DNA of 63,250 bases, the filler included, from Olpidium bornovanus S191 (Eukaryota; Fungi; Olpidiomycota), in the NCBI GenBank assembly GCA_017911155.1. It is 29 parts of 29 records of this genome, joined end to end, with 100 filler letters (N's around TTAATTAATTAA, not from the genome) between each part and the next. Parts side by side here need not be neighbours in the genome. Positions count along the whole stretch, not along the records: positions 3,121 to 5,677 come from JAEFCI010004128.1; 28 more parts are not named here. One strand, given 5' to 3'. Shown here piece by piece: positions 1 through 63,250 of this stretch. A program made the position numbers and the translations under genes. How positions within the stretch are numbered: the stretch's first letter is position 1; each line of letters begins with the position of its first letter. The notes under the pieces were generated by a model. It saw only the letters and a list, made by a program, of their open reading frames with translations. It was not told where the DNA came from and ran no database searches.

Positions 1-958
1 CGCCGGGGAGTTGTGGCCGGCCGTCCCCTTTGGGGCGGGCGCTGCCCCCGTTGGGCGGCGCGTTGGGGGGGGAACCTAGTTAAAACTGAGAAGCAAAAAA
101 CCCCCGGGGGAAAAGGAAAAAAAAAAAAAAAAAAAAAAAAAAAAGGTCGGAGTTTCGAAACGACCCCAGTCGGTTGGTTACTAGAAAACCTTTACCGCGC
201 CTGCGGACCCTGCGTTTCTCGTCCACAGAGAACAGCTCGAGGCCTCGACTGCGCAATGTCCCCCGGAGCCAACACCGAAGAATGAGTTGGCTTTACAGAG
301 AGATGGCGGAGAGGGTCCCATCGGATGACGAGCGTCTCAGAGACAATGGCTCGCGGCGGGCAAAAAATCAGAAGATTCGGGTGGCTTGCGAGGAAAATTT
401 TTGCGGCCCAAGCATATTTGACTCGCAAAAACTCCGCTGTCTTTTTTTTTTGGCCTTTTTTTAACCAACTCGCTCGATGCATAAAACTGTATTTTCAACC
501 AGCCAGAAAACAAACTTGAATCCGGTGGCAGAGTGTGGATTTGGAGCAAAAAAAGAACATCGTTGCGTAGGAAGCCTGGCGCTTCTGGAGAGACCAACAC
601 CAATCGTCTAAAGCCAACCGCGGTGAGGTCACGCTGAAATTTCGAGGAAAACCTGGTAGGCTCTCGTGCACCTAATTCCCGTTCCAAGAGAGTTGATGCG
701 GTCGGAAACACTTGGTATCAACCGCCGAATCCGCAATCACCCCTCGAATCAGAAGTGCACCGGGAAGCTGCCGTCTGAGAGGTTGACTTTCCCAAAACAA
801 CGATATCGATGGGCAGGTATGGCGCTCCTGTGGAAAAATAACGAACTCCTCCATATTATCTTTCGCGCGTCACTTTGAGTACTAAACGTTTAGGAAGTAA
901 GTTAAGTCAAATCTCAATACAGTCTTATTAAAACCCTCACCAGCGAGCTCAAGCTTGC

Positions 959-1721
959 CTAAACTACACTGTACTCTTCGGCGGTTAGATCGATCTCTTT
1001 CGAAAACTTGATGGGCCCTCCGCCGTCAACGGCGGTGGCGTCGACGACGTCGACTCCGCTGTATGACCTGTTGCACTGAAAGCTGACGGTAACAGGGAAA
1101 AAGGAGTTCACGTCACCGTGACCGGGGATGTTGAACTCAAGCGTTCCGACGCGGCTGTTGAGGTCGATCGCCGCGATCTGCCAGTTGAGCAAGCCGTGCT
1201 GGTGGTCCACGTGGAACTGGCCATCTACTACAGCTACCTGGGGCTTGGCGCCTGGCCTGCTTAGCAGGGTATGTTCGGAGTCGAAGGGTCGGACAGAAGC
1301 ACACTCCGTTAGGTTCTGAGTAGTGCAAGATGAATTTGCCGGCAGAAACGCGTGGGCAGTAAAACGCACGGAATAGGAATGGCGATGACGACGTCGGTGA
1401 ACTCGAGTGCATCATTTTCCAATTCGTACTCGATGTTGACGTCGCAGGACCCGTCGCCGGCAACGTTTGGCCAGCAGTTGACTTCAAAACGTTTGTAGAC
1501 GTCGAGAGACGAATTCGGCAAGCGTCAAGCATTTGGCACACTGCTTTTCCAAAAATTTATGCAGAATGACGAACTCGACCGAACGAAACGGACGCGGACG
1601 ATTTGGCATTGTCGCTTACTTGACAATGGAATAGCCGCCTCGTCCATCGTCGTATACCTCCATCGGAGGACGCCCGTCGGCTGATTCACGGGGAACGGCC
1701 TGTTCGGATCTTTAAGCATGA
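959..1721 (-). CDS. RET2: Coatomer subunit delta, C-terminal mu-homology domain (3 exons, 5'-truncated)
   Basis: Spliced translation ..VNQPTGVLRWRYTTMDEAAIPLS|INCWPNVAGDGSCDVNIEYELENDALEFTDVVIAIPIP|..LLNWQIAAIDLNSRVGTLEFNI..FFPVTVSF..PIKFSKEIDLTAEEYSVV*. GT-AG introns (donor GTAAGC at 1619, acceptor at 1482). Matches the delta-COP/ARCN1 C-terminus. Confidence 0.92.
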
Positions 1722-2453
1722 NNNNNNNNNNNNNNNNNNNNNNNNNNNNNNNNNNNNNNNNNNNNTTAATTAATTAANNNNNNNNNNNNNNNNNNNNNNN
1801 NNNNNNNNNNNNNNNNNNNNNAATTGAATGTGAACGAAGCGAGGGACGGCGAGGAATGCAGCCCGACAGGTCGGTGCCACCGGGGGGAGGGAAACGGCAA
1901 TTCGCCCCCGAAGGATGTGTGCTTGGTAGATCACGTGCCATGTGCTTTGTAGAGGAGATCGCGCCTTCCTCCCCCTCTCCCGCCCTTCCCCAGCTCACGG
2001 AGCACAACAAACAAACCTGCACCGTCCCAACCCGGCCGCTTTTCTCTCTTTATTCCTTCGTTCCTTCATTCCGAGCAGCCAAAAGAATTCAGGGGTTCTG
2101 ACTAACCGTCCGCCCCTCGCGTACTCGTTATAGCACCCCTCCCGGCCACGTTTGCCGTAAACATATATCCCAATATAAACCCCTTGGATCTCAGCGAGTA
2201 GTGACAGGACCGGGGTGGCCTTGGGGATTTTTTTGAAATCTTCGAAGAGGCCTTTCAAACGAGCCAAAATGTCTTGTGTGGGTGGGGCGGTGCGCGCCGC
2301 ATCTCCCCCTTCGGCTTGCCCCCCCAGACCGGCCTTCAACGCCCCGAAGCTATCCTAGGCCTCTGGCGTCGCTATGTGCCTTAATAGGCTTTTATATCAG
2401 GGACAAACGGAGAGGCCAGGGAGAAAAAATAGTCTTTTAAACTGAAAAACTTT

Positions 2454-2535
2454 TTGCGTCTGGATCTGCGTCTAAATCTGCGTCGAAATCTGCATCTGAG
2501 TCTGCGTCGGTTTCTGCGGGTGAATCTGCGTCGCG
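2454..2535. repeat. Degenerate ~12-bp tandem repeat (core ATCTGCGTC), about 7 units
   Basis: Visible repeated tctgcgtc / tctgcatc / tctgcggg units. Confidence 0.7.
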
Positions 2536-3916
2536 GCGTTGGATGCTTTGTCAGATTGCGCCTGAACTGCGCCGGCTGCAGACGTCAAGAAACGGTTAGC
2601 CCGTCAGACGTCAAAAAAAATGAAAAAAGCAAAGCAAAAAGTATTAAGGATAAAACTGGCGCTATCTCTGAGAGAGCGAAGCTCACCGATGTGTAACAAA
2701 TTCAAGATTCCACCTGGCCAATTCAGGATGTTCAATAATGCCTACAACTGGTTGTACCATTTCTCAGTCAATAATACCCCAGTTCATTTATTTGACCTCA
2801 ATGGAGCCTTTCAAATCTCAGCATTCTCTGCTGCGTTGCCTACGTGCACATTTTAAAAATATCGCCGACTGCCGAAATCGTTGTCATTGCTGGCTACGGC
2901 GACATCAGCAAAGAATGTCGGCCCCGGGGTACTCGCAGTAACTCTGTCGTTTAGAGAGTAGATGTCACATTTGACAAACCTCTTTTCGATTCACCTCCTC
3001 TTGTCCATTTTCCAAGCATGNNNNNNNNNNNNNNNNNNNNNNNNNNNNNNNNNNNNNNNNNNNNTTAATTAATTAANNNNNNNNNNNNNNNNNNNNNNNN
3101 NNNNNNNNNNNNNNNNNNNNGGCATGTCCGACAGCTTGCTGGCCGTCTGCACCTCTCACCCAAGCTCCGTGAATAGCCCCCATCTCCTGTCTTCTGTTGC
3201 GCGCCTTTAAGCTTTGTTTCACAAGTCCGTTACATCGTTGGACCCCCACCCCCTCCCGACCCCGCTTTACGGACGTCTTTGGCGCGCCGGACAATCCAAT
3301 TTTGTCGAGTAGCTTGATGCGGTTGCGCGAACGTATCTCAAGGACATAATCACGTAGGGCCGTCAATGGGACGGGGTCGGCTCGGGCCGGGCCCTGTCCA
3401 CCGCTCGACTCACCCCGGCCTTGTCGGGGGTCTGGCCCGATCCAACCCATCTGATGAACGCTTTTGACCCGGCCTGACCCCCCCCCCTCCATATGCAAGT
3501 GGCTTCTGATGCCCGACCCGTTTCCCACACACCTCCGGCCCGCTCGAGCTATTCTCATTGCTGGCCTGATCATCGAACACGGTTTGTATTGCCAGGAACG
3601 ACATAAAAAAGTATACATAAAGAGCCGGGATATTTTAAATATAATCCTGCGGTGCCATTTGGGCCCATAACGGCCCTTCGAAGGACAACGCGGGTTATCT
3701 CGTCCTTTTCTGGTTTTTTGTCTGTGTGTGTGTTTTTTTTTGTTTTTTTCTTTTCTTTTCCGGGCGGGTGGGCCAGACAGCGTGTTCGACAGGGAAAAAA
3801 AAAAAAAAAAAAAAAAAAAAAGGAGAGAGAGCGGCTTCCGACGCCTCTTTCTTTCCCCCCTTCGTTTTTTCCCTTTCCCAGCCCGCTTCCTTCCGGCAGA
3901 AAAAAAAAAGAAGAAA

Positions 3917-4088
3917 ATGTTTCCGGCTCAAGCGGACCCGTCCCGCGCGCCGGCCCCCGCCGGGGCCGACGTCGTCGGGCGCCGCCGGTTGAAAAAACTG
4001 GAGAGCGAGGTGAGCTGGGGGCATCGGCGTGTGTCCCCGCGGGCGGGCGTTCTGTGCTCTCCCTCGCTCCCCCTTTCTGCTCGCCCTC

Positions 4089-4119
<31 letters not shown>

Positions 4120-4147
4120 TTCTCTCACTCTCTCTCTCTTTCTCTCA

Positions 4148-4179
<32 letters not shown>

Positions 4180-4889
4180 ACCTCCCGTTCCCCCTCCCTG
4201 CCCCGTTTGTCCAGCACCCAACCGTTTGCGTGTCTGGCGCGGCGCTCATCGCTACCCGGCCTCTCGCCCGTTGTCTCCACCCCCCTCCCCCGCCGACGCC
4301 CTCACGCAACGGTTTCGCCCGCCGGTCCAGCACAAGACCCTGGCCGTCCTGTCTGCCGAACTCGCCAGCCTGAAGCCGGGCAGCGTAAGGCGCCGAGGAG
4401 GAAACTTTCGAGGGCCCGTTTCGCGCCCCTTCCCTCCCGCCCCCCGGTCTTCACGGGACTTACGCGAGCGGCAAACCGGGGGAAAAAACCCCCCCCCCGT
4501 TTTTTGGCCGTTGTCTTTTGTCGTCCGTCGTCTGTTTTTTTTTTTATTGGTCGCAGGCGATCTACCGGCAGAAAACGGGTTCGAACGTGCTCTTCTTGGT
4601 GCAGGGCGCCGACGGGAAAAACGGGGTCGTCTCCGAGGTGGAAGGTCTGCAATTTATTTTTTTTTTGTGGTCTTGTGCGGGGGGAGCGGGAAAGCGATGT
4701 TTTTTTTGCTGGAGAACGCCGAAGGGGAAGAACGGGCCGCGCCGGCCCGCCGCGCGACGAAAAGAAAAGAATTTTTTTTCTTTTCCAACGGAAGAGCGTG
4801 TTTCGCTTTTGTGTTTACGCGCAGCGCGCCAGGCCCGGCTTTCGGAGGAGATAAAAGCCGCGAGAGGCGCTTTGAGAACAGCCGCGTGA
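3917..4889 (+). CDS. ASDURF: ASDURF-like beta-prefoldin-type small protein, complete, 99 aa; join(3917..4009,4331..4384,4557..4644,4825..4889)
   Basis: Four exons with GT-AG borders sum to 300 nt: MFPAQADPSRAPAPAGADVVGRRRLKKLESE|HKTLAVLSAELASLKPGS|AIYRQKTGSNVLFLVQGADGKNGVVSEVE|ARQARLSEEIKAARGALRTAA*. Helix, beta-hairpin, helix layout. LASLKPGSAIYRQKTGSNVLFL resembles human ASDURF [22 protein letters not shown] (recalled from memory). Confidence 0.75.
4085..4180. repeat. (CT)n microsatellite inside intron 1 of the ASDURF-like gene
   Basis: Long, slightly interrupted ctctct tract. Confidence 0.9.
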
Positions 4890-5642
4890 GAGGAAGGGGG
4901 AAGGGGGAAGGGGGTGGGGCCTGGCGAAAGGGCCGCGCTGCCCGTGACTGTTCGACGTGAATTTGTCCCGGATAAGGAGGACATGGTTCCCCCCCCCCCC
5001 TTTCTTCCCAAGGCAAAATACTCGCGCCCCGGCCCCCCCGCGCAAATGATCTGCGACATTCGCGAAGACGGGGTTCTGCTGGATCCGCGGGACTCACGGT
5101 ATTACGCGGGATTCGCGGTCAGCTGACCTTTTTCCACTTCTTTTTTTTTGCTGCTGCAAAAAACTTTTTATTACTTTACGGCAGGCAGCGTAATTATTTT
5201 TTTTCTTTCTATTTTGATGGAGTGGGTGCGACGGCGGGCCGCCGGCGCACGGCCGCTGCGGCGAGCACCAAAGTGCGGGGCACAGCTGTGGCGTGTAGAC
5301 GGTGTGTGTACGCGACGCCCGCCGGGCGTACCATGCATGCAGCATTTGCGGGTCTCCCGGTTTTGGAGCCAGGCTCGGAAACATCCCGAATGTTTTACCC
5401 AGACGCCGGCCGGTAGGGAGGGAGGGTGGGTGTTGTCGGAACCGTCCGCCGTATAGGGCCCCCCCCCCCCCCCCCCTTTGGGGAAAGAGGAAAAGGTTTG
5501 GCGTTTCGGAGTTTTGGCGGGGGTTTTTGTTCTCTCTCTCTCCGCAGGAGCCGTGTCGCGCGCGGTGTCGGGAACCCGGAAAAAAAAAAGAAACAGAAGG
5601 CCCCCGGTCCGACACCCCGCCCGCCGCCCGCCCCCCGAACCG

Positions 5643-5677
<35 letters not shown>

Positions 5678-7011
5678 NNNNNNNNNNNNNNNNNNNNNNN
5701 NNNNNNNNNNNNNNNNNNNNNTTAATTAATTAANNNNNNNNNNNNNNNNNNNNNNNNNNNNNNNNNNNNNNNNNNNNAAGCTGCGTTTAAGTTGGCGATG
5801 CAGCCTTATATATCTCGTGCCGGCAGGCCTGCCTCACGTCCATCAACTGGGGATCTTGCGCCCAGCGAGTTATTCGAGTCAGGCCAGTCAAGGACATGTC
5901 GGTGACGTGTTTTTTTTTTTTTTTTTTTTGCGTGGCGCCCAACCTCTTAGAATGACGAGCAGTGTCGGGAATTTTTCTCTTTTTTTTTTTCTTTTTTTTT
6001 TTCTCTATCTCTTCCTCTGCCGGGCCGTAAACAACCCCGCCGCCGCTTTTTTTTTTTCCGCCACACAGACACACACACACACCAGTTGGCCCCTCTCCGC
6101 GCCGTTCCGCCCCTCACCCGCCTCGGCCCCGGCCCGACCCCCTCGGCCCCGGCCCGACCCCCTGCCCTTGACAACACACGGGAGGAGCAGCGTGGATTTC
6201 GTCCCGCACTCGCGGGTAAGGCCCGGCTCCCGACCGCCCGTTATGCCACTCGCGGAGGACGACGACGAGGAGGGCCGGGGGCGGGGGAGGCGGGCTGGGC
6301 CCCGCGGCGGCGTGGGAGAGCGCCTGGCCCCGCCCCGCCCCGTCCCCCGCGGTCATGCCCGGCACGAGAGCACGAACAGAGAAAAGCAGGGGCCGGCGCG
6401 GCCTCGCCGCCCCGCGTTTCCGGCGGACGGGAGGGAGAGAGAGAGAGGGGAGGGGGCTGGTCGAGGCGGGACCGCGTCCGCGAAGACGCGGGCGGGGTTC
6501 GGCGGCAGAAAAAGCTTCCTGTCTGAAGGGCACGGCAGTCTCGGCGCCCCGTCTTCGATCACGTGCGCCGCTGCGGCGAGCACCGCGGCCGAGCGGGGAG
6601 GGGGGAGGGGGGGGGGGGGGAGGGGGGGGGGAGGCCCCGGCCGGCAGCGTCGCAACTGCCGGAAGGGGCGTCAGAACGACGTCGACGGGTGGGCGGGAGG
6701 TCAGTTCTAACTCGAGCCTTCCCGCCGGCATCTTTCCCGCCCGCTTTTCCGTGTTACTCCCTGCAACACCGTCGCTGCAGCGGCGAAAAGGCCTTGCGTT
6801 TCTCTCTGCCCTGTTTATCCGGCAGTAACGACCCGCCCGTTGGCGTCGCCCCCCGGGGGCTCCCCGCTTCTCGCACCACCCGGTTTGCCCGGCGGCGCGC
6901 ACCGGGGCTTCTGCCAAAACCGGTTCCGTTGGATCTTGCGACGTTCGTCAGAGGGCGTTCGCACGCGAGAAGCTCCTGACTCCTCGCGGCCTGCCGTTTT
7001 GCTTGCGCACG

Positions 7012-8222
7012 ATGGTATGCCTGTCGTGTTTGTGTCGAGCCCGGGGAACTCCCCCCCCCCCTTCTCCCTCTTCCCCGTTTTGTCCAGTTTGCGTTCGCGA
7101 TCCGGGCCCAAATTTCGGCCGCTTTCTCTCCCCTGTTGCGTGCGCCTTCAAGCCCCCGAAAGTCTCGTATTTCTTCGACCGTAAGTACGGCAGCGCGCGC
7201 TCGGCCCGGGCAGCACCTGCGGTCGCAAGAGAGCGAAGGTCCTCCGCAGTACGTTGCGTCTGGTCGTCGCTGCGCTTAACCTGTGAGGCCTGCCTCCCCC
7301 ACTCCCCCGCGGCGTTTTCGGCTCCGTTTTTCTTAGCCGACATCGGGAACTACTGTTACGGACCGGGGCACCCGATGAAGCCGTTGCGCATGGCGATGGT
7401 GAGCAGGACCGCTCGGGTCTGCGAAACGTCTGGCGCTGCTGAAGACTGAGGGGCTCCGCTCTGTTCTGCCAGACAAACTCGCTCGTCACTGCGTACGGGC
7501 TTCACCGGAAGATGCAGGTGCTGAGGCCTCAGAGGGCTACGTTCGCCGATATGACCAGGTGGCGCCGTTACGCCAAGGCGTTTTGATTTAGTTGCGGAGG
7601 CGGTTCCCTCGTACTGAGTCCGGCACACGCGCTGCGCAACAGGTTCCATAGCGACGACTATATCGACTTCCTACGGCGTGTTATGCCGGAGACCATGGAA
7701 GAGCTTACTCGTGGAGGGACCCGGTGTCAGTGCTGCTCTCTTTAGGAAGTCATTTCTTGGTGACATTACTGAGTAGTGTTTGCCTGGGTGTGCTCAGCCG
7801 GATTACATATTGTTAGCTGACACTGACCTCCGTCTGCAGTCAATGTCGGTGATGACTGCCCAGTTTTCGTGGGCATGTACGAGTTCTGTCAGATATCCGC
7901 CGGCGGATCATTAGGTAGGAATTTGATCGGTAAATGGCGGAAGGCACGCACCCCCGCACACGTACACCGTTTGACAAGCAAATCCGCGTCGGAAGATGGT
8001 GCCAGGAGACTCAATTCGGGACAAGCGGATATCGCGATTAACTGGTCCGGGGGCCTGCACCACGCGAAGAAGACCGAAGCGTCTGGATTCTGCTATGTCA
8101 ACGACATCGTTTTGGCGATACTGGAGCTTCTCCGGCACCACCAGCGAGTGCTTTATATCGACATCGACATACACCACGGCGACGGCGTAGAGGAGGCGTT
8201 TTACACGACGGACCGCGTCATG
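7012..8222 (+). CDS. RPD3: Class I histone deacetylase (Rpd3/Clr6-like), N-terminal half, multi-exon, 3'-truncated
   Basis: M|[10 protein letters not shown]|[20 protein letters not shown]|..[25 protein letters not shown]|..[67 protein letters not shown] and GVEE favour Rpd3/Clr6 over Hos2, but the paralog assignment is uncertain. Confidence 0.93.
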
Positions 8223-8322
8223 NNNNNNNNNNNNNNNNNNNNNNNNNNNNNNNNNNNNNNNNNNNNTTAATTAATTAANNNNNNNNNNNNNNNNNNNNNN
8301 NNNNNNNNNNNNNNNNNNNNNN

Positions 8323-8857
8323 CGCCTTGGTGTCCAGCTCGAAGGCTTCGTCCCGAACTTCTCCTGCAGGCCTACCTCAACGGCCTTGCGAAACAAGTCC
8401 ACGTCGCCATTCTCAGTAATCCCAATCATTTGTCATCCATGGAGTATCTCCAGGCAGCTGCTCTGCGTTTCGGAGATGCTCTCGGCGCCGTTGACATCAA
8501 AAACAAGAGCTCACACCCGCCGGCCAGCGCCAACGTCGCCGACAACGACGGGAAGACCAAGAGGCGCAGGAACCGATGCTCGCGCGGTGGTAGCACTGGT
8601 GGTAACCAGCAGCGCGGCGGGGATAGTACCGGCGGCTCTGGCGGTGCTAATGGCCAGATCCCGCCTTGTGCGGCCCCGGGAATCTACGTCACTACCATCG
8701 TGACTGCCCAACTCTCCAAGTCTTACGGGCCCGAAATCAGACGTCACCGACTACAAACCAGAATCCACCTCCGAGTCCTCATCCGCAAGCGCATAATGCC
8801 GCTACCAATAAGGACCCTCCTACCGCCGGCGTCATGAGCATAATGGGCAGAAGATAA
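8323..8857 (+). mobile_element. Decayed retrotransposon gag remnant (capsid C-terminal region plus frameshifted zinc knuckle)
   Basis: LLLQAYLNGLAKQVHVAILSNPNHLSSMEYLQAAALRFGDAL resembles gag capsid motifs. It is followed by a G/N-rich linker and, across a frameshift, PPC / CGPGNLRHYHRDCP (CCHC-like). Confidence 0.55.
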
Positions 8858-10275
8858 CGACGAGACGATTGATCTCGACGTCGGGAAAGCGAGCGAATTC
8901 CGCCGCCCGCGGTTTCTGGTTGGCTTACTGCACTTCCGACCTTGCCTGGCACCCCGCCCGCTCCCCCCCCCCCCCCCCCCCCCCCGCCCCCCCCCCCCCG
9001 CCGCCACTGCCGGCCGCGCGCCTTGCGTTAAGCGCGCCGCCATCTGCCGCAGTACGGCCCTCCGTGCGCGGCACTCGCGGGAGGCGGCGCGCGCCCGCCC
9101 CGTCGTCGGGCGGCCGCAACGGTCGGAGCGCGGGCGCGGGCGCGGAGCAATTCGCGGAGCCGCGCGTACTCACCCTCGCAGCGCGCTCGTTACCACGCTC
9201 GTGCTGGAGCATGTTTTTCACGCGCTCGCGGAGCGCCTTGCCCGCCCGCACCCTGCGGAACTACGCGCCACAGCGGGCGTCCTCGTCAAGCGGCGGCGCT
9301 AGCAGCGGGCGGAGTAGAAGAGACCCCCGTCCCCACCGCCGTCGAAGGGGCCGAGGGCGGGCGCCGCCTCCGTGAGGGGCCCCCGTGCGCGAGTCGGCGG
9401 CACCGACGGTCGGCCAGAGGCTTTGAGCGCCGCGTGCGCCGCCTCGCCGCGGCCCCGACGACGGGCTCGGCGTCGTCCGCCGCCCGAGAAACCGCTCGGT
9501 CCCAGACGTGCCCGTCCCCGAGGCTGCTGCTGGGGCGGCGGCGGCTCGCTCGGTTGCCTCCGCCGCCCGTGTGTTCCCTCGCGACCGCCTCCGCCGCCGC
9601 CCGCCCCGAGTCCGCAGCGTCTCGTCGTCCAGGCGGCGGCCGGGGGGCGTCTCTCGGAGAAAGCGCCAGCGCCTTCGGCGCCCCCCGCGGTAGGCGGCCT
9701 GCCGTCTTGGTTGCGAACGTTTCCGTCGTAATCCCGACGATAACGACATCTGACTCGGTCCGGAGCTGGTACCGCCGCCGGCGGGGGCCCCTCGCCTTCG
9801 CCCAGACATCGCCTTCGCCCGGCCACGTCCCAACAATCCCGCCAGCCGTCCGGCCCTCCCGGCCATAGCCCCTCCTACCGGTACGCGCGGATTAGGGTGA
9901 ACATTTCGGTCTTCTCACGCTGGCGTACTCCATCTGCTTTTTGTTATTTCGTGCTTCTCGGATGACAATGCGGCGCCTGGCTGTTTCACGCGTAGCGGAC
10001 TTGCCAACGTTGAACTAACTGTGAACCACTCCGCCCTCTCCTGCGGTCTTGGGCGTTCCGGTCGATCGTCGAATCAGGTGCTGCCAGGATCCTTTTTTTT
10101 CCTCGCCAGACTTTAACACCAGCCCCTCGCGGAAACCCAGCCATCACATCTGTAAGTACCCTTGGCGTCACGGCTGGCTGTGTTCTTGATGCGATCTTGC
10201 CTGCTTTGCATGGATACAGCTGGTGTGATGATGGATGTATTTCCATTAATGACAACCCGCCAATTTCTACAGACG

Positions 10276-10329
10276 ATGAAGGTCTACTACGTCTTCTCCG
10301 CTGTCCTCGCTGCCATTGCCGTCCTTTCC
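10276..10329 (+). CDS. Probable signal-peptide N-terminus of a secreted protein (truncated by gap)
   Basis: tttctacag|acgATG followed by MKVYYVFSAVLAAIAVLS (basic residue, then a hydrophobic stretch). Confidence 0.4.
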
Positions 10330-11364
10330 NNNNNNNNNNNNNNNNNNNNNNNNNNNNNNNNNNNNNNNNNNNNTTAATTAATTAANNNNNNNNNNNNNNN
10401 NNNNNNNNNNNNNNNNNNNNNNNNNNNNNACATGGTCAAAAGCTCGTGGCTTAAGACCGGGTAAGTGCAGGCCCGCCAGGGCAGTGGCTTTGGGGCGTGC
10501 GGGAAAAAAGAAGTTGACGACAGTGTTTATCGGTTTTTGCAGACTTTCTGGATATAAAGTCTGGCAGTTTGCGTTCAAGCAGCTGCACTCCCAATCCTCC
10601 GTCGGTCATGTGGCGGCCGACAATTCCGGATCTGGTTAAGAGTCGACGTACACAGATCGCAGCCTCCCTCAGCGTCGCTCTCCAGGTAGCCGGCGATGGT
10701 CCTTCTTTTCCATACACGCATAGTAGAAGTCACCAGCCAGATATAACGGGTGCGCCGAGAATGCATGCTCTCCATCGGTTTCTCCCAGAATCACATTGTC
10801 ACTCTCAAGGTAGCCGATTATGGTGCTTCTTTTCCATACACACACGCACGCACGTAATTAGTCTTTCCTTTCAACACAGACACACACATAATTGGTTCTT
10901 TCCACACATGCACACACATAGTTGACCTCTTTCTACACACACATGGTAACAGAAACATACAGATATGACGGATGTGCCGGGAATGTGTGTCCTCTATCGG
11001 TTGCGTTCCCGAACAGTTAAAGGCTTGGGTTTTACGGAATTTAGCCCAAACAAACCAAGTCACGTTTTCGCAGGACGGCAGGACGGCAGGGCGCGAGGGG
11101 CCGTACAAAATCCCGAATGACGCGTTGAGGCCGCTGCGCGTAACGCGCATTCATTGCGAACTCCGCGAGCTCGCAAAAAAAAACGGGGCTTCCAACCCGC
11201 GACCGATTCTCGGACGAAACTTCGGCGACAAACGCAAAGATCTGGGGACCGGCTGCTCGCAGCTGAAGCAGCAAAACCACCCTTTGAGTACGGGGGCCAC
11301 AGCTGTTCGGAGCCGGGACGACAAGCCGGCACGGCACCGTCTGATTTGTTTCGACGCCGGCGCG

Positions 11365-11425
<61 letters not shown>

Positions 11426-14400
11426 CCCCCCGCCCGCCCCCCCCCCCCGCCCCCCCTCCCCCCCCCACNNNNNNNNNNNNNNNNNNNNNNNNNNNNNNNN
11501 NNNNNNNNNNNNTTAATTAATTAANNNNNNNNNNNNNNNNNNNNNNNNNNNNNNNNNNNNNNNNNNNNAGTACAAAAGAAAAAAGTACACTGGCAATTGT
11601 CCAAAAAAAAAGTACGCCGGCACCAGCCAAAAAAAAGGGTACAGCCGTGAAGCCTGTGCCAGGGTTTTATCCCCTCGCATTCAAACATGACTGGGATTTT
11701 TAAAGTTTACGAAGTACAGCAAGCAAACCAACCTGCGATTTCTGGGACCGTCAAAAAAAAGAAAAAGAAAAACGATGAAAAAAGGAAAAGGTGCGCCACC
11801 AACTGTCAAAAAAAATACAACGGTTGTCGGGGTCTTCGCGCCTTTCGAATTTTTGTCGGCGGGAATTACCGGGGTGGTTGAGGGTGATCGACTTCCTGGT
11901 GGTCCAAGCCCGGGCGCACGGGGACTTTTGGCCACTGATCCTTGTCGGGGCGGACTTTGCCGACGAAGAAGCGGCGGGCACTCAGCTCCGGCCACACGCC
12001 GTCTATGGAAAACTGAAAAACGGAGTGCCCCAGTCGCCGAGTAATAATTGCGTTAAATAACTTTAGCAGTAGTAATACACATAACGGCGTCGTGCATCGT
12101 TTCTGCGTTTCTGGCGGCCAAACGGCTCAGTGTTCTGAACCATTTTGCAGGTCGGGTGTACGTGTCGTGTCGTCTGTGTGCAGAGAGAGGAAGAGAGTCG
12201 AGCACGCCTGTCCACGTGATCGATCGCGCACGCGCTGTGTGCTGCCCACCTTCCGTCCCCCGAAATCCCCGCGATCTCCCCCTTGCGCTTGAAAACGCGC
12301 CTCTCCGTCTCTCTCGGACACGGGCGCGTTGCCACCACCCGAGAAAAAGGACGCGAGGCCGACTTCTTAAAGGGAGAGCGTGCTGCGACCGGAAAGCGGG
12401 GCTGTCGTCGTTCGGGCTTGGGGAGCTAAACGGTGCGCCGCTTGCGTCGGTGTCAGCGTGGTTGACTGACTGGTTGCGCAGTGGGGGGAAAGAGGTAAGA
12501 GCCCAGGATGCGCCGCGCTTGCCAGACGGGAGCGGGTGTGGATTTGGAAAGAGTTTGGCATAGGGCAGAGGAGGCACATTGCCGGGGACGGCGGGAATGA
12601 ACGGCGGGGAGGACGGGGACGCGGGAGAATTTGGGACGCGTGTGGGGTAAGATATAGACCGACAGGGCCGACCGGGAAGGACCTTGGTAGACAGCTAGAT
12701 GGGGGCGGGGGAGGATTTGGGGCGCGTTTGGGGTGGGTCAGAGGAGTTAGACCGGCAGGGCCGACCGGCGGGGAAGAACCTCGGAAATGCCAGATGTAGG
12801 CGCGGGAGGTTTTGGGCGCGTTTGGGGCAGCAGATAGGCCGGCGTCGCCTAGAACGCGCCCCTTATTGAAAACAGAAACGCGTCGTGAATTGCCACTGAC
12901 CCCCCAGATCACGATGTGTAGCCGCGCTGAACCGCCCGTTCCATTTGTCTCCACGAACGCCGTACAGCATCCAAATTCTCGGTCGACACGCTAAAAACGA
13001 GCTTGTGATCAAAGCTCCGTCTTCACGGACGCGATTTTGCGCAGACGCACCAAGTCGGTCCACTTATTTGCTGCAACACTCTTCCTCGTTCCCCGAACGA
13101 CCTCGGAAGGCAAACGCATCATGCGTGCCCGCAACGTAAGCTGCCGTGTTCTCCTGCTTCCAATATTGGCTGTCCTGACGCCGCGAGACTTACCGGTGCG
13201 CATCTCCTGCTGCCATCCACACTATCATGNNNNNNNNNNNNNNNNNNNNNNNNNNNNNNNNNNNNNNNNNNNNTTAATTAATTAANNNNNNNNNNNNNNN
13301 NNNNNNNNNNNNNNNNNNNNNNNNNNNNNCATGCCTATGCTGTAGTGATGCCTATGCTGTAGTGAACTTCGGCAAAGTCAGCCAACAAGCATCGCCTCAA
13401 CCGACGTCGCGAATTTCGCCAATCGGCTGCGGGACGTTGACAGCCGCAGGTCGCACCGGGAATTCTCGCCGTTCACCAAAGCGGAATCCCGAAGTCGAAG
13501 CGTGCAAGGACTTGGAGTTGTGGGGTCAGGTAGCGCCGGCGTTCACGCGAATGAGGCGACGATACGTGATTTTCGGTGGTGGTTATCACGAGCGACCGCG
13601 AAGCACCGGAGAAGGGGAGGTTTGCCACTCGGACAGAGCTACGCCTGAGCGCCAAGGAAGTCGACGCACATCCGGAGAAATAGGGGTTTGCTGCTGGTAA
13701 AAAAAACAATAATAATAAAACTAACAACGTGCGTTTTGAGCGAGCACGATGCTCAGTATTGGATGAAGCAGCAGGGACACTTTAGATCGCTGCGGATTAC
13801 TCCACTCATTACGTTTTCCGCCGGTCTGAACAAACAACTTTTTTTTTCCTGCTTATTTCGAAATGAACGCCGGAAGTGCTTTTTCAGTCACCGCAATTGC
13901 GCCAAAATCTCCGCCCGTGCGGTATGCACAGGGAAAGCAGGGCCGCCGCTTCTCCCCGCGACCTCCCTCCCTCCCTTCCCCCCCCCCCCGTTGCCACCAT
14001 CCGCGATCGACCCACCCGCCGACCACGCCCGCTAACGCGCGCGACACTTCCGGGAGAGGGGCCGCCGTCGTCCTGACACTTCGCCGGCATACCTGACCCA
14101 CGTCCCCCACCTTTTCCCCCGCTGGTTGCGAGGTCCGCCGGTCCGCGCGCGCCCCTGATCCCCCAGCAACCTCAAGTTCCGATTTGAAGGCGCGGGGTTC
14201 CTCCCAATTTTGCTGCGGTGGGCCGGTAGGGAGGGGGACCCTTTTGCAGAACGCGCTCTCTCCCTGGCGGCTTTCCCCCACTCCCCCGACCAACGGAGGC
14301 CGCTGCTAAGTCTCTCCACAGCTTTCTCAATCTCTCCGTTCCGCCCGTGCCGCGTTCAGTTCAGCAGCTCCGCTGGCCGGAATATATCGGAACCGTGAGT

Positions 14401-14625
14401 TTTCCGGCCCCGCCGAGGGTCCCTTAGCTTCCCCGGAGGATCACGGCCGCCGCGCTCGCGTCCTTGGAAATTCGGCAGCGGAAGTTTTGTGCGGCGCGTG
14501 CCGTTGACCAGCGCCTCCGCTATTTTTCCTGACTCGTGCGCCGTCTGCTGTCAGTTGGACCGTAGAAGGTTCGGTTACGTCCCAGACACCCTCGACTTAG
14601 AGCGCCGATCCCGAGCAACGCCAAA

Positions 14626-15857
14626 ATGGTAAGTGCGGCCGCCGCGGACAGCCGCAGGGCGTCCGCCTCGTCGGCCGTTCGACCGTTTGCGGCAGATTCG
14701 CGGGAAAAGGCGCCGCCGCAGCTTAAATGTTATTCTTTGAAAAACGCCTGACCGTTTGGGACGCAGTCGATTATGTGAGCTCCGCTTTTCTTCCGTGGGT
14801 CCGTTTCGTGCGTTTTACTTCCGTACCCGCGCCCGGAAGAGTAACGGTGGCAACACGCGTCTACGTTCGCACAAGGCACTATAACGGAGGCGCGGTCCTC
14901 GCCATGGTGGGAAAAGACTGCGTCGCAATCGGCTGCGACAAACGCCTCGGCGTGCAAGCCCTCACAGTATCAACGGAGTTTCCGAAGGTTTTCAAGGTCC
15001 ATGATCGGCTGTTCTTCGGGCTGGCGGGACTGGCCTCAGACGTGGCGACGGTGTGAGTTCGCCGCTCTCCTAAATCATTCATTTTAACATGCTTTAAAGC
15101 AATTTCGTGCGCTGGATCATCTGACGGGGAAGTTTTTTTATGTTTAATCGCAGCCACGAACAAATCCGGTTCAAGACGAACATGTACAAGTTGCAGGAGA
15201 ACCGTGATATCGAGCCGAAGACGCTGGGTCATCTTATCTCATCGACGCTTTATGAACGACGGTGTGTTGTTGGAACCGGGAGCGCTCGTGTCCGTCAAAT
15301 CTCTTTTACCTTTTCAGCCTCGAAGTGGTTGCGCCGCTGATTGCTGACTTTTTGCTTAGATTTGGGCCTTATTTTATTGAGCCCGTGATAGCCGGCATCG
15401 ACAAGCATGGCAAGCCATTCATCTGTTCTGCGGACCTGATTGGATGCCTTAATTTTGCCAAAGATTTTGTCGTCGCCGGAGTGCCGTCGCCAAATCTGTT
15501 CGGCATGTGCGAGGGGCTTTGGGAGGAAGGACTGGTGGGTCGAATATTGTGTAGCTCTATTCGGCCATTCGTTCTCGTTTCTTCCGAGTTTTGTACATCA
15601 CAATACCCTGACACCGGGCGCCACCGTTGAACAAGGGACCTGACGATTTGTTCGAGACGTGCGCGCAGGCGCTTCTTAACGCCGTCGACAGAGATGCGCT
15701 CAGCGGGGGGGGCGGCGTCATTCACGTCATGTAAGTACATTCCAGGAGCGTCTGAAGATGCCGTAGGTGCCTGCACGCTCACGATGGGAATTTGCCATTT
15801 CGCATCAGCACGAAAGAGGGAGTCACTACCCGCCATTTGAAAGGTCGGATGGACTAA
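14626..15857 (+). CDS. PUP3: 20S proteasome subunit beta-3, complete, multi-exon
   Basis: M|SI M|[42 protein letters not shown]|..[18 protein letters not shown]..|[37 protein letters not shown]|..[20 protein letters not shown]..|[16 protein letters not shown]. Confidence 0.97.
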
Positions 15858-17087
15858 GCGGGAGGGAGGCCTAGGGTACTGTGGTCTGCACTACTTGCCT
15901 TAACGATTGGATATATAAACGAATTGCGAAATCTTGCGGGTGCAGCCGCTAATGTATCACGAAGGTTGCGGATATTGAGTGGCGTGATTTCGGCCAGTGA
16001 TCAGGAAAACATCCGCGTTTTCACTAAGGTGCAGGTTTGAATTACTTGTCACCACAACATCCGCAGGGCGTCCCATCCGGAGGTGATTTATCGGGGAGCC
16101 GCTTTCGCAGAAACAGACGGGAAAACCATGNNNNNNNNNNNNNNNNNNNNNNNNNNNNNNNNNNNNNNNNNNNNTTAATTAATTAANNNNNNNNNNNNNN
16201 NNNNNNNNNNNNNNNNNNNNNNNNNNNNNNGCAAGCAACCCATTCGTAAATGCCCGTTTTTTCTTTCAGAATACTCTAGCTTAGCACGATGCGACTTTTT
16301 TTTTCCCCTTTTCGGGCGGCACCCCGATAGCTGCAGTGAGCAAAGGACATGTGCTGTGAAATATCTCTTGAGGATACCCTATCTGGGCGCTGTCTGCGAA
16401 GGCCAAAATAAGTCAACCTCGTAAAAAGCGTGGGACGTCAGAAGGGAAATTGAAGCGGGTGGATAGGGGCCCTTAAAACGCCGTATCCGTGCTCGACGAG
16501 ATTCTTCGTCTGCCATCCCGTGCATAATAAGAAACAGGAGACGTTGGACGGGAGGAGAGAGTGCCGTGATGATGCCCCCCCAACCGCCGAAATTTCCCCC
16601 TCTTTCCCCTCCCATCGTTCCTCCACCGCACGACAAACGCAGCGCCGGGCGCGCGTTTTGGTTTGCGATTGTTGAGGATCGCCGTGGACGCAGGATCGGG
16701 GTGCGCAACGGGGGAGTGACGAGGCTCGTGGCCGGGCGAGAGTTTTCCGGCCTGGATCGCCTGGTGTGGCGTGCGGGACCATCATCTCGTCCGTTTCGCC
16801 TCTTTCACTACCTTTTTTTTTTTTTTTTCCTCTCTCTTCCCGCCCCTGCGCGTCAAGGGCCAGGCCGGGCGCGGGAGAGCGCCTCGCCGCGCGCCGCACC
16901 ACGTTTTCTCCGCCGGGAACGGCCTGGCCCTCTTAGCACTCCGCCTCCTCTCAAAAGCGTACTCGCCCTCCTCTCACTTCCTTCTTCCTTCCCCGCAGAC
17001 TTCCGCCGCAACCCAGGCCACGAAACTCTGGACTGGGCGCTGACCGTTCGCGTGACGGGCCCGGGAAGTTCCTCTCCGATCCCACCC

Positions 17088-18152
17088 ATGGCCACGGGCG
17101 CCCCGAAGCCGTCGGGTGTCGACGTGCTCGTGCTGGGCCGCGGCTTCGTGGGGAAGTACGTCGTCGATCTGTGCCGGGCCCTGGGGGTCACCTGCAGCAG
17201 CACCACCACGGACGGGCGGGATGGCACCATCAAGTGGGTGATGCCCGACGAGCAGGCCGCCCTGCACTCGCCGACGTCGGCGCCCGGGAGCGCCCTGCGG
17301 GACTCCACCGCGCACCTCCCGTCCGCCTCGCTGGTCCTCATCACCTTCCCGCTGCCGTACCCAGCCGCCGTCACGTCCTTCATCCACTCGTACGAGGCGG
17401 TGCACGACGGCGGGAGCGGCGGCGGGAGCGGCGGCGGCGGCCGGCGCAACGAGCGCAGGCGCAAAGACTCCAACGACCTCGCCGTCACGACGTCTCCCGA
17501 CGGCGTGCACCACGCGCCCGACGGCCTCGACCAGGACGTGGACGAGAGGGGCGTCTGGAGGAGGAAGTACGTCCTGCTGTCGTCCACCCGCGCGTTCCGG
17601 GCCAAGGTGTGCAGCACCAGGAGGTCGCCCCCGGACCAGACGTTCTCCCGCTTTGCCAGCGAGCACGAGTTCCTCGCCGTCGCCTCCGTGCACACCTCCG
17701 TCCTCCACCTGGCGGGCCTCTGGGGCGGCCAGCGCCACCCGCGCCACTGGGCGAAGAGGTTCGACGCGCCGGAGAAGGTCAAGGGCTGCGTGCTGCGGAG
17801 GCAGCTGCACCTTGTCCACGGCGACGACGTCGCCAGGGCCGTGGTGCAGGGGATCCTCCGCGCGCCGCCGGCGGACGACGGCGGCGGCGGCGGCGGCGGC
17901 GCGTTCCCCTCCGGGGAGCGGTGGATCGTCTCCGACGGCCGCGTGTACGACTTCCTGGAGATCTTCAAGGTCTGGGGCGGAGGGTTCGCCGCCGACGACG
18001 GCACCCGGCGCACCGAGATCTGCCGGATGCTCCTGGAGCTCCGCGACGCGGACCCCGAAGTCGCCGACGTTTTGCCCAAGTCCGTCCCGCTGGACGAGGT
18101 GCCCTTGGGAGCGGAAAATATAGGGCTGCAACGGCTGTTGGACCCGGATGAG
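17088..18152 (+). CDS. Atypical SDR / NAD(P)-binding Rossmann protein (YeeZ-like), one long exon, C-terminus probably spliced or truncated
   Basis: VDVLVLGRGFVGKYV (GxGxxG), LVLITFP, YVLLSSTRAF, VLHLAGLWGGQRHP, LHLVHGDDVARAV, WIVSD. Donor-like GAG|GTAAAT at 18153. Confidence 0.75.
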
Positions 18153-18323
18153 GTAAATAACAAGGATATGGCGGCGGAGGCTGGCGGTGGTTTTGGCGGT
18201 CTTTCCGATCTCCTGCCGCATCGGCTTTCGAAAATTCTTCGCTCTGCTCGGGGGCCCTCGGTCTTTACGGGGGGACACTCCCCCCTTTTTCCTCCCCCCC
18301 CCCCCCCCCCCCCCCCCCCCCCG

Positions 18324-18357
<34 letters not shown>

Positions 18358-18467
18358 CCCTTTCACCNNNNNNNNNNNNNNNNNNNNNNNNNNNNNNNNN
18401 NNNNNNNNNNNTTAATTAATTAANNNNNNNNNNNNNNNNNNNNNNNNNNNNNNNNNNNNNNNNNNNN

Positions 18468-19494
18468 AAAACTTTTGGGACGGGGACGCGGGGACGGGGA
18501 CGGGGGCCGCGAACGCTGACGTCGCGAAAACGCTACGCCGCGAAAAAAAGGTTGTCCAGCCTCGTCCTCGGCGACCAGTCCAACATGGCCGCGTACGAGG
18601 CGAGAATTTACTCGATGGCGTCGCCCGGGCAGCTGGACAAGTTCATGCGGTGCGTCCGGGCGAGCTGGGTGTGCGCGCACCACCGCGCCCCGGCCACGCG
18701 GGAATTCCTTAAAAGAACAAAGACCCCGTTTTACAGGAAACCGTGGTTGTACACGGGCCACACCCTCCCGAAAAAGCTGCCTCCAAAACGGATGCCGATC
18801 AACGTCCTCTCGCTGCCGCTGCTCGGGTTCTTGGAGCAGTCCTGCTCAGAGTCTTTGAGGAACGCCATGACCGCCGTCAGCAAAGTTAAGCCGAAGTACC
18901 CGGACAAGGATCTCGAGAAGTCGGCCACAGACTACGTCGCGCTGCACCTTAAAGGTATTTACGACATATTTCCTAGAACCCCGGTTGGCGGGAGGGTGGA
19001 AGGTGTGAGGGGGCGGGGGGGGGGGGGGGGGGGGAACTTTTTCGCGGAAGAGGGACGGGGACTCGGGGCAAGAAGGTTTCCGACACCTTGATTGATTTGG
19101 CAAGCGTGGAGAAAGCATTTTCTGACCGACAATTTTCGCCTCCGGGACAGCGAACAACCCGAAATCGAGAGAGTTTGTTCGACAACACTACGCCAAGAAG
19201 CTGGCTCAGTACGAGCAGGAGTGCCGGATGATCGACGTGGGTATTTTTTTTTTGACCGTGTCTTGATATCGAAGGGCCACGCTTTTTAATGCGGTGAACG
19301 TCGCTGCCCAGGATATGGTGAAGTACACCAGGATGCACGCGGAAGACACCGCGGCGTCCACGGAGAGCGAAACCACCGAGCGGGTGTTACGGCATCTGGA
19401 GCAGCTGAGAATTCTGGGGACACGGCGGCGAGGCATTGTGTCCCACCAAGAGGAAACGGCAGTGCTCGCGGCGAAATCCACTGTCCAACAGTAG
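18468..19494 (+). CDS. AK9: Adenylate kinase 9-like protein, C-terminal YHS-like and Dpy-30-like region (about 4 exons, 5'-truncated)
   Basis: Spliced: AAYEARIYSMASPGQLDKFMR|KPWLYTGHTLPKKLPPKRMPINVLSLPLLGFLEQSCSESLRNAMTAVSKVKPKYPDKDLEKSATDYVALHLK|ANNPKSREFVRQHYAKKLAQYEQECRMID. Closely parallels the recalled human AK9 C-terminus (LPHKLPP..SLPLPGYLEQG..KPKFP..YIALHLKAFNPK). Confidence 0.82.
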
Positions 19495-19965
19495 CGGCGT
19501 CGAACATGCGGCCCCGCAGGATCGTTTTCGCCTAGAACGCGCGGTCCGCTTCCGTTTGCCCCCCCCCACACACACCCCCTTCCTCCCCCCCTCGCTACCC
19601 TCCCAACTTTTTCGATCGATTCCGTTTCCGGCAATTGCAGCGGACCAAAGTTGCACCACAGTCGTGCAAACAAAAATTGTTCTTTCGAATTGTAAAAAGA
19701 CCAAGTTTTTATGAACCAAACAGGCGCAACCTCCGAATTGTAAAACGCTTTCGTTGGGGGGAGGGGGGAGGGGGGAAAAAATTGAGGAGGGAACAGAAAA
19801 CCATTCCTCTGTCGTGAAAGAAAGGGTGTTAGAAATTAGGCAAAAAAAAAAAATTTGTCGCCTCATCGTTAGAACAGGCAGGCGGCGGTTAAGCCGAGAC
19901 GGCCCGGGACCATATGCCCTGAACGCATTGGCGTCCAGTCGACTGGCAGTTTCGGGAGGGGACCT

Positions 19966-19999
<34 letters not shown>

Positions 20000-20130
20000 G
20001 CTGGGGGGGGGGGGGGGGGGGGGAAGACGGNNNNNNNNNNNNNNNNNNNNNNNNNNNNNNNNNNNNNNNNNNNNTTAATTAATTAANNNNNNNNNNNNNN
20101 NNNNNNNNNNNNNNNNNNNNNNNNNNNNNN

Positions 20131-22042
20131 AGGTCTGCGCTGTTCGGCACCGACCATCGGGCGGAAACGCCAAAAAAGGATTGTCAAAATAACCCCTCCC
20201 AAAGCGAAAATAACAAAAACGGAACTTCATCCTTACAGGATGTCAGCCATGGCGGCCGTGGGCGACTGTTCCTTCGTTTCGGTCAACGTTTCTTCCCCCT
20301 GTTGGAGTGCAGCGACCTGCGTTCTGATAAATACAGGTGCGGGAGGGGCCGGTTTGACTCGAGGAGGCGAACTCGGCCGTGCGTCTGGAATCACGTTCGG
20401 GACATCGGGCTCCGCTGCCGAGGCCTCTTCTCCAGCGTAGTTTGGAAACGTCAGGGGCGAGACCGGGGAGACTGGAGATAAGAGGGGGGTGACGGTGCTC
20501 GCATCTGGAGTCAGCAACCGCTCAAGGCGTTCGTCGGCAGCGGTCTGGACACTTTCTTCTTTTTCGTCTTCGCTTGGCCCAGCAGCGGCGTCTTGGCCGT
20601 CTATTGCAGAACGCGTAAAGCAGTTAAGAGATCCGTATTTTTAATTGACCGAGTTCGCACGAGCTTGACGACGACAGGACATCCTCACCGTTGCTTTCCC
20701 TCGCGGTAACAAACTGTACTTCCTCGTCCGCGTCCTCCCAGGCCGGAACTTTCTCGACCATCTCCGGCCCGTGCCATTTGCCAAGCTCGGAGGTGAGCGC
20801 CGGGATGCTCCGCAAAGTAGCCTCGCCGGTGAAGTGAAAACTTTCGTCAGGAAGCGGCACACTGAGCGCGAACGTTTTCTGAACCGTCACAAGTGTCGAA
20901 ATTGTCGGCCCGTGCTCTTTGGAGAGCGGCAAGCGCTGGCCGTGTCTCTTGTAGGTGGAGTAACGGGTTTGGGTCTGCGTCGGCCTGGTGAGCTCTGTGC
21001 GGGAATATCAAAACGTGAGCGCCACGCAGGCGTGCATGGTGTGCGCTCGGCCGGGAAGCGAGGGACAAGCGGCGCCTTGAGGCGCGCTGTGCGCACAGCC
21101 GGCAAACAAGGAAATCTCGTCTGACCTCGCTTTTGCGCAGCGAGGCGGATTATGGCGCAGAAAACTTCCTGTGCGTCCGCAGCGGAAGCGACCTCGACGC
21201 AAGACACCCCGAAAACCCTTCCAAGCTTCGCGGCGAAACGTTGTTCAAACTCCCGACTCTCGGGCGGACAGTCGGCGTTGCAGCCCACAAGAATTGTCGG
21301 TATCGACAGTCCGGCAAACGCGTCTAAGATTCGCACGGGAGGTGACCACGAGTGAACATCGGGCCCGGTCGCCCCACAGCTCCAACTAGTGCGTTGCCAT
21401 TTGCAAGGACGTGCCTAGCAGCTCCGGACAATTCAACAAGGTTTTCTTTTTCGTGACATCGTAACACTGGAGAACCCCATGAGGCTGAGGAATCCCCTCC
21501 GGCCACCGGAACGCGGGTCCGTCGGAATCAAAAAAGTCTTCGGAGAGCTCGACGATCGTCACTAAAATCGACTTGCCGCCGTCGACGAATACGCCGCCCT
21601 CTCGCACTGGGGGCAACGTGGTTTGGGATGCGGAAACACGTCAGCTGGTTTTTGACGACCGTGGACTCGGCGGTTTGGGCTCCACGGCACCGCAGTCGAC
21701 TGCGAACGTATCGGGCAACCGGCCGCTCGCGTCCACGTTGATACCGCAGTACGTCTTGTCGTTCCACGTTGCTTCCCTCTCGTGCGTCTTGGTTGACAAG
21801 GCGACCTCGGCAAGCTGCACCAGCGCGGGTCCGACTGCGGAGAAAGGGTCGACGACACACACCACGACGCCCGCTTCGCCGTCTCCGAGATGACATCCCG
21901 CGCGGGGAGGCGGGGCGGGAGCATCCCCAGCGAGGCGCCCGGGCAACCCGGCGGCGTCGAACTCGCTCCGCGCCACCGGCCGGATGCTTGCGGCGAGCTG
22001 GGGCGGTTCCGAGGAGGCCCCCCGGCTCCCGGATCGGGGCAT
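20131..22042 (-). CDS. Protein with an N-terminal degenerate Ras-like P-loop domain and a long low-complexity region; resembles N-termini of fungal RasGEF proteins (3'-truncated)
   Basis: VVVCVVDPFSAVGPALVQL..|..ILVTIVELSEDFFDSDGPAFRWPEGIPQPHGVLQCYDVTKKKTLLNCPELL|..AFAGLSIPTILVGCNAD..; the last exon ends at CT|GTAAGG, so the gene continues past the gap. Confidence 0.55.
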
Positions 22043-22190
22043 GTATGCGCTCGGGAAGTGGCGGGGCCGGCGCGGCTGGGGTCGTCTGCGGGCGGCGAGC
22101 GGGGCGGGGCCCCTTCGGTTCGGTCTCTTTTCTCTTCTTCTTCTTCTCTGTCTCTCACGCTCTCTCTGACGAACGAGAGATCTGTGAACG

Positions 22191-22223
<33 letters not shown>

Positions 22224-22620
22224 CCCCGGCCCTTTTTTTTGCGTTTTTCCCCCGTTTTTTTTTCTTCCGGGGCGCCGGGGCGGTTTGGGTTCTTTTCTTC
22301 TTCCCCGTTCCCTCTTTTTTTTTTTTTTTTTTTCTCTCCTTTTGTTTGCTGTTTCGCGGCCTAGGTGGGCGGAGAGGAAGCCGGAACACGCCCCGGCTCC
22401 TCCTCCTGGGCAAAAAGCACGTTGACGGTCACGTGNNNNNNNNNNNNNNNNNNNNNNNNNNNNNNNNNNNNNNNNNNNNTTAATTAATTAANNNNNNNNN
22501 NNNNNNNNNNNNNNNNNNNNNNNNNNNNNNNNNNNCGTAAACATAGGCTCAGAAACGGAAAATGACGATTTAAAGCGGGGAAAGGAGAGAGTGGCCGCCG
22601 GGCGCTTGACTGAAGCTCAC

Positions 22621-22847
22621 CAGACGGTACCGTAAGCGCCCTCTCCCACCAGCATGCTGCATTCGTAGTCATCTCCGACGTTGAACGCTTTCAACCGCTG
22701 GGCGGCGGTGGCTGGGCGGTTGGCGTGAGGATCTGCCCGTTTCCGCGCCTGCTGCTGCTGCTGCTGCGCCTGTTCGTCCTTCCGGCTCTGAGGCTGCTGA
22801 GGCGACGCCTCGGTCTGGTTCGGAACATCGGCTTGTGCGGAAGACAT
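22621..22847 (-). CDS. MAP kinase (Fus3/Kss1/ERK type), first exon with Q-rich N-terminal extension
   Basis: MSSAQADVPNQ..QQQQQQ..KAFNVGDDYECSMLVGEGAYGTV(W/C)|GTGAGC; FNVG..Y..VGEGAYG is typical of fungal ERK-type MAPKs. Confidence 0.8.
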
Positions 22848-23499
22848 TACCAAGTAGAGCACCACCGACGACCGGCGTCAGAGATTAGCGGGAGAATTGA
22901 GGAAGGTAAGAAAGGGGAACGGCCCGTGCGGAGACGACTGGGAACGGGAGGTCAAAAAAAAAGAAAAAAAAAGTACAGAAAGGAAAAAAAAGAAAAAAAA
23001 CTAATGAAAGAGAAGACGCGGGGAGGGGGAGGGGGAACTCGGCTACCCGGGCGAAAAAAAACCCCGGCTCATATGGCGGCGCGGCTGGAAAATGGGCAAA
23101 GAAAGCGCGCGCCTGCGGAGAACGCGCCCCGGGCGGCGAACGAGGGGGGGGGAGTGGGGGCGAGTAAAGGGGGACGCCCCCGCGGGCTCAATTTAGGAGC
23201 GGGAATTTTCTTTTTTTTTTCCCGCAGGAGACCAATCGGACGATTTTCTGCGGCGCGACCGATAAATTTCAGGGATGATCAAATTTGTCCCCCGTTGCCA
23301 CTCGGTTGCCACGCTCACGCGCGCGCACACACACCCCGCAAACAGCCCCGCCCCCTCGTGGTCCCACCTCCCCCGCCCTCTCCACTCCTTCCCCTCCTTC
23401 TCCTTCCCCCTCCCCCCTCCCCAGTCGGCGTTGAGGATGTGGGGATGTGGGAGCAGCCGAGAGCGGCGGTGGCCGCGGGGTGCTAAATTCTATCAACAT

Positions 23500-24288
23500 C
23501 ATCGATATCACACAATCGCACATCCCGCAAACACCCGCCGCGGGATCCCACGAAATCGACGAACAACCACAACTCTAAAAACCGCCAGCGAATCCGATAT
23601 CCGTCCTCCCGAAACTGCCAACCAGATCACAAAATCCTGGTTGCGGGGAAAAGTTACACGGTTTCCGCATACAGTAAAGACACATGTAGAGTGATACCGT
23701 TCGTTTGTGTACCACATTGGAAGGAGCGTCATTTCGATCCAGAAAAGGAACATCGCTCTACACAGCACTCGAGGACGCGATGTCATCGGAGAGGTTCTCG
23801 ATATCATTTGAGGTGACGGACAAAGAGTGGGAAAACAATAACCCAAGGGAGTTAAAGTCCGCACACTTTAGAAACGCGCAACTACCACGGGAGGGCGCAA
23901 ACGTGACCAGATCCAACGCACCTGAAAGTAGACCAACTAAAAATAATCGCCTTCGACAAACTCTAAAACAAACCCGGTTACATTACCAAAGAGCTCTGAT
24001 ACAAAACCACCCAGCATTTGCATCCATACAAACAGCCATTTTCGAGTTTCGAGACGTCCCAGAAAACAATCTTCAAAATCCCCAGCATCGTACGAAAGGG
24101 TTTCCATACCTTAGAGGGCTCTGACGCAAAAACTCGTCCAGTATTTACGTTCTTCGGATCCGATGGTCATGCAAATAGCTAATGTCGCATTCCAAAACGT
24201 CCCCAGGAGACAATCTCTACAGATTAAGAGCATCGTACGAGGGGGTTTCCGCATACCGAGCGTATCGTTCGTAAGGAACTCTCGCACA
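23500..24288 (-). mobile_element. Probable LTR-retrotransposon 5' region (PBS-like site plus leader), non-coding
   Basis: The minus strand reads TTGTATCAGAGC at 24003..23992 (11/12 match to the tRNA-iMet PBS TGGTATCAGAGC). Imperfect ~60-bp direct repeats lie upstream (24054-24111 and 24197-24258). A downstream motif (23786-23802) is shared with 34952-34969. Confidence 0.4.
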
Positions 24289-24526
24289 NNNNNNNNNNNN
24301 NNNNNNNNNNNNNNNNNNNNNNNNNNNNNNNNTTAATTAATTAANNNNNNNNNNNNNNNNNNNNNNNNNNNNNNNNNNNNNNNNNNNNCATGTGTATTGC
24401 AATTGCCGGCCCGACGCACGTGCTGCCGTGGACGACGGGGTTGGCGAAGACAGTAATGCCAAATATCTAAAGCGGGCTATGTGCACGGATTATGTGGCAT
24501 TCGCCCGCGCACAAAAAGTTTGAAGG

Positions 24527-24562
<36 letters not shown>

Positions 24563-24619
24563 GTGCTCAAGAAAACGCACACCGGAACTCATCATTGATC
24601 CGACTCTGCAAATCAAGTG

Positions 24620-24910
24620 AATATGCGTATCCCACGAATCCAGCGAACTCGTGAATCCCGCGAATTCCAAAAAGGAAATTTGCGAAGCCGGGAATGAGGA
24701 ATTCCCGGGAATGTGCGAATCCCCCGGATCTGCAAGTCCCGCAAATCTACGAATCCCGCGAATCGGGCGAATCGGCGAATCTGCAAAACCCGCAAATCTG
24801 CGAAACCCGCGAATCTGCAAATCAAGCGAATCTGCAAATTCAAGTAGATTTGCGAATTCCGCCAATCGGCGATTTGGTAAATCCGCGCCGGGAATCGGGC
24901 GAACCCAGCT
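24620..24910. repeat. Degenerate 9-10 bp minisatellite (GCGAATC / ATCTGCAAA / ATCCCGCGA)
   Basis: About 25-30 imperfect units visible. Confidence 0.8.
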
Positions 24911-25097
24911 AATCTAGCTAATCTAGCAGAGGGAGCCGGAAGGTGCAAAGGTGTAGAAGGAACGAATGAGGTCGGGGGAGGGAGCCAACGCTCCGAACCG
25001 CAACGTTGCACATAACGCAGGAAGACCTCCGCCTCGAACGGAAGGAAGGAAAGAAAATAGGCGAGACCAAGGGGCCACCATGGCCACCATGATAAGC

Positions 25098-25432
25098 TGG
25101 CCGTCCTCCTTCCTTCCTTCCTTTAGAACGTAGTCCTTGGCAGAAAGAAGACAAAATTTTCCTGCCATACAGTGATTGGGAAACAGCAAAAAACTCCATC
25201 ACAAGTGGCGACACTAAGATAGCGCCCAGAAAGCCTCAATAAAGTAGATCCAAGCTACGGATGGTGGCCGTCCTCCTTCCTTCCTTCCTTTAGAACGTAG
25301 TCCTTGGCAGAAAGAAGACAAAATTCTCCTGCCATACAGTGATTGGGAAACAGCAAAAAACTCCATCACAAGTGGCGACACTAAGATAGCGCCCAGAAAA
25401 CCTCAATAAAGTAAATCCAAGCTACGGATGGT
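25098..25432. repeat. Near-perfect 167-bp tandem duplication (2 copies)
   Basis: Copies start at 25098 and 25265 (TGGCCGTCCTCC..GCTACGGATGG); three substitutions seen. Confidence 0.95.
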
Positions 25433-25967
25433 ACCGAAAGCCCCCTACGGCTTCGGAAAAGATATGGCTTATGGTAACCGGGGACCGCCTTACTTTGTGG
25501 CTCCCGGGGCTAAAATATGTACGGGCAGTGCACGCTCTCAATGGTTGCGGAGAGCGGCTCTTGTCACCCTTGGTAGCCATCGAGCTAAGGAGAAGATATC
25601 CCGGCATAACAATTCCCTCACCGTCTTTTTCGTGAAGGGCAATTAACCGGCGCCTGTTCCTTGAGCAGAAGTTCCAGACGATCAACCCTGAGAGAAAGCT
25701 TTGCGTTCCGGAGAGGCAGACTTGATCGCAGTCTAAAATTGCTTTCGCATCGTGCGAGAAAAAGCAGCCTTGTTTGAGGGTAACTTGTACGGGTGGTGCA
25801 CGCATTCGTGCAGCGCACGCATGGTTCAATCACGGGCACTTTTCCCCGGCGCAGCAGCTTCAAACTAACGAAGCCGAGTCTTTGCGCGCGCGCTCGTTTG
25901 TTCGCCAATTGTTGTCACATACGTCACTTAACGTGCCTCTCCCGTATCCATGTGACAACGGGTACCA

Positions 25968-26648
25968 TCAAAGTAGCTTCAACCTCCTGCCGTACCTCTC
26001 GTTCACGGCGTTCTGCACCCTATCGTGGATGACCTCGAACGCCAACCTCCACCGGTAGCTCATCCCCTCGGACGCGAGCATTAACGACGAGAGGACCATC
26101 CTTGCCATCTCCAGGTCCTTCGCCTCAACGCACCAGACAGCGTACTCCGCGACCGCGTCCACATCTTCGGCGAAAAGTGACTGGTCGTCTGCCGGAGAGC
26201 TTGTCTCTGAATTTTCGTTGTTCGATGTGCTCATCCACTCGTGCAAAACTTCCCGAACATCCTCCGGGGTTCGAGCACCGATAAGTGTCGGAGGCTCCGG
26301 GCCTGAAGATCCTACTTCGGTGCCGATATCGGACGCGGAACCTCCCGCCGGAACAAGAGGTTTCATCCTCGGCGGCGGCAGTGCTTGCTGATGTTGCTGC
26401 TGTCGTCGACGCGCCTTCCGGCGGAACTCGTGCAACACTTCCTCCCGTACGTCACTCGGTAACGCGGCTAGCACGTCTTTGTCTATAGCTTCCCCCTGGC
26501 TGTTCGTCCACTCAGCAACATCCTGCTCATGGGTGGCGCATTCTCTAGCAAATGGTTCTGTGGTCGGCTGTTTCTGTCTCTTCGACCATTGTGTAAGCGT
26601 CGCAAACCCCCGTTCCCTCTTGACAGCATTCCGCTTCGACAGTCTTCC
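25968..26648 (-). CDS. REV1: Translesion polymerase Rev1, C-terminus (UBM plus Rev1 C-terminal domain), 5'-truncated
   Basis: UBM-like IDKDVLAALPSDVREEVLHEF, then TPEDVREVLHEWMST..EDVDAVAEYAVWCVEAKDLEMARMVLSSL..WRLAFEVIHDRVQNAVNERYGRRLKLL*. Confidence 0.85.
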   Translation of the reverse strand, partial: GRLSKRNAVKRERGFATLTQWSKRQKQPTTEPFARECATHEQDVAEWTNSQGEAIDKDVLAALPSDVREEVLHEFRRKARRRQQQHQQALPPPRMKPLVPAGGSASDIGTEVGSSGPEPPTLIGARTPEDVREVLHEWMSTSNNENSETSSPADDQSLFAEDVDAVAEYAVWCVEAKDLEMARMVLSSLMLASEGMSYRWRLAFEVIHDRVQNAVNERYGRRLKLL

Positions 26649-26748
26649 NNNNNNNNNNNNNNNNNNNNNNNNNNNNNNNNNNNNNNNNNNNNTTAATTAA
26701 TTAANNNNNNNNNNNNNNNNNNNNNNNNNNNNNNNNNNNNNNNNNNNN

Positions 26749-27171
26749 CATGTTGCTGGATGACGGCGTTGCGGTGGAAGTCAGTGTCGACGGGATCAAT
26801 TGGGTAACTTGGATGTGCATTTATTGCCGTTACGCTCCCCACCCGCAATGACCTTTGTTTTATTCGGTTTGGGCCTGATACCGGAAGCCGCAGGGATAAC
26901 GACGGCTGTCTTCCTCGGGCCTCTCTGACTTTTTTATTTCCGTTTTTGCCCACGCGCTGCGCCGCCAGAATACTTGTCGCCACCTCATCCAGAACGACGG
27001 CCACCACGTCACCTTGGGTCTAGAGTGCGAGGATGCCGAGGCCGGCTCGGAGGAACCGGGAACAACGGGAGTAACAACCTTCCTCAGGGTCGTCGCGCTC
27101 CGAAACTTCTCGAGCCCGCTGAAGATATGTTCCATCAAGGTCGACGGAATGCCGCTGTGACGTATTCCCAC
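26749..27171 (-). CDS. Unassigned spliced coding fragment
   Basis: ..IPSTLMEHIFSGLEKF..PKVTWWPSFWM|SYPIDPVDTDFHRNAVIQQH with a GT-AG intron; no family recognised. Confidence 0.4.
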
Positions 27172-27823
27172 GGTCCCCTTTTTTATTTTTCGCGGTCTTC
27201 ATCGGTTCATCTTTTTGTCGTTTTCCCGCGTTGGTTGTTATCTCATTGTATATTGCAAGTTTTCTCTTTATATTTTTTTTTTGGTTTTCGCCAGCTACCC
27301 TCACGTTTTCCTCCACCCTTTCTCCTTCTTTCTGGAAGTGCGAGTTCTGCGTGTCATTTTTTTTGCATTTCTTTTGCCTGTCCGTTCACGCTATCTCCGT
27401 TCAATTCTGCAAATCGTCGCCTCTCAAACGGTTCGGGAACCGGGGATGTCGCCGGCATTCCGCGGGCAGTTATCCGTCAAACAAAAAAAAATCAGAAAAA
27501 TGTCCCCTCGCCGCTTTTTGGGTGGCGTTCGGCTCACCGCTCGATAAGCCCAGGCAGCCCAGCCGCGCCCCCGCCCAGCGACGAGGACAGCTGTTTGCGC
27601 CCCTGCCTGAGGCGGTTCCTGTCGACGTCGCCGTCGGGCTTGTTTCTGGTGCTCAGCTGGGCTGAAAGTCCAGGGCCGGAGAGAGCGCGTGCGCCGGGCG
27701 GTGTGTGTCCACTCCGCTGTCTCTTCCCCCCGCGCCAAATTCCGTTTCCTCCGAATAAAACTCCGCCCCCTCCCCCACACCGTCCGTTCCGCTCAGGGAA
27801 GAACCGCGCGCGAGGAGCTGGCA

Positions 27824-28423
27824 ATGTCGGTGACCGCGTCCTTCCCGACCATCGTCGCCATATTCTACAGCGAGTTCCACCCGGTGCAAGGCCCGCGGGT
27901 CATGTTCGAGGTGCCCGAGGGGTTTGTGGGCCTTGGCGGCGGCGCCGCGGCGTCGGCGGCTGCGGCGGCTGCGGCGGCCGCGGGCTCCTCGAGCCAGATC
28001 GGACAACACCCCGGCGCCCTGCCGTCGGCTGCCGCGGCCGGAACGCCCAAGGCCGGCGCGGCCGGCTCCCAGGGCGCGGCGGCGGCGAGCCCCGCGAGCT
28101 CGATGCCCTTCGCCGCCGCCTCCACGTCCCCCGCGGCTTCGGCGGGGGCGGCGGGGGCGGCGACAGCGATCGCGGCGCCGCCCGCGCTGGACTACGACGA
28201 GCTCAGCGAGTACATCATCCCCAAGTCCGAGCTCTGCGACAAGCTCATCACCCTGCGGACCGACCGCTACAAAGTCCTCGGGTACCCCGTCAGCATCGTC
28301 GACCGCAAGTACGAGCGGAACGCCCTGCTGTTCAACCTCGCGTTCGTCTTCGACCAGGACGCGGAGACCTGCAGCTACGAGCCCGTGGTGCGCAAGATGG
28401 CGCGGGTCCTCCGGAACTTGGAG
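27824..28423 (+). CDS. NPR2: GATOR1/SEACIT subunit Npr2 (NPRL2), first exon (longin domain)
   Basis: FPTIVAIFYSEFHPVQGPRVMFEVPEGF..LDYDELSEYIIPKSELCDKLITL..YKVLGYPVSI..KYERNALLFNLAFVFD..SYEPVVRKMARVLRNLE|GT. Confidence 0.95.
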
Positions 28424-28484
28424 GTAAAAAACCCTTTTTTTCGGCAGCTCTGCAAGCTTGCGTTTTTTCTTTTTAGAGAACAAG

Positions 28485-28521
<37 letters not shown>

Positions 28522-28575
28522 GGAACCGGCCCGGGGGGTTCCCCTTTTCCCGGGGCCCCCCCGGGGGGGCCCGCG

Positions 28576-28608
<33 letters not shown>

Positions 28609-28828
28609 CACACCCCCCNNNNNNNNNNNNNNNNNNNNNNNNNNNNNNNNNNNNNNNNNNNNTTAATTAATTAANNNNNNNNNNNNNNNNNNNNNNNNNN
28701 NNNNNNNNNNNNNNNNNNAAGACTTCGTCAGAGACAAGCAGGCAGGCCCACTGCTTCGAGGGATGCTCCTTTGATCCAACGGTCAACCAGCGAAATCGTT
28801 CGAGAGACAAGAGAGAGAACACGTAAAT

Positions 28829-29164
28829 TGTTGAGCACGTGGAGATCGGAACTCGGCATTAATCAGAGCAGCGGTAACACTCTAAAATGTCTTGGTGTTG
28901 ACACACTGCGATGTTTGACGTGGGTAGTCACCCTGCCAATGTGTAGCTACGAAGAGGAGGTACACCGAAGTGTGTTCCTCGAAATGGGAGCTCCAGCAAG
29001 CGACGTGTTGGAATTTCTCCTTTTCTTTTCTTCCTTCTCGTTTAGGTCCCCGGCGGTTAGTCAGAACCCCTTAATGTTTCAGTCCTTATAACGCGTAAAA
29101 TCCCCTGTACAATACAACGCCCCCCGTGGCGAAAACACATAACTTAACAGGTTATGAGCCCAAC
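28829..29164 (+). mobile_element. Copia/Ty5-type 5' LTR plus primer-binding site (anticodon arm of tRNA-iMet)
   Basis: ..CTTAACA|GGTTATGAGCCCAAC, with the LTR end CA at 29149 and the PBS at 29150-29164. Candidate LTR starts: TGTTGAG at 28829 or TGTTGGAAT at 29006. TATA-like CTTATAA near 29085. Confidence 0.7.
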
Positions 29165-29199
29165 TCGGACCTGACGGCGAAAGCTCGCAGCGCAGCTCC

Positions 29200-29750
29200 T
29201 TCCGCCGCCCGCCGACCGCTCTCTGGCCGCCGCCGCAGCGCCGCCTTCGCCGCCGCAGCCGCTTTCGGGCCGCCGCAGTATTCGCCGCTGCCGCCATCTT
29301 TCCGGCTCGCCGCCGCCGCCGACCCGCCGCTCTCCGGCTCGTCTCCGCTTCCCGCCGTTGCGCCATCGCCGCAGCCGCCGCAGCCGCCGCCACTTTCCGG
29401 CCGCCGCCGCCACTTTCCGGCCGCCGCCGCCGCTTTCCGGTCACCGCCGCCGCTTTCCGGCGGCCGCCACTGTTTTCCGGCCGCCGCCGCATCTCTCCGC
29501 CGCCGCCGCTGCGCTTTTCCGCCGCAGGCGCCGCTTTCCGGCTCGCCTTTCGCCGCCGCCGCCGCCGCTCACCCGCCACCTTTCTCTCGCCGCCGCCGCC
29601 GCTTTCTCTAGCCGCCGCCGCCGCTTTCTCTAGCCGCCGCCGCCGCCTTCTCTAGCCGCCGCCGCTGCTCACCCGCCATCTTTCTCTAGTCGCCGCCGCC
29701 GCTTTCTCTAGCCGCCGCCGCCGCTTTCTCTAGTCGCCGCCGCCGCTTTC
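29200..29750 (+). repeat. GCC-rich degenerate tandem repeats (GCCGCCGCCGCTTTC[C/T]..), with ~19-bp units at 29576-29750
   Basis: Directly visible; lies immediately 3' of the PBS. Confidence 0.85.
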
Positions 29751-29807
29751 TTACCATGCCTCTCGAGGACGAACGTCAACTCGACGGACAGTCAAGCGCC
29801 GCCAAGC

Positions 29808-30338
29808 CTAGCAGAGGCGCCATCTTCTCCATACGATCCAATAATTTCCCGGCCAGCAGAATGCCGACACTTGGGCAGCAAGCGATGGGTTGCAGTTGCC
29901 GGGTTGAACGACGCCGGCGACTGGTAGAAAGACGGTTGCGTTTGCCGCCTCCAGCACATGAAGCCTACCCGATCCAATGCAGATGCTCGGAGGTATCTCG
30001 CCGCAGGGAAGCGCGTGAGCCTCTATGAAGTTGATGTACGAGCTAGCGGCGGTCGCGTAGTTCACAGTCACACTCTCCATGTCCAGCAGGTTGGCGACGT
30101 ACCTACAGACGCTGGATGTGCGGCAGTGGAGCCAACATCCCTCGGCAGGGACGAACACGTATGTGGCTCCTCGGTATCTGGTCACACGGCGTTTTCCAAA
30201 CATCAGGTCCAGGATTATCCTCTCGTTGTCCGTGTACTCCGAGACGATCGGCCCACTGAGCGGGAAGTCGTCGATCTTTACACCAGGCCGGTCGAGCGCA
30301 TCGGCCAAGTGGTTGAGGTCAAGGTGCGCGAGTGCCAT
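29808..30338 (-). CDS. Intronless 176-aa ORF, possibly the N-terminal (D5_N-like) part of a viral or plasmid primase-helicase
   Basis: Coding-like codon usage. RVTRYRGATYVFVPAEGCWLH..SICIGSGRLHV..TVFLPVAGVVQPGNCNP loosely follows the D5_N/P4-primase pattern; no Walker A in frame. Confidence 0.35.
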   Translation of the reverse strand: MALAHLDLNHLADALDRPGVKIDDFPLSGPIVSEYTDNERIILDLMFGKRRVTRYRGATYVFVPAEGCWLHCRTSSVCRYVANLLDMESVTVNYATAASSYINFIEAHALPCGEIPPSICIGSGRLHVLEAANATVFLPVAGVVQPGNCNPSLAAQVSAFCWPGNYWIVWRRWRLC

Positions 30339-30869
30339 TCTGTCGGGTACAAGGCAGCGAGAGAGTGGAGTGTTAACCAGTTACATCCCACTACCGCGCA
30401 ATGGAGGCTTACAGTCGGCTAATCAATGACGGTTGGTGCCCGACGTGGACTGGAGTCGCACCGGGTGAGACCGAGGGAACGGGACACAGTGGGCAACGCG
30501 ACAAGGCCAAGATCCTCGTGCGGCTGGGCAAGGGACAGAGGCACATATGGTCAACTGTCGAAGTGTCATTCGCCTACGACGCCACCTNNNNNNNNNNNNN
30601 NNNNNNNNNNNNNNNNNNNNNNNNNNNNNNNTTAATTAATTAANNNNNNNNNNNNNNNNNNNNNNNNNNNNNNNNNNNNNNNNNNNNCCCCCCGCCCCCC
30701 CCTTTTTCCCCCCCCCCTCCCCCCCCCCCTTCACGTACGGCACACGTAACGCGTCCCCACCACGCCCAGTTCGCGACGGCCCGCGACGGCCGGGCGTCCC
30801 ATCGGGAATGGGTCTTGGATCGTTTTCATATCCTTGTTGTTCCCGCGAAAAAAAAAAAAATATTCATTA

Positions 30870-31076
30870 ACCAGCTCGTCCCGGCCCACTTCCCTCGCCG
30901 CCGCCGCCGCCGCTGGACTTTCTATCCTTTTTCTTCTGCCGTATCTCCCCCTCCTCGACCGAGCTCGCCTCGCCGCTGTCGGAGGAACCGGAGTAGTCCT
31001 CGTTGTACTCCTCCCCGACGTCCGATTCGGACTCGGCGACGAAGTCCTCGTCGGCTGCGGGTCGATGGCAAAATAA

Positions 31077-31116
<40 letters not shown>

Positions 31117-32204
31117 ACGTTACAACGGCCAGAATTTGCGTACGAAATATGACCGAGGATTTTAGAACGCCTGCCGCTAAACAAGCGATAACAAAAGATC
31201 CGCGGTAATAAGCACGCACGACTTTCGTCCGAATCCTCTCCGCTCCTGATAACGCCCTCTTCGTCCTCGTCGCTGAGTTCGGCGTAACCTGACCGCGAGG
31301 GCTGTGATGGGAGCGGGCGTAAAGAGGGGATGATTAGAGGGGGAAAAAAAAAAAAATCGTCCGAAGGCGCAAGTTTCGGGATTTCTCGGCACCCCCGGGG
31401 GGTTCCCCAATGTTTGAAAAGCCCCGAATTTGAGAACCGGTTAGGGGGGGAAGAGGAGGGGGGGTATAATCACCAGGTCTTCCTGTTCGTCCACGGTCTT
31501 GATGCGCTTGAGCTTAAGAAAGCTGCGGAAGTTCTGGTATTCCTCCTTGGATATGTTCGAGAACTGGAAATCGCTGCCGCCGACCATGTTGATGCGGATG
31601 TCGAACATTCGCGAGCTCGTCGCCGTCGTGCCCGAGCCAACCCGCGAAAACACCACCGACGCGACGTCCTGGTAGGAAACGTAGAGCGGCGGCTTCGGGA
31701 TGAACAGAAAACACTTGTCCAGCGGGTAAAGGTAGCCCTCGTTCGCCTTCATCGAGCACTTCATCGCTTGCTGGCCGTGGTGCCTGCAAGAGGGAGAAGC
31801 GAAGTCGCGTTATAAAAGAGCGATGGGCGGTGGAATTGGGCGGTCGCGCGGCGCCGCGACTCATGGATACGCAAGGGGTGCAGAGAGAGACCGACCCCTG
31901 GTAATCCTGAGCGCCTTCCGTGAGTGGCCGCTTCGTGAGACAGCTGAATATAGACCCGACCACATCGAACGCCCGTCCTTCGTAATGCCGCTTCATGCTC
32001 GAACCGAAGTCCCGTGCGATGTCAGTCCTTCACGCCCCGCCGAATTGAACTGTTAAAATCAAGATAGCGTTGCTTTCCCGTCGTCGCGGCGGCAAAAATC
32101 TCGAATGTAAACAGTAGACGCACTCCTCCATGGTCAAAGTCACGTCGATGTCGTCCTCGAATGGAAACTGCAGCACGAGAAACGGGTACCGCGTTTGTCC
32201 CTGC
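30870..32204 (-). CDS. POB3: FACT subunit Pob3/SSRP1, C-terminal half, multi-exon
   Basis: GQTRYPFLVLQF..; MKCSMKANEGYLYPLDKCFLFIPKPPLYVSYQDVASVVFSRV..FQFSNISKEEYQNF..; acidic tail DEDFVAESESDVGEEYNEDY. Confidence 0.95.
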
Positions 32205-32349
32205 CGAAGAGGAGGGTCCAGCCCAATCTACCGAAACAAAGGTCCGAAGNNNNNNNNNNNNNNNNNNNNNNNNNNNNNNNNNNNNNNNNNNNNTTAATTA
32301 ATTAANNNNNNNNNNNNNNNNNNNNNNNNNNNNNNNNNNNNNNNNNNNN

Positions 32350-33783
32350 CATGCTGGGCTAGCCGCAAACAAGAGGAGACATCTCGAAACGGCCCGCGCT
32401 TGAATCACCTTGACTGCAGCGGTATGATCCGATTTGGTGAACCTGGGGAGGCTGCTGCTGACGTCCCAGATGTTGATCAGATTGTCGTTTGCGCCGCTGG
32501 CCAGCTGGTGTCCGTCGGATTTCCAGGCCAGGCCGCACACCTCGCCCGTGTGGCTGAGCAGCTCTGCGACCCGGTGCTGTGCGACGCGGACATCGTGGTT
32601 GTGGATGCTCCCGTCGCGGCACCCAGAGGAGAGGATGTGCTCGTTCCAAGCGAGGACGCCGACGCGGGCCTGGTGGCCCGTCATGGACCGGACCTTTGCC
32701 TGCGCCTCCACGTCCCAGATCTGCGTGTCGCCCTCGTACGTCCCGATCGCAAGATGCGAGCCGTCGGCCACCCAGCGCAGCGAAGTGATCGGTTCCGGGG
32801 TTGTGGAGGTGCACAAAGGAAGCACGTCTCCCGAGTCCGCGTTCCACAGGTAAACCGACCTGTCCAGCCCGACAGCAAGCATGTTCCGGCACGACCAGTC
32901 CAGCAGGTTGAGGTAGTAGTCGTCCACCATTCCGGGCGCGTCCAGCACGCGCTCGGGCGTTTGCAAAATTCGACGCCGGATCGACGCCGCGGGACGGTTC
33001 ACCCGCACCGGCCGGCTGAAAGTCGTGCGGAACTCGTCGCCCTCGCTTCTCGGCGGCTCGGACTTGAACATCAGGATCCGTTTGTCCAGTGCCAGCCCGC
33101 ACGCACGGGCAATCCCTTCCTGATATGCTAAGTTTCCGCTATTCAGATACTCCTCCTTGCCCGGCTCGCGCCTGGAAATGCTCAGGTGCGCGGATGCGAG
33201 GCACATCGCTGATCGGTCTGGAACGAACCTGTCGTACTGGACGGCGGAGGTCGGGCGGGATAACGAGACGGGCGGCGGTGACGCGGGGAAGAGAGGGCAG
33301 CAGTCAATTTTCCGTGACACGTCTGCGAACGTCGGCCCGGCTGCGCGCTGGCAATGAAGCCCAACACACAAAACCGCTGTCGACGTAGAGGATGATGATT
33401 CAACGCACGTGCAAGCTACCGCGGCAAATCGCGCCGCGCTTTACGATGCCTCCGGGCGACGGCTGCGCGGGCGTGACGGAGGTTATTTCGCAGGCGACTG
33501 CAGTCCGGCGCTTCGAGCTCCTGAGGCGCCTGTGTGCGCTCTTGCCGACGGAACGGCTGGGGGTCACAGAGGCTCCAAAAATTCCGCGCGGCGTGAGAGG
33601 GCGGACGCCGTCGTCTCCGGGGGCTCCGGGCTTCATCTTCTGAAGCGGGGACAGGACCGCCAGCGGCGACGGCGAAGCCGCGAAAGGCGAGGTGGGCGAA
33701 GCCCGCGCCGACACGGCAGCGGAGTAGCCGGCAACCGCGTGCACCCGCGCGGCCGCCGGCCGGCGAGGGGTCTTGGGCGTCAT
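32350..33783 (-). CDS. CDC20: APC/C activator Cdc20/Fizzy (C-box, WD40), 3'-truncated; exact start uncertain
   Basis: C-box YDRFVPDRS, KRILMFK, RRILQTPERVLDAPGMVDDYYLNLLDWS, HQARVGVLAW, HTGEVCGLAWKSDGHQLASGANDNL. Confidence 0.95.
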
Positions 33784-34605
33784 GTTCGGCGAGCGTCTTT
33801 TGGCAGACGGAGGCGGGAACGGCGACGCAAGGGCCAGGGCGAGATCGGAAAGGGCGAACGCCGCGGGGGAGGCGGCGGCGGCGGCCTCCGAACCCGACCG
33901 CCGCGTCCGCTCCGGGCTCAGCTGCTGCTTTCGCTCGGCCACCCCCTGGGGAGGCTTCCGCCGGGGGGTGGCCGCAAGCCCGAGCGACGCTGCCAGCGCG
34001 GCCGCGTGGTCGAGACGCCGTCACGGCGTCTCCTCGGGGAGGAGAAGTGGGCGGGGGCGGGGGAAGGGCCGCAGGGCGGACGTGTCGGGCGCGGGGGAAA
34101 GCGGGGGCGGGGGGGAGAAGGCGGGGCGGGGGCGGGGGGTCCGCCGTTTGTGACACGGGAAGTCAAACAAAAAGACCGGCGGGCGGGGGGAAGCGCGGAC
34201 GGAGGGCCGTGCTACCCGAGAGCAGAAGGCAGGCGCAGAACGGCGAAGACTCCGGGCTGCGTGCCGGGCGCGTCCGGAGCCGTTTGCTCTCTCCTCTTTT
34301 CTTCGGTCTCTGGAGACGGGCGTGTTGCGGCCGGCGGCGCGGATGGCACGGCCGCTTACCGGCCTGTGTGGCCGTCCGATCTCGCCCCGCGCGCGCCTTT
34401 TTTTTTTTTTTTTTTTTTTTTTTTAGTTCNNNNNNNNNNNNNNNNNNNNNNNNNNNNNNNNNNNNNNNNNNNNTTAATTAATTAANNNNNNNNNNNNNNN
34501 NNNNNNNNNNNNNNNNNNNNNNNNNNNNNCCCCGATTTTTTTGTGGCATGGTCCTGGCACTTTCCTCTACAACTTTCATTAAGCGACCAGGGCAAAAAAA
34601 AAAAG

Positions 34606-34803
34606 CCTAACCCGGGAGACCCCTTGTAACCCAAACCCTAACCCCTAACCCTAACCCTAACCCTAACCCTAACCCTAACCCTAACCCTAACCCTAACCTA
34701 ACCCTAACCCTAACCCTAACCCTAACCCTAACCCTAGGCTCCAAGTGCCAACCTTAAAACCCTAAATTTCGGGGAGACCCCTTGTAACCCTAACCCTAAC
34801 CCT
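34606..34803. repeat. Telomere-type (CCCTAA)n / (TTAGGG)n array with variant units, embedded in a ~158-bp repeated unit
   Basis: About 18 CCCTAA units at 34628-34736 and a short tract at 34786-34803. GGGAGACCCCTTGTAACCC precedes both tracts (34614, 34772). Confidence 0.95.
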
Positions 34804-35354
34804 CCTGGGTGACGAGAAAACCGCTTTCGGAGGGTTCGGGGCGCTGGCCCGCCGTCGGCTCGGAGAGGTCAGCGGCGTCGGTGGCTGTTTCGTGCTCGTT
34901 CTTGGCGTACCGGCGTCCAAATTCGGTGAGCCCAGGTGCAATCGAAAGCTCTCGGAGAGGGCTATCGATTGGGGCGGGAGCGGTGGGTGAGAAAAATTTT
35001 TCGGGCAAACATCGCGGCGATCGCGACGCAGGACCGGGGGGGGGGACTATCTCCCGGGTCATTCAAACTCATCGTTCTCCGTCAAAAGCGCGTCTTTTCT
35101 TGTGAAACCCGGGACGTTTGTAGAGCGCGAAGAGGCCGTTCGAATGAGCCTAAGCTCAGCCCGAACGGATGCCGGAGAGCTGAGAAAACCCCGGTCGAAG
35201 GTCGCGCTCCGGGCGGTCCTCGGCGAGCTCGGCGGGCGGTCGTGGGCGGTCGGGGAGGTCACGTGACCCCTTTTCGTCCGGTGTTTTTGGTTTTTTTTTT
35301 TTTTTTTTTTTTTGAAGGAGTGCAAAGAGCGCTTGCGCGGCGGTTGGTTGCTGC

Positions 35355-35505
35355 GTGGCGGCGGGTGCTGCGCGGAAGGTGGCGGGTGCTGCGCGGAAGG
35401 TGGCGGGTGCTGCGCTGAAGGCGGCGGGTGCTGCGCGGAAGGCGGCGGGTGCTGCGCGGAAGGCGGCGGGTGCGGCGCGGAAGGCGGCGGGTGCTGCGCA
35501 GAAGG
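35355..35505. repeat. 21-bp minisatellite GGCGGGTGCTGCGCGGAAGG(T/C), about 7 copies
   Basis: Directly visible; produces the PPSAQHP / AAPAAFR pseudo-peptides in the ORF track. Confidence 0.92.
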
Positions 35506-35935
35506 CGGAAGGCGGCGGTTGCGCGGCGGGAGCACAAGAGATGGCGGTTGCGCGTCGGGCGCAGATGGCGGTTTCGCGGCGGCGCAGAGACGGCGGTTGG
35601 GCGCGCGGCTGCGGCGTGCGGCGGCGGTGGCGGGCGCGCAGCAGCGGGGCAGCGGGCGCGCAGCGGTGTTCGGTTGCTGCGCGGCTGCAGTGGGCGCGGC
35701 GGCGGGCGCGGCGGCGAGCGCGCAGCGGCGGCGGCACAGAGGATGGCGCCTGCGGCGGCGGGCGGGAGGCGTGCTGCGCAGAAGGCGGAAGGCGTGCTGC
35801 GCGGAAGGCGGGCGCGCAGCAGTCAAAGGCGGCGGGGCTGCGCTCTTCAGGAGCGTATTTGGAGGATGGCGCGGCGGCACCGGAGTTGCGCTCTTCGGGA
35901 GCGTTCACGGGAGGATAGTTCACGGGCAGGGCGCC

Positions 35936-36034
35936 GTTGGGCTCATAACCTGTGGTTTTGGTTTTGTTGTGTTTGGTTTATTTTGGGTTCGGGCGGTAAC
36001 TACTGTGAGGGCAGTGAGGGCTTGAGTACCAACA
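35936..36034 (-). mobile_element. Short LTR-like segment (TGTTGG..CA, 84 bp) plus copia/Ty5-type PBS
   Basis: Minus strand: TGTTGG at 36034, AATAAA inside, ..CCACA|GGTTATGAGCCCAAC. The 18-mer is identical to 29147-29164. Confidence 0.65.
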
Positions 36035-36149
36035 GCCGCCGGGCGCCTCCTCGAGAAGCTCCCAGCCGTCCCGGTCCGCCCGGCGCCGGCCCCCAAGCCC
36101 GTCGTTGCGCCCCAGTCTTGTGGGCCCACCGCCGACGCCGCTTCGAGCG

Positions 36150-36373
36150 CCGCGGCGACCCCGGAGGATATGGACCAATGTTAGAGTGCCCGGGGCACTG
36201 GCTGTCCGGCCGGCTCCGGGACGACCCCGCCACGGCCGCCGCCGTCGCGGCGTCGGTCGCGCCGCACCTCGCGGAGTTCATCACGTCCCTCGCCGCCGCT
36301 CCCCCCGACGCGCCCCGCTCCCTCCGCCAGGAGCGCGTCGACGAGGCGTACGACGTCCTGCTCACCACCATCG
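36150..36373 (+). CDS. Coding-like fragment, unassigned (weak resemblance to non-LTR ORF2 endonuclease-RT linker)
   Basis: GYGPMLECPGHWLSGRLRDDPATAAAVAASVAPHLAEFITSL..RVDEAYDVLLTTI, with GC3-rich codons. Confidence 0.3.
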
Positions 36374-36473
36374 NNNNNNNNNNNNNNNNNNNNNNNNNNN
36401 NNNNNNNNNNNNNNNNNTTAATTAATTAANNNNNNNNNNNNNNNNNNNNNNNNNNNNNNNNNNNNNNNNNNNN

Positions 36474-37583
36474 CATGAGTTGCGATTCTCAGACCTGTAG
36501 GATCCTTATTGCCGGTTACTGTGGGAATTAACCCTTTCTCGGCGGGTTTGCCGCTGCCTCCGTCCGCAACTTCAGGCCCCGGGAGCAAGCTTGGCTCCTT
36601 GCTCTCGGGTCCTTGCGGCCGCCCTCCGTCGTTCGTGCCTACTTGGGAGGTTCTCTTTCCTCCCCTATTCTCAGTCGTTGAAGCGGGTTCCAAAATTATG
36701 ACACCATTCCTAGAAGAGTTGTAAAAGGCATCTGGATCGGTTGTTAACGACGCATTCGCAGCAAAGCGGGGCGCGGTCGACAAGACCCATCGCTTGCCAA
36801 ACCTTTGTCATCAACAATAGCATCAGATGAATCATTTTCTAGTAGTCTTCGGGCAAGGGCTATCCGAGCGTTTGACGGGTCCGTCAGCGTCAAACACTGA
36901 GCTGTCGTTGAATCGGCCAGCAGTGCGGAGAATGCCATGTCCAATCGCGAAAGCACAGCTTTTCGGTTCTCCGCCTCCGGGTTTTGGGAGGTAACGCTGT
37001 CGACGGTGGAGTACTCGGATCCTAAGCGTGTCATGCGCCCGAACACCAAGCTCAACCGCCGCTCTGTGTCGACGGCCGGCGAAAGGCCGCCCGCGGCGGC
37101 CCGGTCGGAGGCCGCCGAAAAAGCGAAGCACCTGTCGGAAGCGTCGTAGTTTTCCGCATCCGCGGCGAAGGCCTTCGGATCGCCGTCGGAGAGATTCTGG
37201 TTCTCTCTCTTGCCGCGTCCATGGGACGGGGACGAAGCGGCTCTCGGCAGGTTAAGGACGTCGTCCGATTTGGCATTCTTGAGCCTTGCCGCCTTCGAGT
37301 CGTCGGTTGTCGGGGACAGCCAATTTGCCTGCGGCCGCGGTTCGCCGGCACCAATCGTCGACGGCATCTTTGGTGGTGCCGGCAGCGGGTTTTCGTCAAT
37401 TCCGATCGGACGTTCTGCTCCCGATGCGCGGTCCCGATCGACTCCGGGTGGAACTGGCCGGCCGCCTTGCGTGTCAATTATCACCGTCCAGGGTGTGAAA
37501 TGACGTCGCCGGATCCAATTCACCGCCCGCTGATCATCTGCGGTAAACGCCGTTTGGCTCCCGATCAGCCCATAAGAAAACAA
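36474..37583 (-). CDS. Unassigned S/A/P/D-rich hypothetical protein (two frames, probably spliced)
   Basis: 279-aa ORF plus a downstream open frame running to the gap; no family recognised. Confidence 0.45.
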
Positions 37584-38373
37584 GTCGGAATTGGGATCCG
37601 ATACCGAGTTCGTTCATGCTGCGGGACGGGGTGGGGCGAGCGGGTCTCTTCCCCGGTACCAGACACCGCATCCGCCGGGAAATAAACAAAAAAAGAAAAA
37701 TCACACAATTCCGCGGCGAAAAGAAACGAATTCCGGGGATCGTCACCACCCCGACCACGGGCGGCACGAAAACCTGCCCGGCAACTGTCCCTTTCAGTTT
37801 GGCTTGCCTGCCGACTTGAGAGGGCGGGGCTGGCCGGCACGTAGTTCTCTGGGCGTGGTGTTCTTGGTCGCGCACGTGTGAATTGATGGCGGGCTTTCTA
37901 AATCGCGGGGTTCTTCCGGAGAACGGGTTCCAGGGAAACTTCCGCCGAATTTTCATCCCGCATGTTGCTGGCTGTTGCGGGGGACAGACATGTCTCCGCG
38001 GCTTTTTCCTTCGTTTGCAAAGAAACAGCGTCGCAGATTCTGGCCAGCTTGCCGAGGAGAGGAGTGGCACGGGGCCAATGCTCTCTCGTTCGCGCAGCTG
38101 GTCGCCTTGGAAAGTGAAACTCGGACTTCGCGCCGTGCAGCATGGTCGACAGGTTGCTTTCCGGCAATGGCTGGGACCCCGCCATCACCGCACGAATGCG
38201 ATCATTTCATGGCCGGGCCGCTCCTCGGCCTCTGTCGCGTGTCCTTCCTCAATGCCGCTGCGGAGCCGCGGCACAGTGATGGTCGTCGGTCACTCAGGGA
38301 CGGAACTTTATAACGGGGTCTTCCCTGCGCGGGCCGGTGACCGGCCTTCCAAGCGACACGGAAACGCCGCTCG

Positions 38374-38428
<55 letters not shown>

Positions 38429-38536
38429 TGCCGGGNNNNNNNNNNNNNNNNNNNNNNNNNNNNNNNNNNNNNNNNNNNNTTAATTAATTAANNNNNNNNN
38501 NNNNNNNNNNNNNNNNNNNNNNNNNNNNNNNNNNNC

Positions 38537-40962
38537 ATGGACGCCGATCTGCGCGCCGCGAGGGCGGAGGCGGAAGAAATGCGCAGGCTGGTCCATCAGT
38601 GCGAGAGGCAGGCTTCGGAGGCCCGGGCGAGCGCGGACGATCTCGGGCGGAAGGTCGCGGGCGAGGAAGACGCCGTGAAGGAGAAGTCGCGCGAACTGGA
38701 GGAGGCGAAGGCGGAGTGTTCCGGAACCCGCGAACGCCTGGCGAGCGCCGTCTCGAAGCTCGGAGCCGCGGAGAAGGAGCTCGAGCGCCTCCGGTCGATC
38801 TCGGAATCCTCCGCATCCAAGGAGGAATCGCTGGCCTCGGAACTGAGAGAATCCCAGGCGGCGCTGGGGCGCCTGCAGGCGGAGAACGAGCGCGTCCAGC
38901 ACAAATGCGCAGAGCTGGAAGCAGAGCTGGCGGCGGCGAAGCGGAAGTGCGAGGTCCTGGAGGAGGCCGAGTCCAAAATCAAGGAGCCTTACGAGCGCGA
39001 CCGGGCGACGATGGAAGAAGGGATGAGCGCTCTGGAAGCCAAATTCCGCCGCCTGGTCCGCGCCCTCGAAGAGGCGCAGAAGGGCAGCGAGGCGGCGGCG
39101 GCCGAATACGAGCGCGAGCTCGGGCGCGGATCGTCGAAGCGGGCGGAGCTCGAGGAAGGGGTCGAGCGCCTGCGCGGCGAGAACAACCAGCTCAAGGAGC
39201 TGCTCGCGAGGGCCGCCGTCGAGAAAGACGAGCTCGCGTCGAAGATAGTCGACATCGACGAGGCAAACCTTTCGGCCCTGAAGGAACTTCGCGCATTGCT
39301 CCTGAACGAGAGGCAGCGGGTGCTTGCGCTGACCGACCAAGTCGATCAAATGAAACGGCGAGAAACGAAGCTGGCGTCTGATCTGAGTTCGGCGAACGAC
39401 GCCTTCGAGTCTCTGCGCCAGGAGAACGCGAAGTTGACTTCAGAGCTCGCCGCGCTGAAGGACATAATGGAATCGCGAACACGGGAACTAGGAGCGGCGA
39501 CGGCAGAGAATGCCAAACTAACGGCAGATGCGGCGGAGGGGGCAAGCAGCGCGGCCGCGATTCGGCAGGATATCGACGCTCTGCGCGCAGAGATTGACAA
39601 GTTGACCGGCGAAAGGGACGCCCGGGCGGCGGATGCGGGCAAGATGGAAGAAGACATGAAGGCAAAACAGGCCGACCTCGACCAGGCGAAGGCCCGCGCA
39701 GAATCCTTTGAGGCCCAGGTGGCAGCTCTGCAAGAAGCCGCCGAGGTTGCGGAAAAGAGACGGCAAGAACTTGAAGACGTCCGCACAAAGCTCTCAGCTT
39801 TGGAATCATCCGCCGCCGCTGACAAAGCCGCGTGGGACGCTGCCCGCGGCGAGCAGGAGGAATCCCTCCGAGGAAAGACCGGCGAGTGCGAAAGGCTTAC
39901 AATGGAGACGGGAGCTCTCGAAGGCCGCCTGCGGGACCTCGCGGACAAAATTTCAAAACGAGACGAGCTCGTCGATCGGCTCACGGCCGAGATCTCCGTC
40001 CTCGAGGAACAGAACTGCGACCAGGCCCGCTGCCTCACGGACGTGCAGTCCGAAATGGAGGACTACCACGTCGAGCTGGAACGGACGAAAGGGATCCTGT
40101 CGCAGCACGAGGCCGAGATCCGGCGCCTGCTGGCGTCCGAAGTTCACGCGGCGCATCAGCTCGAGCAGGCGCTGTACGCTGCCGAGGCCGAGCGCGCCGC
40201 CAAAATCGCGATGGACGCGGAGCTCCGGGCGGAGATCGCGCGGCTGCACCAGACGAACGAGTCGCTGCGGGGTAAGGTGCTGGATGCGAGGTCCAGCCTC
40301 GAGAACGGGTCCAGGCGCCACGGCGCCGACCTGACGCTCAAGGCCCGGGCGCCGGTCCCCGACCCCGAGCCGGCGGCCGCGGGCGACGGGGCGCCCCGGT
40401 CGGCGCGCCGCCTGCGGGCCGAGCTGCGTTCCGCGAGCGCGGAGGCGGCGCGGCACCGCGCCCGCGGCGAGGAGCGCGAGCGCGATCGCGGCAGCGCCCG
40501 GTTCGGCAAACGCGAGGGCACGGTAATGGACCGGCTGAAGTTCGTCTTGCGAGGCAAAGCGGACGCACGGGAGAGGATCCGGGCGCTGGCAAAGCGAAAG
40601 AGCGACGACGCCGCCGTCCGTCCCGCCGCGGCGGCGGCCCCGGGTTCGGCCCGCACGCTCCAGGACGAAGTGGACGAGCTCCGTTACGAATTAGAGCTGA
40701 GGGACGAGTTCGTTCGCAACCAGGCGGAGGACCTCGCGTGGTTTGAAAAGTCCTTAGACTTTGTGCGTAACGGGAAAATTTGTCTGCGTTTTTGCCGCTT
40801 CGAAAGAAACGAAAAAAAAAAAAAAAGATAAAAAATTCGCGACGACTCGTAACCGATTCTGACGGGCTCCCGCGATAGTACAAGAAGGTCCTTGAAGACA
40901 ACGGTCGAGACACGTCGGTCGACATGGACGAAGCCAACACCCGGCAAAGCAAACGTCGTTGA
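38537..40962 (+). CDS. Long coiled-coil protein (myosin-tail / spindle-pole-like), 5'-truncated
   Basis: About 750 codons of heptad-rich E/A/L/R/K sequence. Final intron TTT|GTGCGT..GATAG gives SLDF|YKKVLEDNGRDTSVDMDEANTRQSKRR*. Confidence 0.85.
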
Positions 40963-41812
40963 CTGGCCAAACGATGTTTCGTCACCTGGATGGGCGCCGC
41001 TTTTCACCCGTTGTGGCGTTGGCGTTTTGTTTCCCGGCGAGGGCGCGTGGTGTCCATGGTTGTACGAACAATAGCACCCGGCGGCAGACGTAAGACGTAA
41101 CAAGAAAATAAAAATAAAAAAGAGATATTGGATTGGCTGCTTTGCCGGTACCTTCGCGTTGGTCTCGCGCGCTTTTAAAAGATGGTAGCTGGCCCATGTT
41201 GTGTTTTTCTGATTGGGTCGCGTTGAGGAAGTTAATGCGGAGGATGAAGGGGCACAACTCGGTGGAAACAGTACAAATAACAGGGTGGAAGAGCAGATCG
41301 GAGAGCGCGGAATAAAAGGAGCACGTTTGGGGCCAAAACGTCCCGTTGAACGGCCCGTTTTTTCGTCAGAGGGGGGGAGGCAAACGCCGGGTAGAACAAG
41401 AAAAACATGGCAGTTGGAGCTTTTGAGGCCAATTACCTCATGAGTTGCGTGTTGGTGTTGTGAGACGGGGTTGCGCGCGGCGCAAGTAAAGAGCATATTG
41501 TACGGACTGATTCACAACCGTCCACTCCCCAATTATGGCGTACAAGGCTAAAAGAAAANNNNNNNNNNNNNNNNNNNNNNNNNNNNNNNNNNNNNNNNNN
41601 NNTTAATTAATTAANNNNNNNNNNNNNNNNNNNNNNNNNNNNNNNNNNNNNNNNNNNNAAAAGGTCCAAAAAAAAGAAAAGAAGCCGGCGTGATCTCCAA
41701 ATTCGGGTCGCGCCACGACGATTTTACGGCGGGAAGGAGGGGAATGGGGGGGGAGGGGGGGGGGGGGGAAAAATTTTTTCCCCTCCCAAAAAGGGGGGGG
41801 GGGTGTTTCCCC

Positions 41813-41849
<37 letters not shown>

Positions 41850-41979
41850 CCCTTTCCCCACCGCCGCCCTCCCGCAGCACCCCCGCCCCCTCTCTCCTTC
41901 GGCTCTTCCCCGCCCGCCCAAGCGGTGAAGCGCGCAAGCGCGCCTCGATCCCTTTTACCGGCGCAAAGCGGAAGGCGCC

Positions 41980-43538
41980 ATGTGGTGCCGCCGGCCTCTG
42001 CTGCTTGCGGCTCTGGCCGCCTGCGCGGTCCCTTTGGCGCAGTCGGCCGTGTTCTCCATAGACTACGGGACGGACTGGTTTAAGTTTGCGATGGTCCAGG
42101 TGCGGGAGAGGGCAAGGGCGCCGACCCCGTGGGACTCCGCTGTGCACCTGCCTGTTTGTCTCTCCCACCGGAGAGCCCGGCTTCGCCTTTGCCCTCGTTG
42201 CGCCCCGCGATCCTCGTTCCTCTTCCCGCGGCTGAGCCTCGAGGGCCGGGCGTTCCGGCCGTTTTCGGTTTTGCGCGTTCCCTAGGGCACGAAGTTGGAC
42301 ATCGTTCTGAACATAGACTCGCAGCGGAAGACGGCGTCGACGGTGGTCGTGCAGAACGCGACGCGGTCCTTCGCGAACGACGCCGTCAACCTCGGCACGC
42401 GGCACCCGTCGCAGAGCTACCCGGCGTTGAAGCCCCTGCTCGGGCGCGCGTTCCGCGACGAACACTGCGAGGCCTACCGGGGCACGTTCCAGAACACGAT
42501 GCGCGAAGACCCGGAGCGCGGCACGGCCGTCTTCTCGCACACCGTCAACGGCGAGGACGTGGAGCTCTCGGCGGAGGAGCTCGTGGGGATGCAATTTGCG
42601 TACGCGAGGAGGATCGTCGAGGCGGCAGCGAACGGGCCCGTGAAAGACGTCGTCATCACTGTCCCCCCGTATTTCACCCAGTTTGAGCGGCAGGCTGTCC
42701 TGGACGCCGCAGAGATCGCCGGGCTGCGCGTTTTGCAGCTGATCCACGACAACACTGCTGGTGAGGGGACGTTTTCTTTCGCCGGCGTCCGGGAAGAGGG
42801 GGGGGAGGGGGGGCAGACTAAGGGCGGGGGAGGGGCGGTGGGATTCCAGTTTCGCTCTCGGTCCGCCATAATGTTTTCACGCCGCTGACGGACAGCTCTT
42901 TTGCGCTGCGCATCAAAATCAACCCTTGGAACAATTCTGCAGTGGCGTTGAATTACGCCCTGAGCCACTCGTTCACGGAGAAGCCGGTTCATCACATATT
43001 CTACGACAGCGGTGCGGGCTCGACTGTCGCCTCGCTGATCTCATTTTCCACCATCCCCAGCCCCAAAAGTTCAAGGTTCAACAGCACTGTCGTTGTCGAG
43101 GTCCGTGCCCTAGGCTACGACCGCACGCTTGGTGGCCACGAGATCGACGTGCGGCTCCAGAGATGGCTGGCAGAGGAATTTATGAGGCAGCACAAGGCGA
43201 AGCTGAAGGGCGACGTCTTCAAGGACCAGCGGGCAATGATGAGGCTTTTGAAGGAGGCCAATAGGGTCAAGCAAATTCTCAGCGCGAACGTCGACACCCA
43301 CTCTTCGGTTTGTGGGGTTTCTTCGGTCGTTCTTATTTGTTTGTGTGTGCGGAACGTGTGTAACGTTTTCGCTTTTTCCTTTTTTTGCCTTCTGCGTTTC
43401 CAGATTGAAGGTCTGATGGAGGATGTTGATTTCCGGACAACAGTCACCCGAGCGACCTTGGAGAGCATGTGTTCTGACCTGATAGATCGGGTGACTGGCC
43501 CGTTGGATGTCGTCCTTAAGAAGGCGGGTCTTGAGAAA
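41980..43538 (+). CDS. LHS1: ER Hsp70-family nucleotide exchange factor Lhs1/Grp170 (HYOU1), N-terminal ATPase domain
   Basis: Signal peptide plus AVFSIDYGTDWFK; LDIVLNIDSQRKT; VKDVVITVPPYFTQFERQAVLDAAEIAGLRVLQLIHDNTA; HIFYDSGAGST; YDRTLGGHEIDVRL; KEANRVKQILSAN. Confidence 0.95.
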
Positions 43539-43719
43539 GTCGGTAAATTTTTGATCCTTCTCTTTTTATATGTATATCACCAATTGCCTGTCGCGCTTTG
43601 CTAATCGCAGCCGAATGTTNNNNNNNNNNNNNNNNNNNNNNNNNNNNNNNNNNNNNNNNNNNNTTAATTAATTAANNNNNNNNNNNNNNNNNNNNNNNNN
43701 NNNNNNNNNNNNNNNNNNN

Positions 43720-45175
43720 CATGTTCCTGCTACGTGCCGGGGCTCCGACGGGCCTGGTGGCGCCAGCGAGCCGGCGAAGTGTGCTGCTGGCATTGGTACA
43801 TTTTTGTCCTCGACAATCTCGGAACACGAGTCGGCCGTCTCGGCGTTGAGCAAGATCTTCATCGCCAGGTCGAGGTCGCCTTCGTTGACCTACGACGCAC
43901 CCCGAGCGTCAAAACAAACGAGCAGCAAAGTGGGTTTCAGCGTAACGTCGAAGATTTAATTCTAGGTGTGGTGTCATCCGGTGGAAGGTGATCTCCTTGA
44001 CAGGAATGGAAACAATAAACACGCCCGACTCCTTTTTTTGTTCGTTTTTTTTGTTTCTTTCTTTTGTTTTGCGTTTTTTTTTATAACTCACTAAAACATT
44101 CGCTGTCTTGAACGTGCTCAGATAGAGGAGGTTGATGTCACCTGCACGCACCAGCGGCTCGCTGACCGAGTAGACCACGCCAAATCTGTCCAGCCCAAAG
44201 TCGCTGAGGTCCATTTGGATACACCGTAGTGGACAGGGCAGGGACGACCTGTTGAGCTCGTGGTCTGTAAACTCCTGTAACCCATTTCGGAACCACCGAG
44301 ACGGGGTTACAAACAGAAAGTTCGAGCGGCTCGTCAGCCCGGCGTAACCGAAAAAAAAAGTGCACGCCCTCGCGTCCGCAGCAATTATGGCGGGCCATTT
44401 CGTTCGTTACCTCAAGTAGGTTTTCGTCTGCTATCAGCGATATGCCTTCCTCGGTAGCGGTGTAGCTGCAGAACCTGGCGCTGCGGTCGTTGAGCCCACC
44501 CAAAGTATATTCAGACATATTTGATCGGGAGTCAGTCGCAGCGTAAGAACAAATGTAAGAAGCCGCACTTTTACGCGCATAATGCCCGAGTACAGAAGAA
44601 AAGAACAGGAACAAATCCCCCCGACCGCGACAACCCCAGCCCGCCGGCAATAATTAGCCGTTCCATTTGACCGCTTACCCTACCGGGGACACGTCCAACC
44701 TTCTCTCGCGCCACTCGTCAACCGGGCTATCGTCGGACACGGTGGAGTATGGAATCTCGGAAGTGGATCCGTCAAGCAGCTCCGGGTAGAACAATATCTT
44801 GAGCAGCTTGAGGCCCCAGCGTTCGAAAAAATCCCTGTTCAGCCCGACCATGCGCAGCGAATGGTTGGTGACGACCTTGCGGCAAAGGCGACGTATCTCG
44901 CAGATCGAGAAGGGGTCGAGGAGCTGCGAGCCGGGGCTCGGGCTCCGCCGTGGCTGGAGCTTGAAAGGCGGGCGCAAAGAACTCTTGCCATTTCTGTCGA
45001 GCTGGTCGTCGAGCCGTCCTGCCGGACCAAAGTGCTCCGTGAATTCATCGTCCGCGTCCACGCACGAGAAGTTTTCCGTCCGCAAGGTGGAGATCACCAA
45101 CGGCATTTGGTGCTCCTTGACCTGGCGCGCCCAACAACCGTATTGAGTGCAGGCATGTCCCGAGACGACAATCAA
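43720..45175 (-). CDS. CASTOR/GATS-like ACT-domain protein (multi-exon, both ends uncertain)
   Basis: RFCSYTATEEGISLIADENLLE and DLSDFGLDRFGVVYSVSEPLVRAGDINLLYLSTFKTANVLV match the ACT_7/CASTOR pattern (G.V..i..PLa...I..yYiSTF....LV). Confidence 0.75.
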
Positions 45176-46539
45176 TTTCGTCTGTGCGACGCAGGAACGC
45201 TTTCCACTTTCTTACCAGCACGTAATCCGTCTGACGTTCGCAGAAGCACATTGTGCAGTGGCGGGGNNNNNNNNNNNNNNNNNNNNNNNNNNNNNNNNNN
45301 NNNNNNNNNNTTAATTAATTAANNNNNNNNNNNNNNNNNNNNNNNNNNNNNNNNNNNNNNNNNNNNGAGTGAACCCGGGGCCAGGCAGATCCGGATGCTT
45401 CCCCTCCCCTCCCCGCCAAATCACAAAGCGCCGGAAGTCAGGGACTGTGGCAGCCGGCGCTAAAAAAAAACGCGGCCAACGGTCATGGACGGAAGGAAGG
45501 GACGGGTATCTGCCGCGGGTAAGGCAGGCAAAAACGCAGCGCAACGGGGGCCGGCTGGCCCCGCCTAAGCTTTATCCCTGGCCATCCTGCGGAATATTTG
45601 CGATGCCCCCTTTCCGCGGGAGTTCGATTCAACACCAGGAAATCCCGCTAGCCACCAATGTCCTCTGCTCTTCCTCGCGGATGCCTGGCCCCTCGGCCGT
45701 TCATCGGCTTCCCTCCCTCCCTCCCCCTCCCTCTCCCCCCCACCCCGGCTCCCCGAGCGCACACTGCGCGATAACTTGACGTGCGTCTTAACGGCGCCTT
45801 CCCCGCAATATCCGCCAAACCGATTGCAGCATCGATACAACCTAACGTAAGCAAGAAGTCCCCACCAAAGGGGCATCTGGCCGCCCACAGCATGTCGCTC
45901 AATAAAATTGTAATTTTTTAATTTTATTTATTTATTTATTTATTTATTTTTTTTTTAGCAAACTTCGTCTGAACAAGTGCGACGTATGTACGTCGCTGCG
46001 TCACTTAAGTTGTATTACAAAGGCGCCCACCGGGGCGTGGAAAGAACGCGCGACAGGGAGATGCTGTACGCGCGCTTTTCCATAAGGCGGTGCTTTGGGA
46101 TGAGGATTGAACAGAAAATGAAGGGTTCGCCAAAGGTCACGATAGCGGGGAAAGCGGAATCGCAACGGTAGAAAGATGAATAGCCGTAATCCGTAATAGC
46201 CGTAATGAAAAGTTACCGTCTTTGCACAGAACGAGATGAAACTGCGACCCTTTTCCCCCTCCCTTCTCAGAAGCGAAATAAGCATTTCAGCTGGTTGGCA
46301 AAGGAGTCGGTTTGGGCGACGGACTGCGGGGATGGGGCGCGGGTGTGTGTGTGTGTGTGTGTGGGGGGGGGGGTGTATTTTGGCGGACGGGTGAAATTCA
46401 GCGGAAAGCCAGGTCGCGAGCTAACCGAAGACTGGCGGGCGAAACCATAACTTCGACATTCCCCTCCCTTCCCCCTCCCTTCGCATGCCAGGCAACTTCC
46501 GCGAGTGGAAGAAATCCCCGTCCCCCACAGCCGTAGAAA

Positions 46540-47900
46540 AGAAGGGCTTCTTTACCTTGCGGGCTTGCGCGGCAGAGGTCTTGGCGGCGGAGACTTCCTT
46601 CTGAATGCGGGCAAAGGCCCTTTCCAGCTGCGCTTTGTGCTCTTCGCCTGGGGGTTTTTTTAATTCAGAATGAGTTTCGGCATTGCGGTGTGTGTGTTTC
46701 GCCGTCCGCCGAGGACACTCAAGAGCCGTCGCCGTACGAGACGTCGACCACCCCTGAGCGCACGCGGACTGCAAGGCGCACGCGGATTGCCAGAAATAGA
46801 AACACGGAGCACAAAAAGTCCTCGCGTTTTGGAAAGCACATACGAAGCCCATCGAGGTCCTTCAGAAGCTCTATCCGGGCGCGGCGGAGCTGGAGGTGGT
46901 TCTGCTCCAGACTTTCCAGAAGATGTCCTATCGATCCCTGCACAGAGAGTGACACCCGCAAAAAAAAAAAAAAAAAAAAAAAAAACGAAAAATAAAATAA
47001 GCAAAAAACCGGCGACTCAATTAACTTGGTTTGCGCAGGCAAATTTTTTTCGAGGAAGAGGCCTGGCCGAGGTTGTCGCTCACATGCGCGGCCTCGGCGT
47101 AGGACTTGACACGTTTCGTAGACTCTTCGCACTCCGCGACGGATTGCAGCCAGGATCGCTTATAGGTTCCATTCAACTGCTCACTATCGTGAAAGGGCAA
47201 AAAAAACATCGTTCGTTTTATTCGGACCACGGCGACGAGGAGCTTGAAATGCTCCGTACGCTTCTCTCTCGTGCGGCTCGATGAAGGCGACCAGCATTGC
47301 TGTGCCGGCCTTGAGCGTCTCGTCCAGAAACTCCTCGTACTTGCGGAGATCGGCTTCAAGGTCGCGGTTGAATGTCGCTGACGAAAGCGTGCCAAGGCGT
47401 CAGCAGCAGCACCGCGTCACGGGGATATCACGGCGGGACATGTGAAATTTTGTTCTAACGCCGCGCGGACAACATCCGAAGGCGCAAGAGGGGGAACGGG
47501 GGCGGGGAGGGGTAAGGGGAGGCACTCAACATTTCACGCGGCTCAGAAATTCCTCCTCGTTCTCGCTCAGCTGTTCCACGACCGAGTCAGAGTCGCTGGG
47601 CGGCGCCGGCGGCCTCCGGGGCCCCGCGGTCGTCATCTCGACGCCCGGGCCGGCGGCGGAGGTTTGGTTGTAGACGACGCTCGGCGCGAGCGGGCCGGCG
47701 CGACGGAGGCGAGCGGCTGCGGCTGCGGCGCGTGAGGCGGAGGCGTCCTCGGCGAACGGCGGGGGACGGTGCGACGGGGCGGCTTGCGGCAGCGGGAAAA
47801 AAGGGCGGCGGCGGCACGAAAGGCCGTCGCCCGCGAAGCCGGCATCGCCGCCGCGGGCCGCCGAGGGCGGGTCTTCGCACGCGCGACCTGCTGCGAACAT
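46540..47900 (-). CDS. Helical coiled-coil protein, possibly an F-BAR domain; multi-exon
   Basis: Exons EEFLSR|ATFNRDLEADLRKYEEFLDETLK..|LNGTYKRSWLQSVAECEES..AEAAH|GSIGHLLESLEQ..LLKDLDGLR|GEEHKAQLERAFARIQKEVSAAK..; GT-AG borders. Confidence 0.5.
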
Positions 47901-48299
47901 CCGGTGGGCCTGTGCGTTGGTTTGGGGGACGGGCGCGGCGGCGATCTCGTTCTCTTACTCGCCTCTGTCGCGCTCCCCTATTTCCCTCCTCGGCCCCTCC
48001 CTCCCACCCCACCGCCACCCGGAAAAAAAAGACGACACCCAGTCCGATGCACCGTCCGAGTTGATCCGAGATCGCTTGGAAAACGGGTCTCGTGTCAGGA
48101 GCATACTGGGCATGAAGAAGGACGGAGGAGGAAGCGTACCCGCGTGAAGTCCACGCTCCCTGACATGCAAACCAAAAAAAAAAAATCTAAAAGAATTAGA
48201 AAACAAAACAAAAATATCGGTAACGCGCCGGGCCGTGCAACGCGGGCCCGCGCTGCGGAGAAACAAGTTTTCGCCTAAGAGCCAATCCCCGCAGCCTTC

Positions 48300-49300
48300 T
48301 TGGGCACCGGCAACAGCGAATTGTCGGCGCGAGAGGGAGGACGTTTACGCCAGAAAAATTTTGCTGGAGCAGATCGACGAGATCGCCGAGGTCGGCCGCG
48401 AAGGTGCCGGACGCGTTGTCGATGACGAGCACCAGAAGGTGGGCGCCCTCCGGCGCCGGACTGGCGCCGCGAGGCAGCGACGGGGCGTCTGTGAGGTGGT
48501 CCTGCCGGCCGTAAAAGCCGAACGTGCCGCCGAAGCGGACGCTTTCGAACGCGACGTGCAACGCAAAGGACACGTTGGCCGAGACGACGCAGAGCTCGCC
48601 CGCCATGTAGCAGCCTCTATTGCTTTCGGCCGGCATGAAGTGCTCGGGAACGAAGTCCGTGCACGTCGAAGGCCCGGTTTCGGTAAACCGGACGAAGCCG
48701 TCGCGGACCACGTGCGTGAAGCGCCTGCCGTCGCCGTCGGCGCCTTGGAAAACGCCGAAGAAGCCGCGGGCGTCGTTGACCTCGCCGGCGTCGCCGGGTT
48801 CCGCTATGTTGACAAGCTTGACCTGCGGCGTCAATAGGGTGCCCGTGAAGGTCCAGCAGGCCTCTTTCACTATCCGCGTTGTTCCGTTGGCGAACTGGAT
48901 GCGAGTTTTAGGTGACAGCCGCTCGACCGGAGAAGAACGAAAAAAAAAAAAAAAAAAGAAAAAAAAATTTACGCCTATCCTGACCACACAAACGGAGGCG
49001 AGAAGTAGGCCGCGCTTACCGTCCGTTGACTTCTGAAGGCCTGTTCACCGCCGTGCAATCCAATCGCGTGGACGTGGGAACCTCGGTTGCCGCTGCTAGC
49101 GGCATCCCAGCCGCTGGTGATATGTTCGACCAATTTGCTGTGGTATCTTTTGGGTCCATCACGCCAAGTGGGGGACTATTATCGTACGTGACTCCGGAAG
49201 ACCTGACCACCATGTTCATGTGGTCGCCGCGAACGCTAATGCGCGCGTTCTCCGTTTCTCCACAACGCCGCTTGCCAGGAGGTTGATGGGGAGTGAACAC
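48300..49300 (-). CDS. Unassigned beta-rich hypothetical protein (2 or more exons)
   Basis: Long open, complex, GC3-rich frames (RIQFANGTTRIVKEACWTFTG..GCYMAGELCVVSAN..LVLVIDNASGTF); donor GAC|GGTAAGC near 49018. Confidence 0.55.
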
Positions 49301-49624
49301 GGGGACGAGGGTTTTTCTGTGGGGGAAGTGGAATTGATGGGGCCCATTGTGCCAGGAACTTTCCCCGTCCATCCCGCGCTTCCCCTTTTCCCGGCCCCCC
49401 CAACATGCCCAAGGTTTGATGCCTCCCCTATCGTCCACGTCGGGCGTGCTGGCCGCCGCGGGGGCCGCATTCCTTGCCTGTTGCGCCTTCTGCCGCGCAT
49501 CTTGCGATGCCGCGGTAGTCACCCNNNNNNNNNNNNNNNNNNNNNNNNNNNNNNNNNNNNNNNNNNNNTTAATTAATTAANNNNNNNNNNNNNNNNNNNN
49601 NNNNNNNNNNNNNNNNNNNNNNNN

Positions 49625-50532
49625 ATCGAGATTATTTGGCGCCGACGCTGCGGCGGTCGCGGAAACCAGGCTTATTTCCGAGCACCGGAGCTCAATAACG
49701 TGGCTGCTGAGTCAGCGGCTTCTAGAGGTGACCAAAATCCATGCGAAACAGCAGGAAGCACGGATCGCCAAGGGGTTGGAGAAAGCTGGGAGGTGTGCGA
49801 TACTTCCCCAGACGGCAGGTGACAAGATCCATCAGGGGTTTTCCTGTACTGACGGTTTGCCTTACCGCTGGGCATTCCGTGCAGCTTCTTTACCGAAACG
49901 CTGTCGCCGCCTGTGACGCCCTCTTCGGTAATAGCAAATGTGATTCCGGAATTTGCATCTGCGCACGATCCTTCACCTCCAACTTCGTCCATTTACGGCG
50001 CGGGAAACGGCGACGACGTGTACAACGAAGAGGACTCGCAATTGGGCGACGACGGGGAGGGTAGCGCCTCGGGGCTTTCCGCCCAAGAACGTCAGGTCTT
50101 GGAAGCCGAGAACGAGAGGATGTTGAGGGATTTGGAGAGGAATCTCGCCCAAGTAAGGTGAGGACGGAGCCAGCTCTACTTTGCAACGCCTCAATCACGC
50201 CCGAGAGGTTGGTTACCGCGGAAGAACAGGGTGGTTTTTTTTTTCCCGCTTCCTTATCGAGCAACCACTGTTTTGGACTTCGTAACAGACAGGCCGAGAA
50301 GTCCCTGCTTGAAATCTCGCAACTGCAGAGCACGCTCTCCCGTCACCTTGCGATACAGGCGTCGGAGACCGAGCGACTTCACTCGGATGCAGTGGCATCA
50401 ACGGAACGCGTTTTGCAGGGCAACGATTATCTCCAGCAGGCCCGCCGGCGAAATGCCGATACCCGCAAATGGGTCTTATTTTTTTTGATAATGGCTTCCG
50501 GCATCCTTCTGTTCCTGGACTGGTACGATTAA
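49625..50532 (+). CDS. UFE1: ER Qa-SNARE Ufe1/syntaxin-18, C-terminal part
   Basis: HRSSITWLLSQRL..; LSAQERQVLEAENERMLRDLE..|AEKSLLEISQLQSTLSRHLAIQ..GNDYLQQARRRNADTRKWVLFFLIMASGILLFLDWYD*. Confidence 0.92.
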
Positions 50533-51030
50533 GATCAAAACAATGTGCGACCGACTACCCGGCCTCGTGACAACCTGCTATGATGGCGCGATTTTGCACA
50601 CCCGCTTCAACCGCCGGATGCTCTTCCTGGCGGCTGCTCCGGAATTTTTTTTTTTTTGGTTTTGCCGCCCCTCGCTCAGAGAAAGCCGCCAGGCCTATCT
50701 CCAAACCCTTGCTAAACAACCTAAGAGGGTCTGGCGCTATCCAAACGCCAGCAGTAGTCGGTCGGACAGTGCACCATTTATTTTTCTTCACCCGTTTGCC
50801 GGATTGGCAGATTGAGCTCGTCTTCTTCGATTCTGCAAACTTTGATTTTCGAACGAAAGCGCGCGAGTTTCTTTTGGTGGTCCGACGGCTGCGTTCGTGC
50901 CGGGCCGCCAGCATTCCTCAGACTCCCACGGCGTCGACGCCACACCCCGCCTTTTCGCCCTGCGCCATCCCGTGTTTCCGCAGCTCCCCCGCCGCCTTCC
51001 CGGCGCAACAGGAGATCCTTTGCCCGCTTC

Positions 51031-53614
51031 ATGGCCGACGAGAAAGCGACCCTTCCGCGGTACGCCGTTGGCATCCTTACCGGTGAGCATGCCGTGACCG
51101 GCGTCTTCCACCCCTGCGACAAGGGCGCGTTACGACACGCCCGTGTGGAGCCGCGCTTCCCGCCATTTTATACTGAGCGACTGCTTGCGCAGTCAGCGAC
51201 TCCGTCAGCTCCGGCTCGGCCAGAGACCAGTCTGGCCCTGCGCTTCGCGAGTGCATCGAGAAGGGCGGGAACGGCGCCACCTGGACTGTGACCGTGCAGA
51301 AGACTGTCGGTGACAACGCTAGGGATATCCGCGCCGCAGTGAAGCAATGGGCAGATAACGACCGCGTGGACCTCATTGTCACCACGGGCGGAACCGGGTT
51401 TGGGATCCGCGACGTCACGCCGGAGGTCGGTACTTTCCGGGCCAGGTTGTTTTACGGTTGGAACGCTCATGCTTACATCATGCCCCGTTCGCATATGAAA
51501 GGCCGTGGCGCCGATCCTGGACCGCCAGGCGTCCGGACTGGTGGTGGCGATGCTGGTGGCGTCGTTAACGATCACCCCTTTTGCGGCGCTGGCGAGACCG
51601 GTGGCGGGCACAATCGGCCGAACTCTTATTATAACCCTGCCTGGCAGTCCGAAGGGCAGTGTGGAGAACCTGATGGCGGTTTGGAAGGCGCTTCCACATG
51701 CCCTGGAGTTAAACCGTGGAAGTTCGGGGAAAAAACTCCACGACGACATGAACAGGCTGCAGCCCAGCCTCGCGGCTGACGCCGCCATTTTGGGCTTTCC
51801 TAATTTGAACGCGGCCGGCAACCGGAGTCCTCATCGGTGCTCGCACCACGCTAACGACGACGGGGCACAGACGGGTTCATCTACGGGATTGTCAAACGAC
51901 CTGGGCGTCCCAGGTACGGCTGCTCAATCTCTGTTGTTGGTTTGAAAAACAAAACGGCGTGATAATTTCGTGAATATCTGATTTGGCTGACGACTTCCTA
52001 ATTTTCAACTCCTGGACGCTTTCGTGAATAACAGTTGCAAAACGCCGAAGGACGTCGCCGTATCCGCTGGTAGACGTAGAGGACGCGATGCGTATAATCT
52101 CGAGATACAGCACTCGATTAGATGCTCGAGAACTCCCTGTCGACGACGATCTAACCGGTTTCGTCCTGGCCGAAGACGTCGTCGCACTAGAGTCTGTTCC
52201 CGGTTACAGAGCATCTGTGGTTGACGGCTACGCAGTTATCGGTACGCCACGGGGGAAGTGCCGAAGCGCCTTGAAGATACCTGCATCTCTGTTCTGAGAT
52301 GTTTCCAACCTTTGGTAGGATCGGACGGGCCTGGAGTTTACGACGTAATTTCTGCGACTACGGCCGGAGAACAGGCCAATATACACACGGATATCTCCCC
52401 ACTTTGGGCAAAACAAGTCACTTGCACCGCTATCACCGCGCCGATTCCTCCTGGTGCCAACCCCGTAGTGATGGCGAAAGGCATCGACATCAAATCCTTT
52501 GGGCATATGACCGAAGAAACACCGGAGGTCACCATCGAAGCTCTCGAGAATGCCCAGAGCGATCGTGGAAAGTGCGCACCCGGAATTGGGAAGCAAAAGG
52601 AGGGTGACTCCCCTGGAATTTACTGTGCGGCCAGTGCAAAACACGTAGGCGTTCATCCACTTCGCCCGGGACAGATTGTTCGCGTTACTACCGGGGCGCC
52701 GGTTCCTCCTGGTGCCACCGCCGTGGTTATGGTGGAAGACACCAAACTGGTTCAGGCTTCCGATGACGGGTCGGTCGAAAAAAGAGTGGAAATTACGGTT
52801 CCAGTGCGCGACGGTGAAAACGTGCGCGAGATCGGTGTTGACACTGCCGTCGGTGAGGTCGTAATGCGGAAAGGCGAGCTCTTCACGGCCGTAGGAGGTG
52901 AGCATGCGGCCCTTGCCTCTGTAGGAGCGACCAAGGTAAGGAATGGTAAACCACAGCACGGGAGCGCTCTCTTTTGTGAAATGCGTTTTTTAAGTCCCTT
53001 CTGCGCGGGGGGGGAGGGGGGGGGACAAGTAGGTGTTGGTCCACCGCAAACCTGTCGTCGCCATCCTCTCGTCTGGGAGCGAAATCGTGGATGCCGGGTG
53101 TCCTCGGGAGCTTTCGTACGGACAAGTCCGCGACTGCAACCGCGTCGCTCTGCGTGCGGCAGTCGTCGGCGCCGGGTTCGAAGCGCTGGACTGCGGGATC
53201 GTGGAAGACTTGTAAGGCGGACATCACTGTTCCACGTTCGTGCCTTCATGTTTTGCCCTCGCTCCGGATCCCGTCTGTTTAATGTTGATGGGCGTTTGGC
53301 AGGGCGGATAAAGTCGAACGGGCGATTGTCAGCGCTCTGGCACGCGCGGACGTCCTGATCACCACTGGCGGCGTCTCGATGGGAGAGAAGGACCTTCTGA
53401 AGTCGATAATTGAACGTTCTTTGAAAGGAACGGTACATTTTGGCCGGGTCAACATGAAACCGGGGTGCGTGTTAAGTCGGCTGAGGCCGTGAGTCCATGC
53501 GTTGGGCACGCCTCTGTGCCTCTTCCCTCTCTTGGTTCGATTTTTGCGTATCCTTGAGAAGATTCACTACTAAACGTGCGTTGCTCCTTATTCGAAAACC
53601 AGGAAACCGACAAC
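51031..53614 (+). CDS. GPHN: Gephyrin/CnxE-type molybdopterin adenylyltransferase plus molybdenum insertase (MogA-G then MoeA-E domain), 3'-truncated
   Basis: VGILT|VSD..RDQSGP..DLIVTTGGTGFGIRDVTPE|..IITLPGSPKG; ESVPGYRASVVDGYAVI; RVTTGAPVPPGATAVVMVEDT; ITTGGVSMGEKD; FGRVNMKPG|KP. Confidence 0.96.
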
Positions 53615-53714
53615 NNNNNNNNNNNNNNNNNNNNNNNNNNNNNNNNNNNNNNNNNNNNTTAATTAATTAANNNNNNNNNNNNNNNNNNNNNNNNNNNNNN
53701 NNNNNNNNNNNNNN

Positions 53715-54403
53715 CATGACAGGCAAAATCTGCTGTTCCAGGGAGGCTTTTGTTACGTCATCCCGCCGCAAATCAATCTTGTTGCCGACAAGGACGACGG
53801 GCACATTGACGCCGAGCGAGCGAATGTACGGAAGCCAATGTGATCCAATTCGTTGGAACGTCGTTGGGAGGTTGACGTCATACACCACACATATGACGTG
53901 CGCTTTCCGCATCTCAAGCGCCAGATGCGAAAGGTTGCTCGACCGCGCTGGGGAAAATTAGAGTCGTATTTGGACGCGGTGCGCACGAGTTTGCAAGATT
54001 TGAAGCAGCAACGAACGTTCTCCGAGGTAAGACAAGCGACTGGTGAACGTCGGTAGAAAAAACAAAGACCACGGGGGAAGGCGCAGCCGCCGCTGGAGGT
54101 TGCTTCGCCGCGCACTCAAGGCCCAGGTCAGCCTACCGGACGAATCCACAATGTGGGTCGTGACATTTTCCGGGGTTACTTCCGGGGGTATGGTAACTTC
54201 GGGGACGACGTGTTGGACCTGCGACGCACCCGTCACGAGGCGCGCAGCTTGAGCACAACATGCGCCGGCAAGCAAATCGGGCCAACCCGCTGCGTGGAAA
54301 AACGTCCTGCAGGAAGCGCGGAAACGCCGAAACTCCCGACTCACGTTTGGCAGGAAGGTTTCTTTAATGAGCGACGTAATGAGCGTGCTCTTCCCGACGC
54401 CGT
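53715..54403 (-). CDS. GEM1: Mitochondrial Rho GTPase Gem1/Miro, N-terminal GTPase domain fragment
   Basis: [19 protein letters not shown]|[27 protein letters not shown]|..[35 protein letters not shown]. Confidence 0.95.
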
Positions 54404-56183
54404 CTGGCGGCAGACGGGCGCGGAGTCAACGTGCCGGGTAAATGTCGGCAGGACGGGGCGGCACAAAGTGGGGCAACAGAGTGACGCAGCGAACAAAGAA
54501 GCCCCGAGGACGGCGAGCACCTGTCAGTTGTGACAGGACTTTTGCCTGGAACCCCTCTCCGGCCCGCCGGGAGGTGGGGGCGGTTTCGTCCAGCGCGACG
54601 AAATCCGCCCCGTCAGCTTTCCGCGGACAAGAACCAGTGGGCGGCAGGGGAGGCACGAGATCTCCGTCCTGCACACGACACACCGCCGACGCGAAGCCGC
54701 GCGAGCAGCCCGGGGGGAAAGGGGGGGGGGGGGGGGGGGGGTGGCGCCCCCCGCCGCNNNNNNNNNNNNNNNNNNNNNNNNNNNNNNNNNNNNNNNNNNN
54801 NTTAATTAATTAANNNNNNNNNNNNNNNNNNNNNNNNNNNNNNNNNNNNNNNNNNNNGCATGATGGACCGCTCGTGCATCCGTCGCATTCGGGCCCCCCT
54901 CCCCTCTTCCCGCGCGGGGATTTTTTGGGGCGGGGCGAAATGGGACGGCGGATTGGCGGCGCCTGCCAGAGTAAAAGCGTAGGCCGCGTCCAGGCGCGGC
55001 AAAAATTCACACGCTGGGTTTGCTCTTTCGCCAAACTGCGCAGCCCTCGCCATTTTTTTTATTTACACTTCCCCGAGGACCGCACAACACGTCGAGGCCG
55101 CAGATCTCCCTCTCGCGCGGACCCTCGCCCCCCCCCTCCCACCCCCCCCCCCCCCCCCCCCCCGCCCCCCACCCCCCCCCCCTCCCCCCGCGCCCCCCCC
55201 CCCCCCCTTCCCCCCCCCCCCCCCCCCACGCGATGCCGGTACGCGATCAAATTGCGGGATTGCGCGATGTCGCCCGTCTTCCCCTTTTCTCACGCGACGC
55301 GTCCCGCACCGGCAGCACGCGCAAACGTCGACTGCGCCAGGGGTGCCCGGTTGTGAAACGCGTCGCGGCGGGTCGTACTTTCGACCTCGCGCGTGTCGAT
55401 CACGCAACACGGCGGACCGCCGGTCAACGTGACGATGCTGGTTGGGCGGGAGTCTCACGGCGTCATCACCAACGCGACGTGGAGCGCGGTTAGGTCACAT
55501 CACTGGGGCAAAAAGTCACAACATTGCGGCGGGAGTCGCGCCTGCTGCGCGGTGGCGTTGCTCCTCGTGACAGTACTTTTTCTTTTTGTTTTTGCGCACA
55601 AGAGTTTGGTGCAAGTTTGACAAATAAATCACCTCGAGTCCTGGATACAAGACCCGCGAAAGTGCAGCCCAAGATTTTCGAAGACCGCTGCCGCGCACTT
55701 AAACGCACGGCGGAGCAACCGCACTGCGAAAACTCCGGGGTAAACCCATCAAGAATCGGAATGGAACATATACTAAGCTTGAGATTGCTGATTTCTCAGG
55801 AAAGACGCGGACAGTATCACCGCGGTTAATCCGGCGTACGACCTGGAAATTCACGCTGTTTCTGAGATAAAAAGGGCCCCCGGCAAAAAACATCTCGGCA
55901 GGGGAGCGTCAACAGTTACGTGGCCCGACAAATGGCACACACGAACCGCGATAGACCGCGTTCAGCTGGCTTACCTCACTTCCGCTGGACGAGTTACGAA
56001 AGCTGTTGCATCCACGTGCAGCATTATACAAGGCTGAACAGAGGCTATCTTTCAATAAACGGCCGAATCGGGAATCGACACCGGGTGAGATCCGATAACC
56101 GTGAGACTAAGACGGTTGGTCGGATGTTCGTGTGGTCGATTCCGAAGATCTGACAAAAACGTTCCGTCCTCGGGACACAAGGA

Positions 56184-56910
56184 TCACCAATCGTTGACGC
56201 GACATGCAGCGAGAGTATACTTGTTTTTTTGTCGGCACACGCCACCGGCAGCCATATCGAACGCCCAGTCGTGCTGTCCCGTGAGATTCCAAGCGGCAGC
56301 ACGGGGCGGCCCCGACAGTCAGTCGCCACAGCGCAGCCTCCAAAGGGGCAAGGCGAAGAACCGACCGCGTCCAGCAATGTAAACGCATCGCCATTACCTT
56401 TGGGCAATAGATAGTTGTGCCGACCACCCTTCCAGTTGACATGTCCGCGTGCTTGTGGGGACCTGGGAAAACGTTCGAATTAGCGCCCGCCAGTGCGAGG
56501 CTGACGATTGCCTCCTCCTGCGCTCGGGTTTTCGCCGAGGAACGCAACACGCACATATCCGGTTGACCTCATAAATCTGACTGTCGCCTGCCGCGACTCG
56601 CATCCGCGAGATTGACAGCGTCTTGATTGCCCCGGGGGCGGGCCGGCCGCCGCCGTCAGGTGCCGCCGTTCCGCCGCGCGCCGGCCGCGTACCGCTGTCC
56701 GGCGCGTCTCCCTCGTAGTCGCTGTCGGAAGAATCGTCCGCCGAGCGCGCGGGTCGCGCGCCGACCTCCAGCGGCCAGAAAGCGCCCTCACGCTCACCGA
56801 TTTGACCCGCCCCCGCTTTCCGCAGCCGGTCCGCCGCCTTAGCGCGGGATTTCATCTCTTTCTTCGACGCCTTGTCTGTCGGAGAGTCCCCCCCCCCCCC
56901 CCCCCCCCCC
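56184..56910 (-). CDS. Protein with a C-terminal Rieske [2Fe-2S] domain; join(..56555,56462..56398,56273..56184), 5'-truncated
   Basis: Splicing gives QIYEVNRI|CPHKHADMSTGRVVGTTIYCPK|HDWAFDMAAGGVCRQKNKYTLAACRVNDW*, i.e. C-x-H-x16-C-x2-H followed by W-x-FD. Confidence 0.85.
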
Positions 56911-57010
56911 NNNNNNNNNNNNNNNNNNNNNNNNNNNNNNNNNNNNNNNNNNNNTTAATTAATTAANNNNNNNNNNNNNNNNNNNNNNNNNNNNNNNNNN
57001 NNNNNNNNNN

Positions 57011-57787
57011 CATGCCTGAAGTCGGAAATTATCGGTATCTTGTGCGTGGTTGGGAAGGACAAACGAGCTTTGTCGAGGGAAAAGCGCTGTATTCCAAGAA
57101 GATGCGACAATATTAACCCTAACGGCTGCGTATAACCCGGAGGCGAACAGGCGAGTGGAAAGTGGTCACCAGACGTTGTTGGGGGCTCTTAAGAAGGCGG
57201 CCAATGGGCAAGTCAAGGAATGGGCGAACTTATTGCTTTTTACGCTTTGGGCGGATCGAATGACGGTGACGAGAACAACGGGATTTTCACCGGTGGAATT
57301 GATGAATGGATCGCCGATGGTTTTGCCGGCGGAATTGAATGTCATGACGTGGGCTGTATCACCTTGCACGGATGGACTTTCTACTGAGGAGCTTCTGGCG
57401 TTACAAATAAGGCAATTAGAACGACGAGCATCAGATATCGAAAAGGCGGTGGAGGAAACGCGACGTGTTCGGGACAAGACCAAGGAATACGTCGACTCAT
57501 GGCGACCGCAACGATCCGAACCGCTATGTGCGGGGGACTGGGTGCTGGTCCGCAACTCGCAGAGCAAGGTACAGCATCGAGCGGAAAGGAAGTTTGAAGA
57601 GAAGTGGAGCGGGCCGTATCGTGTCGTGGAAGTTTATCGAGATACGGCTATATATGTCCTGGAGGAGTTGGACGGGACGCGCCTAAAAACGCGCTACCCG
57701 GGGAAACACCTGAAAATTTTCCGGCGAGGGGAAAGATTAGTCAAGTCGACAAGCTATGAGGAGGACATTGTGCTCGCAGGGAAATAA
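57011..57787 (+). mobile_element. Ty3/Gypsy integrase remnant (core internally deleted or frameshifted, C-terminal part intact)
   Basis: MPEVGNYRYLV..FVEGKAL, then a frameshift to TAAYNPEANRRVESGHQTL..WADR..TTGFSPVEL..LCAGDWVLVRN..KFEEKWSGPYRVVEV..YVLEELDGT..HLKIF. Confidence 0.9.
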
Positions 57788-58116
57788 TCGGAGGGCGTGC
57801 CAGATGGTCAAGCCGAGCCTCTGGATGAGAGAAAAATGATTCTTCAAAAATATCCAAACGAAGTGTCGAATTTAGCTGCAACGTCCTGGAGTTATCAAAT
57901 TTAACATTACTTGAGCGATCATACTGAAACTATGACGCCCTGATTCCGTAATGAGCTGCGGATACGTAGGCAACCGTTGCAGGCACGACAAATGTGGAAA
58001 GATTCTTTTGATATTGAGCATTCTACGAGCAAGCAATTCGTTGTGCGAGCTACTGCTAAAAGGGGTTTTGGCCGCCAAACGACAGAAACGAAAAGAGTTT
58101 TTCTAAAAGGAACGAC

Positions 58117-58140
58117 AGAGTAGGAGCGGGGGGGTGTATA
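58117..58140 (+). other. Candidate polypurine tract and 3' LTR start (TGTA at 58135)
   Basis: AGAGTAGGAGCGGGGGGG|TGTATA, about 340 bp after the integrase stop codon. Confidence 0.45.
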
Positions 58141-58453
58141 TCGTCTGCTTCGGGACCTAAGGCGGACACTGAGCTCGGTCAGGGACTCGTGCGAGAGTGG
58201 GAATGAGGAGGAGGGAGGGGCCGCCACCCGGGACAACAAGCATGCTGGAATGGGGGGATTGGACCCCTGAGAAGAAGGAGAAGTGACTGGCGTCACCTTC
58301 CTCCTTCCCAGGGGTGGGGCTATACGTTTTGCAATGAAAACAAAAAAAGGGGGGGAAAGGCGCAGCTGAGCGAGAACAACGTGAGACAGCGGAGCACAGA
58401 GCGAGCTAGGAAACAGAGCTCCGAACGGGCACGGGAGCCCGAATGGTGGGAGC

Positions 58454-58906
58454 TCAAGCTCCTGGACGGCGCCGCGAAGATGAGGTACCCCGGCGGGCAA
58501 CTTGGTGGTGCCGGGGTGCAGGGCCAGCAGAACTGGATCCCTTGGCCAAGGCCCGAGCGTCGTTGAGTTTCGGGGCTTCGGGGCACTTCAGGACGCGATT
58601 TTGGCGCATACGGGTGCCGCGGGATTCGGAAACTTCGATCAATTCATCGACTTTGTCTGAAGAACCCATTTGGCGAAGTTGGTTGTAACAACTGAGGATA
58701 TGTTCTGGATCGGCAAAATCGGCGACGGAAGGGATGTACAGCGGGGGCCAGACGGCATCGTCGGGAAGTTGGGCGTCGGAAATTGTGTCGTCGGCAGAAG
58801 GGAGACCGACAAAGCCCTCAGCCAAAATTACCTCATCGTTAATGGTTGGGCCGAAGCGAGGGTCGTACTGGAGGCCGGTGGGCCCAAGAGGGCCGCAGTA
58901 ATCCAT
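58454..58906 (-). CDS. Unassigned ORF fragment, truncated at the contig end
   Basis: 150 codons of complex sequence (GPTINDEVILAEGFVGLP..AVWPPLYIPSVADFADPEHILSCYNQLRQMG). Confidence 0.4.
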   Translation of the reverse strand: MDYCGPLGPTGLQYDPRFGPTINDEVILAEGFVGLPSADDTISDAQLPDDAVWPPLYIPSVADFADPEHILSCYNQLRQMGSSDKVDELIEVSESRGTRMRQNRVLKCPEAPKLNDARALAKGSSSAGPAPRHHQVARRGTSSSRRRPGA

Positions 58907-59007
58907 GNNNNNNNNNNNNNNNNNNNNNNNNNNNNNNNNNNNNNNNNNNNNTTAATTAATTAANNNNNNNNNNNNNNNNNNNNNNNNNNNNNNNNNNNNN
59001 NNNNNNN

Positions 59008-60950
59008 CACGACCGTCGCCCGTCACCCCGCGCCTCTCGCTTGGCGCATCCGCAGGCCACCCGGCGTTCGGTCGCCGGCCTCCAAGCCGCAGAATCAACT
59101 CCTCTTTCGTAACAGCGCGCGGCGCATGTCCGGATTCCGATGCTTGAGCAGTGCCCGGCTGTACTCTGCCTCCCAGCTGCCGCAACACGTCCTCCTCCAT
59201 CAGCACGCGTCCGGCTGCCTGCGGATTATGACCTAGACCGCCGACGGAGGCGGACGCCGGTAGCGACATTGCGGCCGCACCGGACGCCCTGTGGTGGAGC
59301 ATGTCTATCAGCCGTTGGCCGCTCGCCTTCCTTTCGGACGCATCGAGCTCCTCTTTCGCGGCGTCGATTTCTTGCGTCTTCCGGAAGAGTTTTGAGAACC
59401 GCGAGCCGCCCTCCCGCGCCGCGTCTCCGACACCATCGGATTGTTGGGATCGCAAAAACTTTTCAAACTGGGCTGCTGACTCGCCAGTCTGGAATCCCGG
59501 ACCAAACCCAGACCCAAAAAAGTGGTCATCAATGTCGTTGGCTGCGACCGGACAGAGGCAATTTTGAGTACCGCCGATCCGCAAGACAAGCAAGCCGTGA
59601 AATGAGCCTCACACCAGACAGAACACTGATTCCTACTTCTGCTAGGTCCGGGCTCTAGCGGCACAGTAGACCCGGGCCGTCGGTCTCTATCCTCAGCAGC
59701 CCGTTCGTTGCTTTTTCGGTCGACGACGGCCGGCTCCTGAAGCTTCGCCGGTTCCGCGCGCCACGATTGGCTGGCGTCTGCCCTGGAAATTCCCTTTGCT
59801 CGAGAAGTTCTCTCTTCCCGCTGTTTCTGCTCGCGCTCCTTCATCTGTTGCTTCCACAGCTGGATCTTGTCGACGCCGGAGTCTCCAGATGCTGAGACGG
59901 TGCCCACGCCGGACACCTGAGAAGGATCGTAATCCATCCAGTCCGGATTACCTTCCCTTGCGGTGCTGTCATTCAAATCGCGCTCGGGACTGGTCGGTCT
60001 CCCCGAAGCTCCTTTTGTGTTTGGCACGACCCGTTAATCAAGTCGCAGAGCGGCGATGCGTGTAATGACGTGCGCGGAAAGAGCACGCGTACTTTTTGCC
60101 AGGATCCTCGCGGCGTCAAGGTTGGCCCTATCGCGCGGTTGACCGAACGGCGACCTCGACGTGGTAACCTCTTCACGGGCCTGAACGTGCGCGCTGTCTC
60201 TGGACAAGTGCTCGTGGCCACTATGTCCTTGGAGCTGGCCGTGGCGGTCGGTGAACCCGCCTCTCCTCGATCCTGGATCACCAGGACCCCTCGGCTGCCG
60301 CGAGACATGTTCGGCTGGACGAGATTTTGGCTCAGGCTGCCCGTCACTCGCGTTCTGCGTGAAGAAGCGGGTGGTCGGCCTGTGAGCGAACCGGAGGCGG
60401 CTTGCGGTTCAGACATGAACGTCTGCAACAAGGGCGTATATTACTTGTCTCAAGCCGCGGGACGCTCCCGACCGGCGGCCGGGGTCCTCGACACTTTTGT
60501 AGTTGGCAAAACCTTGTTTTTGCGACGAGGCGAAATTCAGCTTCGGTGGTCCCAGCACTATATTTTTGTCACCTGTTGTTGCGGCGGAATGATGAGACGC
60601 CGACGCACAAGACCGGAGGATCACGCGCAGGTTTCCGACCTCTCAATCCCGGAAAGCCGCCCTCCTTGTTCACCAGCGACGACAGCATCGGGCCCAAGGC
60701 GTTGATGTGCGGAACGTCTTTCGTCGAGGCTAGAGCAGCGCGGCGGGAAAAAAGAAAATAAAAACGTCGTCAGCCGTGCGGTACTGCGTTCAGCGCCACG
60801 GTGCGTTATCGCCGGCGCGTTTTCGTCTGGATTAGGTCTGCCACCGACCGTCCCGGGCCACGTCGGCGTCCGCATCTTCCGCCGTGTTGGGTGCCGACAC
60901 ATCGCTGCAGGAGAAAAAGCAAACAACCGGTCCGCTGTCATTTGACGGCA
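59008..60950 (-). CDS. eIF4E-transporter-like (4E-T / EIF4ENIF1-like) disordered protein, multi-exon fragment
   Basis: Motif islands IVLGPPKLNFASS, NPDWMDY, SGVDKIQLWKQQMKERE, SRFSKLF and RLIDML, as I recall from fungal 4E-T-like proteins. Confidence 0.55.
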
Positions 60951-61094
60951 TTCCGGTCGACGTAGCGCTACCCGGCGAAAGAGCGTTGGGGGGTGGAGCG
61001 GAAGGTGGGCGGCGTGGTGGTGGAAGTGGGCGGGGGGGGGGGGGGGGCGGGGTTGAAGGGGGCTAAGAATGGGCGGGGGGGGGGGGGGGAGAAA

Positions 61095-61139
<45 letters not shown>

Positions 61140-61751
61140 AAACCNNNNNNNNNNNNNNNNNNNNNNNNNNNNNNNNNNNNNNNNNNNNTTAATTAATTAA
61201 NNNNNNNNNNNNNNNNNNNNNNNNNNNNNNNNNNNNNNNNNNNNCATGGTAGGGTATGACGACGACGACTAATCACCATACATCCATCCGAACGAACAGC
61301 ATCCGTCACGATTCTTAAAATCGAGATAGTAGACTAACGGACGATGTGGAGTCAGTCAAGAACACTGACAAATGATGTATCCCGGGTTCCGACCGCGCCG
61401 ACAATGTATAGACGGACGGACAAATGAAAACCCAGGAAAGCTCAGTTTCTTCTTGCTCGCAATTTTACCTTTGAGAACAAAAAACGTTTCTCAAAGCATG
61501 GATAGCGAGCGACAAAGACGGACGAAAAAAATAGTCGCCCAAGCGCCCTTCTCCACAAAAATCCACAAAGGAACGCACACCGGTCGCAAACGTTGGTCTC
61601 GTTCCTTTGCCAACCGTGAGTCGACATAGCCCCAAGCGAGTCTACGAGCAGGTGAGGGCGGCCGTGTCCCGCATGGCCGCCATGGATGCTCGGCACAGCG
61701 GAGCAGAAAACACTGCGCTCCGAGTGTTCTACGAATGGGGGGCCGCTTGGG

Positions 61752-62832
61752 TCACCGAAATGCGTCTTGATCGGGGTCGTAATCGACCAGGTCGAAGTCG
61801 ATATTCATTTGGGCGAGCATGCTTCCCAGGGAACACTCCCTCACGGCCGACTGCAGCGGTTGCTGTGCGCCCGGCTCTCTCTCCTCTCTGTCGTCTACTC
61901 CAAGTTCCTTCCGCCGTCGTTTTCGCTCTCTTTCCTCCGGATCATCCCAACCCCATGACCAGAATTCTTGCCCCCCAGGAAACTCGGCTGCGGCCTCCAT
62001 GGCCGGCTTGACCTTCTCAAAAAGCAGTTCGGCGGCTGTTTGCGCAGCCTTACGCCACTTTGCAATCAGAGGCTCGATGTCTGGATCGGAACCCTGACGA
62101 TGATCGGTATCCTAAAAATATCGCACGTTACATCAATGTTAAGCTTCGGCCGACACTTCACATTTCTTAGCTTTGGCCCGCAAAATGTCTGCGAGTCGCC
62201 CCTCCACCTTCAGCTGTGCTTTGACGTGTTTTATCTCCGCTAGGAGGACCGCCCTACGCCGCTCCAAATCTTTGGCGTCGTTCTCTTTGTTGCCAACTGC
62301 GACCGTCACAGAAGGCACTCGCAAAGGAGACCGATACTGCGGCAGCGGTGATTGGAAAGGTCGAGCGGGAGGCCGTTTTCGAATACCCGGCGTTCCCGGT
62401 TCATCGGCAGGCAGACACAGCAGAGACGTCCCGCGTTGTCTCGACGGTGTTACAGCGCCCTCCTGCGCGGCCGTGCCCTGTTGGTAAACATGGCCGCGCA
62501 GCGGAAGCCGCGAATAGAGGGAGGGGGGGAACACGTTGCGGAGGGCGACTAAGTCGCGGGCTGGGCAGCACAGAAGCCTCGCGGTGGTAAAACTCCCGAA
62601 TGTCCTGGCCTACCGCGTCTGGCGCTTTGAGCGGTGAGCGGAAGGGCGTCCTACTCCGCTGGCCAACGGTGCCCCGGGTCCCGGCGAAGGCCTTCCCCGC
62701 GGCGAGTGCGACCGACGACGCTCCCCTCACGGAAGAGGCTTTGCGCGCCGGGTCCAGTGGGGGGGCGGGCGCTTCTGGCGGCGAAGCGTCCTCGTCGGAG
62801 GCGGCTGACCCGGCGTTCGGTGTCCCAGCCAT
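61752..62832 (-). CDS. SFR1: Swi5-dependent recombination mediator Sfr1/Mei5
   Basis: LERRRAVLLAEIKHVKAQLK..|DPDIEPLIAKWRKAAQTAAELLFEKVK..GGQEFW..CSLGSMLAQMNIDFDLVDYDPDQDAFR*, after a disordered N-terminus. Confidence 0.85.
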
Positions 62833-63250
62833 GGCAAACGCACGGTGGGACGACGGGGGCTCCTGTTCCGGACCAATTTGGACTTCTCGCTATGTTCTGG
62901 CAACCCTCTCCAACATGCACAGCACAGCTGGCCGCCTCCGACATTCTCGAGTTGCCTTTTACGACCTCCGTGGACACCATACGCGATGCATCGCTCTGTC
63001 TCGATAATATTTCTGCATGTGCAGTGCTGCAGGGACATCAGGACATGTCCTGTCCTGTAGGTGATGTCGTCGCGGGACCCAAAAGCTGGATATCCAGACA
63101 TCTAGCCCGGCAACAGCACGGGACGCCGCCATGTGCTCCCTTTAGTACGATGTCCATCGACAAATTGGGACTGGGCAAGCACCGACCTGAACCAATATCT
63201 CACCATCATCTTATTTGTCGTCTGAATGCAATAATCATCTGTGACACAAC

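Follow-up and report, generated by a model that had tools for sequence, protein, structure and literature searches.

Human ASDURF is encoded in an upstream open reading frame (uORF) of ASNSD1, an arrangement that is conserved in vertebrates and does not define the protein family. The ASDURF-ASNSD1 pair is among the bicistronic transcripts covered by a study that also analyzed how such pairs of proteins arose in evolution. The Arabidopsis ASDURF is the product of a stand-alone gene, At1g49245 ('Prefoldin chaperone subunit family protein'), which was recovered with UXT and URI by AP-MS and co-purifies with UXT, URI, PFD2, PFD6, and PDRG1. According to reviews, yeast has only Bud27/URI among the prefoldin-like proteins and no prefoldin-like (PFDL) complex, and we found no report in the literature searched that links ASDURF to any fungus.

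Here we describe a locus at positions 3917-4889 of the window, the whole stretch of 63,250 nucleotides (filler included) analyzed from the zoosporic fungus Olpidium bornovanus. Positions 3121-5677 are one entire 2557-bp contig of the O. bornovanus MAG, and the assignment of this contig to Olpidium is that of the depositors' metagenome binning. According to the genome paper, the assembly was obtained from zoospores that were not axenic, by metagenome binning, and was annotated by MAKER with Trinity RNA-seq evidence. We think it fairly likely that the locus is a stand-alone, three-intron gene and that the product of its main mRNA is a beta-type prefoldin-like microprotein of 99 residues, most plausibly the Olpidium orthologue of ASDURF.

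The Olpidium protein resembles human ASDURF and its Pfam family, ASNSD1-SEP (PF21975), in size (99 aa against a 96-position model), in the predicted beta-prefoldin order of helix, hairpin, and helix, and in the position on the profile at which its hairpin region aligns. It differs from human ASDURF in having its own three-intron, monocistronic gene rather than a uORF of ASNSD1, and from the PF21975 family in a score below the family cut-off, in helices that do not align, and in a Gly-rich stretch, GADGKNG, inserted after the hairpin. With At1g49245 it shares a stand-alone gene and a small ASDURF-type protein, a likeness drawn from published descriptions, whereas the lineage is fungal instead of plant; small plant clusters with mixed Prefoldin_2 and ASNSD1-SEP labels are among the nearest neighbors of the Olpidium protein in the ESM Atlas. 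The predicted order of secondary structure is also that of PFDN1/2/4/6 (yeast Gim6/4/3/1) and PDRG1, and the Atlas model has its best structural neighbor in an archaeal prefoldin-beta cluster. Unlike those PF01920 proteins, however, the Olpidium protein is shorter, has no PF01920 match, and matches no solved chain named as a prefoldin. Its hairpin further reads as a motif of the YRQ...SN..FL kind, like that of human ASDURF, and we treat this resemblance as a lead rather than a test.

Gene structure and splicing

We translated the locus exon by exon and mapped onto it the Logan contigs from four public runs (X1-X4), in which the junctions carry a 2-base ambiguity and the kinds of run are partly guessed. 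The initial annotation had proposed four exons with GT-AG borders that join into a complete 99-aa protein. Translation bore this out, with exons at 3917-4009, 4331-4384, 4557-4644, and 4825-4889 on the + strand that sum to 300 nt, or 99 codons and a stop. The features of the locus, with contig depths in brackets, are as follows.

3900-3916, + strand: 5' UTR, at least over the reach of the contigs, an A/G-rich leader; the X2 and X3 contigs both start at 3900
3917-4009, + strand: exon 1, coding, 31 aa (MFPAQ...KKLESE)
4010-4330, + strand: intron 1, 321 nt, GT..AG; junction 4009/4331 in X2 (depth 55.6) and X1 (16.4)
4215-4330, + strand: alternative 5' extension of exon 2, from acceptor 4214 used with donor 4010; X4 (27.1) and X3 (4.4)
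4331-4384, + strand: exon 2, 18 aa, HKTLAVLSAELASLKPGS, which carries predicted helix 1 on into the loop before the hairpin
4385-4556, + strand: intron 2, 172 nt, GT..AG; junction in X1, X2, and X3, with an unspliced contig also in X1
4557-4644, + strand: exon 3, 29 aa and 1 nt (AIYRQ...SEVE), with the predicted beta-hairpin IYRQKTGSNVLFLV and a Gly-rich loop
4645-4824, + strand: intron 3, 180 nt, GT..AG; junction in X2, retained form in X1
4825-4889, + strand: exon 4, coding, 2 nt and 20 aa, RQARLSEEIKAARGALRTAA, then TGA; predicted C-terminal helix 2
4890-5189, + strand: 3' UTR, some 260-300 nt long judging by contig ends at 5148, 5186, and 5189, although contigs cannot fix transcript ends

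The three donors read gag/GTGAGC, agc/GTAAGG, and aag/GTCTGC, and CAG ends each of the three acceptors. The ATG at 3917 is the first AUG 3' of the contig starts at 3900 and has an A at -3. From the structure models, the N-terminus encoded by exon 1 is probably disordered, with helix 1 starting near residue 17, and exon 3 together with exon 2 makes up the region that matches PF21975. Intron 3 keeps the reading frame and contains no stop codon (the ORF at 4518-4889 spans it), such that its retention would add 60 residues without truncating the protein. Three nucleotides past the stop codon, the 3' UTR contains a GGAAGGG tandem repeat of 3.3 copies (4892-4914).

A single 576-nt contig from X2, a run of 2012, aligns at a depth of 55.6 and with 0 mismatches to 3900-4007, 4329-4384, 4557-4642, and 4823-5148. 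After allowing for the 2-base ambiguity, these blocks correspond to the junctions 4009/4331, 4384/4557, and 4644/4825, all GT..AG on the + strand, and one contig thus holds all three of the splice junctions that the four-exon structure predicts. In X1, a separate study of 2025, we found the junctions 4009/4331 and 4384/4557, along with unspliced contigs over introns 2 and 3. The junction 4384/4557 was present in X3 as well; this run was guessed to be a DNA run, yet its intron-less, exon-only contigs are what RNA gives. The deepest contig, that of X2, represents the productive isoform. We conclude that the 99-aa gene is genuinely spliced into mRNA. This mRNA extends over at least 3900-5148, and contigs from the other runs reach 5186-5189; across this reach (~3900-5189) the transcript is monocistronic, and reading its spliced contig from the first AUG gives this ORF and no other. 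Depth was absent over 3379-3894 and past ~5270 in all four runs, holes which in themselves prove nothing.

Joining donor 4010 to the upstream acceptor (junction 4009/4215) shifts the reading into the frame of the ORF at 4029-4373, where it ends prematurely at the stop codon 4371-4373, and the resulting isoform is probably non-productive. Use of acceptor 4214 could reflect either regulated unproductive splicing or splice-site noise. The two acceptors of intron 1 have a 9-mer in common, GTCCAG/CAC, which lies within 4205-4217 for the upstream alternative and within 4321-4333 for the main site. One further contig from X3 (depth 11.5) joins 4008 to 4324, which keeps the frame and adds Val-Gln ahead of exon 2. 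The skipped segment of 315 nt lacks canonical ends (it has GG..CC, or GT..CG if shifted by 1 base), and the junction may be due to an AG that arose by strain difference or to an assembly artefact.

Comparison with the public gene model

GenBank has a gene model at this locus, P0001, annotated as hypothetical protein BJ554DRAFT_6708 with 144 aa, which maps to 3917-4027, 4217-4384, 4557-4643, and 4827-4886. Its start, its stop, and its introns 2 and 3 are identical to those of the 99-aa model. The first intron differs (4029-4214 in P0001) and leads to the insertion of 45 proline-rich residues (P0001:32-76). A donor at 4029 was absent from all RNA contigs of the four runs; acceptor 4214 is real in RNA, but it is paired with donor 4010 and not with 4029. 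Because donor 4029 occurs in no contig and acceptor 4214 is joined to 4010, we consider the 99-aa model better than that of GenBank, and the public model is corrected by the removal of 45 spurious residues. The locus had been put forward as a hidden gene. It was in fact already annotated, and what stands of that description is that the annotation gives the gene a wrong model and no name.

Family assignment by sequence

The sequence searches covered exons 2-4 (equal to P0001:77-144, correctly joined) and the 144-aa GenBank model. With exons 2-4, Pfam gave a single match at E<=10, ASNSD1-SEP (PF21975), which scored 15.7 bits (E 0.016). The gathering score of this family is 27 bits, and the match lies below it for both exons 2-4 and the 144-aa model (15.7-16.2 against 27 bits). 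Four trimmed versions of the query held the match at 15.8-16.2 bits (E 0.011-0.015), and it was lost once exon 2 was removed. The alignment runs from query residue 6 to 36 (P0001 82-112, residues 37-67 of the 99-aa protein) against positions 36-66 of the 96 in the profile. What aligns is the last portion of helix 1 together with the beta-hairpin, not a generic coiled coil; it covers only ~30 residues, with neither helix aligned. With residues 37-67 set against profile positions 36-66, one place apart, and 99 aa against 96 positions, both the place of the match and the total length agree with the ASDURF family.

Other searches by sequence returned no relative. Neither P0001 nor any of five sub-ranges of it matched Prefoldin_2 (PF01920) at E<=10, and NCBIfam, its archaeal prefoldin model included, gave no match. 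A phmmer search against all PDB chains yielded no prefoldin-named chain at E<=10, only coiled-coil and TrmI noise, and Pfam searches with single exons and with the stop-free ORF that runs through exon 3, intron 3, and exon 4 found nothing. When exons 2-4 were searched exhaustively with phmmer in a set of 1.84 billion representatives, no ASDURF or prefoldin appeared at E<=0.001; apart from the Olpidium protein's own entry, the search returned only two repeat proteins, P0002 (4429 aa) and P0003 (873 aa). Residues ~12-40 of the query match nine repeated stretches of P0002 and six of P0003, and one of the two proteins has 22 VWA domains. We take these to be summed chance matches to the hairpin, for which the whole-protein E-values (9e-16 and 5e-8 for P0002 and P0003) are misleadingly low. 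A word search with the ORF through exon 3, intron 3, and exon 4 found only the gene's own GenBank record, and one with exons 2-4 gave no candidate. We rejected a 23-residue match in a metagenome as chance, on a GC-rich contig crowded with long overlapping ORFs.

Because phmmer and the word searches found no relative, the family signal rests on the Pfam profile and the ESM Atlas. Judged from sequence, the resemblance to ASDURF appears weak but position-matched, and it is the sole family resemblance of this protein. The initial annotation had proposed ASDURF as its identity and had reserved doubt for a best match to a canonical prefoldin (Gim1-6) or to nothing. The sole family match was PF21975, not a canonical prefoldin, which upholds the proposal in part; the part that did not hold up so well is its firmness, given 16 against 27 bits and the lack of relatives in these searches.

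Predicted fold

AlphaFold2 (AF2) models predict, in P0001 numbering, helices at 17-31, 80-88, and 121-143, strands at 95-101 and 104-110, and a short third strand. When P0001:77-144 is modelled and numbered on its own, the strands fall at 19-25 and 28-34 and the helix at 45-67. The predicted order of helix, beta-hairpin, and helix fits a beta-prefoldin and agrees with the layout claimed earlier from the sequence. The AF2 models, which were built from single sequences, show a compact sheet and helix, and are of mediocre to low confidence, with a pLDDT of 72 for exons 2-4 and 53 for the 144-aa model.

In the ESM Atlas, the three nearest embedding clusters are labelled Prefoldin_2 and/or ASNSD1-SEP, at scores of 0.84-0.86 and with 184-193 shared features; by the tool's own calibration, scores below 0.9 are leads only. 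These three clusters are small and eukaryotic (plants, oomycetes, and chordates), with proteins of 66-85 aa. Of the ten best named matches, nine belong to the family or clan of the top one. The Atlas model of residues 77-144 gave, again as leads, a TM of 0.84 to an archaeal prefoldin-beta cluster, 0.76 to a plant Prefoldin/ASNSD1-SEP cluster, and 0.71 to a chordate ASNSD1-SEP cluster. A second Atlas search without PF01920 added nothing.

Fold searches with the AF2 models (Foldseek against the PDB, Atlas shape search, and VIA-align wide) found no prefoldin and returned chemokine-, sigma-r4-, and COMM-domain-like matches with weak scores. We consider these searches uninformative because the models come from single sequences, the query is truncated or interrupted by the insert, and the protein would be an obligate subunit of a complex.

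Alternative explanations

Two other readings of the protein deserve weight, and we regard each as unlikely. The protein could be a small beta-prefoldin-like protein that is not the orthologue of ASDURF, for example a shortened, fast-evolving paralogue of PFD1/2/4/6 or PDRG1 with a convergent hairpin. The mixed Prefoldin_2 and ASNSD1-SEP labels of its Atlas neighbors, the archaeal prefoldin-beta cluster as top structural neighbor (TM 0.84), and the sub-threshold score of the ASDURF HMM would all suit such a paralogue. Canonical beta subunits, however, normally match PF01920 strongly and exceed 99 aa, whereas here PF01920 was unmatched at any trimming, no prefoldin-named PDB chain was found at E<=10, and the one family that did match is ASDURF, in co-linear position. 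We assign a similarly low probability to the protein being an unrelated, lineage-specific small protein that has arrived at the order helix-hairpin-helix and at a 16-bit ASDURF match by chance. An E of 0.016 is not negligible, 1.84 billion representatives contained no relative, the AF2 models look unlike prefoldin, and the Atlas scores are below 0.9. Set against these points is the convergence of three partly independent lines (the HMM, the language-model embedding, and the Atlas structure model) on one small family, together with the agreement of match position and protein length and the fact that the match lies in the hairpin and not in a low-information coiled coil.

There is also a very slim chance that the transcript is real and its ORF yields no functional protein, the RNA being non-coding or regulated by NMD. 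The frame-shifting alternative acceptor and the introns retained in some runs point in that direction, but the productive isoform is the deepest, the removal of three introns keeps one frame, the first AUG has an A at -3, and the product has a family resemblance. We favor the ASDURF orthologue over these other readings.

Proposed role and significance

As an ASDURF orthologue, the Olpidium protein would, by analogy with humans and Arabidopsis, be the small beta subunit of a heterohexameric prefoldin-like complex, placing its beta-hairpin in the double beta-barrel and pairing its two helices into one of the coiled-coil tentacles. The hexamer would comprise URI1/Bud27 and UXT as alpha subunits and PFD2, PFD6, PDRG1, and ASDURF as beta subunits. 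By the same analogy, this complex may dock on R2TP/R2T-HSP90 and act with the R2TP/HSP90 co-chaperone in the assembly of multi-subunit complexes. At the level of the RNA, the second acceptor of intron 1 would divert some transcripts into the frame-shifted, probably non-productive isoform.

The initial annotation had gone on to suggest that the uORF arrangement of metazoans is derived. This already follows from the stand-alone At1g49245 and is not new, because a stand-alone ASDURF in Arabidopsis was established. The novelty is a candidate ASDURF in Fungi. If this is correct, the fungal ancestor had the smallest PFDL subunit, which was lost later, and fungi become the third major lineage with ASDURF, after animals and plants, with a stand-alone gene in both of the non-animal lineages. 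The gain is incremental, because the plant PFDL complex already implies an ancient origin. The locus is also an example of intron-rich microprotein genes that are mis-modelled or left without a name.

The initial annotation had also pointed to a PFDL module fuller than that of yeasts and to flagellum loss. In a further reading, the module was lost with the flagellum in later fungal lineages, which would tie the PFDL part of the PAQosome to the assembly of axonemal dynein. Arabidopsis is not known to have flagella. Because it nonetheless has ASDURF and a PFDL complex, the proposed link to flagellum and dynein is unsupported; the plant case argues against a strict connection of flagellum and PFDL, and we consider joint loss in fungi quite improbable.

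Surroundings of the gene

The uORF-of-ASNSD1 arrangement is absent at the Olpidium locus within the contig. As stated at the outset by the initial annotation, the 790 bp downstream, within the contig, contain no ASNSD1-like ORF, and Pfam searches on the ORFs in this region (4914-5123, 5148-5453, and 5302-5676 on the + strand, 5097-5645 and 4565-5059 on the - strand) gave no meaningful match and placed none of them in a family. The same holds for the upstream ORF at 3121-3618 on the - strand, for which Pfam likewise returned no meaningful match.

At the left end, a 319-nt contig from X1 and a 337-nt contig from X2 span 3121-3296 and 3121-3306, respectively, and extend ~145-150 nt past the edge. 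Because they overrun the left edge at 3121, a second transcribed gene abuts the end of the contig; candidates for it are a + strand ORF that ends at 3210 and a - strand ORF that starts near 3185.

The contig is dense in simple repeats. A (CT)47 microsatellite lies inside intron 1 (4086-4179), C18 is found at 5459-5476, and A32 forms the contig end (5646-5677). An A27 run and T-rich runs (3795-3821, 3733-3759) lie ~100-180 bp 5' of the start codon. These simple repeats are probably the reason why the assembly breaks here and why the run contigs end where the repeats lie.
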